From Pecten maximus (Eukaryota): a stretch of DNA of 64,000 bases. The stretch spans positions 39,618,001 to 39,682,000 of the forward strand of contig NC_047025.1 in assembly GCF_902652985.1 (NCBI RefSeq), written 5' to 3'. Below, in pieces: positions 1 to 64,000 of this stretch. The translations under genes were made by a program, and so were the position numbers. Under the pieces are notes generated by a model. It was not told where the DNA came from, searched no databases, and saw only the letters and a program-made list of their open reading frames with translations. Numbering within the stretch: the first letter of the stretch is position 1; every line of letters begins with the position of its first letter.

Positions 1-545
1 GAGCAGGGTCTGGGGCAAACAAGAGTCTGGAGAGCAGGGTCTGGGGCAAACAAGAGTCAGGAGAGCAGGGTCTGGGGCAAACAAGAGTCAGGAGAGCAGA
101 GTCTGGGGCAGACAAGAGTCAGGAGAGCAGGGTCTGGGGCAAACAAGAGTCAGGAGAGCAGAGTCTGGGGCAGACAAGAGTCAGGAGAGCAGGGTCTGGG
201 GCAAACAAGAGTTTGTGAACAGGGTCTGGGGCAGACAAGAGTCTGGAGAGCAGGGTCTGGGGCAGACAAGAGTTTGTGAACAGGGTTTGGGGCAGACAAG
301 AGTTTGTGAACAGGGTCTGGGGCAGACAAGAGTCAGGAGAGCAGGGTCTGGGGCAGACAAGAGTTTGTGAACAGGGTCTGGGGCAGACAAGAGTTTGTTA
401 ACAGGGTCTGGGGCAGACAAGAGTTTGTGAACAGGGTCTGGGGCAGACAAGAGTTTGTGAACAGGGTTTGGTGCAGACAAGTCCTGATGATTACAAAGGC
501 TTGGTGAGCAGGATTTGGAGCAGACAAAAGTTTTGAGAACAGTGG
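1..545. repeat. ~30-bp minisatellite (continues beyond window start)
   Basis: Unit CAGGGTCTGGGGCAGACAAGAGT(CAGGAGAG/TTGTGAA). Confidence 0.95.
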
Positions 546-984
546 CTGTGGTAGACAAAGACTAGAAGTTTGGGTCTTAGACAATATGCTTCAGACACAT
601 TTTTACGTGCACACGTTATAGACATACTTCACCATCTTCATCCAGATGCTATTTATGTACAGGAAATTAACCACAGGCTGGCCATGCAAGGCGCACGTGC
701 GGCACCTGTTACAGCAGGAAGCATGTTAGCTAGTCTTCGCCCCGCACCTCGACACTGACAGAGAAACTCAATTATCTTATTATCAGTATAATTAAAAACT
801 TCTTTGATCAGTTCTGATGGAAATCTGACCAGGACACTCCTTATGAACGAAACTTCAACCCCCAGAATATTTTGGTGGCGCTCAGTTCTATACCCTACAG
901 CATACTGGCTGTCCTGTTATACAGAAAGATATCACGTTTATGCATCGTATCAGTATATCTATACATGATAAATACCACATCAGA

Positions 985-3707
985 CTTGGAGTAGGTATAA
1001 AAAAAATGCCTCCCCAGGTTTAGTCATGCTGTAGGTATAAAAAAAAATACCTCCCCGGGTTTAGTCATGTGGGTATATAAAAATACCTCCCCAGGTTTAG
1101 TCATGGTGTGGGTATATAAAAATACCTCGCCAGGTTCAGTCATGGTGTGGGTATATAAAAATACCTCGCCAGGTTTAGTCATGATGTAGGTATAAAAAAA
1201 ATGCCTCCTCAGGTTTAGTCATGTGGGTATATAAAAATACCTCGCCAGGTTTAGTCATGGTGTGGGTATATAAAAATACCTCGCCAGGTTTAGTCATAGT
1301 GTGGGTATATAAACATACCTTCCATGGTTTAGTCATGTGGGTATATAAAAATACCTCCCCAGGTTTAGTCATAGTGTGGGTATATAAAAATACCTCCCCA
1401 GGTTTAGTCATGCTGTAGGTATAAAAAAAATACCTCCCCAGGTTTAGTCATGGTGTGGGTATATAAAAATACCTCCCCTGGTTTAGTCATGGTGTGGGTA
1501 TATAAAAATACCTCCTCGGGTTTAGTCATGTTGTGGGTATATAAAAATACCTTCCCAGGTTTAGTCATGGTGTGGGTATATACAAATACCTCCTCGGGTT
1601 TAGTCATGGTGTGGGTATATAAAAATACCTCCCCAGGTTTAGTCATGGTGTGGGTATATAAAAATACCTCCCCAGGTTTAGTCATTGTGTGGGTATATAA
1701 AAATACCTCCCCAGGTTTAGTCATGGTGTGGGTATATAAACATACCTTCCATGGTTTAGTCATGTGGGTATATAAAAATACCTCCCCAGGTTTAGTCATA
1801 GTGTGGGTATATAAAAATACCTCCCCAGGTTTAGTCATGCTGTAGGTATAAAAAAAATACCTCCCCAGGTTTAGTCATGGTGTGGGTATATAAAAATACC
1901 TCCCCTGGTTTAGTCATGGTGTGGGTATATAAAAATACCTCCTCGAGTTTAGTCATGTTGTGGGTATATAAAAATACCTTCCCAGGTTTAGTCATGGTGT
2001 GGGTATATACAAATACCTCCTCGGGTTTAGTCATGGTGTGGGTATATAAAAATACCTCCCCAGGTTTAGTCATGGTGTGGGTATATAAAAATACCTCCCC
2101 AGGTTTAGTCATGTTGTGGGTATATAAAAATACCTCCCCAGGTTTAGTCATGGTGTGGGTATATAAAAATACCTCCCCAGGTTTAGTCATTGTGTGGGTA
2201 TATAAAAATACCTCCCCAGGTTTAGTCATGGTGTGGGTATATAAAATACCTCCTCGGGTTTAGTCATGGAGTAGGTATAAAAAAAATGCCTCCCCAGGTT
2301 TAGTCATGCTGTAGGTATAAAAAAAAATACCTCCCCGGGTTTAGTCATGTGGGTATATAAAAATACCTCCCCAGGTTTAGTCATGGTGTGGGTATATAAA
2401 AATACCTCGCCAGGTTCAGTCATGGTGTGGGTATATAAAAATACCTCGCCAGGTTTAGTCATGATGTAGGTATAAAAAAAAATGCCTCCCCAGGTTTAGT
2501 CATGTGGGTATATAAAAATACCTCGCCAGGTTTAGTCATGGTGTGGGTATATAAAATACCTCGCCAGGTTTAGTCATAGTGTGGGTATATAAACATACCT
2601 TCCATGGTTTAGTCATGTGGGTATATAAAAATACCTCCCCAGGTTTAGTCATAGTGTGGGTATATAAAAATACCTCCCCAGGTTTAGTCATGCTGTAGGT
2701 ATAAAAAAAATACCTCCCCAGGTTTAGTCATGGTGTGGGTATATAAAATACCTCCCCTGGTTTAGTCATGGTGTGGGTATATAAAAATACCTCCTCGGGT
2801 TTAGTCATGTTGTGGGTATATAAAAATACCTTCCCAGGTTTAGTCATGGTGTGGGTATATACAAATACCTCCTCGGGTTTAGTCATGGTGTGGGTATATA
2901 AAAATACCTCCCCAGGTTTAGTCATGGTGTGGGTATATAAAAATACCTCCCCAGGTTTAGTCATTGTGTGGGTATATAAAAAATACCTCCCCAGGTTTAG
3001 TCATGGTGTGGGTATATAAAAATACCTCCCCAGGTTTAGTCATGGTGTGGGTATATAAAAATACCTCCCCAGGTTTAGTCATGGTGTGGGTATATAAAAA
3101 TACCTCCTCGGGTTTAGTCATGGTGTAGGTATATAAAAATACCTCGCCAGGTTTAGTCATGGTGTTGGTATATAAAAATACCTCCTCGGGTTTAGTCATG
3201 TTGTGGGTATATAAAAATACCTTCCCAGGTTTAGTCATGGTGTGGGTATATACAAATACCTCCTCGGGTTTAGTCATGGTGTGGGTATATAAAAATACCT
3301 CCCCAGGTTTAGTCATGGTGTGGGTATATAAAAATACCTCCCCAGGTTTAGTCATTGTGTGGGTATATAAAAAATACCTCCCCAGGTTTAGTCATGGTGT
3401 GGGTATATAAAAATACCTCCCCAGGTTTAGTCATGGTGTGGGTATATAAAAATACCTCCCCAGGTTTAGTCATGGTGTGGGTATATAAAAATACCTCCTC
3501 GGGTTTAGTCATGGTGTAGGTATATAAAAATACCTCGCCAGGTTTAGTCATGGTGTTGGTATATAAAAATACCTCCCCAGGTTTAGTCATGGTGTGGGTA
3601 TATAAAAATACCTCCCCAGGTTTAGTCATGGTGTGGGTATATAAAAATACCTCCCCTGGTTTAGTCATGGTGTGGGTATATAAAAATACCTCCCCAAGTT
3701 TAGTCAC
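985..3707. repeat. ~39-bp minisatellite with higher-order duplications
   Basis: Unit AGGTTTAGTCATGGTGTGGGTATATAAAAATACCTCCCC, about 70 copies. Confidence 0.97.
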
Positions 3708-3879
3708 CTGATATATCTAAATCCATTACTACATATTATTATATACACGAGGTGTGATAACCGTTATTGCCACGTGTTTCCAATCTGCTGCTCATTCCAT
3801 TCGTTCTGGTTTTCATGATTAAACCACCATGGACGTTTTATCACACTTCACAAACAACAGGCCGTGAGTCGGTAAGGGC

Positions 3880-4640
3880 TCCACTGGTACGGGGTACGGG
3901 GTACGGGGCTTCACTGGTACGGGGTACGGGGCTTCACTGGTACGGGGTACGGAATACGGGGTACGGGGTACGGGGTACGGGACCTCACTGGTACGGGGTA
4001 CGGGGTACGGGGCTTCACGGGTACGGGGTACGGGGTACGGGGTACGGGGCTTTACTGGTACGGGGTACGGAATACGGGATACGGGATACGGGGAACGGGA
4101 TACGGAGTACGGGGTACGGGGTACGGGATACGGAGTACGGGGTACGGGGTACGGGGCTTTACTGGTACGGGGTACGGGGCTTCACTGGTACAGAATACGG
4201 AATACGGGGTACAGGGTACGGGGTACGGGACCTCACTGGTACGGGGTACGGGGTACGGGGTATGGGGTACGGGACCTCACTGGTACGGGGTACGGGGCTT
4301 CACTGGTACAGGACACGGGGTACGGGGTACGGGGCTTCACTGGTACGGGGTACGGAATACGGGGTACGGGGTACGGGACCTCACTGGTACGGGGTACGGG
4401 GTACGGGGTATGGGGTACGGGACCTCACTGGTACGGGGTACGGGGTACGGGGTATGGGGTACGGGACCTCACTGGTACGGGGTACGGGGCTACACTGGTA
4501 CAGGGTACGGGGTACGGGGCTTCACTGGTACGGGGTACGGGGTAGGGGTACGGGGTACGGGGTACGGGGTACGGGGTACGGGGCTTCAATAGTTGAGGTA
4601 CGGGAGTTTACTAGTACAGGGTACGGGATACGGGGCCTAA
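3880..4640 (+). repeat. (GGGGTAC)n G-rich repeat interrupted by GGGGCTTCACT/GGGACCTCACT modules
   Basis: Direct inspection; strong G-skew on the + strand. Confidence 0.95.
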
Positions 4641-4789
4641 CTGGCCGGGGTTCTGGTATGGGGCCTCATTGGTATGTCGAACGGGGACTCACTGATCAAG
4701 GGCCTCAACGCTACAGGGCCTCGCCGATACGGGGTCACACCGCTTCAGGGCCTCACCGATACGGGGCCTCAAACGGAACGTCTGTCACA

Positions 4790-4872
4790 CGTCGGATACC
4801 CACGGTTGATTGGACTACGCTACGCTGATAAGTGTAGCGTAGCGTTGTTCAACCAACCATGGGTATCCGACG
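4790..4872. other. ~83-bp imperfect hairpin
   Basis: CGTCGGATACCCA..GGTTG..CGCTACGCT-loop-AGCGTAGCG..CAACC..TGGGTATCCGACG. Confidence 0.7.
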
Positions 4873-5646
4873 TTTTGTGTATAGTTTATTTTTATAGGAC
4901 ATTGCCCATGTATATTGTGTGGTGTAGTAATTACATGTTTTTATGGATCATAACGCTTACACAACGTACACAGAAACGTTTTTGTTTTGCGAGTTTTCGA
5001 TCCATCAGATTCACATACATTACAGAACATGTTGACACACATTGTTAGACTATTATCTGTAGTACTGCTACTCCTCCCACGGACGTCACTGCAGCATCGC
5101 TGTTACTATGAGAAGTCCGTCTAAATGACATGGCGTATACTGTGTGAACAGGTCATGTCTGTGGGAGGTACACTCTTTGGCACCCTCTCTCTTTCAACAT
5201 CAAACTAACGTGCCTTGATCGGAGTTATGAACGATCTCATTACCGTTGTAAGACGTCGTACAGATAATCGAAACGATATGGCTTCACTGGTCTGTCTCGC
5301 TTTGTTTCTTATTGTTGCTCTTTGACATCATTGTACATTCTGGAATCTCTGCATTCCAAGACACTGCCACAGCTGTGGTGTAATGTATTCTATTCCCAGG
5401 AATACCAGAAAATAAAACTTTAAACAAGATGATTACCATACATATTGAAAACAGAGAAAAAGGCTTTCCCGAAACCATTCTTGCATCAGGAAGCTCGGAA
5501 AGCGCTAGGTATTGTGATTGTTGGCAACGTAAGCCTTCCCCAATACTCCTCTCCGATAGCTTTCTAATACTGTTACAACCAGATACTTTACACACCAACA
5601 ATGTCAAAATGAAGATTGTGGAAGGTTTTAAGTTGTGTTTTTATCT

Positions 5647-7215
5647 CTGAAGTTTAATGGGTTATATGGAGTTTGTCCTGCTAACTTTACCTGTGAAGTT
5701 GAATGGGTTATATGGAGTTTGTCCTTCTAACTTTACCTGTGAAGTTTAATGGGTTATATGGAGTTTGTCCTGCTAACTTTACCTGTGAAGTTTAATGGTT
5801 ATATGGAGTTTGTCGCACTAACATTACCTGTGAAGTTTAATGGGTTATATGGAGTTTGTCGTGCTAACTTTACCCACCCGTGAAGTTTAATGGGCTATAT
5901 GGAGTCTGTCGTGCTAACTTTACCTGTGAAGTTTAATGGGTTATATAGAGTCTGTCGTGCTAACTTTACCTGTGAAGTTTAATGGCTTATATGGAGTCTG
6001 TCGTGCTAAATTTACCTGTGAAGTTTAATGGGTTATATGGAGTTTGTCGTGCTAACTTTACCTGTGAAGTTTAATGGGTTATATGGAGTTTGTCCTGCTA
6101 ACTTTACCTGTGAAGTTTAATGGGTTATATGTAGTTGGTCGTGCTAACTTTACCTGTGACGTTTAATGGGTTATATGGAGTTGGTCGTGCTAACATTGCC
6201 TGTGAAGTTTAATGGGTTATATGGAGTTTGTCGTGCTAACTTTACCTGTGAAGTTGCATGGGTTATATGGAGTTTGTCCTGCTAACTTTACCTGTGAAGT
6301 TTAATGGGTTATATGGAGTCTGTCCTGCTAACTTTACCTGTGAAGTTTAATGGGTTATATGGAGTTTGTCGTACTAACTTTACCTGTGAAGTTTAATGGG
6401 TTATATGGAGTTTGTCGTGCTAACTTTACCTGTGACGTTTAATGGGTTATTTGGAGTTTGTCGTACTAACTTTACCTGTAAGGTTTAATGGGTTATATGG
6501 AGTTTGTCGTGCTGACATTACCTGTGAAGTTGAATGGGTTATATGGAGTTTGTCCTGCTAACTTTACCTGTGACGTTTAATGGGTTATATACAGTTTGTC
6601 GTGCTAACTTTACCTGTGAAGTTGAATGGGTTATATGGAGTTTGTCCTGCTAACATTACCTGTGAAGTTTAATGGGTTATATGGAGTTTGTCGTGCTAAC
6701 ATTACCTGTGACGTTTAATGGGTTATATGGAGTTTGTCGTGCTAACTTTACCTGTGAAGTTTAATGGGTTATATGGAGTCTGTCCTGCTAACTTTACCTG
6801 TGAAGTTTAATTGGTTATATGGAGTTTGTCGTACTAACTTTACCTGTGAAGTTGAATGGGTTATATGGAGTTTGTCGTGCTAACTTTACCTGTGAAGTTG
6901 AATGGGTTATATGGAGTTTGTCGTGCTAACATTACCTGTGAAGTTTAATGGGTTATATGGAGTTTGTCGTGCTAACTTTACCTGTGAAGTTTAATGGGTT
7001 ATATGGAGTCTGTCCTGCTAACTTTACCTGTGAAGTTTAATGGGTTATATGGAGTTTGTCGTGCTAACTTTACCTGTGAGGTGTAATGGGTTATATGGAG
7101 TTTGTCCTGCTAACATTACCTGTGAAGTTTAATGGGTTATATGGAGTTTGTCGTGCTAACTTCATCTGTGAAATTTAATTGGTGAAATGGAGTTTGTCCT
7201 ACTAACATTACCTGT
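5647..7215. repeat. 46-bp minisatellite
   Basis: Unit TGAAGTTTAATGGGTTATATGGAGTTTGTCGTGCTAACTTTACCTG, about 34 copies. Confidence 0.96.
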
Positions 7216-7939
7216 CAGTCTCCGACAGTTGATTTCTGGTGTACTAGCTGCTCTTTTTAGCGAGCATCCTCGGATTCTACCTTACCTACCAGTGCAGTAC
7301 GATACACGTGTACCTTTTATGATTTCTTTTCTTCAAATTATCACATTTCCTAGTCGTATTTGGTTAATGATAATAGAAATCCACAAGGGCGTGTGACGTA
7401 TGCAGTTAGAAATTTCAATGAAATACAATACCTGTTATTTCACTTGCTCACGAATTAGATATATTCATTACATTTATTCGTACTTGATACTGTTTGGCAC
7501 ATGGCTTCTAGTAACGTCATCATGAGCACAAGATAAACAAAATGACGTCATTCAAACATGGCGTTAGAAGGAATTCCATTCATGCCCGCCAGTTCCTTGT
7601 TCACCTGTGGATTGGCATGTCAGATGTTTGTGTGTTCGGATGGACTACAAACTGTTTGTTATCTACACTGGCATATCTGTAAAGGTCAGCTGTGCTTTTA
7701 TCTACTGGGAACTTTATTGAAGGAACACAGACATCTGAACAAAATATATAAAAACATGCGTCGTGTCCCTGTGTTGGGCCTCCGAACAATGACTGCCAGA
7801 ATGCTTCATTAACAGGGGGCCGCTAATCAGTTTCCCCAGAACTTAAACAGATGGTATAACAATCAGTGTGATTTACCCAGTACAGGACAGCACACGCTCT
7901 ACCAATACTAGGACACATGATAAACACTCTCATGTTTAT

Positions 7940-8610
7940 ATTTCTGACACACAAATAGTGTGATTCATTGTCCAGTTTGTAGTTTTAAAACATAACTACT
8001 GCAGATAGTGTCCTATTCATAGCTGTGACACACAGATATTGCAATACGTTGTTCCGTTCATAGATGTGACACACAGATATTGTAATACGTTGTTCCGTTT
8101 ATTATTTTGACACACATGTTTTGTAATACATTGTTCCGTTTATTGTTTTGACACACAGATATAGTGATACACATATATTATAATGCATATTCTCATTCAT
8201 ATTTTGACACACACATATTGTAATACATTGTCCTGTTAAAAGTTTTGACACACAGACATTGTAATACATTATCCCGATTAAAGTTTTAACACACAGATAT
8301 TGTAATACATTGTACCGTTCATAGCTGTGATACACAGATATTGTGATACAGTGTCCCGTTTATTTTTTTGACACACAGATATTGTAATACATTGTTCCGA
8401 TTATTATTTTGACACACAGATATTGTTATACATTGTTTCGATTATTATTTTGACACACAGATATTGTAATACATTATCCCGATTTAAGTTTTAACACACA
8501 CAGGTTGTAGTACATTTTTCCGTTTATTATTTTGACACAGATATTGTAATACATTGTCCTGTTTATTATTTTGACACACATGTATTGTAATACATTGTCC
8601 TGTTTCAGTT
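7940..8610. repeat. Degenerate ~42-bp minisatellite
   Basis: TTTTGACACACAGATATTGTAATACATTGTTCCGTTTATTA-like units. Confidence 0.85.
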
Positions 8611-8767
8611 TTGGCGTTTGATACCGTGTTTACTTTAGACTTAATCTCTTGGTGTGAAGTTTGTTGTATAATGTACCTAGGCGTTGTCTTCTAACCGTAT
8701 ACAAGGTAATAGTTGATTGGACATATGTATTGTGTGTATCGTAATTATATCCGATATTAGAAGTGTT

Positions 8768-9120
8768 GGACTGTGACGTTCTGGGGGTTATATCGACTGT
8801 GACGTTTTGGGGTTTTTGAACTGTGACGTTTTGGTATTATTTGGACTGTGACGTTTTGGGGGTTTTTGGACTGTGACGTTTTGGGGGTTTTTGGACTGTG
8901 ACGTTTTGGGGTTTTTGGACTGTGACGTTTTGGGTTTTTTGGACTGTGACGTTTTGGGTTTTTTGGACTATGACGTTTTAGGCTTATTTGGACTGTGACC
9001 CTTTGGGGTTATTTTGGCTGTGACGGTTTGGGGTTTGTGGACTGTGAAGTTTAGGGGTTATTTGGACTGAATGAAACCTTTGGGTTATTTCGACTGTAAC
9101 CTTTTGGGATCATTTGGAGT
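8768..9120. repeat. Degenerate ~23-bp minisatellite
   Basis: GGACTGTGACGTTTTGGGGTTTTT-like units. Confidence 0.88.
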
Positions 9121-9734
9121 TAACTTGCAATAAAATGATACGTATTCTATACCGTATACAAGTAAACATTCGTACGTTTTAAAAGCCTCAACCACCACCC
9201 TAGCCTATTGTGTTCTACTGTATATATGTAAGTACTCGTAACTAACTCACAGAAACTATCCTGATAATTATTGACTCCTGTTTCGAACTCTTTGCACATG
9301 TTTCGCTGAGGCCTCCCGTAGAAACAATGTTTGGTATGTAGTACGTGCTACCATCTCCTATAACGTCCGCTGGTAACATTGATGGTATATATTACTGCTA
9401 TCAAACCCACATGTTCCACAAACCTAGTGGCGCCCCCTTTCCTCCATTCTGTAAATCTGTCTTTCTGGGCTAAGGGATGTCACTCTACGCCTTATGATCG
9501 AAAACTCTGAAATGGTCGTTATGTCTGAAAGTTCAATAGCCTTATTTTATATCTAAAAAAGCTAGAATATTTATTTTCACACATACAAAAAAAAAAAAAA
9601 TACTACAGCTTATGTAGGTCAAGTAACTCTAATGAAGTCCACGAGACTCAACTGAAAGTTCACAAAGGAAGAAGTAAATATGATAAGATATTGCCCTGCT
9701 AAAAAACACCACACATTCGAGTAAGTGTTGTGAT

Positions 9735-11675
9735 TTACTATAATGTTAAAGTGGGACATTTACTATAATGTTTTAATGAGACATTTACTATAATGTTATA
9801 ATGGGACATTTACTATAATGTTATAATGGGACATTTACTATAATGTTCTAATGAGACATTTACTTTAATGTTATAATGGGACATTTACTATAATGTTATA
9901 ATGGGACATTTACTTTAATGTTATAATGGGACATTTACTATAATGTTATAGTGAGACATTTACTATAATGTTATAATGGGACATTTACTATAATGTTCTA
10001 ATGAGACATTTACTTTAATGTTATAATGGGACATTTACTATAATGTTCTAATGAGACATTTACTTTAATGTTATAATGGGACATTTACTATAATGTTCTA
10101 ATGAGACATTTACTATAATGTTATAATGGGACATTTACTATAATGTTCTAATGAGACATTTACTTTAATGTTATAATGGGACATTTACTATAATGTTATA
10201 GTGAGACATTTACTATAATGTTATAATGGGACATTTACTTTAATGTTATAATGGGACATTTACTATAATGTTATAGTGAGACATTTACTATAATGTTATA
10301 ATGGGACATTTACTATAATGTTCTAATGAGACATTTACTATAATGTTATAATGGGACATTTACTATAATGTTATAGTGAGACATTTACTATAATGTTAAA
10401 ATGGGACATTTACTGTAATGTTAAAGTGGGACATTTACTATAATGTTATAATGAGACATTTACTATAATGTTAAAATGGGACATTTACTGTAATGTTAAA
10501 GTGGGACATTTACTATAATGTTAAAATGGGACATTTACTGTAATGATAAAGTGAGACATTTACTTTAAGGTTATAGTGAGACATTTATTATAATGTTATA
10601 ATGAGACATTTACTGTAATGTTATAATGAGACATTTACTATAATGTTATAATGGGACATTTACTATAATGTTATAATGGGACATTTATTATAATGTTATA
10701 ATGAGACATTTACTTTAATGTTATAATGAGACATTTACTATAATGTTATAATGAGACATTTACTATAATGTTAAAGTGAGACATTTACTATAATGTTACA
10801 GTGAGACATTTACTATAATGCTATAGTGAGACATTTATTATAATGTTATAATGAGACATTTACTATAATGTTCTAATGAGACATTTACTATAATGAGACA
10901 TTTACTTTAATGTTCTAATGAGACATTTACTATAATGTTATAGTGAGACATTTACTATAATGTTATAATGGGACATTTACTTTAATGTTATAATGGGACA
11001 TTTACTATAATGTTATAGTGAGACATTTACTATAATGTTATAATGGGACATTTACTATAATGTTCTAATGAGACATTTACTATAATGTTATAATGGGACA
11101 TTTACTATAATGTTATAATGGGACATTTACTATAATGTTCTAATGAGACATTTACTATAATGTTATAATGGGACATTTACTATAATGTTATAATGAGACA
11201 TTTACTATAATGTTATAATGAGACATTTACTTTAATGTTAAAGTTGGACATTTACTGTAATGTTATAATGAGACATTTACTATAATGTTATAATGAGACA
11301 TTTACTTTAATGTTATAATGAGACATTTACTATAATGTTACAGTGAGACATTTACTTTAATGTTATAATGAGACATTTACTATAATGTTACAGTGAGACA
11401 TTTACTTTAATGTTATAATGAGACATTTACTATAATGTTACAGTGAGACATTTACTTTAATGTTATAATGAGACATTTACTATAATGTTACAGTGAGACA
11501 TTTACTATAATGTTATAATGGGACATTTACTATAATGTTATAATGAGACATTTACTGTAATGTTAAAGTGAGACATTTACTGTAATGATAAAGTGAGACA
11601 TTTACTTTAAGGTTATAGTGAGACATTTATTATAATGTTATAATGAGACATTTACTTTAATGTTAAAGTTGGACA
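9735..11675. repeat. 25-bp AT-rich minisatellite
   Basis: Unit ACATTTACTATAATGTTATAATG(G/A)G, about 77 copies. Confidence 0.97.
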
Positions 11676-14613
11676 GGTGCGATCCTGTTTGACTATCACT
11701 GTTGACTTTTAATCTTAAATATGAGGGACGTAGTTTACTGTTGGACCGACAAAAGAATTATTATTCTCATGAGCACGCATTAGTGTTCCTGAACTGTCTC
11801 TAGCTGTGGATATTAACTGATGGGACTGCTTCATCAGGAAACTGAAGGGACTGCTTCATCAGGAACGACGGGGCACCTTAAACATGAAGTCGGTATAGCT
11901 TATTGTCAAAGATGGAGTATATACTATATCTTATTCAGTTTCGAAGGAAGTGTGCTCGCATGAGCTATATTTATTGTATGTATGTGACACTAAGTATATT
12001 TTCTTGTATCGGTATTTTGCATCTTAGTTGTCAGAACAATGTATCTAAATTGTCTGTGGTAGACTTCTGTTCTTCGGCTGATTATTGCCCCTGGTTGCTA
12101 CATGATTGTAAATCCGGACTAATGATCTGAAGTCAATTAGTGTTATGTAATTAAGCCTAGTAGGTAATGATGCCGTAAAGCAGGTGTTGGCTTGGAACTT
12201 ACTAATTAGTGTTTACGGCTATACACCTTACCAGGAGTACCGAGGGGTCAGCACTCCGTGATCGTAAATCCATCTCGTCATGTTCGTGTAATGAGACCTC
12301 CAGTCATTTGACCAAAGGTCAGTTGTAGTGTTGATTTCTCATCTCTATGACAACCAGTATTTGTACTTCGTTATATTGGACGATCGTGCCGTACGAATTC
12401 CGTGTACGAAGCCAATCCTGAAGATATGATAATGTCTTCTCGGTTGTCGTGGCGACTATGTAGTATTAATGATATATTTCCATTGCTCCGTATTGTCAAT
12501 ATTTAACCTTACCAGACAAAAAGGAATATTTTCATACTGTAATTCTCACATAATTCCAATTGGCGGAGTGATCTGAAGAACAATGTTCGCGACGTCGTTT
12601 TGTCTGACGTCACTATGGTGAAGTATATTTGACGTCACGAATATTCGTTCTACTCGAGTAAAAAATCATATATAGATCAATGTAACCTGTATTAAGTTAT
12701 GTAGTTATGTTATATAAAAGGTGAATATCCTCACGGCGGAATATGTTGATTGAAATGTTGAAATTAAATTGATGGGTTTGTATTTATTTCTACGAACTAT
12801 ATTTTTTGTCGGGAACGGTTACCTGTAGGTGTGACGTCACAAGAACGTATACTATTATTCCTTTAATTCTGACAGGATCGCAGACAAACTAATCATATTG
12901 CGCGTCTTGTCTGCAATGCTGTGCGAATTATTGGTCCATAACGTTCCAGAGACAGCAGTTTAATGCTGGAATATTTCTGTCGTGTTATAAGACATATTTC
13001 TGTCGTGTTATAAGACATATTTCTGTCGTGTTATCAGACATATTTCTGTCGTGTTATAAGACATATTCAAACGTTTCTAATACAATTAACTGAATTTTTG
13101 TCAGTATTTTGAAATTCATTCACATTTTGTCATTTTACACCGCAAAGCAAAACCTAGTTATTGTTTCAATATGTAACATTGGTGACTAGATTGATGTGTC
13201 GGAGTGACGTCAGAGGACGTACTGGCGATCACATCATTTCTCCCTAAAGTCATAGCTCCTGTCCACTTAATTAATCTACCTGATGTATCCTTACATATGA
13301 ATATTCATAATCAAACACGACCTTATTATCACTTCGTCCGTGGTCACTGGAGAATGCTATTGAGCCACAAAGGTCCTCGTGTGGACGCTTGCTCGATCCT
13401 CACCCTCCTAATGGGTAGCCTTAATTATTTCCACAACGCCGCCATTGCGGAACAATCAATCATATCAGTCAGGTCATATTCCTGAAATATGGATGAATTC
13501 TAAAATACAAGATTGGCATGAATACATGAAATCTGATTAGAGACTAGAATCAGAAGGAGTACGACAGCTATCTCTATAGTGGATAACAATCGCTAGCAAT
13601 AATACACATGGCGTTGGAGTGGTAAACGTGTTCATATATAGCATGGTCAGATTGTAATTCATGCTGGCACAGGAAAGAGAACTTCTGGAAACCATTCATA
13701 TAAAAACAGACACCACAAATAATATATTTAGACAACCTATCGGTCTTCCCCGATATTTCCCAGTCCTGTAACCGATGGATGTCTACCGACACATCCCGAG
13801 ATCCGTCTGTTTTGTAACATTGGCCCGCCGTTGTACTAGATATTTCGTTATAGCGGTTACGACTGTTCCGGCGAGTAATACTAGAAACAGTGTTATGATA
13901 TGGAGATACCGTATTCATGTCGTTAACTTTAAACCTTTTCACGTTCTATATGGTAATTAGGACAATACCAACACGTCTGCATTCAAAAAGCATTATAACA
14001 GTTAATGGTTAATCGATAGAGGATAGAAAATGGAACGTCCTACAAGTAGGTCACACAACAGCCTGGCGGTAACACAAAGGTACTGTGTTCTACAAGATGT
14101 CAACCAGATAAAACAATGAAATGTCAAACTGTTCAGATTATTTCATTTACATATAACACGGGCATAACGTCGAGTTGAGACAATCAGATAAATGGTGGCT
14201 GTTCCGGGCAACTACGAGTAGATTTCATTTGAAACCGGATCTACACCGTTATTGTATTATTGTCCTCTTCCAAACAAACCTGCCTTAATACCCCTACCCC
14301 TTCTAGCCTGTATGTTTTCAAATCAGAACTATTTGGACTTGATTCTCTGCTACATGACACCTCCCCATATTAAATGTGTTGTTAATATTAATAAGGCTTG
14401 TTTTTTTGCGCATTACTTGTTGATTATAGTATAGCCTGTAAGCCTTCCCATATTGCTAATTTATTGACAGACTGTTACTGTTTCTAAGCATTGCTATATT
14501 TACAGACTGTTTCCGGTTATGAAGTAACTATATTTTAAACCTTTCTTTGTTTGCGAAATGTTTTCGGTGCTAAACCTTGCTATATGTAATGAGTACTATT
14601 GTTTTTCCTACAG

Positions 14614-15415
14614 GTACGTATCATGGACAATGGCTTAGGGGCATGCGCCACGGCTATGGAGTGCGCGCAAGCGTACCCTATGGTCTGGCGTCACATTACC
14701 GACCTAAGACGTTACGGGCGTCTTTGACGTCACTACGCAGTGAAAACGAGGATGAGATTGTGGTGAAAAATCGTGATAAAAAACTAGATGAGAGCCGTGG
14801 AGGTTTCGTTCTTAAAGCCAAGAGTGACGAAACTCCCCCCAGTAGACGGCGCTCCATATTCGATAAGCAGGGCAGGTCTAGTTTACGGAAAACTCTAATG
14901 TCAGGTCTGAAGCTCAAAAAGCAAAAAAGCACAGGTGACATCAACAGTTCGCCTAGCCGTCAGACAGGCTCTGTGCGCAGTACAATCAGTAACATCAGTC
15001 ACGTGAGTGCCGATTCGACGCAGTCTGGGATGACGAACGCTTCCATGTACACAGATAGTAATTTAAGTTTTGTAAGCCAGGATGACATCACGGATATCAA
15101 CGTCACGGAAACGTACATGGGAGAATGGAAAAACGACAAGCGTTCTGGCTTCGGTGTAAGTGAACGTTCCGACGGACTAAAGTACGAAGGCGAGTGGTAT
15201 AACAATAAGAAATATGGATATGGAGTGACAACATTCAAGGATGGTGCCAGAGAGGAAGGGAAATATAAAAACAATGTTTTAATATCATCAGGAAAGAAAA
15301 ATAAATTATTCTTGATCAGGACTTCTAAACTGCGTGAACGAGTGGACAATGCGGTTTTGTCGGCACAGCGGTGGGCCCAAATCTCTCTACAAAAGGCGGA
15401 TTTAGCAATCTCAAG
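14614..15415 (+). CDS. JPH: Junctophilin, internal coding exon (MORN VI, joining region, MORN VII-VIII, start of alpha-helical domain)
   Basis: Translation [18 protein letters not shown]...[39 protein letters not shown]...QKADLAISR shows MORN repeats and the junctophilin layout; acceptor tttttcctacag (AG 14612-14613, phase 1), donor AG/gtgagt at 15416 (phase 2). Confidence 0.96.
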
Positions 15416-16449
15416 GTGAGTCTATTTATTTACCATATTTACGGTATGCTAATTCATGTATGTATGGTAACTGTAGTACATGAGGTCGCGTGTGCGACAG
15501 TCTGCTTAACATCAATAGTATTGATTTCACCTCCAATGGGATATCACATAAGTTAGCGGTGCAAATATTTTTTAAATATATAATATCTGCATCATGAAAT
15601 AAATATAATTGAGGTATAACATCCTATCGTTCCACTCATTACTAGTAGGTACACACATACAACCGGAAGCGGAAATCAATAGCTGTTGTAACGACCGGCA
15701 ACAGATGGTATAGAAACTTCGTAACATAAATATTTCTTAAATCATTCGACATGAAAATGAAGAGTGAACCAACTTATCACGATCACACCTCCCCCACCCA
15801 ACAGACTTTTAAAATGAGCCTCGTTAGAAGTTTGTAAGTCACATTGAACCAGTGTTAAATATTTTAGAAGTACACAAATCTGGACATTGGTTTGTTGCGC
15901 TCCATCTGATCGAGTTCTGACTGTCTGATGGTGCAGGACGCCATCACTCATCACACTTCTTCTGTTATGATACTCAGTGTTAATCTCTACCCGGTCGGTA
16001 CGTGTAATCAAACTATTGGGGTAATTATGTAAGGCTGTTCCTGTAAGTAATAGATTACATTATAGAACGTTTCAGTATATTTCCATTGAATGAGTCGGTA
16101 AAACTCCATATTCGGGTTTAATGGCGTTATACCCGAATGAATTGGCCTGTGTCCTTCTCTGTGCCGTCGGTCATTCAATGCTACACAAACCTTATCAAGA
16201 TTCCAAACAATTTATCTTTACATAAGGATTTGACACATACGCAAGTACAAGCGGATGCTATAGTATCCATATGTCCTTGTGGTCGGGAATAATTCAAGCT
16301 GGCTCGGTGTCAACACAGACAGCACACACGAAAGCTTATGCCGACGGCTCGTCTGCAAACCCTGATTTATAAAGTAAATCGCCATTTTGATCGATCTTGA
16401 TGTAAGGCTATTATTATCTTCTATAGCGTGCGATTGATTAAGATGCTGC

Positions 16450-17400
16450 TGTCGTTGTTCACATAGATGATCTGTTGTTGTTGTTGTTCACAGAGATGAT
16501 CTGTTGTTGTTGTCGTTCATAGCGATGACCTGATGTTGTCATTCATAGAGATAACCTGTTGTTGTCGTTCAAAGCGATGACCTGTTGTCGTCGTTGTAGC
16601 GATGACATGTTGTTATTGTCGTCATAGCGATGACCTGTTGTTGTCGTCCCGTTGTTGTTATTCATAGCGATGACCTGATGTTGCTGTTCACAGCGATGAC
16701 CTGATGTTGTTATTCATAGCGATGACCTGTTGTTGTCGTTCACAGCGATGACCCTGTTGATGTTATTCATAGCGATGGTCATTTGTTGTTGCTGTTCACA
16801 GCGATGACCTGTTGTTGTAGTACACAGCGATGACCTGTTGTTGTCGTTCACAGCTATGACCCTGTTGTTGCTGTTCACAGCGATGACCTGTTGTTGCTGT
16901 TCACAGCGATGACCTGTTGTTGTCGTACACAGCGATGACCTGTGGTTGTCGTTCACAGCGATGACCCTGTTGTTGCTGTTCACAGCGATGACCTGTGGTT
17001 GTCGTTCACAGCGATGACCTGTTGTTGCTGTTCACAGCGATGACCTGTGGTTGTCGTTCACAGCGATGACCCTGTTGTTGTCGTTCACAGCGATGACCTG
17101 TTGTTGCTGTTCACAGCGATGACCTGCGGTTGTCGTTCACAGCGATGACCCTGTTGTTTTCGTTCACAGCGATGACCTGTTGTTGCTGTTCACAGCGATG
17201 ACCTGTTGTTGCTGTTCACAGCGATGACCTTTGGTTGTCATTCACAGCGATGACCCTGTTGTTGTCGTTCACAGCGATGACCCTGTTGTTGTCGTTCACA
17301 GCGATGACCCTGTTGTTGTTGTTCACAGCGATGACCTGTTGTTGTCGATCACAGCGATGACCCTGTTGTTGTCGTTCACAGCGATGGTCATTTGTTGTTA
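16450..17400. repeat. 26-27-bp minisatellite
   Basis: Unit GTTGTTGTCGTTCACAGCGATGACCT. Confidence 0.93.
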
Positions 17401-17404
17401 CAAA

Positions 17405-17620
17405 TTTAGCTCACCTGGTCCAAAGGACCAAGGTACCGTGGTGTCGGTGTCCGGTGTCCGACGTTCGACATGTCCTTTCTGTAGTGATCGTGCATTCTCA
17501 CGACGCCTGCAGACCAAATTGTCTCTTACTGGTTTTGATGAACATGACGTGTTAATCTATCACACGATTTTCTCCGACCAGGTGACATTCAATCTCATTA
17601 ATTTGGTGTGATATAGAATG
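17405..17620 (+). mobile_element. Helentron-associated (HINE/DINE-like) element 5' remnant
   Basis: TTTAGCTCACCTG followed by a GGTCC-AAA-GGACC hairpin and a GTCC/GTCG-type short repeat, the 5' layout of bivalve HINE-type elements; 3' boundary uncertain. Confidence 0.45.
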
Positions 17621-17755
17621 TATCAGTATTTATACACGGTCCTCGACTGACCTTCATTCGACCAACAAACAGCCAAAACGTGTCGAACGCGGCAAAGTAT
17701 ACTCACTTCAATACTAACACAGAGTATACCTACTGAAATACCAACACAGATTATA

Positions 17756-18255
17756 GTTGGTTTAATGTCTAACCGACACGGACTGTCATATTACCTACCT
17801 GTTGGTTTAATGTCTAACCGACACGGACTGTCATATTACCTACCTGTTGGTTTGGTGTCTAACCGACACGGACTGTCATATTACCTACCTGTTGGTTTGG
17901 TGTCTAACCGACACGGACTGTCATATTACCTACCTGTTGGTTTAATGTCTAACCGACACGGACTGTCATATTACCTACCTGTTGGTTTAATGTCTAACCG
18001 ACACGGACTGTCTTATTACCTACCTGTTGGTTTAATGTCTAACCGACACGGACTGTCATATTACCTACCTGTTGGTTTGGTGTCTAACCGACACGGACTG
18101 TCATATTACCTACCTGTTGGTTTAATGTCTTACCGACACGGACTGTCATATTACCTACCTGTTGGTTTGGTGTCTAACCGACACGGACTGTCATATTACC
18201 TACCTGTTGGTTTAATGTCTTACCGACACGGACTGTCATATTACCTACCTGTTTG
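17756..18255. repeat. 45-bp minisatellite, 11 copies
   Basis: Unit GTTGGTTTAATGTCTAACCGACACGGACTGTCATATTACCTACCT. Confidence 0.96.
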
Positions 18256-19891
18256 TCGTGTATTTGGTGATAGAGTTAATTTCATTGCTATTAATATAAG
18301 TAGCACGTGTTATTTCTATGTGCGCTAAAATTATCCAAAACGATGTTAGGAGGCAATCATTTCTACTTCTTACAAGGCCGTCTCTGTTCAATTGCAATAT
18401 GAGGTTATCTTCCATGTGGGCTGATATACAATGTCCAGACCGGTCAGTCATATCAATCGTGCAAATTACTCGAGTTTAAAAACAATCAAGTTAATTGCAA
18501 AGGGAAACAATCACGAATGACTTTGACATGACAGACTAAATATTGATCAGAATTATCGTATTCAAGTCATTATTATTATGACAGACTGAAAGCGTTGACC
18601 ATAGTCTACGCTGCTGGTAGTCGGGCCGCTTTAATTATATATCGCAGTATAGTATGCCGAAAGTGATAAAACAATAAAGATATGAAATTGCTGTAGGCTC
18701 ATTTGCCATCGGGGATATCCGCGTACTCAGAGCGTAGACTGCTAGTGAAAATGATACCCGTCTACGAAGCGTTCATCCAATAACTTTCTAGTAGAACTTG
18801 TAAGTTCGGTCGTAAAGCGCACCATCTACAGCCGTAATAGATTGTAGGGCAGCAGACCACGGTAAACGGAAGTCACCGGTCGATAGGGAGGCCGACGGCT
18901 CCATGGAGTTATATCTTAGGCCAAACTCAAATAAAGTAGAGTATGGAACAGTCTGGCCTACGGGAGATGTACCTAATGGTAGGTCTCCTTTGGTGATTAT
19001 AAGACACTGTCACCGTCCTGTCTGTTGATGGATGTAACCTTTGGTGATTATAAGACACTGTCACCGTCCTGTCTGTTGATGGATGTACATCTATCCAGTA
19101 ATATGACGTGTTTCTCCTCCACATCTGGAACTGTATGAAATCATGTAATTATTGATACAGAAAAAGGTTATTAGTGCCACTGCACGCTATGCACGTCGGT
19201 GCACGTGTTTGATGAGCGCCACTCGCTCGTGTAATTACTTGCATACTTAATCACAACGTACATTTATTAACGAACGCGACTAAATGGATAAGTCAAGAAC
19301 CAATCACATGCACTCGTATATACCTAAACAACCAATCAAATTTATTGATGTATACCTAAACAACCAATCAAATTTATTGATGTATACCTAAACAACCAAT
19401 CAAATTTATTGATGTATACCTAAACAGCCAATCACATGTATAAAGCATATCTTGGTTATATAAGTTTGTGTACTGAGACGGTATTATTGTAGAAATCATT
19501 GTGCGGTTTGCATGGCTCCATCCGTTCCCAGTCTACCATGCTCCTGTTTATCAGTGTTGGCATTAGTGGTTTAATCAAATGCATGTTTGACATAGGGGAT
19601 GTACACACGTCATTTTGAATTACTGATAACATCTCCTAACAGCTTACGACATTATGGTACATGTTACTGCTCTAATGTTATTTTGATACATTTCTCTGAT
19701 GATCACGATTAATAAATCCCCTACAAAGTGTTTACCGTGAATCTCACGAAGACAATATTTTATTCAATACGATAATGGGTATTGTATTGTCCCGAAACTG
19801 TAGGGATTTTCACACCACCGGAAGTTATTAAAAAGTCACACAACGACGGGCACATTATTACTAGTATATACATGTACATGCGTTAAAGTTT

Positions 19892-19906
19892 GACGACGAC
19901 GACGTC

Positions 19907-19940
<34 letters not shown>

Positions 19941-19943
19941 GAC

Positions 19944-19980
<37 letters not shown>
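19892..19980. repeat. (GAC)n/(GAT)n microsatellite
   Basis: Direct inspection. Confidence 0.95.
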
Positions 19981-20471
19981 CATTCCTAAACTTTGTAGAA
20001 TTGTGTTAAACTGTTATTTCTAGCCCAGTTGCCAAGGTCATTGTCCTTCCTTTGGTTGTCCGTCCCTTGTACAGTGAATCTAACACACGTGGTGTTGATG
20101 CTGGAGTTCTCTGTCAATATACTATCAAAACGTCACCTCATAAAACACTTCAAATACCACCAGGATACAACACGACGTGATCGAATTAAAACATTCAAGC
20201 AGTAGCCTACATACGTTTCCTTTAATATAAGACATGTACACCAGTCCTAAACCTAACCATGCATGTTCATGGCTGCCAAACCCTGCAACATCTATAACAC
20301 GACTGAGCGCGCGAGCAATGAGCCATAACTTGGGCTAAAACCAGATGCAGCATGTTCTCTACGCACTTAACTGTTCACAACTGGTGCATCACTATGTCCA
20401 TTACTCCAGGATCCCCAACTATTGCCATATTACTCCACGATATACAACTATTGCCTTAATAATTATAAAGG

Positions 20472-20978
20472 TACACAACTAATACTGACGTATAATGGTG
20501 ACTCCATCACAGTACACAACTAATACTGACGTATAATGGTGACTCCATCACAGTACACAACTAATACTGACGTATAATGGTGACTCCATCACAGTACACA
20601 ACTACTGACGTATAATGGTGACTCCATCACAGTACACAACTAATACTGACGTATAATGGTGACTCCATCACAGTACACAACTAATACTGACGTATAATGG
20701 TGACTCCATCACAGTACACAACTAATACTGACGTATAATGGTGACTCCATCACAGTACACAACTAATGCTGACGTATAATGGTGACTCCATCACAGTACA
20801 CAACTAATACTGACATATAACGGTGACTCCATCACAGTACACAACTAATACTGACACATAATGGTGACTCCATCACAGTACACAACTAATGCTGACGTAT
20901 AATGGTGACTCCATCACAGTATACAACTAATGCTGACGTATAATGGTGACTCCATCACAGTACACTATTAATACTGAC
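20472..20978. repeat. 41-bp minisatellite, about 12 copies
   Basis: Unit GTACACAACTAATACTGACGTATAATGGTGACTCCATCACA. Confidence 0.95.
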
Positions 20979-23684
20979 GGACTATTGTGTGGAAATTAGA
21001 CGTAGTAACCGAACGATTTTACAAACTGTTAAAGTGGGAGAAAAAGTAGTGAAGTGATTGTTTCAGTTTAAATGCGTTACTTGGATATTTTTGAATCCTT
21101 CGCGTCTGAACACATCTGGTGATTTCTCTGTGTTGATGGTGGAACTTTCTTGGTAGTCACTATATTGTGATTGATTGGATCGTCTTCGTGATATTATTCA
21201 AGAGTAGAACATAATGTATCTGGGATGTTTTGTCTCCAACTCATTGGTTTTGTAATGCACTGAATAAATGACCTTGAAAAAAAAATGAAAAAAAAAAAAC
21301 ATTCTTAAAATCTTTTGGATGAAAATGAAAGGATGTCTTCAAATTTACGTCACTAATGTTCTGCACGGTAAATTAAAGATCTGTTGGCGTGAGTAAGGGA
21401 ACTTTGTCAGATATCAGTCGACCATCGCTCGAGTTCCAGAAAAAATACTTTAGTTGTAAACAGAAGGGAGACGGTACACGTATACAGACACGGAAAACAA
21501 AGATTGAAAAACAATGATTGGAATTCTGACGATATTGCGTAAATGTTATCGGGGAGATGGATTTTAATGTTTCTTTGACATGAACACATTCTACTTAAAT
21601 ACCACCAGTGTATACCTTAACTACGCCGAGGTCACGTGCATGACGTAATAATTGAAGGAACCTAAAGTTTTATGGTTCTTGAAATGACTGGTCCCCGGTG
21701 TTCTGTTCTTCATCACATCTAAACCTTCAATCATAATTTGTTAGTCGTAGTTTTACCACGATGTCTACCCTAATTTACGTCTTTATTTAGTTGCTTATTT
21801 TTACCATTAAACTGCCGCCTTGACTTTAACGAAGACACCGCCTTGACGACAGTGAAAAGTGACAAACTAAAATACCGCCTTGACCACAGTGAAGACCACA
21901 GTGAAGAGTGACATATTTTCAATAGATACATGCCACATTGTCAACAAAGACAGAATGGTACTATGCTAACCACAAAATGTCATCTAATGAAAGCTGACCT
22001 GGTGTACATTGGATAGCTCTTCGATCAAGAGCAAGTTGCTATATAAGCGTTATAGTAGAAGTACCAGGATAAATTGCTTCGTCACAACGAATCTTTGAAG
22101 TCATCAACGTTTGTAGGGGAAATTAACGCCTACATTATGTACCTCATCTATTTCTAACACCTGCCTGCCCTGACGTCACACACATTCCGACTGCTGTGAT
22201 ATGGGGTCACCCTGTCGGTCGGTAGTATGCACATTGGGTATTCACGCATCCAAGTTCTCTCGCGCGAGGCTGGTTAAATTCTTATTGTTATTATCTTACC
22301 TGAGTACCAGTTATTATCTTACCCGAGTACCATTTATTATCTTACCCGAGTACCAAACACAGATAGACGACTGAATTTATCCTAACACGTGTTTCTACAG
22401 CGACTGACGTATCAGGAATCCATTACTTGTGCTATATCATATCACATTTCCGTTTGATGCATTCGATATATTAAATCAAAAAGTATGTGCTAACAGTCCC
22501 AATAAAGGTAAGGTTGGATACATGCTGTGGTTTGTTTACTGCTAAATATAGTATATAGCCAATATACAGTTACTTAAACTGAAAACAATGAATTATTGTC
22601 AAACAAACTTCAGTTTAAACACCAAATGTTTAATTTAAGTAACTAAAATGCCCCGGGAGTGAAGACATGCTCTTCACGTGAAATATAGACAGTTCTACTA
22701 CCGATGTTGCAAGCATGCTTCCCAATTATCAAATTCATGATTCCCACTCACGAAATGTGTTCTCCCTTAAGGACCGATACAGATGCTTGCTCGGTGTCTG
22801 TTTTAGAGAAACAATTTTCAGCATTTTCTCCACATGATCAACATATTTTCCTTCGATATTACGAGCTCATTCCCTTTTCACATTGTTTGAAAATTGGTAT
22901 GAATGATAAATGTCATTTTATATTCACAAGGCAGTTATATACCATCATTTTCAATATATTCAGAGGTTAATCGGAAAAGGCAGCACTTCGCCGACTTATC
23001 GCTTCTCCACGAGACCATAGACACTCGACTGGTGAAGCCTGGTGCCGCCAGAGGGACTTAGCTCCTTAATTACCTCCGAATGGATAAGACAATTCGATTG
23101 CTTTTTATCAATGGGACTTGGGAATGTACTACTAGTTTAGCGGGTTGTACAAATTAGGTTACAGTTTACATACACTGGATTTAATTATTCCCCAATCCCG
23201 TGATAACGGTACGGCAGACAACACAGGTCCATCTCGGCTTGTCTCTACCGTCATGCAATGTCAAATATCTGCCATGGTTAATTAAACCTTGGGGGATGTA
23301 GCACCCTTTCTCACAGACCTGTGAGAGATTGACAATACCAAGATATGTAAATACAAAATGTATGAGTAAACACATGACCGTCTTATCTCAAGCAGCATGG
23401 ACTTATCTCAGTATCGATAATTGAGAGTGTTTGCTAAGCTATACATCCAATATATAAAATGATTACTGTATCACATAAGTTATTTGCAGATACTGTTTTC
23501 GCTCTTCAGAAAGTTCCATAATGATTTTCTCGTGAGTATCCCATAAAAGCCACGATTAGTTTGGTATGCTAACTGCACAGCTATATAGTATAAGTCATCG
23601 GTTAGTACACCAATGATAAAGTGTTTAGGATTGGGTTAGTGTTATGTTCAGTAGATAGTTAAGGACTTGGTTAGTGTTATGTGT

Positions 23685-23912
23685 GGGGGCCGCGGTGGCC
23701 GAGTGGTTAAGGTGTCCCGACACTTTAACACTAGCCCTCCACCACTGGGTTGCGAGTTTGAAACCTACGTGGGGCAGTTGCCAGGTACCGACCGTAGGCC
23801 GGTGGTTTTTCTCCGGGTACTCCGGCTTTCCTCCACCTCCAAAACCTGGCACGTCCTTAAATGACCCTGGCTGTTAATAGGACGTTAAAAAAATCAAACA
23901 AACAAACAAAAA
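23685..23912 (+). mobile_element. tRNA-derived SINE with V-SINE-like central domain
   Basis: GGGGCC start, A box TGGCCGAGTGG (23696), B-box-like GAGTTTGAAACC, core GGTTTTTCTCCGGGTACTCCGGCTTTCCTCCACC, tail AAATGACCCTGGCTGTTAATAGGACGTTAAA + (CAAA)n; TSD TAGTGTTATGT at 23672-23682 and 23913-23923; sits in a degenerate ~37-bp tandem repeat. Confidence 0.88.
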
Positions 23913-24234
23913 TAGTGTTATGTTCGGTAGTTAGTTTAGGATTGGGTTAATGTTATGTTTGGTAGTTAGTTACGGATTGGGTCAGTGTTATCTTCGATAG
24001 ATAGTTTATGATTGGGTTAGTTTAGTTGTTAGTTTTTCAAGGCAGATATCAAACCAAAGAGGACTTCGACTCGGCAGATTACAACAGTAAAGATTTAAAA
24101 AATGTCCCAGAGTAAGATGTCCCAGAGTTAGAATGTCGCAGATTTTGAATGGATTGAAGTGAAATGGGACTTCTTCACGGCGGACCAGGGACAAACATAC
24201 ATGTAAAGGATTTACTTTGGAAAATGTTTCTGTT

Positions 24235-24735
24235 TAGAGGACAGCACCATCACAAAGTAGAGAGGACATCACCCTCACAAAGTAGAGAGGACATTACCAT
24301 CACAAAGTAGAGAGGACATCACCCTCACAAAGTAGAGAGGACATCACCCTCACAAAGTAGAGAGGACAACACCCTCACAAAGTAGAGAGGACATCACCAT
24401 CACAAGTAGAGAGGACATTACCCTCACAAAGTAGAGAGGACAGCACCCTCACAAAGTAGAGAGGACATCACCCTCACAGGAGGACATCATCACAAAGTAG
24501 AGAGGACATCACCCTCACAGGAGGACATCATCACAAAGTAGAGAAGACAGCACCCTCACAGAGTAGAGAAGACATTACCCTCACAGAGTAGAGAGGACAG
24601 CACCCTCACAGAGTAGAGAGGACATCACCCTCACAGGAGGACATCATCACAAAGTAGAGAAGACATTACCCTCACAGAGTAGAGAAGACATTACCCTCAC
24701 AGAGTAGAGAGGACAGCACCCTCACAGAGTAGAGT
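24235..24735. repeat. ~25-bp minisatellite
   Basis: Unit AGAGAGGACATCACCCTCACAAAGT with deletion variants. Confidence 0.92.
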
Positions 24736-25682
24736 ATAACTCAACACAATACCAATGAGGCACCAGACATTGAAGACACAGCCATGATATAATTCAGTAT
24801 AGATTGCACTATTGGAGGGACATTGTTATGGTGGAGGACAAAACAAAACTTAGACTAGAATGTAGTCAAATACCAATCGTCCTAAGCTTGTGATGCTTAT
24901 ACAATTGTGTCAGTCGAGACGACCGGCTGTGACATAGCTCTCCGATCGATATATAAACATTGGAGTAATTTACTCCACAAGTACACTGCGGCGTGTGACA
25001 TACTAAATAGTATCGATGTATCCAGTAGGAGGTTGATCACATTGACTAAAATCTTTCTTGTGGCACACATGTTGGATCTGAAATCTGAGTCCGAGGCCAT
25101 TGCGTGTCCTGTTGTCTGTCGCGGGGCTCTTGACATTTCAGTGAAATGCATATGATGTAAAAACTATTTGCATGGTCCATTGATTTTGCAACCTTGGAAA
25201 TTGATGGCGTGTGAAACACTGAATTGGAGAGCTGTGCAGTCGTCAGTGTCACTAATATCTATTATGCTTACCAATAAACACAGGTATTATTAACACTTTA
25301 TATGTCTCATCATGACGTCAGCGGTTAACCGGGCGGTGAACAATTACAGGGGGACATGGTATGCCTTTGAATGTATTCATATCAGCTTTTGGAATTGTAT
25401 CTAATTCAATTGTAACTCGACTCTTTCAAATTATATACATCCTACTGGTGTTGATTAAACAGGGAACGCAGTCAGAAGACACCACGACACACAAGTCTTT
25501 AAAACCTCCACCGCATCATTGTCCTCATGTCCCTTGTCTAGTATATCATTCTCCTGCTATAGAACAAGGGTTAAAGGTATATAAATGACACGTAGGTTTT
25601 GTAATGGATAGGTCTGTCTTCAGTGATAATGGGCATGGAGTGCGGAAATCTAAAGAAACACACGTTATGGGTAGAATGTGAT

Positions 25683-27282
25683 GGCCTTCCTGGTCACCGG
25701 TAATCCTCACAGCCCCTCTCGCCATTAATTGTCCAATTTGGCCTTCTTGGTCACCGGTGATCCTCTCGGCCCCTCTCGCCATTAATTGTCCAATTTGGCC
25801 TTCTTGGTCACCGGTAATCCTCTCAGCCCCTCTCGCCATTAATTGTCCACTTTGGCCTTCCTGGTCACCGGTAATCCTCTCAGCCCCTCTCGCCATTAAT
25901 TGTCCACTTTGGCCTTCTTGGTCACCGGTAATCCTCTCAGCCCCTCTCGCCATTAATTGTCCACTTTGGCCTTCCTGGTCACCGGTAATCCTCTCGGCCC
26001 CTCTCGCCATTAATTGTCCACTTTGGCCTTCCTGGTCACCGGTAATCCTCTCAGCCCCTCTCGCCATTAATTGTCCACTTTGGCCTTCCTGGTCACCGGT
26101 AATCCTCTCAGCCCCTCTCGCCATTAATTGTCCACTTTGGCCTTCCTGGTCACCGGTAATCCCCTCAGCCCCTCTCGCCATTAATTGTCCACGTTGGCCT
26201 TCCTGGTCACCGGTAATCCTTTCAGCCCCTGTCGCCATTAATTGTCCACTTTGGCCTTCCTGGTCACCGGTAATCCTTTCAGCCCCTGTCGCCATTAATT
26301 GTCCACTTTGGCCTTCCTGGTCACCGGTAATCCTCACAGCCCCTCTCGCCATTAATTGTCCACTTTAGCCTTCCTGGTCACCGGTAATCCTCTCGGCCCC
26401 TCTCGCCATTAATTGTCCACGTTGGCCTTCCTGGTCACCGGTAATCCTTTCAGCCCCTGTCGCCATCAATTGTCCACTTTGGCCTTCCTGGTCACCGGTA
26501 ATCCTCTCAGCCCCTCTCGCCATTAATTGTCCACTTTGGCCTTCTTGGTCACCGGTAATCCTCTCAGCCCCTCTCGCCATTAATTGTCCACTTTGGCCTT
26601 CCTGGTCACCGGTAATCCTCTCGGCCCCTCTCGCCATTAATTGTCCACTTTGGCCTTCCTGGTCACCGGTAATCCTCTCAGCCCCTCTCGCCATTAATTG
26701 TCCACTTTGGCCTTCCTGGTCACCGGTAATCCTCTCAGCCCCTCTCGCCATTAATTGTCCACTTTGGCCTTCCTGGTCACCGGTAATCCCCTCAGCCCCT
26801 CTCGCCATTAATTGTCCACGTTGGCCTTCCTGGTCACCGGTAATCCTTTCAGCCCCTGTCGCCATTAATTGTCCACTTTGGCCTTCCTGGTCACCGGTAA
26901 TCCTTTCAGCCCCTGTCGCCATTAATTGTCCACTTTGGCCTTCCTGGTCACCGGTAATCCTCTCGGCCCCTCTCGCCATTAATTGTCCACTTTAGCCTTC
27001 CTGGTCACCGGTAATCCTCTCGGCCCCTCTCGCCATTAATTGTCCACGTTGGCCTTCCTGGTCACCGGTAATCCTTTCAGCCCCTGTCGCCATCAATTGT
27101 CCACTTTGGCCTTCCTGGTCACCGGTAATCCTCTCGGCCCCTCTCGCCATTAATTGTCCACTTTAGCCTTCCTGGTCACCGGTAATCCTCTCGGCCCCTC
27201 TCGCCATTAATTGTCCTCTTTAGCCTTCCTGGTCACCGGTAATCCTCTCAGCCCTTCTCGCCATTAATTTCCACTTTGGCCT
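25683..27282. repeat. 57-bp minisatellite, about 28 copies
   Basis: Unit GGCCTTCCTGGTCACCGGTAATCCTCTCAGCCCCTCTCGCCATTAATTGTCCACTTT. Confidence 0.97.
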
Positions 27283-29829
27283 TATTGTCCCCAAAGATGG
27301 CACTGTGTACATGCATGGTTTGGATAGAGGTACACCTTCATTCATATGAAATGTAACGGGCAAAGACCAAGAATCGAAGGCCTTCTATCTGTCGATCTAG
27401 CCAAATGAGATGACTGATGGCCTCCTGGAAGATGTTATAAAGACGTGATATACTTTTGGTTATAACTTCGTCCGAATTGTTTTTCGTTGTAAACTAACCC
27501 ATGTTTCTTATTGCGCATTTGTTACATGATACTATTTTTTATGTAGTCACGTTTTTACGAAATTGAAAGGTCTTGTTGATACTACAGCACCATGAAGTCG
27601 TTTCGTGTCTAGGTAGGTTTTATATGCTTACCTGATCTGTATCATTTTGGAATACGCACCTGACCTTGATTTTACTTACTGAATTGTTAGAGAATGAAGA
27701 CAGTTTATAGGTTGTGTCTATTTTAGGAAACACTTAAGATGCAGCGTTATAGCATACCGCATTCCTAGACAGACGTACAAATCTTCAAACTATAGGTACG
27801 TCGGCCTGGTGCTGGAATACTCTATGTTACAAACAGACGTAACACGCCCTTATCTACGTATCTTCCGTTAATACTTAAAACGCAAATCTACAGTATATAT
27901 AGTGTGCTTCATTTATATTTCGATAATAAAATATACAATATATTGGTGTAAATAATGGTCATCCTTAAAATAATATTAACAAGATGAATATACTGTTGTT
28001 TTAACCTTTTGGAACACAAACCAAATCAACTGCTTTGCCCGAGGAAAAAATATGTCGGTTTAAAATTTGAATTAAAAACCGTGATTAAGTTTCAGTGTTG
28101 GGGTATTTTATGGAGTTCAGAAAAGTTATTTTTTTCAACTCGAGGGATTGAAGAATCTGTGTTTTATACTGATGGACAGAATCATTGACCTAAAAGCTTC
28201 ACTATTTAAACACGTAAGGGAATAATTCAAGTAACATTGAAATAATTTACCGTAAAAAAATCGCTTGTAAATAAACAACGAACCCACTCTATCAAACCTT
28301 GAATACACACTTGGAAACGTGCACATTTGTTCTGTAAAGATTTTGGACAAGACACAACACGATACACAAATAAACAATGATACAGGTGTAAAGATGCTGT
28401 CGGTATGTACATGTGCTTGGCGTACTGAAGCCGTGTCTTGCGAGCAAAGGTTTGTTCTTCCTGCAGTGAGCGATATTGCAGGAACTAGATCACCGAAGGC
28501 TCCCGACATGGCGACTCGCCTGCTCGGACCGATCGATCAGTGGTGGATTGTCTCCGCACCACTGTTGATGGTTGTAATGTTGGCAATGGTCCATAAAATC
28601 TTATACTGCTATGTGGAGATAAACGTTGTAGTAAAATCATGGGATAACAGAACAGGAGAGCATATTCTAGTGGTATTATTGAACACAGCCTAACAAACAC
28701 TATCGCCAGTACTTGAACAGAACCGTAACTTAGGCATCAGGTAGCAACACGCAATTTCATAGTCGTAATTTATTTTTTAGTCGAGAACATTTTTGAGACG
28801 ACCCCGCTTTCGTCGTCGGCCATTTTCACAAGACCCATGTTTAGACTTTATATAGATACACACAACATGAAGATGGGAGACTGGTAATACCAGCTCCTGT
28901 CAGCTGCGTGTTCCTGCTTACTCCACAAATAAACACACACACCAGATGATAAAGATATTAACCCAACACGAACTGACGCTTACATAAACTCGTCAAGTGG
29001 CTAGCAATAAGATACCAAAACTGTCCCATTTATCATTGTATACCTTTGATTAGTACCAGTGCATTACGTCCCAAAATCTTAGTCAACGCACCACGTCATA
29101 CATAGTCATGGTTGTCCTGGATACCATGCAATTGGATGTGAGGCTCTCTGCCGTTTTTATTACGCTTTTGATTTGAATGTCGGTGAAGAGGTTTATATTA
29201 CGTTGATAATAAAAAAAATTGTCTAAGATCACCGATCCTAGACAACACTTTCATTTATATAAATTTGTCATGTTATGTCGAAGGAGTAGCTAATTAAATG
29301 ACATGAAGCGACCTGCCTGACCTGTCTCCATGTCAGCAATACTAACCAGTCGTATGATTTCCTGAACATTGAATGTGTAAGCCTTTGTATATAAGGATGA
29401 AGGAAACATATTCAAAGATGTAACTCTTTAGTTTCGGGGAAGTTTTTCAAAGCTGTTGGTAATTGTTGAAAGCTAGTACTGAATATATATATATATAGGG
29501 CAAAGAAGTAATTCTAACCGTGTGGCCATGGATGATGTCAAATTTTTGAGGCAATCCATCCCTTTATCAAGACACAGAGAATACAAATACAATCACATGA
29601 TATATAAACAGTACTAGAAATACAATAAGACACAGTAAGAGTAAAATATATAGTAGTAAAAAACACTACCATCAACTCTTTGGCGAGCGTACATCATATC
29701 GTAGACCTCTGTGTACACATATCGTAGACCTCTGTGTACACATATCGTAGACCTCGAGACACGAGATTTCATATCAAGCAGCTGTTCCTCTCTTTGTCAA
29801 CAACTAATAAGTAAATGCCTTGTTTTCAG

Positions 29830-29948
29830 AATGGCCAATGCAAGAGCGAAAGCAGAGCAGGCAGACCAATCAGCCCTGAAGTCAGAACAAGATTCCGATT
29901 TTGCCAGGTTAAAAGCAAAAGAGTATGCCCCAGAATTTCATCAACCAG
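29830..29948 (+). CDS. JPH: Junctophilin, alpha-helical domain exon
   Basis: ttgttttcag/A ATG GCC...: (R)MANARAKAEQADQSALKSEQDSDFARLKAKEYAPEFHQP(G), matching the junctophilin helix ending in 'APxFxQPG'; phase-2 acceptor fits the previous exon; donor G/gtaaag at 29949 (phase 1). Confidence 0.94.
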
Positions 29949-31249
29949 GTAAAGTGGGTCTCTAGATCAATGTAACCAAAATCATTTATTATACTAGAGT
30001 TAAGTATATAGATATATATGTGCTGCCCTCTAGAAACTATTATGTTCAGTTAATGTTAATTATATGTTAATGGGTTGAGCTTTATTTTGTGATGAATGTT
30101 AAAACGTGCCTGTATCTTCAAGGGTTAAACGTTATTCTATGTTTAAGGGTTAAACTATATTCTATGTTTATTTCAAGGGTTGAACGTTATTTTGGCTTCC
30201 ATTCGGTTGATTGCATTCCATATAAAAGTCGTGCAATTTGAAAGTCGTTATTCTATATTCAAGGGTTAAACGTTATTCTATGCTTAATGGTACACGTTAT
30301 TTTGGCTTCCATTCGGTTGATTGCATTCCATATAAAAGTCGTGCAATTTGAAAGTCGTTATTCTATATCCAAGGGTTAAACGTTATTCTATGCTCAATGG
30401 TACACGTTATTTTGGCTTCCATTCGGTTGATTGTATTGCAAGATTAACTAATCTGAATGTCGTACAAATAAATAAAGGAACATTGAAGCAGGTAATGTGC
30501 TCTTGTAATGGCTTCATTTAGTATGCTGTGCAAAAAATGTTCACATTCAGCGTTAAATTTACATACAAATCAAGCCAATCTTAGTAAACGAATCTTGTTA
30601 TCGGAGAACCATGTAAACGTCTGTATGATTGCGCATTAATGAAACTCATTAAATAGCGCGTACTTAATGAGTTACACTAGGTCATGACCTTGCTAATTTC
30701 TAATGTGTTTATCGTGTTCCGTGGCACATTTGGTGAGTTTGCAAATTTATCATGGATTGGCGAATTCACCATTTTTTTTACTTGCACTGTGTATATCTAG
30801 TCACAGTCACTATTAAATTCCACGGTAAGGAGTGGATAACTTTATATTTCTCCCACACACACATTTAATTTCGAGCCTCTCATAGATAGGAAAATTTCTT
30901 ATAAAACAATAATCACCACATCACTAGCCTACCCTGTAATACGCCTATGACGTGAATATTATGAGGCAATCAGTGTATAATAACGCTTTCGTGACATCAT
31001 AAATAATTCATGACGGCATAATAGTTATATGATGACGTACCTCGATTGTCTTAGTAGGCCTACCGTCCGAGTCGAAATTCGCTTTTCTTATCAATTTTAG
31101 AGAGGCTATGTCATACGGAATTTCTTTAACTCTATGTCATGCGGAATTTCTTTAACTCGACTAATAATCTCATATGCCATTCGCTTCCACGTAATATCCC
31201 TATCTGTACACGGCCACCAAACGAGTCTAACAACCAAGGTACGACTGGG

Positions 31250-31442
31250 AATATAGTATTTAGTGTGTGACTATTTTGGCCAAACCTATTTACAGTATAG
31301 TATTTAGTGTGTGACTATTTTGGCCAAACCTATTTATAGTATAGTGTTTAGTGTGTGACTATTTTGGCCAAACCTATTTACAGTATAGTATTTAGTGTGT
31401 GACTATTTTGGCCAAACCTATTTATAGTATAGTGTTTAGTCT
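31250..31442. repeat. ~44-bp tandem repeat, about 4 copies
   Basis: TATAGTATTTAGTGTGTGACTATTTTGGCCAAACCTATTTACAG units. Confidence 0.9.
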
Positions 31443-31464
31443 GTGATCAAACAATCTACCTTAT

Positions 31465-31928
31465 ATAATGGTATTTATTACATTTTTATCAGTGAAATAT
31501 CAAAAATTATTCATTCTATAAAAGTGATATTTTTCACTAGTGAAGAATATCATATTTTTCACTAGTGAAAAATATCACTTTTGCTGATTTGACCAATCAA
31601 ATTAATGATTAGAAAATACCAAAATAATTGACCAATCAGAAAGCCCGACATATATGTCAGCACCTGGACAGGGGAAACTACTTTTTTTGTTTACAAATTA
31701 TGGCTGTAGTCCTAGTTAGCATACGGGGTAGGGTTTTCGTTGATAAAAAATGTAATAAACAGAATATCTAACAGTGTCTTCAGTAAAACTAAATATATTT
31801 CACTCGTGTGGCTAATATTTTGATATTTTTCACTCGTGCTGCGCACTCGTGAAAAATATCAAAATATTAGCCCCACTCGTGAAATATATTTGGTATTACT
31901 GTAAGACACTGTTAGATATCCTCTATAT
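31465..31928. mobile_element. Non-autonomous element: IR-bounded arm plus ~165-bp hairpin
   Basis: TTTATTACATTTTTATCA (31474-31491) inverted at 31741-31759; imperfect palindrome 31761-31924 with apex GTGC-TGC-GCAC and four CACTCGTG motifs; TATA context on both sides. Confidence 0.7.
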
Positions 31929-32808
31929 ATGTTTCTATGCCAATCTCTACAAGATGTCAACAGTATAATACAGTCACGGCTTAGGACAACATGTTTTGTT
32001 GACAAGAAACCTTTGCTTATAACCAGAGACTAAGGAAACTAATTGGCGTGAAAACATATATTTCTATGTAGATAATTATACAATAATTTACTTGCGAAGG
32101 AAAACACACACAAACAAGATGTTACCGATATGAACGACAGATACACGTCCTGTAAGTAATTTGAATATATATTTGGTTATGGGAATAACTCAATGTAAAA
32201 GTATCGTCAACAGCTTACCTGATCTAACGGTCAGGTAGCCACCTGATCTAACGGTCAGGTAGCCATAACTCAGACTCTCATACAGCTAAAACGGACTGTT
32301 TAACACTTTGATACAGCGTCAATTGTCTTTTAGCCAGTTAAGGGAACATTAATTTTCTCGAAGTTTGTCTATGGGTTACGGGAACCTGCTTATATAGAAC
32401 TAAACAGCTAATCAGATACAACGATTTCCCTGTATGTGATTAGCTGTCATACGAGAAGGTTGTGATCGGTGACAGCGGTAACAAGGTACTAGAGATGACA
32501 TAGATAACGTGTGCCTTTTTGTTGTCTTGTTGGAACTGAAAAGACTAACCAGCACAAAAATATTCTCCATAATACCTTTAGAACTTTCGAATATAAAACT
32601 GTGTTTATAAGTTTGTAATAAAGTAATGGTGTTATCAGAGGAGTCATATGTGAGTTTGATATTCCATCACGTCTGAATCAATTGATATCGATTACAAGTT
32701 AACATCTTAAACCATAGCGCCAATGTTTGAATAGTATGAAAAATAAAATCAATATTTCTTCATTTTTCTTTAACTCGATAGTATGACCTGACATAATTAT
32801 TTTTGTAG

Positions 32809-33791
32809 GCTCAGACATGATGAAGAAGAAACGAGAGAATGGCGAGGTTGACGAGGATGAGTACGACTTCAGTTACGTGAAAAGCCTTCAAAACCACAAC
32901 CCACACCGCTCCAAGTCAATGCTCACTAAGTCCCCCCACGATGACGGGGGTCTACTACCCGGCGGCCTCGTTCCGATGGTCAACAGTTCCCCGGATGGAA
33001 GTCCACTTAGGAATAATAGTGGTTATGACTATCTGCAAATGTCGAATGCCAAACCGGACAGTAAAAAGATGACAAGCATACCAAATCATTCGCCACATAA
33101 CAGAAGCCCATCTTTGAAAATTAGAAGGTATAGCTTTTTGGCGGGTTCCAGAAGAGGTAGAGGATTTAGTGAAATATTCAATTCGACAATTTTAAATGAC
33201 CACTTCGATCAGTATTCTGCCCAAAGGGACGATAGCGGTTTAGGAAAGGAACTTTTAAGTGGTGAGGAACGCTACAGGGGTAATCATATAACGGACCCAT
33301 CTCCAGATTCAGGTGTTTCAGAAAGTCTGGACGACGAGTCCAAGAACAGACCGCTTCAGCGAAGAAGAACTATGCCTTGCATTGTCAAAACAGAGGGCAA
33401 TGCGAAATCACAAGCAATGGCGGAAAGAGAAACGGCGCATAGTAGCGAAAACATTGCAGGTAAAAACCCTGACATGTACGTTATAGAAAATGGAATACGT
33501 AAACGAATAAAAGGGGTGGATAGGCCTTCAGCACAACCACACAGAATGTCAAAGGGCGACCTTCCAAAAGAATATAAAATCGAAAGCCAGAATGCGTTGG
33601 GTAAGGCAAAGGGCACACGGGGCAGTCTTCCAGACATCACAGCTATCAAGCAAGTGGATAAGTTCAAATCAATCCCACGCGAGGAGGCCTACCAGTTGGG
33701 CACTGCTAGGCGAGAAGAGCTCAGGCGGCTACAGGATTTAGCCGACCGGCGTCGGCAAGGGGACGTAACCGTCATCCTAGGGGATCTGAAG
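32809..33791 (+). CDS. JPH: Junctophilin, divergent (low-complexity, S/P/R-rich) region exon
   Basis: Acceptor ttttgtag/GC TCA GAC ATG (phase 1) continues the frame through ORF 32817-33818; 983 nt open; donor AAG/gtaggt at 33792 (phase 0). Confidence 0.88.
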
Positions 33792-34157
33792 GTAGGTCAC
33801 ATGTCACTGATAATTTGACATTTAGTAAATGTTTAGAAAATGTGTCGAACGTTTAAGATTGCTAACAGCAGTAATCTCCCTTTAGATGACTGCACATCTT
33901 TCGGCTCCGTTACGATACTAGTAATCGTTGATATTGAAAGGAACTTATTGAAGTTCGGCAGTGCAAAGCGATTCCTAGTTGATTTTACAAAAAAGTTCAT
34001 CATACTCGAAGCGTGCAAGTGTATCACTTGGTACTTGCTAAAAACTACAATGTGTGCAATACATTGTGTAGAGCATGTTCAGACTGTTAATTTGTGTATT
34101 GCAATTTCTGTTAAGGTTGATATACCGTCATGCTTATATGAATTATCTATGTTTCAG

Positions 34158-34244
34158 GACTTTGTACAGCAGCGCCAGCTGTTAGTCTTAGTAATTGCAG
34201 TGAACCTGAGTTTAGCCACAATGTTTTTCAACCTGTTGTCCTGA
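34158..34244 (+). CDS. JPH: Junctophilin, terminal exon with C-terminal ER/SR tail anchor
   Basis: gtttcag/GAC: DFVQQRQLLVLVIAVNLSLATMFFNLLS-stop; hydrophobic C-terminal helix with the 'xNxxLAxxFxxLLx' pattern typical of junctophilins; phase 0 fits; tandem TGA TGA stops. Confidence 0.9.
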   Translation, partial: DFVQQRQLLVLVIAVNLSLATMFFNLLS

Positions 34245-37200
34245 TGAGTGCTATAATTTGATCGTCATGGAAACAAATATATGCACCTTCCAGCGACCTG
34301 TGCTACCGTGGCACACATTGGCTTCGGCGGGTTGATGCAACGGAAACAGCAGTCGAACCAGTTCTCGGTCAAAGGTCAAGAAGGGAAATTTGGTTTTCTT
34401 ACCAAGAGAAATACCAAGGCCACGCCCGTTGGACATGATTTGTTTGATAACCCGCTTTAGCCATGGCGTTTTCGCAAGAAGTTGATGGAACTCGGCGAGA
34501 CTCCAACTACCTACTGAACCAAACTTTCCTATTCCGTCTCGTACAGCCGCATCCATTTGTTCCATTAGGATGTACGAGACCGGGTCACGTGTTACCCAGT
34601 GATGTCACGTGTTACCCAGTGATCATCTTCCCTGGCACCGTATTTGTCCTAAGGACAGATCTCTATAAAGTTGTAGTGAGGACGAATTAAGTTTAAGACA
34701 TTTTGTATAAATGTATTTTGGGAGTATTTTTTCCAAGAACGAAATTTTAGTGGAGTATAAGTTCTGGGAAGAACGCGAAAAGGAAGATGAATACCAACGT
34801 TTTTTTCAATCTTTGTTGGAGCCTGGAATTCGTTGACGTTATTCAGAGTTTATATGCATTGTGGATGTTACAGATTCTTGAATGCATGTGTGTGTGGATC
34901 GTCACTTCTCATCATCCCGTGTTATCCGGAAGTGTCCGTTCGCTCCTTGACCTGTTGGGTTTCATCCCACGTTCCACTAGGTTTTGTACGACGAGGAGAA
35001 ATCCAGAAGCAATGTTTTGTTTTATCGGGATTACATGTGACCAAATTTGATTAACCTGTGTATAAATTCCTCCTTTTAACAACTACTACATTTATTCATT
35101 CTCTCCATTATTTTGAATGTTTAGGATTTTTGCGACATTTTTGTTATAGGCAGGATACAAAAAAGTGTCTGCTATACGCACATGATCCTTAACTGCCATA
35201 CTGTTGGCCTATATGACACAATCTGACAAGCACCTAGTACCTCGATCAAGGACATGTCCATAGCGCAGCACATGGCACGTGCAACGTATCTCTAATGCCA
35301 TCGTAGTGTACGTCATGATATCAGAAAGACCTTTCTAGATCAGTGGTGATATGTGTGTCAGCGATACGTGAATAAACTTATCTGTAAAGGCATAAGGCAG
35401 TTGAATGTGGATTAAATCAATTGTTGTTGGTCAACACCGAGGAGGAAACAATCATGTTTAACACAAGAAAGAAGTTAAAATCTAGGATCAAGAGAAAGGT
35501 CATTCATCTCTGTTATGACCTCGGAGGCAGCAATAGAAATCAGTATTTATTTAACCAGTTATTGATATGGCACGACATGGCAACACTTAGCTACTATTAA
35601 AGGTATTACTGGCGACCCGGACTTGCCGAGAAGGTGGGAGGAGTGGTCGGTACTTATTTCCAGCTAATGTGAGGAGAAGGGATAGTTAAAAGGTTCGTGG
35701 CAATGTTCTGATAGACCATGATCATAGACAGGGAACACATAGTCTAATGATCCAGAATTTGGCGGATTTTATTCATTATAGACAAAACTACAGTGTATTT
35801 ATTGAAACCACGATTTCGTAGAGACGTATATTTTCACCAACCCGAAATATCCTTCTTTGTTGTAATTGTGCAGGGGTCTGTACCTTTGTACCCGGTTTAA
35901 CAGAAGGTATATAACCGTGATGTCTTTCAGCAGTATATACCCCACAGTCGCCAGGCTGTAAGGATTGTTCTCATACCAAGTGACATGCACTCAGTTTGCC
36001 GATACGTCATGTTTTATTTATTTCAATTCTAGGTGTTTTTAATTTTCATTTGTATTTTAATCTTTTTTTTCTTGTTTATTAAATATATGGAAATGATTTT
36101 AAATAAATCAGTATTTTGTTTCCATGAATTTTGAAAAAAAAATCGTCGAGCGACCTTTATTATTCCGGGTCAGTGCATTTCCCTTTACTATTTAAATTAA
36201 GTTAAAGTGTTTGAACGTTAGATTGGAGTGTGTTGGTTGAAATAACACACGCTACTTTTGTCTGATTACTATGTAAATCATAAACTAACCGTTTGATCAA
36301 TCTTTTAGTAATTTAGTAAAATTATACAGTACATCTATTACACAATGTAATATTCAGATTAAAATATTGTTATTTACCTGCAGGGAGAGAGCGGTTGTTT
36401 TTTTCTTGTCACGTTTTTGCATTTCGTTAAAACATAACATCATAGAGGTAACATGAAATAAAGGGAAGCAATTCATGTAATGAATGGTGCTGAACAGCGT
36501 GCTCACAACCAATACCTGGTATATTCACAGACTTGGTTCATAGAAACTGTTTCGCTGATATCGGGTCGTACATTTTGTTTTATTCATTTTGTTCGAGGTT
36601 GTCTTCTGAGCTATATCATTTGACATCTTCTTGTCATTATGTCTAAATTTCAGGGGAAGAGGCCAAATCTATTTCTACAAGTCAGAAAACTTCCAAAGTA
36701 TTATGATTTTATATTAGTATGGGTGTTATTGTAGGCCTTGAAACAACCGTTTTATGGAGCATGGATTACACTCTGTCATGCTTTACCACCTATAACTAGT
36801 ATATAGTATACCTGCGCACACGTGATTTGGGATATTCTGGACAGACAAATATACCAACAAATTAACACATTAATTCATGATTATCAGAAAAAATAACTGA
36901 CAAAATACAGCGTTTATATTGAAGCTGTTAGACCACATAACAAGATCGTTTGCGATATCACGTTGTTTACAGCGCTGCACTACAAGTCACGTGATAACAT
37001 TCCATTAATAGCTTACAAAGTAGCGAAATATTCAGGAATGCACAATATTATATTACTACATCGTATCATGGTCTACTGGAGATGTCGAACTGTAAACAGG
37101 TGACTTGATATCGCGAATGAGCTCTGGTCTGTCCAGGTATAATACCTGGGTTACGTTCTGTGTCTTATACAACAACTATAACAATCAGAAAGGGGAACAC

Positions 37201-38159
37201 AGAAAGGGCAACTCCACCCGGCAGTTCCCTTTGTGGTTCGCGGTATACATTTCTCAATCTTGCCATTGTAATACTTTTTAAAGCTTTAAATATCAATTTT
37301 GTTTGAAGATATGTCATCTTTTGCTTTTTTTCGTGCATCATTTTGATAAATCATGATATTGATTATCCCCCCAGGGGAAGTACGAAGGGTATTGATATGT
37401 GTTTGATACATCCTGTTTCCCACTGTAACTATATAACTTCCAAACTTTTGAACAAAAATGAAAATATTTTGTAGTGCTGAATACGAAGGGTGTTTTTGTG
37501 TAATTCCCTTTGTAAATTAATGTGTACTTAAGATAATATTTTATAATAAGTTAATGTATGTAAATTTTCTTTTGGATTTTTTCCTAAATTCGGTTTTAAT
37601 TTTTTTTATTACTTGAAAGCATTTGAATGGTTTATACACTGACTCCACCCAATAAAATCGCAGAGAGAAAAATATTGTGTTTTTGTTTGTCAGTTTCCTC
37701 TATCTATACACCCATAGCTGGCGGCATATTTTCACGAATTTGTCTACATAGATAAGATTATGTTTGAAGTTTAGCATGTAAACATAAAAACACTATTCAC
37801 AGCCTTAGATCATTGTACGTTTATCTGGGAAAGGTAGATCTTACGTTTGGAATTTCGTAATATTTAGAAAAATGAGCTTTGAAAATTAATCTGTTTGTCC
37901 GTTTCATTTGGAAAAGTGAGAGTCTAGACAGTGGCAATCCGTTTGAATATGATAATTTATCAATGTTTCTATGAAAACGAAAGTTATGTTAGAACGTTTT
38001 TAAATCCACAAGACTCAATATTTTTCCGGCAAAGAATCCGAGACTAAATAGAAATGCTGATAACAACTCTTTAGGTATGTTGGTTGATGAGTAGATTGAT
38101 ATAAATCATACTGGAGCGAGGTCCATTTAGTTAGAATCTATATTGATGAATATATCTAT

Positions 38160-39835
38160 TGTTAACATATAAACTATTGATAAAATTAACAGACCAGGCA
38201 TATCTCTGTTGTAAACATATAAACTACTTACTAAAGTAACATATAAACTACTGACTAAAGTAACATATACACTACTGACTTAAGTAACAGACCAGATATA
38301 TCTCTTTTGTAAACATATAAACTACTGACTAAAGTAACATATAAACTACTGACTTAGGTAACATATAAACTACTGACTAAAGTAACATAAACTACTGACT
38401 AAAGTAACATATAAACTACTGACTAAAGTAACATGTAAACTACTGACTAAAGTAACATATAAATTACTGACTAAAGTAACATATCAACTACTGACTAAAG
38501 TAACATATAAACTACTGACTAAAGTAACATATAAACTACTGACTAAAGTAACATATCAACTACTGACTAAAGTAACATATAAACTACTGACTAAAGTAAC
38601 ATATAAACTACTGACTAAAGTAACATATAAACTACTGACTAAAGTAACATATAAACTACTGACTAAAGTAACATATAAACTACTGACTAAAGTAACATAT
38701 CAACTACTGACTAAAGTAACATATAAACTACTGACTAAAGTAACATGTAAACTACTGACTAAAGTAACATATAAATTACTGACTAAAGTAACATATAAAC
38801 TACTGACTAAAGTAACAGATCAGATATATCTATTGTAAACATAAACTACTGACTAAAGTAACAGACTAGATATATCTCTCCTGTAAACATATAAACTACT
38901 GACTAAAGTATCATATACACTACTGACTAAAGTAACATATAAACTACTGACTAAAGTAACATATAAACTACTGACTAAAGTAACATATAAACTACTGACT
39001 AAAGTAACATATAAACTACTGACTTAGGTAACAGACCAGACATATCTCTGTTGTAAACATATAAACTACTGACTAAAGTAACAGACCAGATATATCTCTT
39101 TTGTAAACATATAAACTACTGACTAAAGTAACATATAAACTACTGACTAAAGTAACATATAAACTACTGACTAAAGTAACATATAAACTACTGACTAAAG
39201 TAACATATAAACTACTGACTAAAGTAACATATAAACTACTGACTAAAGTAACAGACCAGATATATCTCTTTTGTAAACATATAAACTACTGACTAAAGTA
39301 ACATATAAACTACTGACTAAAGTAACAGACCAGATATATCTCTTTTGTAAACATATAAACTACTGACTAAAGTAACATATAAACTACTGGCTACAGTAAC
39401 ATATAAACTACTGACTAAAGTAACATATAAGCTGCTGACTAAAGTAACATATAAACTACTGACTAAAGTAACATATAAACTACTGACTAAAGTAACATAT
39501 ACACTACTGACTAAAGTAATATATAAACTACTGACTAAAGTAACAGACCAGATATATCTCTTTTGTAAACATATAAACTACTGACTAAAGTAACATATAA
39601 ACTACTGGCTACAGTAACATATAAACTACTGACTAAAGTAACATATAAGCTGCTGACTAAAGTAACATATAAACTACTGACTAAAGTAACATATAAGCTG
39701 CTGACTAAAGTAACATATAAATACTGACTAAAGTAACATATAAACTACTGACTAAAGTAACATATAAACTACTGACTAAAGTAACATATAAGCTGCTGAC
39801 TAAAGTAACATATAAACTACTGAATAAAGTAACAC
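38160..39835. repeat. 24-bp minisatellite with occasional longer variant units
   Basis: Unit AACATATAAACTACTGACTAAAGT; interspersed AGACCAGATATATCTCTTTTGTAA module. Confidence 0.96.
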
Positions 39836-40914
39836 ATCATATTGGTAAATATACACTTTATAAAACTTGAAATTTGAGTATCTGAAATCAATCGATCTGT
39901 ACCACAAGATATAACTTACCATAGCTACATTTACAAAAATTGCGTGTGTGTACCGACATACTTTACATATTTTGTTTGTTTGTATATTTGCCCTAATGTC
40001 ATGCTAAGTGTTCTTTGACCGTTTTAGGAATATATTAAAAAAAATCTAACTTTCACTTTATATTGTGTCACGATTAGGCTCAAACCTTTCCATTACACGT
40101 GTTTCTTTATTAAATGCATCTGACTTTAGTTATTAAAACAATGTTACGAACATGGTTGCTTAATTATATTCTTATATTACCGGTATGATCTTATTATCAT
40201 TAATCATAGATATGGGTATAAGTATAATGATAGAATTAAAAAATATGTGTAACCATATTACCGGTAGTTACCAGTAACACCATACATATCACAACAATAG
40301 GTATACTTATTAATGCCACATGCTAGAGTTATTAAAAAATCATATATATTTATGTTTTGAACATGATCATCATCATCTCTATGTGTTTTATTACAAAATA
40401 AAAAAAACCATAAAATATCTAAATTGATAAAACACTGACCGACAGTTGTTGAAGGTAGAAGTAATTTCAAATTAATTTCCATTGTGACGCAAAATATCAT
40501 TTATGTTAACCGTGTAATTGTACAATTTCCCGCTTTGATCATTTCAAGTTAATGGTGATAATGGGGAGGACGTTGTTAGAGCCGCTAGTGTGCATCAGCT
40601 AGTTGGAGTCGAAATTGGTTGTGATCGTAATATTTAGTATATCAAAGGTCCCGAGATTAGTGGTACGTGTAGATATATATATGTTCTTTCAATGGAGAGA
40701 ATATATAGGTTACTACACAAATACTACACGTGTTACAAATAAATGCTGCATTATATAATTACAGGATTCAAGGGACCTGAACATACAATCACACCATCCT
40801 ACAACCGCCAGGAACAAATTCCTGAATTTAGTGTTATCAGCTTTGATATAGATGTATCATGAGCCTTAAATGAAAAGTTTTCGGTACCAGCATCTGAACG
40901 TTCAACACAATGAA

Positions 40915-41345
40915 TTACTGTTGTAAACTCACACATGTAAACGTTGAACACGATATCTTATTGTTGTGACTCCCACATCTAAACGTTGAACACGATCAAT
41001 TACTGTTGTAAACTCACACATCTAAACGTTTAACACGATCAATTACTGTTGTAAACACGATCAATTACTGTTGTAAACATGATCAATTACTGTTGTAAAC
41101 ACGATCAATTACTGTTGTAAACACGATCTCTTACTGTTGTAAACACGATCAATTACTGTTGTAAACACGATCTCTTACTGTTGTAAACACGATCTCTTAC
41201 TGTTGTAAACACGATCTCTTACTGTTGTAAACACGATCAATTACTGTTGTAAACACGATCTCTTACTGTTGTAAACACGATCAATTACTGTTGTAAACAC
41301 GATATCTTACTGTTGTAAACACGATCTCTTACTATTGTCACTCCC
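40915..41345. repeat. 22-bp minisatellite derived from a ~45-bp unit
   Basis: TGTTGTAAACACGATCAATTAC units preceded by longer TGTTGTAAACTCACACATCTAAACGTTGAACACGATCAATTAC units. Confidence 0.9.
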
Positions 41346-41432
41346 ACATATCAACAGTAATCTACTTTGAGAGGTGTCTATATGCTTTATACTAACATTG
41401 TGATCTACACATAGACAGGTTAAACACATACG

Positions 41433-43313
41433 ATTAGTACTGATTCCCTCTTCTCTGAAGTTATGGTCCTTGAGGGAATCCCTCTAACGTTTAGATATAC
41501 TGTCGTTATTAGTACTGATTCCCTCTTCTCTGAAGTTATGGTCCTTGAGGGAATCCCTCTAACGTTTAGATATACTGCCGTTATTAGTACTGATTCCCTC
41601 TTCTCTGAAGTTATGGTCCTTGAGGGAATCCCTCTAACGTTTAGATATAATGTCGTTATTAGTACTTATTCCCTCTTCTCTGAAGTTATGGTCCTTGAGG
41701 GAATCCCTCTAACGTTTAGATATACATTTACTGTCGTTATTAGTACTGATTCCCTCTTCTCTGAAGTTATGGTCCTTGAGGGAATCCCTCTAACGTTTAG
41801 ATATACTGCCGTTATTAGTACTGATTCCCTCTTCTCTGAAGTTATGGTCCTTGAGGGAATCCCTCTAACGTTTAGATATAATGTCGTTATTAGTACTTAT
41901 TCCCTCTTCTCTGAAGTTATGGTCCTTGAGGGAATCCCTCTAACGTTTAGATATACTGTCGTTATTAGTACTGATTCCCCCTTCTCTGAAGTTATGGTCC
42001 TTGAGGGAATCCCTCTAACGTTTAGATATACTGTCGTTATTAGTACTGATTCCCTCTTCTCTGAAGTTATGGTCCTTGAGGGAATCCCTCTAACGTTTAG
42101 ATATACTGTCGTTATTAGTACTGATTCCCTCTTCTCTGAAGTTATGGTCCTTGAGGGAATCCCTCTAACGTTTAGATATACTGCCGTTATTAGTACTGAT
42201 TCCCTCTTCTCTGAAGTAATGGTCCTTGAGGGAATCCCTCTAACGTTTAGATATACTGTCGTTATTAGTACTGATTCCCTCTTCTCTGAAGTTATGGTCC
42301 TTGAGGGAATCCCTCTAACGTTTAGATATACTGTCGTTATTAGTACTTATTCCCTCTTCTCTGAAGTTATGGTCCTTGAGGGAATCCCTCTAACGTTTAG
42401 ATATACTGTCGTTATTAGTACTGATTCCCTCTTCTCTGAAGTTATGATCCTTGAGGGAATCCCTCTAACGTTTAGATATACTGTCGTTATTAGTACTGAT
42501 TCCCTCTTCTCTGAAGTTATGATCCTTGAGGGAATCCCTCTAACGTTTAGATATACTGTCGTTATTAGTACTGATTCCCCCTTCTCTGAAGTTATGGTCC
42601 TTGAGGGAATCCCTCTAACGTTTAGATATACTGTCGTTATTAGTACTGATTCCCTCTTCTCTGAAGTTATGGTCCTTGAGGGAATCCCTCTAACGTTTAG
42701 ATATACTGTCGTTATTAGTACTGATTCCCTCTTCTCTGAAGTTATGGTCCTTGAGGGAATCCCTCTAACGTTTAGATATACTGCGTTATTAGTACTGATT
42801 CCCTCTTCTCTGAAGTTATGGTCCTTGAGGGAATCCCTCTAACGTTTAGATATACTGTCGTTATTAGTACTGATTCCCCCTTCTCTGAAGTTATGGTCCT
42901 TGAGGGAATCCCTCTAACGTTTAGATATACTGCCGTTATTAGTACTGATTCCCTCTTCTCTGAAGTTATGGTCCTTGAGGGAATCCCTCTAACGTTTAGA
43001 TATACTGTCGTTATTAGTACTGATTCCCTCTTCTCTGAAGTTATGGTCCTTGAGGGAATCCCTCTAACGTTTAGATATACTGTCGTTATTAGTACTGATT
43101 CCCTCTTCTCTGAAGTTATGTTCCTTGAGGGAATCCCTCTAACGTTTAGATATACTGTCGTTATTAGTACTGATTCCCTCTTCTCTGAAGTTATGATCCT
43201 TGAGGGAATCCCTCTAACGTTTAGATATACTGTCGTTATTAGTACTGATTCCCCCTTCTCTGAAGTTATGGTCCTTGAGGGAATCTCTCTAACGTTTAGA
43301 TATACTGTCGTTA
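41433..43313. repeat. 75-bp minisatellite, about 25 copies
   Basis: Unit GTTATTAGTACTGATTCCCTCTTCTCTGAAGTTATGGTCCTTGAGGGAATCCCTCTAACGTTTAGATATACTGTC. Confidence 0.97.
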
Positions 43314-43705
43314 TAAAACCAGACGTATATGTATGTGGAATCAGTTTGTTTTGTTGTATTTTCGTTACATTGCCTGAACCGCGTTTTTATTTACTTTCTG
43401 GTGTTATCATTCGCTAGTTATAATATACTTGGTATGGTGTTATACTACTTTCCTATGGTTTGATACCGACGGTCGCTTGTCAATAGAAAATTCGAAGTTT
43501 AAAGTGTCCTTCCAGTAAACTGAACTTTAATGATACGGATCTATAATTTGCATACTCGCCAATACAGTCAATTCACTTGGTAGGTTATGATGGAAAAATA
43601 AAACTCACAAGAATGCGTATACAGCTTAACCAGGAACACTTATAGCAGGACTGGAAAAACCGAATGGCAAAGACGACAAAATATGGTGACGGGAGAGGTC
43701 ATTTT

Positions 43706-46700
43706 TTTTTTTTTTTTTTATATTTGTTTTATTTTTCCAAGGCATATTATACATAGGTACATATAAATATTTTACTTCGGAAACATTTACATACTTACTC
43801 ACTCACTCACTCTACATTCTATCTTTTTGACATTCAAATTTATGTATATTGCATCTATTCACTCAATTGTTCAGCTTTCACACTATATATTCTTCCAAAA
43901 CCTTTCATATTTAACGTCATATGGTTTCACCCTCTCACCCTAACATACATACACACCTAACATCAATGGTATAAGATAAAAACAAACACAGATACACGTG
44001 GACAGGATACAAATCATAACATTTATATTATTTAATCTTGAACAAAACGACAAAAATCCATATAGACATATACAGACATACACAAAGAAGAGGAAAGGAA
44101 GGAGAAGGAAGAGAAGATGGATGAAAAGTGGAAGAAAGAAAGGAAGGAGAAGAAGAAAAGGAAGGGAGTACTTTGTAATATTTTAAAGTATTTTATTCAA
44201 AGAGAGTACAAAAGAAAAAAAAAGAAAAAAAATAAATAAATATCATACTTTACACAATATATACCAAAAGAGGAAAGGACTGGATGGTAGACTTGTTACT
44301 AAAAATGTAGATTAACTCAATTATATATTTACTGCAATTGTCAGACACTGGGATTCCAGCAAAAGAAGAAGGTACCACATGTATACGATTATTAATATTT
44401 AATACAAATAAATGTGTAATGTATAAGTCAATAAAACAGATTAAAAAAGTATTATTCCATAATCTGCAAAAGTTTATCCCATTTTCTCCATTCAGCCAAA
44501 CATTTGTTTTTTTCTTTTCCCCCTTTTTTAGAGCTACAAAATTTTCTGACTTTATAATGATCATAGATACAATAGAGTAAAGAGTTGATATTTAAAGATT
44601 TATGCAGACATCTGTTTCTGTATATGTATTGTTTTATAATCAAAATAATTTGATTATCTACTTTAAAGGATGGATTTTTATAATCACCATCATATTTACC
44701 AAAAAGTATTGTTTTTTTATTTAGTCTAAAGGGAATAAATAATGCATCTAATAATATATCTAGACCTTCAAGAAGATTCTGAACTTGGTCACACTCCCAA
44801 AAAATGTGAACAATTGATTCAATTTCTGAGTTACAAAAGTTACAGAATGGACTGTTTGTTAGTTTGGCTTTGAAAAGAAATGAATTAGTTGTTAAGATAT
44901 GATGTGATATTCTAAATTGCAACCAGTGTAATCGTGAGTTTTTACTTACTGTAAAAGGAAGTGTATATATACTACACCAATCATTTAAATTGAAATCAAG
45001 TACGTTAGACCATTTCTCTTTCCCTTTAGCAGTAATATCATTCTTTGAATTTAGAATATCATAAAATATCTTCGAGCCTTTATTAATATTAAGAAATATT
45101 GCAATATTGCTAGGTAAAACTGGATATACAAAGTTATACACATGTAATTAGTGGAATCAAATTCAAAGTGTTGTAAACATTTTTTTATTGCAGATATTAC
45201 TCCATTATATTTCAAAAAGTTAGTGTTAATGCTATACTTTTTAATAAATTCATTAAAAGAGAAAAAAGTGTTGTTGTTTACATCTTTGAAGAAGTCACCA
45301 ATGACATAAATACCCTTTTCATACCACTTAGAGTAGAAAATTGTTCCACCACCTATTGTAACATTTTTGTTATGCCAGACAGGTGTATGCAAGAGTGCTT
45401 TCCCTTTGACTATTTTCATATTAGTAGAGTTATCTAATCTTGACCAAGCCCTAAGTACATCTTTCCAAAAAGAATTGCTAATATTTTGTTGGCATAGATC
45501 TATATAGTTCCCTCCAATATTCATTAGTTTATCTAGGTCTAAATATTTTTCTAGTAGTGTTTTCCATTTTCCTGAAGATTGAAACAGTCGCTTAACCCAG
45601 CCAATTTTTAATGAATCAACAAAATTTTGAGTATTGAGCATTTTTAGTCCCCCATGAGAGTGATCTTGTACAATAATATCTCTTTTAATTTTATCCACTT
45701 TACTATGCCACAAAAATTCAAATAAAATAGAGTTTATTTTTTTAATTATCTTGTCACCTGGGTTTGGTAGAGCAATAAATAAATGATTAAATTGGGAGAT
45801 CATTAATGATTTTATTAAATGAATTTTACCTATTGGAGTTAAGTTACGTCTGCTCCAAGCAGTAATAATATTTTTTAATTTTACTATTTTCTTATCAAAG
45901 TTCATTTTAATCATTTCATGTAGATCAACGCTGAAATCTATTCCTAATAGAGTGAATTTTTCTTTTCCCCATTTCAAGTTTAGTTCAGGTAGAAATTTCT
46001 CTTGACTATACAATGTACTTTTTACTGCCAATCCATACAATTTCTGTCTTATCAATATTAATTTTTAATCCTGAAATTGATGCAAAAATATTTAATTCAT
46101 TCATTGTTTCTTTAAGAGATTCCTCAGATCCATCAAGAGTTAAGTATGTGTCATCTGCATATTGTGAAAGTAAAATATTTGTATTATCAACCTCTACCCC
46201 CTTAATATGTTTGTTATTTCTAAGCCTAATAGCAAGAATTTCGGCACAAAGAATGAAGATATATGGTGCGATCGGATCCCCTTGTCTACATCCCCTTTTT
46301 ATTCTGAAAAATGATGAAAGATTCCCTCCCTGATTAATAGAAGCTCCTACATTACAGTTAAACAATTGTACCCAATTTTTTATATAATTTCCAAAACCAA
46401 AAAAATCTAACACTTTTGCTATGAAGTTAAAAGAAACAGAATCGAACGCCTTTTCAAAATCTATCATTAAAACCATCCCCAGAATATCATTTTCTTCAGT
46501 ATAATTCATAATGTCATATAAAAGTCTAGTGTTTTCCCCAATGTATCGACCTGCTATAAAACCTGATTGATCTTTGTTAACAATTATGTCCAAAACTGAT
46601 TTTATTCTATTTGCAATAACCCCTGATCCAATTTTATATATAATATTTAATAAAGTTATAGGTCTCCAGTTTTTGATGTATTGACGTGGTTTATCTTTTT

Positions 46701-47021
46701 TTGGAATACAAATTATTACACCGTGGCGTTGTGTTACAGATAATTCTCCTTTCATGTACCCATAATTTAGTGAACGGACAATGAAATACCCAAGTTGTTC
46801 CCAAAAATATTTAAAAAATTCAACGGTATAGCCATCAGAGCCAGGACTTTTATTATTTTTCATATTGCTTAATGTCTTATATGCTTCCTCAATAGTTATA
46901 AGTCCTTCTAATTTATCAGATTCATACATATTTAGTTTTGGGATGTTTTCGAAATCAATAAGAGAATCAAGAGTTATATCAGTTAAAGTATCATCTGAAT
47001 TATATAAATTTTCATAAAAGA
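43706..47021 (-). mobile_element. 5'-truncated L1/Tx1-type non-LTR retrotransposon (ORF2 RT to C-terminal CCHC, 3' UTR, poly(A))
   Basis: ORFs 47052-46006, 46055-45051 and 45141-44452 carry KSPGSDG, NWRPITLLN, DFEKAFDSV, GCRQGDP, QYADD and CNFCNSEIESIVHIFWEC; poly-T 43702-43719 with TTTATT next to it; TSD GAGAGGTCATTTT at 43693-43705 and 47022-47034; endonuclease domain absent. Confidence 0.95.
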
Positions 47022-47387
47022 GAGAGGTCATTTTAATCACCGAAACAACCACGGAACAACATCACCTATGGGATCACCCTCGACACTCAAGGGTGTCCCC
47101 TTCGCTATCTGCACTTCTGGAAAATGTCATGGGAAAACCATCGAAGGCACACGACTAGCTATGTGATTGGTGTCGGGAATAAACCTTGCCAATCGCTAAG
47201 CTGTTGCATATCATTTGAAGAAGTGAAATATTTAACAGTTCCGTAGTTCGTATACTATGAACAATACATCACCTATGTACGTGAAATCTACACGGGGACC
47301 CACATATTGTAGAATTATAAATGGCATCGGCGACATCCGCCATCTACATATTAAGTAGTCAATTTAAAATATTATTAACTTCAGCAT

Positions 47388-47972
47388 ATCTGTCCTTGAT
47401 GTGCACATCCAACAAACCCTGGTGAATCGATTGACTGTGTTAACTGCAGCCAGTGGTTTCACCATCGATGCGAAAATTTGGACAATAAAGATCTCAGACA
47501 TATCGAGGAAAATCCCGACTACAATTTCAGCTGTAGTTCATGCAGAGTCATGCAGGATGGCAGGGAACCTGAAACCGACACATTAGTCCATTCCCCCAGC
47601 TCAAGACCATGCCACTTGCATGCAGATACACCAACCCTATCCACGGATGTTCATCTGGACGATACCGACACCCATCCAGAACAGCCATTTCCTCAAAAGA
47701 CGCTAACTTCAAAAATAAAAACAACCTACGCCAACAACAGAAATAGCGTCGGCCATGACTCCCGGAAAAGTCCCCAGACACAGCTAAGAAGGCACAGGGT
47801 ACTCCAATGGCAAACCTCCACAGCCCCTTACCAACAGACTACCAAAAAGATGACAAACAGCCGAAATCCTAACAGAGAAAGTCTAAACCCAAGGCACAGA
47901 CTATTGACTACCCGGAAGAACAACTCAGTCACTGTAGATCGAATATCGCCCAAATGGAGCAAACAAATTTAG
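47388..47972 (+). pseudogene. PHD-finger (C4HC3) coding relic with in-frame stop, probably transposon-derived
   Basis: Frame of ORF 47478 extended upstream reads ICP*CAHPTNPGESIDCVNCSQWFHHRCENLDNKDLRHIEENPDYNFSCSSCR followed by a T/S/P/K-rich tail; TGA at 47397-47399. Confidence 0.7.
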
Positions 47973-48957
47973 ACCAGAACAAACTATTGAACTCCTCCTG
48001 CAAAATCAAAAACAAACAAAAAGGCGAGCAAAGACTATCAAGCCCCTACCAGAACCATTGCAGCTGTAATCAAGAAACAGAAAGCACCTTAGAAAAAATT
48101 CTAACTGCTTAGTTAAACAATTTTAATGATGAAGTCCTGAAACAATGGAAACCCAGCACATGAAGTTCCAGCACCAGGTTGAAACAAACAATCTAAAAAT
48201 GAAAATTCAGCTTCTGGAATTGAAATTAGACACCCAAAAACCAAATATGAGGCAACAAGAAACACCAGGAAGTACTTCGATAGAAGACCCCCTCCCTGGT
48301 CCAACACCATCCGATATACTCTAAAGCAATTCCCAGAATTATACAGCATCCAACTAGCCACCATGTCCCGGCAACAGACACTACGCAGGGAGGAATCCCA
48401 GACTCGGAGATACCGCCCACAAGTACACACAGACCTGCTTTGTCATGCATCCCAACAATATACCGCTGTTGAGTTAATATGGCATTCGCAAAGTATTATG
48501 GGAGAATATCACGTTTAAAATCGTAGATAGTAGCAGAAAAGTTATTTCTAAATTATTCCGGTTTCAAAAATTACTACATTGAGTAAATTATTGGTTTAAT
48601 ACTCCTCCTAAATCCTAACATCTGATCATCTGATTTAAAAAAAAAAAATTCCAAGAAAATTTGTATATGACATAGTATTATAATTCCTCCATACCAGACA
48701 TCAACCTTTTACAAAGCATACAAACATGTAGACACCTTACATACATTACATCCAGACTGTAAATTCTAACACTCAATGTATAAATATATAATTTAAATAT
48801 TGAGATAGATGTTATCTAAAGAACAGATATGTCATTTTTTTTACATATTAATAAAGATCCAGCATGAGAGAAAACCAACTTTTTAATTAAATGAAAAGGA
48901 AAGACAGATAATTACAGGCAAAGTAGAGCACAAAATATAAAAATGTACAACGAGGAC

Positions 48958-49890
48958 ACAGACAGGTAGACAGGGGAGAGTACAGACAGGTAGACAGAGG
49001 AGAGTATAGACAGGTAGACAGAGGAGAGTACAGACAGGTAGACAGAGGAGAGTACAGACAGGTAGACAGGGGAGAGTACAGACAGGTAGACAGGGGAGAG
49101 TACAGACAGGTAGACAGAGGAGAGTACAGACAGGTAGACAGAGGAGAGTACAGACAGGTAGACAGAGGAGAGTACAGACAGGTAGACAGAGGAGAGTACA
49201 GACAGGTAGACAGAGGAGAGTACAGACAGGTAGACTGAGGAGAGTACAGACAGGTAGACAGAGGAGAGTACGGACAGGTAGACAGAGGAGAGTACAGACA
49301 GGTAGACAGAGGAGAGTACAGACAGGTAGACAGAGGAGAGACAGGTAGACAGAGGAGAGTACAGACAGGTAGACAGGGGAGAGTACAGACAGGTAGACAG
49401 AGGAGAGTACAGACAGGTAGACAGAGGAGAGTACAGACAGGTAGACAGAGGAGAGTACAGACAGGTAGACAGAGTACAGACAGGTAGACAGAGGAGAGTA
49501 CAGACAGGTAGACAGAGGAGAGTACAGACAGGTAGACAGAGGAGAGTACAGACAGGTAGACAGAGTACAGACAGGTAGACAGAGGAGAGTACAGACAGGT
49601 AGACAGGGGAGAGTACAGACAGGTAGACAGAGGAGAGTACAGACAGGTAGACAGGGGAGAGTACAGACAGGTAGACAGGGGAGAGTACAGACAGGTAGAC
49701 AGAGGAGAGTACAGACAGGTAGACAGAGGAGAGTACAGACAGGTAGACAGAGGAGAGTACAGACAGGTAGACAGAGTACAGACAGGTAGACAGAGGAGAG
49801 TACAGACAGGTAGACAGGGGAGAGTACAGACAGGTAGACAGGGGAGAGTACAGACAGGTAGACAGAGGAGAGTACAGACAGGTAGACAGA
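48958..49890. repeat. 24-bp purine-rich minisatellite
   Basis: Unit ACAGACAGGTAGACAGAGGAGAGT. Confidence 0.96.
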
Positions 49891-49966
49891 GGTTACCAGT
49901 AATTGTCTTGTAGAAAACAGGACTAAAGGTTACGGCTACCCTGGGTATGAGGACAAAGTAATTGTT

Positions 49967-50523
49967 CATGTAGACAAGCGCATGAAACCACTGAACACTT
50001 TCTATTGTCTTGTCCAAACTATACCATTGTAAGAAACGAATGTTTTGTAGATCTACCAATAGACTACACTTTTGATAAGCTCCTATACGGAGATCCAAAT
50101 CTATCGATTACAGAGAATGAAAATATTTTCCATTGCATCCAACTTTATGTTTTAAAAACCAAACGTTTTTTAAATTAATAGTGCCATTTTACGAGTCCCA
50201 AGAGGTCACTAGTGCTGTATATTTACATTATATTACTATGTTTTATTATGTCATTTTGCTTATGTAGTACCTATAGTATCACTAGGTCCCATTACATCTC
50301 TCTCTCTCCCCTCTATCTCTCTCTCTCTCTCTCTCTCATCAATAGTTTTGTTTTTAAGTTATACTATTTGACTAATAAATGGCTATACAGTGTTGTCACC
50401 CGCCAATCTATTATTTAAGGAGACAGATTTAGATAAGTATTTTCATACTTTTTTCTGAATCCTTTTATTATTATGTATCATATATATGACATGTAAATAT
50501 TGAATAAAAATATTGTTTAAACT
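49967..50523 (+). mobile_element. Short 5'-truncated LINE 3' end (CR1/L2/I-like C-terminus) with 12-bp TSD
   Basis: Reads (N)CSCRQAHETTEHFLLSCPNY...DKLLYGDPNLSITENENIFHCIQLYVLKTKRFLN*; 3' UTR with (CT)n and an AATAAA..TAAACT end; AAAGTAATTGTT at 49955-49966 and 50524-50535. Confidence 0.82.
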
Positions 50524-50619
50524 AAAGTAATTGTTTACTGTTGTATACAGAATACACATGTAAACACAAACAAAGTTACAGGAGATACTTATACAGATAT
50601 ATAATATATGACCACTATT

Positions 50620-51090
50620 TTTTAAGCTTAGGACAGATCAAGTTCTACAAGCTTTAACCACTTTTCCACTCAAAAATAATCTCATCTCTACCACGAGCAA
50701 TACATTCCTGTACATTATAATATTCTTTTATCAAGTTGACTCATATGAATATTTGGTTTTATTAATGTACTGTTTAATAAATGAATAATTTCATTATCAA
50801 TTCTATCAATTCTATGATATATCCCATTCTGTTGACGAACACCAAAGAGTAGGTTTTTTTAAAAAGGAATTCTGCAAAAGGAATAGGAACAGCTGTTAAA
50901 AGGTTTTTCATTTTTTTCTTTAAAAGGTTTGAACTTCCCTGCATTCACATAAAATATGTGAAATTGCCTCCCTTTCTAAGTTACAAAAAATGCAATGTTG
51001 GTTATTTGTTATTTATTTTCCATGATTTTGGCCTGTAATATTTCCTGACGAAACCTAAAATAACGAATAATTTGTATGATCATTATATAA
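50620..51090 (-). mobile_element. Degraded L1/Tx1-type ORF2 C-terminal relic
   Basis: Minus strand about 51010-50925 reads TNNQHCIFCNLEREAISHILCECREVQT, the same CxxC-x8-H-x4-C motif as the 44452 ORF; flanks frameshifted; boundaries approximate. Confidence 0.6.
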
Positions 51091-52737
51091 TATATTAGAT
51101 ATGTTTCTATAACCATACTTAAGGGTGATATATGTATTTGTGTGTTTTTCTTCCATCCATGGACAAATAAAAATTAACGCATGTTTTCACTTGAAGTCGT
51201 AGCTGTCATTATTGAAACGCTGTTAAGTTTCTAGAATGATAGAACAGTTTATTTGTAAAACTAAATCGGCGATCCTAACCTTATAGGGAATAGCTGTATA
51301 ACAACGCATTCTTCGCATTGCCGCAGTAAAATTTATCTTTTATTAAGATATCGAAGTTTAAAAACAAAAACAAAAACGGATGTGATGATGCTTATCATAA
51401 TACGTAGATAGATGTTTTCCATTGTTAAATAATTCATTGTTCAAAGTGAGAAAATACTTTAGGTGTTTGTTCAGGAAGACTTGTCGGGGAAATGTCACGT
51501 TGTGTGTAAGCGATTGTTAATGTGGTTTCGTTCATGGTTCAAGGTAAGAAAAAATATATCGTGCATTTCACCAGGGCATATCTCATACCTGAGATACATG
51601 AATACTAAACTTATTCTTTATTTTAAAGAACTATGCTGAACACAAATAATATTTACTATACTGAGATGTGAACTGACGAAATATCTTGATAGAACAAATA
51701 GACAACCGTAAACTTTACGTATATGACTTGAATTAAGTCAATTTCAAAATGTCATTTCATTTTATCCAGAATATCTGAATATATACGTCTGGGTTCTCTG
51801 TTTATCTCATAAAATCCATAGAGAATATGTATTTAGTTTTATTATCACAAGACCATGATGTTCATGACGACCTACAAAACGTAAACCATTACGGTCCTGA
51901 CACGTGTACACAGAATCCCAGTAGACTGAGGTTTGTACGACTTATTGTAAATCGGTTTATCGGTGTATTACGTATAGACCGACCAGGTTTATCAGTCTAT
52001 ACATCGATCGACAAATTCAGCATATTGGCCAATCCTTATTATTTAATTAAAAAACTTAAATGGAAAATTATATTGTAAAATAAAAGGATTCAGTTTCTAT
52101 TTACAGCGACAATAGTGATTTATCACATTCATTTCCTCATCTTGTAAAATGTAATTTCTTTCAAAATTATCCATTATCCAAATATTACGAACTTGATTCA
52201 ATTGTGTGCTTAATGCTTCTCCCCTTCTATAGGTTGAAATTGGTTTAGACCAATTTTTATCTCCACGACTTCCCTTATTGATATTGACCCCTGGCATCAC
52301 TGATGATTCCTCGGAGGACCAAGCAGATGTATGATGTAGTTTCACATTCATTATGTGACATTTCCTAAATCCATTTCACTTGTGAATTTTATGTACAATC
52401 CTTCAAACCTTTGTAAATCTTTTATACAATGTGAATCTTTTGTACAACCCTTCGTGCATTTATCAATCTTTTATACAAGTCTCCAAATGAATCTTTTTAA
52501 CAATCTTTCAAACCTTTGTGGGGTTTTTTCCCAATCCTTCAAACCTTTGAGAATCTTTTGTACAATCCTAAAAACTCTTTTCAATCTTTTGTACAATTAA
52601 TCAAACCTTTGTGAATCTTTTGTAAAAACCTTTAAACATTCATCAGAGTAAGTCAAAACATGTGCAGCAAGGACGAGGTAACAATAAGAATTCAGGAAAA
52701 GATAAGGATTCAATAAAGTAGTTCTCAAAAGCAATAG

Positions 52738-53388
52738 TCAGAGAATACTGACATAATGACGAAACCGAAATTCCAACTCCAAATCTACAGAGAATACCGA
52801 CTTAATAACGAAATTGAAATTCCAACTCAAAATCAACAGAGAATACCGACTTAATAACGAAACCGAAATTCCAACTCAAAATCCACAGAGAATACCGACT
52901 TAATAACGAAATCGAAATTCCAACTCAAAATCAACAGAGAATACCGACTTAATAACGGAACCGAAATTCCAACTCAAAATCCACAGAGAATACCGACTTA
53001 ATAACGAAATCGAAATTCCAACTCAAAATCCACAGAGAATACCGACTTAATAACGAAACCGAAATTCCAACTCAAAATCCACAGAGAATACCGACTTAAT
53101 AACGAAACCGAAATTCCGACTCCAAATCAACAGAGAATACCGACTTAATAACGAAATCGAAATTCCAACTCCAAATCAAGAGAATACCGACTTAATAACG
53201 AAACCGAAATTCCAACTAAAAATCTACAGAGAATACCGACTTAATAACGAAACCGAAATTCCAACTAAAAATCTACAGAGAATACCGACTTAATAACGAA
53301 ACCGAAATTCCAACTCAAAATCCACAGAGAATACCGACTTAATAACGAAATCGAAATTCCAACTCAAAATCTACAGAGAATACCGACA
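52738..53388. repeat. 49-bp minisatellite, about 13 copies
   Basis: Unit ACAGAGAATACCGACTTAATAACGAAACCGAAATTCCAACTCAAAATCC. Confidence 0.95.
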
Positions 53389-53625
53389 AGAAAAGAGCAG
53401 AATAGCAAATGGCAGCAACAGGAAGCGAGAAGACAACGAAGGTCCGCCCACATATAAACCGGAAGTTAAATAATGTGCATGACTTGAACATGTGACCGTA
53501 TTCTAGATTACATAAAGAAGCCAACATAGTATTCCTTGCCAAATCTAGTAACATAAATCGAACCCATGTTAAGTAATACTGTCCAGCACATGACGTACCC
53601 TCATAAATCCATACTATTACAGACT

Positions 53626-53806
53626 TTATTCACAATCGATGTCGAAAATGCCAAATGACCAATCCCATACGCTGCTTATTCGTCTGTTCAAGGAGAATGT
53701 ATCTGATGGCTGGAAGTTAGCCTCATTTTCTGGTGAAAGTCCGTGACGATAATGGGACAAGTCTGCCAAAAATGTCGTGTTGGGATTGACTGCAATGCAA
53801 TCTAAA
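53626..53806 (-). CDS. Candidate terminal exon B of the minus-strand gene
   Basis: atttatctatag/T TTA GAT TGC...: phase-2 acceptor giving (S)LDCIAVNPNTTFLADLSHYRHGLS...WDWSFGIFDIDCE-stop; non-repetitive, protein-like composition. Confidence 0.35.
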
Positions 53807-54446
53807 CTATAGATAAATATCTTCAGACTTAGCACGAGGCGGATCCGTGTAGAAAGCTAACTCTAGCTATATCCATTGTCCATTTGCAGCACGCTTGAAA
53901 CAATCGCGATGAACTTGGTAATGGGAAATGTCTTAAAGTTACAAACGATCGAATACAGTTACGTTTTTATTTATTACAATGTATGTTTAGTGTAGGCACG
54001 ATCATATACCAACTTCGCCATAAGCGAAATCGACTAAACACGGGTTGGTTAATACTGATATACTAGTGTCTCTAATGAAAAGGTTTGTAAAGGATAACGT
54101 GCCAACAGTATCCATGCAAAATATAACGGGATATCAATACAAGTTTAAACATAAAATCGAAATAAATATGTGGTCATGGGTTTCGGAAGTATGTAATTAA
54201 TATTTATCAAGGACGTCTACTCAGTGAATCTAGATTTAGACAATATAGTGTCGCTTTCCCAGAGAAATAGATCAATCACAACTGTAAACATATAACATGA
54301 CCATATTTTTGAGTAAACTGCATCTCTCAGAAACCTGTTAGCATTCGACGTTTATCAAGCAAGGTATCATATTCAAAGCACGTCCATCTTTATCGGATGA
54401 GTTATTTATCAACAGCAGAGCGGAGATATTGTGATGGGACGTTACT

Positions 54447-55860
54447 TACTTACGGGAGATGTAGAGATAGGGACGTTACTTACGGGAGATGTAGAGATAC
54501 GGACGTTACTTACGGGAGATGTAGAGATAGGGACGTTACTTACGGGAGATGTAGAGATACGGACGTTACCTACGGGAGATGTAGAGATAGGGACGTTACT
54601 TACGGGAGATGTAGAGATACGGACGTTACCTACGGGAGATGTAGATATAGGGACGTTACTTACGAGAGATGTAGAGATAGGGACGTTACTTACGGGAGAT
54701 GTAGAGATAGGGACGTTACTTACGGGAGATGTAGATATAGGGACGTTACTTACGGGAGATGTAGAGATACGGACGTTACTTACGGGAGATGTAGAGATAG
54801 GGACGTTACTTAGGGGAGATGTAGAAATAGGGACGTTACTTACGGGAGATGTACAGAGAGGGACGTTACTTACGGGAGATGTAGAGATAGGGACGTTACT
54901 TACGGGAGATGTAGAGATAGGGACGTTACTTACGGGAGATGTAGAGATAGGGACGTTACTTACGGGAGATGTAGAGATAGGGACGTTACTTACGGGAGAT
55001 GTAGAGATAGGGACGTTACTTACGGGAGATGTAGAGATAGGGACGTTACTTACGGGAGATGTAGAGATAGGGACGTTACTTACGGGAGATGTAGAGATAG
55101 GGACGTTACTTACGGGAGATGTAGAGATACGGACGTTACTTACGGGAGATGTAGAGATAGGGACGTTACTTACGAGAGATGTAGAGATAGGGACGTTACT
55201 TACGGGAGATGTAGAGATATGGACGTTACTTACGGGAGATGTAGAGATAGGGACGTTACTGACGGGAGATGTAGAGATAGGGACGTTACTGACGGGAGAT
55301 GTAGAGATACGGACGTTACTTACGGGAGATGTAGAGATATGGACGTTACTTACGGGAGATGTAGATATAGGGATGTTACTTACGGGAGATGTAGAGATAG
55401 GGACGCTACTTACGGGAGATGTAGAGATAGGGACGTTACTTACGGGAGATGTAGAGATAGGGACGTTACTTACGGGAGATGTAGAGATAGGGACGTTACT
55501 TACGGGAGATGTAGAGACAGGGACGCTACTTACGGGAGATGTAGAGATAGGGACGTTACTTACGGGAGATGTAGATATAGGGACGTTACTTACGGGAGAT
55601 GTAGAGACAGGGACGTTACTTACGGGAGATGTACAGGGAGGGACGTTACTGACGGGAGATGTAGAGATAGGGACGTTACTTACGGGAGATGTAGATATAG
55701 GGACGTTACTTACGGGAGATGTAGAGATAGGGACGTTACTTACGGGAGATGTAGAGATAGGGACGTTACTTACGGGAGATGTAGAGATAGGGACGTTACT
55801 TACGGGAGATGTAGAGAAAGGGACGTTACTTACGGGAGATGTAGAGATACGGACGTTACT
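54447..55860. repeat. 30-bp minisatellite, about 47 copies
   Basis: Unit GGACGTTACTTACGGGAGATGTAGAGATAG. Confidence 0.97.
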
Positions 55861-56029
55861 AAGCGGGGATGGGGATGTTAGTAAATGAGTATCCTGATCA
55901 GAATATCGATATCCTCATTATCGAGTTTTATAGTTATGCTAGACGTATATGGTCGATGTAGAAATAATGTCCGTACAGGACCTATAAGATCGACACCTGT
56001 TTTTCTTTCTTTTTAGTTTCTTCAAGACA

Positions 56030-57265
56030 TCACTGAAGGAGTCCTAGAAGGATGTAACAGCTGTATGATGTCTCTAACATTACTGAGGAGTCAAAGGATG
56101 AAACAGCTGTATGATGTCTCTAACATCACTGACGTGTCCTAGAAGGACAACACAGCTGTATGATGTCCCTAGTATCACTGACGAATCCTAGAATGACACT
56201 TAAGCATTGAACGGCTTTCAGTTGGCATTCATAGTCAATATGAATGCCAACTGGACAGAGGCAAATTCCATGAAGCGCGCTAGCGCTTCATGTTGAATTT
56301 GCCTCTGTCCAGTTGGCATTCATATTGACTATGAATGCCAACTGAAAGCCGTTCAATTCTTATATTTACCATCTGCGATTTTTTATTTGTCATGCGATTT
56401 TTGTTTTGAAATTTTCAAATTCAAATTTCCCGCGCTTACCAGTAGCAGAGATCACTTCCTGTTGGCAGTTCATAGGCTGGTGAACACGCAACTGAATTGG
56501 TAGGGTTATATAGTGGCAGTGCCATACAATGGTAAATATAGCTGTATGATGTCCCTATTATCACTGACGAGTCCTAGGACGTAACAACTGTATGATGTCT
56601 CTAACATTACTGAGGAGTCATAGGATGTAACAGCTGTATGATGTCTCTAACATCACTGACGTGTCCTAGAAGGACAACACAGCTGTATGATGTCTCTAAT
56701 ATCACTGACGAGACCTATCAGGACAATACAGCTGTATGGTGTCCCTATCATCACTGACGAGTCTTAGAAGGACGATACAGCTGTATGATGTCTCTAACAT
56801 CACTGACTGGTCTTAGGACGTAACAGCTGTATGATGTCCCTAACATCAGTGACGATTCCTAGGACGTAACAGTTGAATGATGTCTCTAACATCACTGACG
56901 AGTCCTAGGACGTAACAGCTGTATGATGTCTCTAACATCTCGTACGAGTCCTAGAAGGACGATACAGTTGTATGGTGTCTCTAACATTACTGACGAGTCT
57001 TTGGACGTAACAGCTGTTTGGTGTCTCTAACATCAGTGACGAGTCCTAGAAGGACGTAACAGCTGTATGATATCTCTAACATCTCGTACGAGTCCTAGAA
57101 GGACGTAATAGTTGTATGGTGTCTCTAACATTACTGACGAGTCCTTGGACGTAATAGCTGTATGATGTCTCTAACATCAGCGGCGAGTCCTAGAAGGACG
57201 TAACAGCTGTATGATGTCTCTAACATCAGTGTCGAGTCCTTTGACGTAACAGCTGTATGATGTCC
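56030..57265. repeat. Degenerate ~45-50-bp minisatellite interrupted by a hairpin element
   Basis: ACAGCTGTATGATGTCTCTAACATCACTGACGAGTCCTAG(AA)GGACGTA units on both sides of 56201-56540. Confidence 0.9.
56201..56540. mobile_element. Non-autonomous element: ~150-bp nested hairpin plus IR-bounded arm, inserted in a minisatellite
   Basis: Palindrome 56201-56352 (apex GAAGCGC-GCTA-GCGCTTC); perfect 12-bp IR TATATTTACCAT (56351-56362) / ATGGTAAATATA (56529-56540); interrupts one unit of the 56030-57265 array. Confidence 0.8.
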
Positions 57266-57445
57266 ATATCTTTCTTACAATAATTAAACTCAGTTGAGGT
57301 TATGAATGTCTGTTTACAAGATATGAACATTTACAAGAATTTGAACTAGTGTCGGTGTCTACCGCCAAGTTACAATGAAATGGTATCCCCGTCCACAACA
57401 GGATATCAACTTCACAGAAATATATTCCCCAAGGATAATAGCAGA

Positions 57446-57570
57446 GGCGTCTGTTTCTGGTTAGTATAAATAGAAAAAAAATTACCACCTTCTCCTACTT
57501 TACCGACAGGTGTTACAGTAGGAGTAGGGGCCAAGATTTTTTCTATTTATACTAACCGGAAACAGACGCC
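57446..57570. mobile_element. Small foldback/MITE-like element
   Basis: ~35-bp arms GGCGTCTGTTTCTGGTTAGTATAAATAGAAAAAA / TTTTTCTATTTATACTAACCGGAAACAGACGCC (1 mismatch) plus inner CTCCTACT/AGTAGGAG stem. Confidence 0.6.
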
Positions 57571-58096
57571 CGCGATAGGAGCAATATAACACGGCAAGTG
57601 ATTTATTATGTTTTTAATATTGATACAGAAACATACACTCAACAATGAAACATTTCACAACATTCAATATAAATATTGCTTACATTATATAATGATAAAT
57701 ATTCTTAACATAATAACATAATATAAATATTCTTAACATTTTATAGTAATAATATAAATCTGCATATATCATACAGTGTACCTAATATTATATAATAATA
57801 CAAAATATTCCTAACACTATGAAATAATATAAATTTATTTAACATTATATAATAATACAAATATTCCTAAAGTTATATAATAATACAAATATTCCTAACA
57901 TTATATGATAATGTAAATATTCTAAACACAGCCTCTACTAGCTGATCGAAGACAGTGTTATGGTCGACATATACTGTTACTTACCTCCTATCTAAAGACT
58001 TTGTGTCTTTTTCTGTACAATCCTTGAGATCGCATACTAATTATTATAATTCATATTTAATACACTTATATATCTACTGTAATACACTTATATATC

Positions 58097-58414
58097 TACT
58101 GTAATATACTTATATTTCGTTTAGGATTTATTTTTGTATCGCTTAGGATTTATTTTTGCACTAACACGCGAGGAGAGTAAATCGCGAATTCAAACCCTTT
58201 GCGATTATTGTACGAATAAAACACCTTTGGGTGACGACCAAGCTAACGATTTCCCATAAAGGAGTCTTGCAAAGTCCATGACTCTGAGAGCTCATCAACC
58301 GGGAATTAATATTCATTTCTGAATCAGCTTCTGTGAAGTCATGTATTTACGAATATACCTGAAGAGGTAATTTCGCAAAGTAAAGTATTCTCAAAATCTA
58401 AGTTATTTACAGTA
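58097..58414. mobile_element. Degenerate MITE with TA-CTGTAA...TTACAG-TA ends
   Basis: TACTGTAA at 58097 and TTACAGTA at 58407-58414 with TTTCGC/CGCGAA subterminal motifs; short TIR only. Confidence 0.35.
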
Positions 58415-58914
58415 TTTACTAGACATGTAGACACGGTGGTAGTTTGAGGTAGAATAAACAGACACGGGTAGCCAGGCTCGGGATTCTTCCCGACAGTATG
58501 TTATTTAACCAGTTCAAAAAGGTTTTACTTCCTTCGCTCGCAAGATACATTGTCTAAAGGTACAAAATAAAAAAGATATATCTCAATAAATACTTCTAAA
58601 ATAATATATCTCATTAAATACTTCTAAAATAATATATCTCATTAAATACTTCTAAAATAAAATAATATATCTCATTAAATACTTCTAAAATAATATATCT
58701 CATTAAATACTTATAAAATATCTTCACAATTATTAGTATTGTATAATGTAATTGTATATCAAATCAATTATACACTATCTAAATATACGTAATAAAAATA
58801 CACGCATAAAAATATTTCAAAATCATCTTCACAATGATCGAACAATAATGGCACAAAGGGAAATAATATGAACAGCATTTAGTCTTTATTATACAGCTGA
58901 ACACAACAATTCAC

Positions 58915-60062
58915 TGAGTACGACAGCAATGTCAGATACGGACGATTTACTGTATACGACAGCAATGTCAATACGTTAACCTCGGTCAGATACGGACGAT
59001 CCACTGTGTACGACAGCAATGTCAGATACGGACGATCCACTGTGTACGACAGCAATGTCAGATACGGACGATCCACTGTGTACGACGGTAATGTCAGATA
59101 CGGACGATCCACTGTGTACGACGGTAATGTCAATACGTTAACCTCGGTCAGATACGGACGATCCACTGTGTACGATGACCTCGGTCAGATACGGACGATC
59201 CACTGTGTACGATGACCTCGGTCAGATACGGACGATCCACTGTGTACGATGACCTCGGTCAGATACGGACGATCCACTGTGTACGACAGCAATGTCAGAT
59301 ACGGACGATCCACTGTGTACGATGACCTCGGTCAGATACGGACGATCCACTGTGTACGATGACCTCGGTCAGATACGGACGATCCACTGTGTACGATGAC
59401 CTCGGTCAGATACAGACGATCCACTGTGTACGACAGCAATGTCAGATACGGACGATCCACTGTGTACGACAGCAATGTCAGATACGGACGATCCACTGTG
59501 TACGACGGTAATGTCAATACGTTAACCTCGGTCAGATACGGACGATCCACTGTGTACGACAGCAATGTCAATACGTTAACCTCGGTCAGATACGGACGAT
59601 CCACTGTGTACGACAGCAATGTCAGATACGTTAACCTCGGTCAGATACGGACGATCCACTGTGTACGACAGCAATGTCAATACGTTAACCTCGGTCAGAT
59701 ACGGACGATCCACTGTGTACGACGGTAATGTCAGATACGGACGATCCACTGTGTACGACGGTAATGTCAATACGTTAACCTCGGTCAGATACGGACGATC
59801 CACTGTGTACGATGACCTCGGTCAGATACGGACGATCCACTGTGTACGATAACCTCGGTCAGATAAGGACGATCCACTGTGTACGATGACCTCGGTCAGA
59901 TACGGACGATCCACTGTGTACGACGGCAATGTCAGATACGGACGATCCACTATGTACGACGTCAATGTCAATACGTTAACCTCGGTCAGATACGGACGAT
60001 CCACTGTGTACGATGACAATGTCAATACGTTAACCTCGGTCAGATACGGACGATCCACTGTG
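58915..60062. repeat. Modular minisatellite: constant 29-bp core with a small set of alternative linkers
   Basis: Core GTCAGATACGGACGATCCACTGTGTACGA; linkers CAGCAAT, CGGTAAT, TGACCTCG and ...AATGTCAATACGTTAACCTCG. Confidence 0.93.
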
Positions 60063-60232
60063 ACTGGTTAGATAAGGACAATCTATTCTGATTAGTCAGA
60101 TATGGTGTCACATACATTAGGATTAGTCGTCATGTTTATCTCTCTCCGAAGTTTTTTTTTTTTTCAGAGGCTGAACTAACCTTTGCAGCATGGGACTAAA
60201 TAGATACACATAGTCTACATATTTACAATCAC

Positions 60233-61243
60233 CACTATCTAAATACTATTATATCTTATCTAAATACTATTATATCTTATCTAAATACTATTATATCTTA
60301 TCTAAATACTATTATACCTTATCTTAATACTATTATATCTTATCTAAATACTATTATACCTTATCTAAATACTATTATATCTTATCTAAATACTATTATA
60401 TCTTATCTAAATACTATTATATCTTATCTAAATACTATTATACCTTATCTTAATACTATTATATCTTATCTAAATACTATTATACCTTATCTAAATACTA
60501 TTATACCTTATCTAAATACTATTATATCTTATCTAAATACTATTATATCTTATCTAAATACTATTATATCTTATCTTAATACTATTATACCTTATCTAAA
60601 TACTATTATATCTTATCTTAATACTATTATATCTTATCTAAATACTATTATACCTTATCTAAATACTATTATATCTTATCTAAATACTATTATACCTTAT
60701 CTAAATACTATTATACCTTATCTAAATACTATTATATCTTATCTAAATACTATTATACCTTATCTAAATACTATTATACCTTATCTAAATACTATTATAT
60801 CTTATCTAAATACTATTATACCTTATCTAAATACTATTATACCTTATCTAAATACTATTATATCTTATCTAAATACTATTATATCTTATCTAAATACTAT
60901 TATACCTGATCTAAATACTATTATATCTTATCTAAATACTATTATACCTTATCTAAATACTATTATATCTTATCTTAATACTATTATACCTTATCTAAAT
61001 ACTATTATATCTTATCTAAATACTATTATATCTTATCTTAATACTATTATATCTTATCTAAATACTATTATACCTTATCTAAATACTATTATATCTTATC
61101 TTAATACTATTATATCTTATCTAAATACTATTATACCTTATCTAAATACTATTATACCTTATCTAAATACTATTATATCTTATCTAAATACTATTATATC
61201 TTATATAAATACTATTATATCTTATCTAAATACTATTATATCT
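60233..61243. repeat. 21-bp AT-rich minisatellite
   Basis: Unit TATCTAAATACTATTATA(T/C)CT, about 48 copies. Confidence 0.96.
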
Positions 61244-61477
61244 TTGCTGGCATACGAAATTTGACTTTGGTAAATTTACAATGCTGTAACAATTAAGTCG
61301 TTTGCTAATAGATTTACTCCAGCTTTTTAGCACAAACATCCTTTGCAATGCTTAGGTCTGATAATATGACAGTACAATACTCTAAACTTCATCCTAAACA
61401 CGAAACATTTTACAATATGAACATTTGCTGCATGTGTATTGCAATTTTGTTTTTTCTTTTCTTTGAATAACATGGTA

Positions 61478-61547
61478 TTATTGTATTGACGAATCGGCAT
61501 CGGTGTCGGTGAGACTTGAAAACATCTGGACAGCATCATGGTGAAAC
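61478..61547 (-). CDS. Candidate terminal exon A of the minus-strand gene
   Basis: gtcgtctaaccag/G TTT CAC...: phase-2 acceptor giving (R)FHHDAVQMFSSLTDTDADSSIQ-stop. Confidence 0.45.
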
Positions 61548-61894
61548 CTGGTTAGACGACAATTAAAATCGTGTATATGGCAGTAATATATACACTCGTG
61601 GATTACAAAGTTGAAGGGGACAACTCTATTATATTCCAAATAAAACTGCAAAGTAAAATGGTCAACTAAATATTTATAAAGTACGCATTTTGACGAGGTA
61701 TCAAGTAAACCTCTTTGATATTGCTTTTATCAGAAGTACTTTTTTATAATTATAAGTATAATGGTGTACCCATACATCACCAAAGCCCAGAGAAAAAAGG
61801 CAATGTTTAACATGGATAGCCCAGTTATATTAATTGATCTACGCTCGTCGATTACAAGGTTGAAGGGGAACAACTCTATTATATTCCAACTTAC

Positions 61895-62088
61895 CTGTTT
61901 TCATGATATGGCTCTGGTAGCCGAAACGGGTCTCCGTCTATATTGATATCGAGATTCTCATCAACTGGGCTGTCCTCTTTAACTTTAATCGTGTAACCAG
62001 CTGCCTGATAGTACTGCAAGAAGTCTTGCTGCAACTGTATCAAAAACAGTTGATATAAATTGGGTACTGATTTCAAAAACATCGCAAA
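61895..62088 (-). CDS. Internal exon of the same unidentified gene
   Basis: Long poly-T tract then cctaacgtcag/TTT GCG ATG; 194 nt open (FAMFLKSVPNLYQLFLIQLQQDFLQYYQAAG...PFRLPEPYHEN); consensus donor AG/gtaagt; phase 0 in, phase 2 out. Confidence 0.75.
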
Positions 62089-62534
62089 CTGACGTTAGGT
62101 AAAAAAAAAAAAAAAAAAATGGAAAGAAAGAAAAGAAAAAAGACATTGCTATTGCTGAAAGCCTAATATAAAGCCCTATCTGGATCTGTCATCAGAAGTA
62201 AAGAAACATAACATCATCCGAGAAATATGTATTTTTAACATACATGTATAGTTGACTCTACTGTTCGACAAAAATAACTTTTTAGACTTGTTTCATAAAA
62301 TCTCAGTTGAAATGAAAACCCATTTTTGAATCCTACATGAATTATATGTCCCGTGAAGTAATGTACAGATATCTAGAAACCCGACATCATACAGTATCAT
62401 TACAGATATTTATAATCATCAACTGGCCTAGCCAGACATGTGTTAGCACTGATAGGTAGTAACATGACAGCTATATAACTAATTGTACTATCTTCCTCAA
62501 CATAACGTCTGTAGTACTTCCTTTGGTCAATAAT

Positions 62535-63000
62535 GCTATTGATAACATTTCTATTATTGCTATTGTTAACATCATTATTATTGCTATTGTTAACATCATT
62601 ATTATTGCTATTGTTAACATCATTATTATTGCTATTGTTAACATCATTATTATTGCTATTGTTAACATCATTATTATTGCTATTGTTAACATCATTATTA
62701 TTGCTATTGTTAACATCATTATTATTGCTATTGTTAACATCGTTATTATTGCTATTGTTAACATTATTATCAGTGCTATTGTTAACATTATTATTATTGC
62801 TATTGTTAACATTATTATCAGTGCTATTGTTAACATTATTATTATTGCTATTGTTAACATTATTATCAGTGCTATTGTTAACATAATTATTATTGCTATT
62901 GTTAACATTATTATCAGTGCTATTGTTAACATTATTATCAGTGCTATTGTTAACATTATTATTATTGCTATTGTTAACATCGTTATTATTGCTATTATTA
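62535..63000. repeat. 24-bp intronic minisatellite
   Basis: Unit ATTATTATTGCTATTGTTAACATC, inside the predicted 62089-63037 intron. Confidence 0.94.
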
Positions 63001-63037
63001 ATTTGATTCTGTAATGTTTTCTAGTAAACATTCTTAC

Positions 63038-63256
63038 CGCCTCCTTTTTACCACTGATCAATTTAATCACATGCCAAACAAACTGAAGTGAGGAGCACCC
63101 CTTTTTGTAGAAGATGAATGTCTGGAAGGGTCCTCTATTTGGCCATATCTGTGACTTTCCTTTCACATCCTTTAAGTTCCAGCACAACAACATTGTGTTA
63201 AAGATGTCTCCTTCAAACTTTTCTGCAATGAAATGTTTCAAGTCATGTGACATGGG
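63038..63256 (-). CDS. Internal exon of an unidentified protein-coding gene
   Basis: Minus strand ttatttgataccag/CCC ATG...AAG GAG GCG/gtaaga; 219 nt open (PMSHDLKHFIAEKFEGDIFNTMLLCWNL...VIKLISGKKEA), phase 0 at both ends and compatible with the next exon. Confidence 0.7.
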
Positions 63257-63904
63257 CTGGTATCAAATAAAAAATATTCCGATTTCAATATAAAATTTAC
63301 ATGTATTTCCCACATCGATCCATACACTTCCTAGTTAAGTGTTTGAAAAAGAGTAAAATATTGGCCCAGGGTTAACATACCGGTAACAATGAATTTGGCG
63401 TTGGTAAAATCAATCAAACATATTTAAAATTACAAAAGACATATCGTAAATTTGGACGATCAGTCCCTTTCAATTTTTGATGATTCAAAATAAATTGTTG
63501 GATAAAATGAATAAAGGCTACTCAAACTAAGGCAAACATTTTAGGACACAAAGTTACAAACTTGAAAATGTTTCCAACGTTGAGTATAATTAGATTTGTT
63601 TTTACGCAGATTAACATCCTCGCACCATCCGGGCTCATTTGAGGACGAATGTTAGGGGCATAAAAAGCAGAAGAAAAGAACAGACAGGACAGAGGAAGAG
63701 ATAAAGATCTCTAATGTTTTGTATCTTCAATGTCCTGTAATCAGAACATAAGAAAGGAAAGCCTCAGGCCTGCTATGGCCGTATTTGTGGTCCTTCCTAC
63801 GATCAACATGCTATTACTATGTCCTCCAATGTCCCAAACACAGAAAATATCAGACACATATCCCAATTCAGAACACAATTAATCACATCCTACGACATGT
63901 AGAA

Positions 63905-64000
63905 GGTTTGCTTGTTGGCTGGGTTTATCGCCCTTTGAACTGCCAGGGTCATTTTGGGGCGGGGTGTCCGTGTAGTAGTGGGTGACGTCCTCACTGAACA
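63905..64000 (-). mobile_element. 3' end of a second SINE (cut by window edge)
   Basis: Reverse complement ends AAAATGACCCTGGCAGTTCAAAGGGCGATAAACCCAGCCAACAAGCAAACC, similar to the tail of the 23685 SINE but with a different upstream body. Confidence 0.6.

Follow-up and report, generated by a model that had tools for sequence, protein, structure and literature searches.

The window, a stretch of 64,000 nucleotides of Pecten maximus DNA, contains a LINE copy whose ORF2 is broken twice, and the question that it raises is what caused these two breaks. The copy (43702..47021, minus strand) is 5'-truncated and L1-like, retaining the 3' part of ORF2, the 3' UTR and a poly(A) tail. It is flanked by a target-site duplication, GAGAGGTCA on the 3' side (43693..43701, plus strand; at most 13 bp if the T's that follow are counted) and its partner on the 5' side (47022..47030, plus strand). 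The ORF2 remnant (44452..47021, minus strand) comprises the RT domain followed by a C-terminal zinc-binding region and is split over three frames, giving ORF pieces at 46006-47061, 45051-46064 and 44452-45147. An intact sister copy (L178) has an APE-RT ORF of 1279 aa, the best PDB match of which is human L1 ORF2p (E 2e-98). Judged from its sequence, the host element is an L1-like LINE, as seen in the APE and RT of ORF2, the poly(A), the target-site duplication and the 5' truncation, with the clade taken from the best match. Over 3304 aligned bases, 10 substitutions are private to the window copy, and one contig of run X2 joins both flanks without the LINE; an empty allele therefore exists and the copy is young, as the earlier note had supposed.

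The polarity of the breaks can be read from 27 sister copies in the genome (G000), which share 97-99% identity and together with the window copy form an alignment of 28. The first break, TA-CA-T-TG-TA (46009..46017, minus strand; TACAATGTA on the plus strand), is a 7-nt gain at a TA that is missing from 24 of the 24 sisters covering the site; it shifts the frame and ends ORF2 past the RT domain. The second, TA-CA-TG-TG-TA (45137..45146, minus strand; TACACATGTA on the plus strand), is an 8-nt gain at a TA that is missing from all 27 covering sisters and makes the second frameshift. These are the sole indels of the window copy within the ORF, and the words and ORF pieces confirm the two breaks at the positions where the earlier note had placed them. 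Its claim that removal of 7 and 8 nt restores the frame holds equally, in that the covering sisters lack the inserts and the three that were checked cross both places without leaving the frame, with ORFs of 881, 1143 and 1279 aa. The closest sub-lineage, of 7 and 9 copies, has exactly the same letters as the window on either side of the empty sites, and the possibility that the family consensus already contained the inserted bases is dismissed by the sisters. We conclude that both breaks are genuine and arose by recent insertion at a TA. One of the 27 sisters at the second site (L015, G000:C9:17911357-17916835) has instead lost 7 nt between ACT repeats at this very TA, which may mean that a favoured target was broken a second time.

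Short-read contigs bear on whether both inserts could be assembly errors, a reading that we hold to be very improbable. In the collapsed contigs of the family the second insert is missing in four runs and the first in X1 and X5, the runs with a listed contig, and no contig bearing either insert is among those listed from the four runs; these contigs, however, collapse a family of ~30 copies and drop rare variants. Inserts of the same form occur in at least four other copies on other contigs. Moreover, five of five motif words in a unique stretch of 2.9 kb recur unchanged in short-read contigs, part of which come from other samples, so that the class is no assembly artefact. The earlier note had also proposed a search for indel polymorphism at such motifs; none of these five words is among the 12 indels listed for the four runs, 3 further rows lying beyond that listing.

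Inserts of this kind are not confined to the window. An all-against-all comparison of 354 kb having at least three other copies, from which same-place repeat loci and a haplotig were removed first, yielded 1907 private substitutions and 34 private insertions of at least 3 nt. The form TA-CA-x-TG-TA makes up six of these 34, and six of the 15 that are at least 6 nt long, the middles being none, A, CA, AA, ATAA and A9. In simulation a random or locally copied insertion fits the form with a chance of 2-3e-4 each, and with the window's two left out the probability of at least 4 in 13 is 8e-12. An older repeat adds one further case (L289, filler AA) and, less securely, another in a more diverged copy (L281, filler A), and one TA-CTG-TA gain was also aligned. 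No CA...TG scar was found in four other families (0 per 241, 322, 82 and 128 private substitutions), nor between haplotig and chromosome, for which only 16.9 kb with 122 substitutions could be aligned, too short a stretch to carry weight.

These alignments also weigh upon ordinary slippage or local templated insertion, with the motif excess described below having some other cause such as a transcription-factor site. Ten of the 34 private insertions are indeed plain tandem duplications, and TACATGTA is cited as an Irx site (PMC3520976). The local-copy null nevertheless gives 3e-4 per insertion, the CA...TG letters are missing from the flanks of the empty sites, and selection for binding cannot account for gains in a dead LINE ORF. 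This explanation is scarcely credible, and for the aligned gains slippage or local templating is already refuted.

A second scar-like class consists of TA-CC-x-GG-TA and TA-CCG-TA gains (L281, L236, L309, L286 and L166). In the random sample described below, both TAGGCCTA (46 against 10) and TACTAGTA (38 against 18) are in excess, which, together with the TA-CC class, suggests that several end types are joined in the same way.

The hint of a genome-wide signature in the earlier note is borne out by this recurrence and by word counts; against a Markov background the TACA-x-TGTA class exceeds expectation genome-wide, which removes the objection that the motif might not be enriched. In the random sample, 462 kb of repeat-masked DNA from which the Markov models were derived, TACA-N0/N1/N2-TGTA occur 81, 52 and 54 times against 26 expected. 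Among TA-XY pairs a gap-0 excess of this size is otherwise seen only for TATA and TAGG, and the word of the first insert, TACAATGTA, is the most enriched TA-N5-TA word (37 against 14). Genome-wide, where the counts include tandem arrays, TACATGTA occurs 207,406 times, 3.2-4.3 times the Markov expectation, and the word of the second insert, with CA as filler, 20,602 times (2.5-2.8 times). The AC filler is found 10,180 times (1.8-2.1 times) and the decay control 7,170 times (1.0-1.6 times). The form TACA-A6-TGTA is present 414 times against 214 expected (1.7-1.9 times genome-wide), whereas three C/G-swapped controls of it total 308 against 313 and are thus flat. Shorter forms differ, TACATA showing no enrichment (641 against 670 expected) and TACAGTA an excess (273 against 172), and fillers of G and GT type are modestly enriched (TACACTGTA, 24 against 13; TACAACTGTA, ~2-fold). 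For TACATGTA, controls with a reversed pattern partly coincide with the motif, and are never the sole basis of a statement here.

Within the window, the four TACATGTA words previously listed are all present, at 19869..19876, 24198..24205, 62241..62248 and 63298..63305 (no strand assigned), and are candidate scars. A further word had been listed near 44373; this word is not among the indels of the window copy, and is therefore common to the LINE family and no separate event. The window is not enriched, with 12 TACA-N0-2-TGTA words in 39.1 kb of unmasked DNA against 15.9 expected at the rate of the genome sample, and a regional hotspot is thereby ruled out as the cause. About 39% of the window (1-64000) consists of tandem arrays with periods of 2 to ~200 bp; a 75-bp array at 41433-43314 and a 24-bp array at 48958-49892 yield long spurious ORFs. 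Short multicopy or palindromic, MITE-like elements lie at 56200-56539, 31578-31938 and 57446-57570.

Two methods give an estimate of the rate at which such inserts arise. Directly, six per 1907 private substitutions correspond to 1 per 318, a figure that becomes 1 per 474 if the two inserts of the window are left out, and the steady-state excess of words implies ~1 scar per 476 substitutions; we estimate ~1 scar per 300-500 substitutions. The excess amounts to ~233 words per Mb, or ~1.6e5 sites by extrapolation.

The probability that one copy carries two scars is ~0.005-0.011 per family if the average rate applies, and rises to 0.12 at the family's own rate calculated without the window copy. 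The LINE family does stand out from the others pooled, with 5 scars per 283 private substitutions against 2 per 1350 (Fisher p 0.0025; p 0.037 without the window copy). Pairs of words in random DNA show no clustering at 15-100 or 101-1000 bp, and local hopping as the source of the double hit was set aside on this ground. There is a marginal excess of pairs at 1-3 kb (p 0.036), 60 windows show no overdispersion (p 0.14), and only adjacent chains are in clear excess (6 against 0.85). The double hit may be a striking case that was singled out for being so, may reflect a LINE family that is a good target or was hit recently, or may have come about by a short hop.

Inverted ends that do not vary, enclosed by a duplication of TA, point to elements of the IS630-Tc1-mariner group. 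Families of Tc1/mariner type with CA...TG ends, for which the earlier note had advised a search, are resident: intact DD34E transposases are found with TA|CAG...CTG|TA ends and near-identical copies, one intact ORF of 347 aa having copies that are 99.9-100% identical, and a non-autonomous multicopy TA|CAGTG element is resident as well. The CA...TG of the scars corresponds to the first two nucleotides of the TA|CAGAG, TA|CAGTC and TA|CAGTG families, among which two nucleotides cannot single out one. The scar flanks share the target preference of the resident elements (A at -3, T at +3), A at -3 having a frequency of 0.51 against a background of 0.35, and occurring at 9 of 16 half-sites of the aligned scars, compared with 0.62-0.77 for the elements. 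C at -1 has a frequency of 0.64 in the CAGAG Tc1 family and 0.13 at scars, where it is not enriched; this family is thus disfavoured and is probably not the main donor. The -1 base of the scars fits the CAGTG-type element better. CATG|TA is present at 4 of 48 half-sites of the CAGTG element, against a background of 0.7%, and TACATGTACATGTA chains are abundant, from which it follows that scars may be reused as targets.

Seven large insertions inside LINE copies were compared with these ends; none has CA...TG ends, and two are TA-flanked with CT...AG ends (TA|CT...AG|TA). Among the sister copies, the contigs and the few alleles looked at, no scar had a counterpart that still contained an element. 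Other insertions in LINE copies are DNA-transposon-like, starting with TTAG(G/C)TCACCTG and measuring 1.3 and ~2 kb (L016:~210-1500, L171/L167), or resemble an LTR element at the junctions viewed, as in a 4.3-kb insertion with TG...CA ends and a short duplication (L206/L200, G000:C10:24691-29043). A very abundant and very young Tc1 family (L121-L134), with a 355-aa frame, copies 99.7-99.9% identical and ends TATA|CTGAAAC or TA|TACTGAAAC, is probably active.

Since no donor has been caught at any scar, a TA-targeted micro-insertion process might write CA...TG between duplicated TAs with no resident transposon, for example through abortive integration of short end fragments. The preponderance of scars over recognisable TA|CAG elements, ~30:1 (~108 excess words per 462 kb, compared with no more than 3 TIR pairs per 600 kb), would also accord with it. 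If every cut-and-paste jump leaves one scar, however, scars should outnumber elements; the flank bias of the scars agrees with that of the resident elements; and the CT-ended elements inserted in LINE copies are matched by the parallel excess of TACTAGTA. An element-free origin therefore seems to us quite unlikely.

We consider it probable that the breaks are scars of CA-ended transposons of Tc1/mariner/pogo type that had inserted into the LINE copy and later left it; the middle letters of the scars likely derive from end-joining repair. Cut-and-paste excision, as proposed in the earlier note, gains support from the private inserts and from enrichment of the class; three points qualify it, in that the shape is not the textbook one, no donor was caught at any scar, and the double hit is unaccounted for. 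Insertion of the element would duplicate the TA, and its excision would leave a 2-nt 3' overhang, CA, on either flank. Tc1/mariner elements are described as being cut a few nucleotides inside their ends and leaving 3' overhangs (PMC6943129). Germline end joining would then link the overhangs tip to tip, without annealing, to give TACATGTA; because both overhangs are kept, tip-to-tip joining of non-complementary ends is needed. In a sizeable minority of events a polymerase resembling Pol mu or TdT would add filler first, either by stuttering as it copies the overhang opposite (T, TT, T-runs or TG) or by adding A's without a template, the two giving the same duplex where the filler is an A/T run.

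The fillers of the two inserts in the window are T in the first and TG in the second. The surplus of CA filler relative to AC filler tends to favour stuttering copy, but the AC filler is itself ~2-fold enriched and one filler reads TTAT, so that pure stuttering does not explain all fillers and untemplated addition or deeper cuts would contribute. A Pol mu/TdT-like polymerase is the likely supplier, as suggested by an exon of 34 aa (G000:C12:5275110-5275211) whose PDB hits, 22 in number, all belong to Pol mu or TdT, Pol lambda and Pol beta being separate loci. Pol mu is reported to join non-complementary ends with slippage and untemplated additions (PMC3526283, PMC9249759). A Pol X thumb exon is also found twice, 4 kb apart (G000:C1:5453390-5453512 and C1:5457408-5457518), the first of which matched Pol beta; the pair may represent an exon duplication.

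The middle letters could alternatively be the deeper ends of the elements themselves (CAA, CACA or CATG), exposed by cuts 3-4 nt inside, with no addition by a polymerase. Tc1/mariner footprints are described as 2-4 terminal nucleotides (PMC6943129), a CATG-ended element would yield TACATGTA by sticky ligation and TACATGTGTA by a 2-nt overlap, and the modest enrichment of G- and GT-type fillers fits CAG or CAGT ends. The A9 filler, and the A6 filler at 1.9-fold with flat controls, argue against deeper cuts, as does the observation that the CA-ended families with a transposase or many copies all begin CAG. A TIR scan of 1.1 Mb, which required 14 of 16 matches and would miss old or rare families, gave no convincing element with CAA, CACA or CATG ends. 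Excision without polymerase addition is unlikely on this evidence.

Excision followed by filler addition invites a wider proposal, which we put forward tentatively and with some doubt: that germline excision breaks are joined with the help of a filler-writing Pol mu/TdT-like polymerase, in a manner akin to N-addition in antibody genes, and that ~100,000 inherited TA-CA-(A)n-TG-TA scars form the largest non-slippage class of insertions of at least 6 nt. If so, the genome would amount to a fossil record of cut-and-paste jumping and of Pol X activity in invertebrates, in which fresh scars serve as new targets.

The single locus is ordinary, and its importance rests with the class of scars. If the excision reading is right, the DNA-transposon activity of this lineage is recorded mostly as scars of 6-15 nt that repeat annotation ignores, and these are a leading source of frameshifting insertions, here disabling a fresh LINE copy. 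Scar density would then give a ratio of jumps to substitutions of ~1:300-500, and over-represented TACATGTA words, which motif studies may read as binding sites, would have a non-selective account. The spectrum of fillers would make the choice of germline repair pathway and the function of invertebrate Pol mu/TdT testable from sequence alone.

Titles and abstracts, which give partial coverage and do not establish absence from print, revealed no paper describing inherited TACA-x-TGTA scars across an animal genome. A close parallel is with the Tc1 footprints of C. elegans, which are described as sharing the TA duplication, CA...TG ends, 2-nt remnants and end-joining repair (PMC12632400, PMC13148408). 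The textbook Tc1 footprint is given as +4, TACATA/TATGTA (PMC12632400), and is reported to account for 78% of somatic footprints, germline breaks being repaired mostly by homologous recombination; taCATGta is named as a rare Tc1 footprint (PMC3520976). The scallop scars differ from the Tc1 footprints so described in that TACATA is unenriched, neither overhang is lost, filler often lies between the two, and the scars, which are numerous, are inherited. Sleeping Beauty and ZB likewise leave TA-flanked remnants of the element ends, with a footprint shape that is said to depend on host cell type (PMC6943129, PMC7913693). The canonical Sleeping Beauty scar is described, however, as 3 nt of one end (TACAGTA), and these accounts, as far as they are available to us, mention no A-run or TG filler.

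As to the repair step, Pol mu and TdT are described as bridging incompatible 3' ends, slipping and adding nucleotides without a template, which would give such fillers (PMC3526283, PMC9249759), although these activities are reported for vertebrate enzymes in vitro or in somatic cells and the counterpart here is a single match to a 34-aa exon. The host copy shares with L1-clade non-LTR retrotransposons the APE endonuclease, RT, C-terminal zinc-binding region, poly(A), target-site duplication and 5' truncation, and is ordinary except for its two scars. With a duplicated TA, letters equal to the termini of resident elements and the same flank preference, the scars agree with the footprints of IS630-Tc1-mariner elements. 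Their shape departs from the canonical 2-4 nt of one end, in that both ends are kept and filler is added, and they are accordingly classed as a variant of that footprint. The kind itself is known; what this analysis adds is the proof from sister copies, the A-run series and the estimate of rate.
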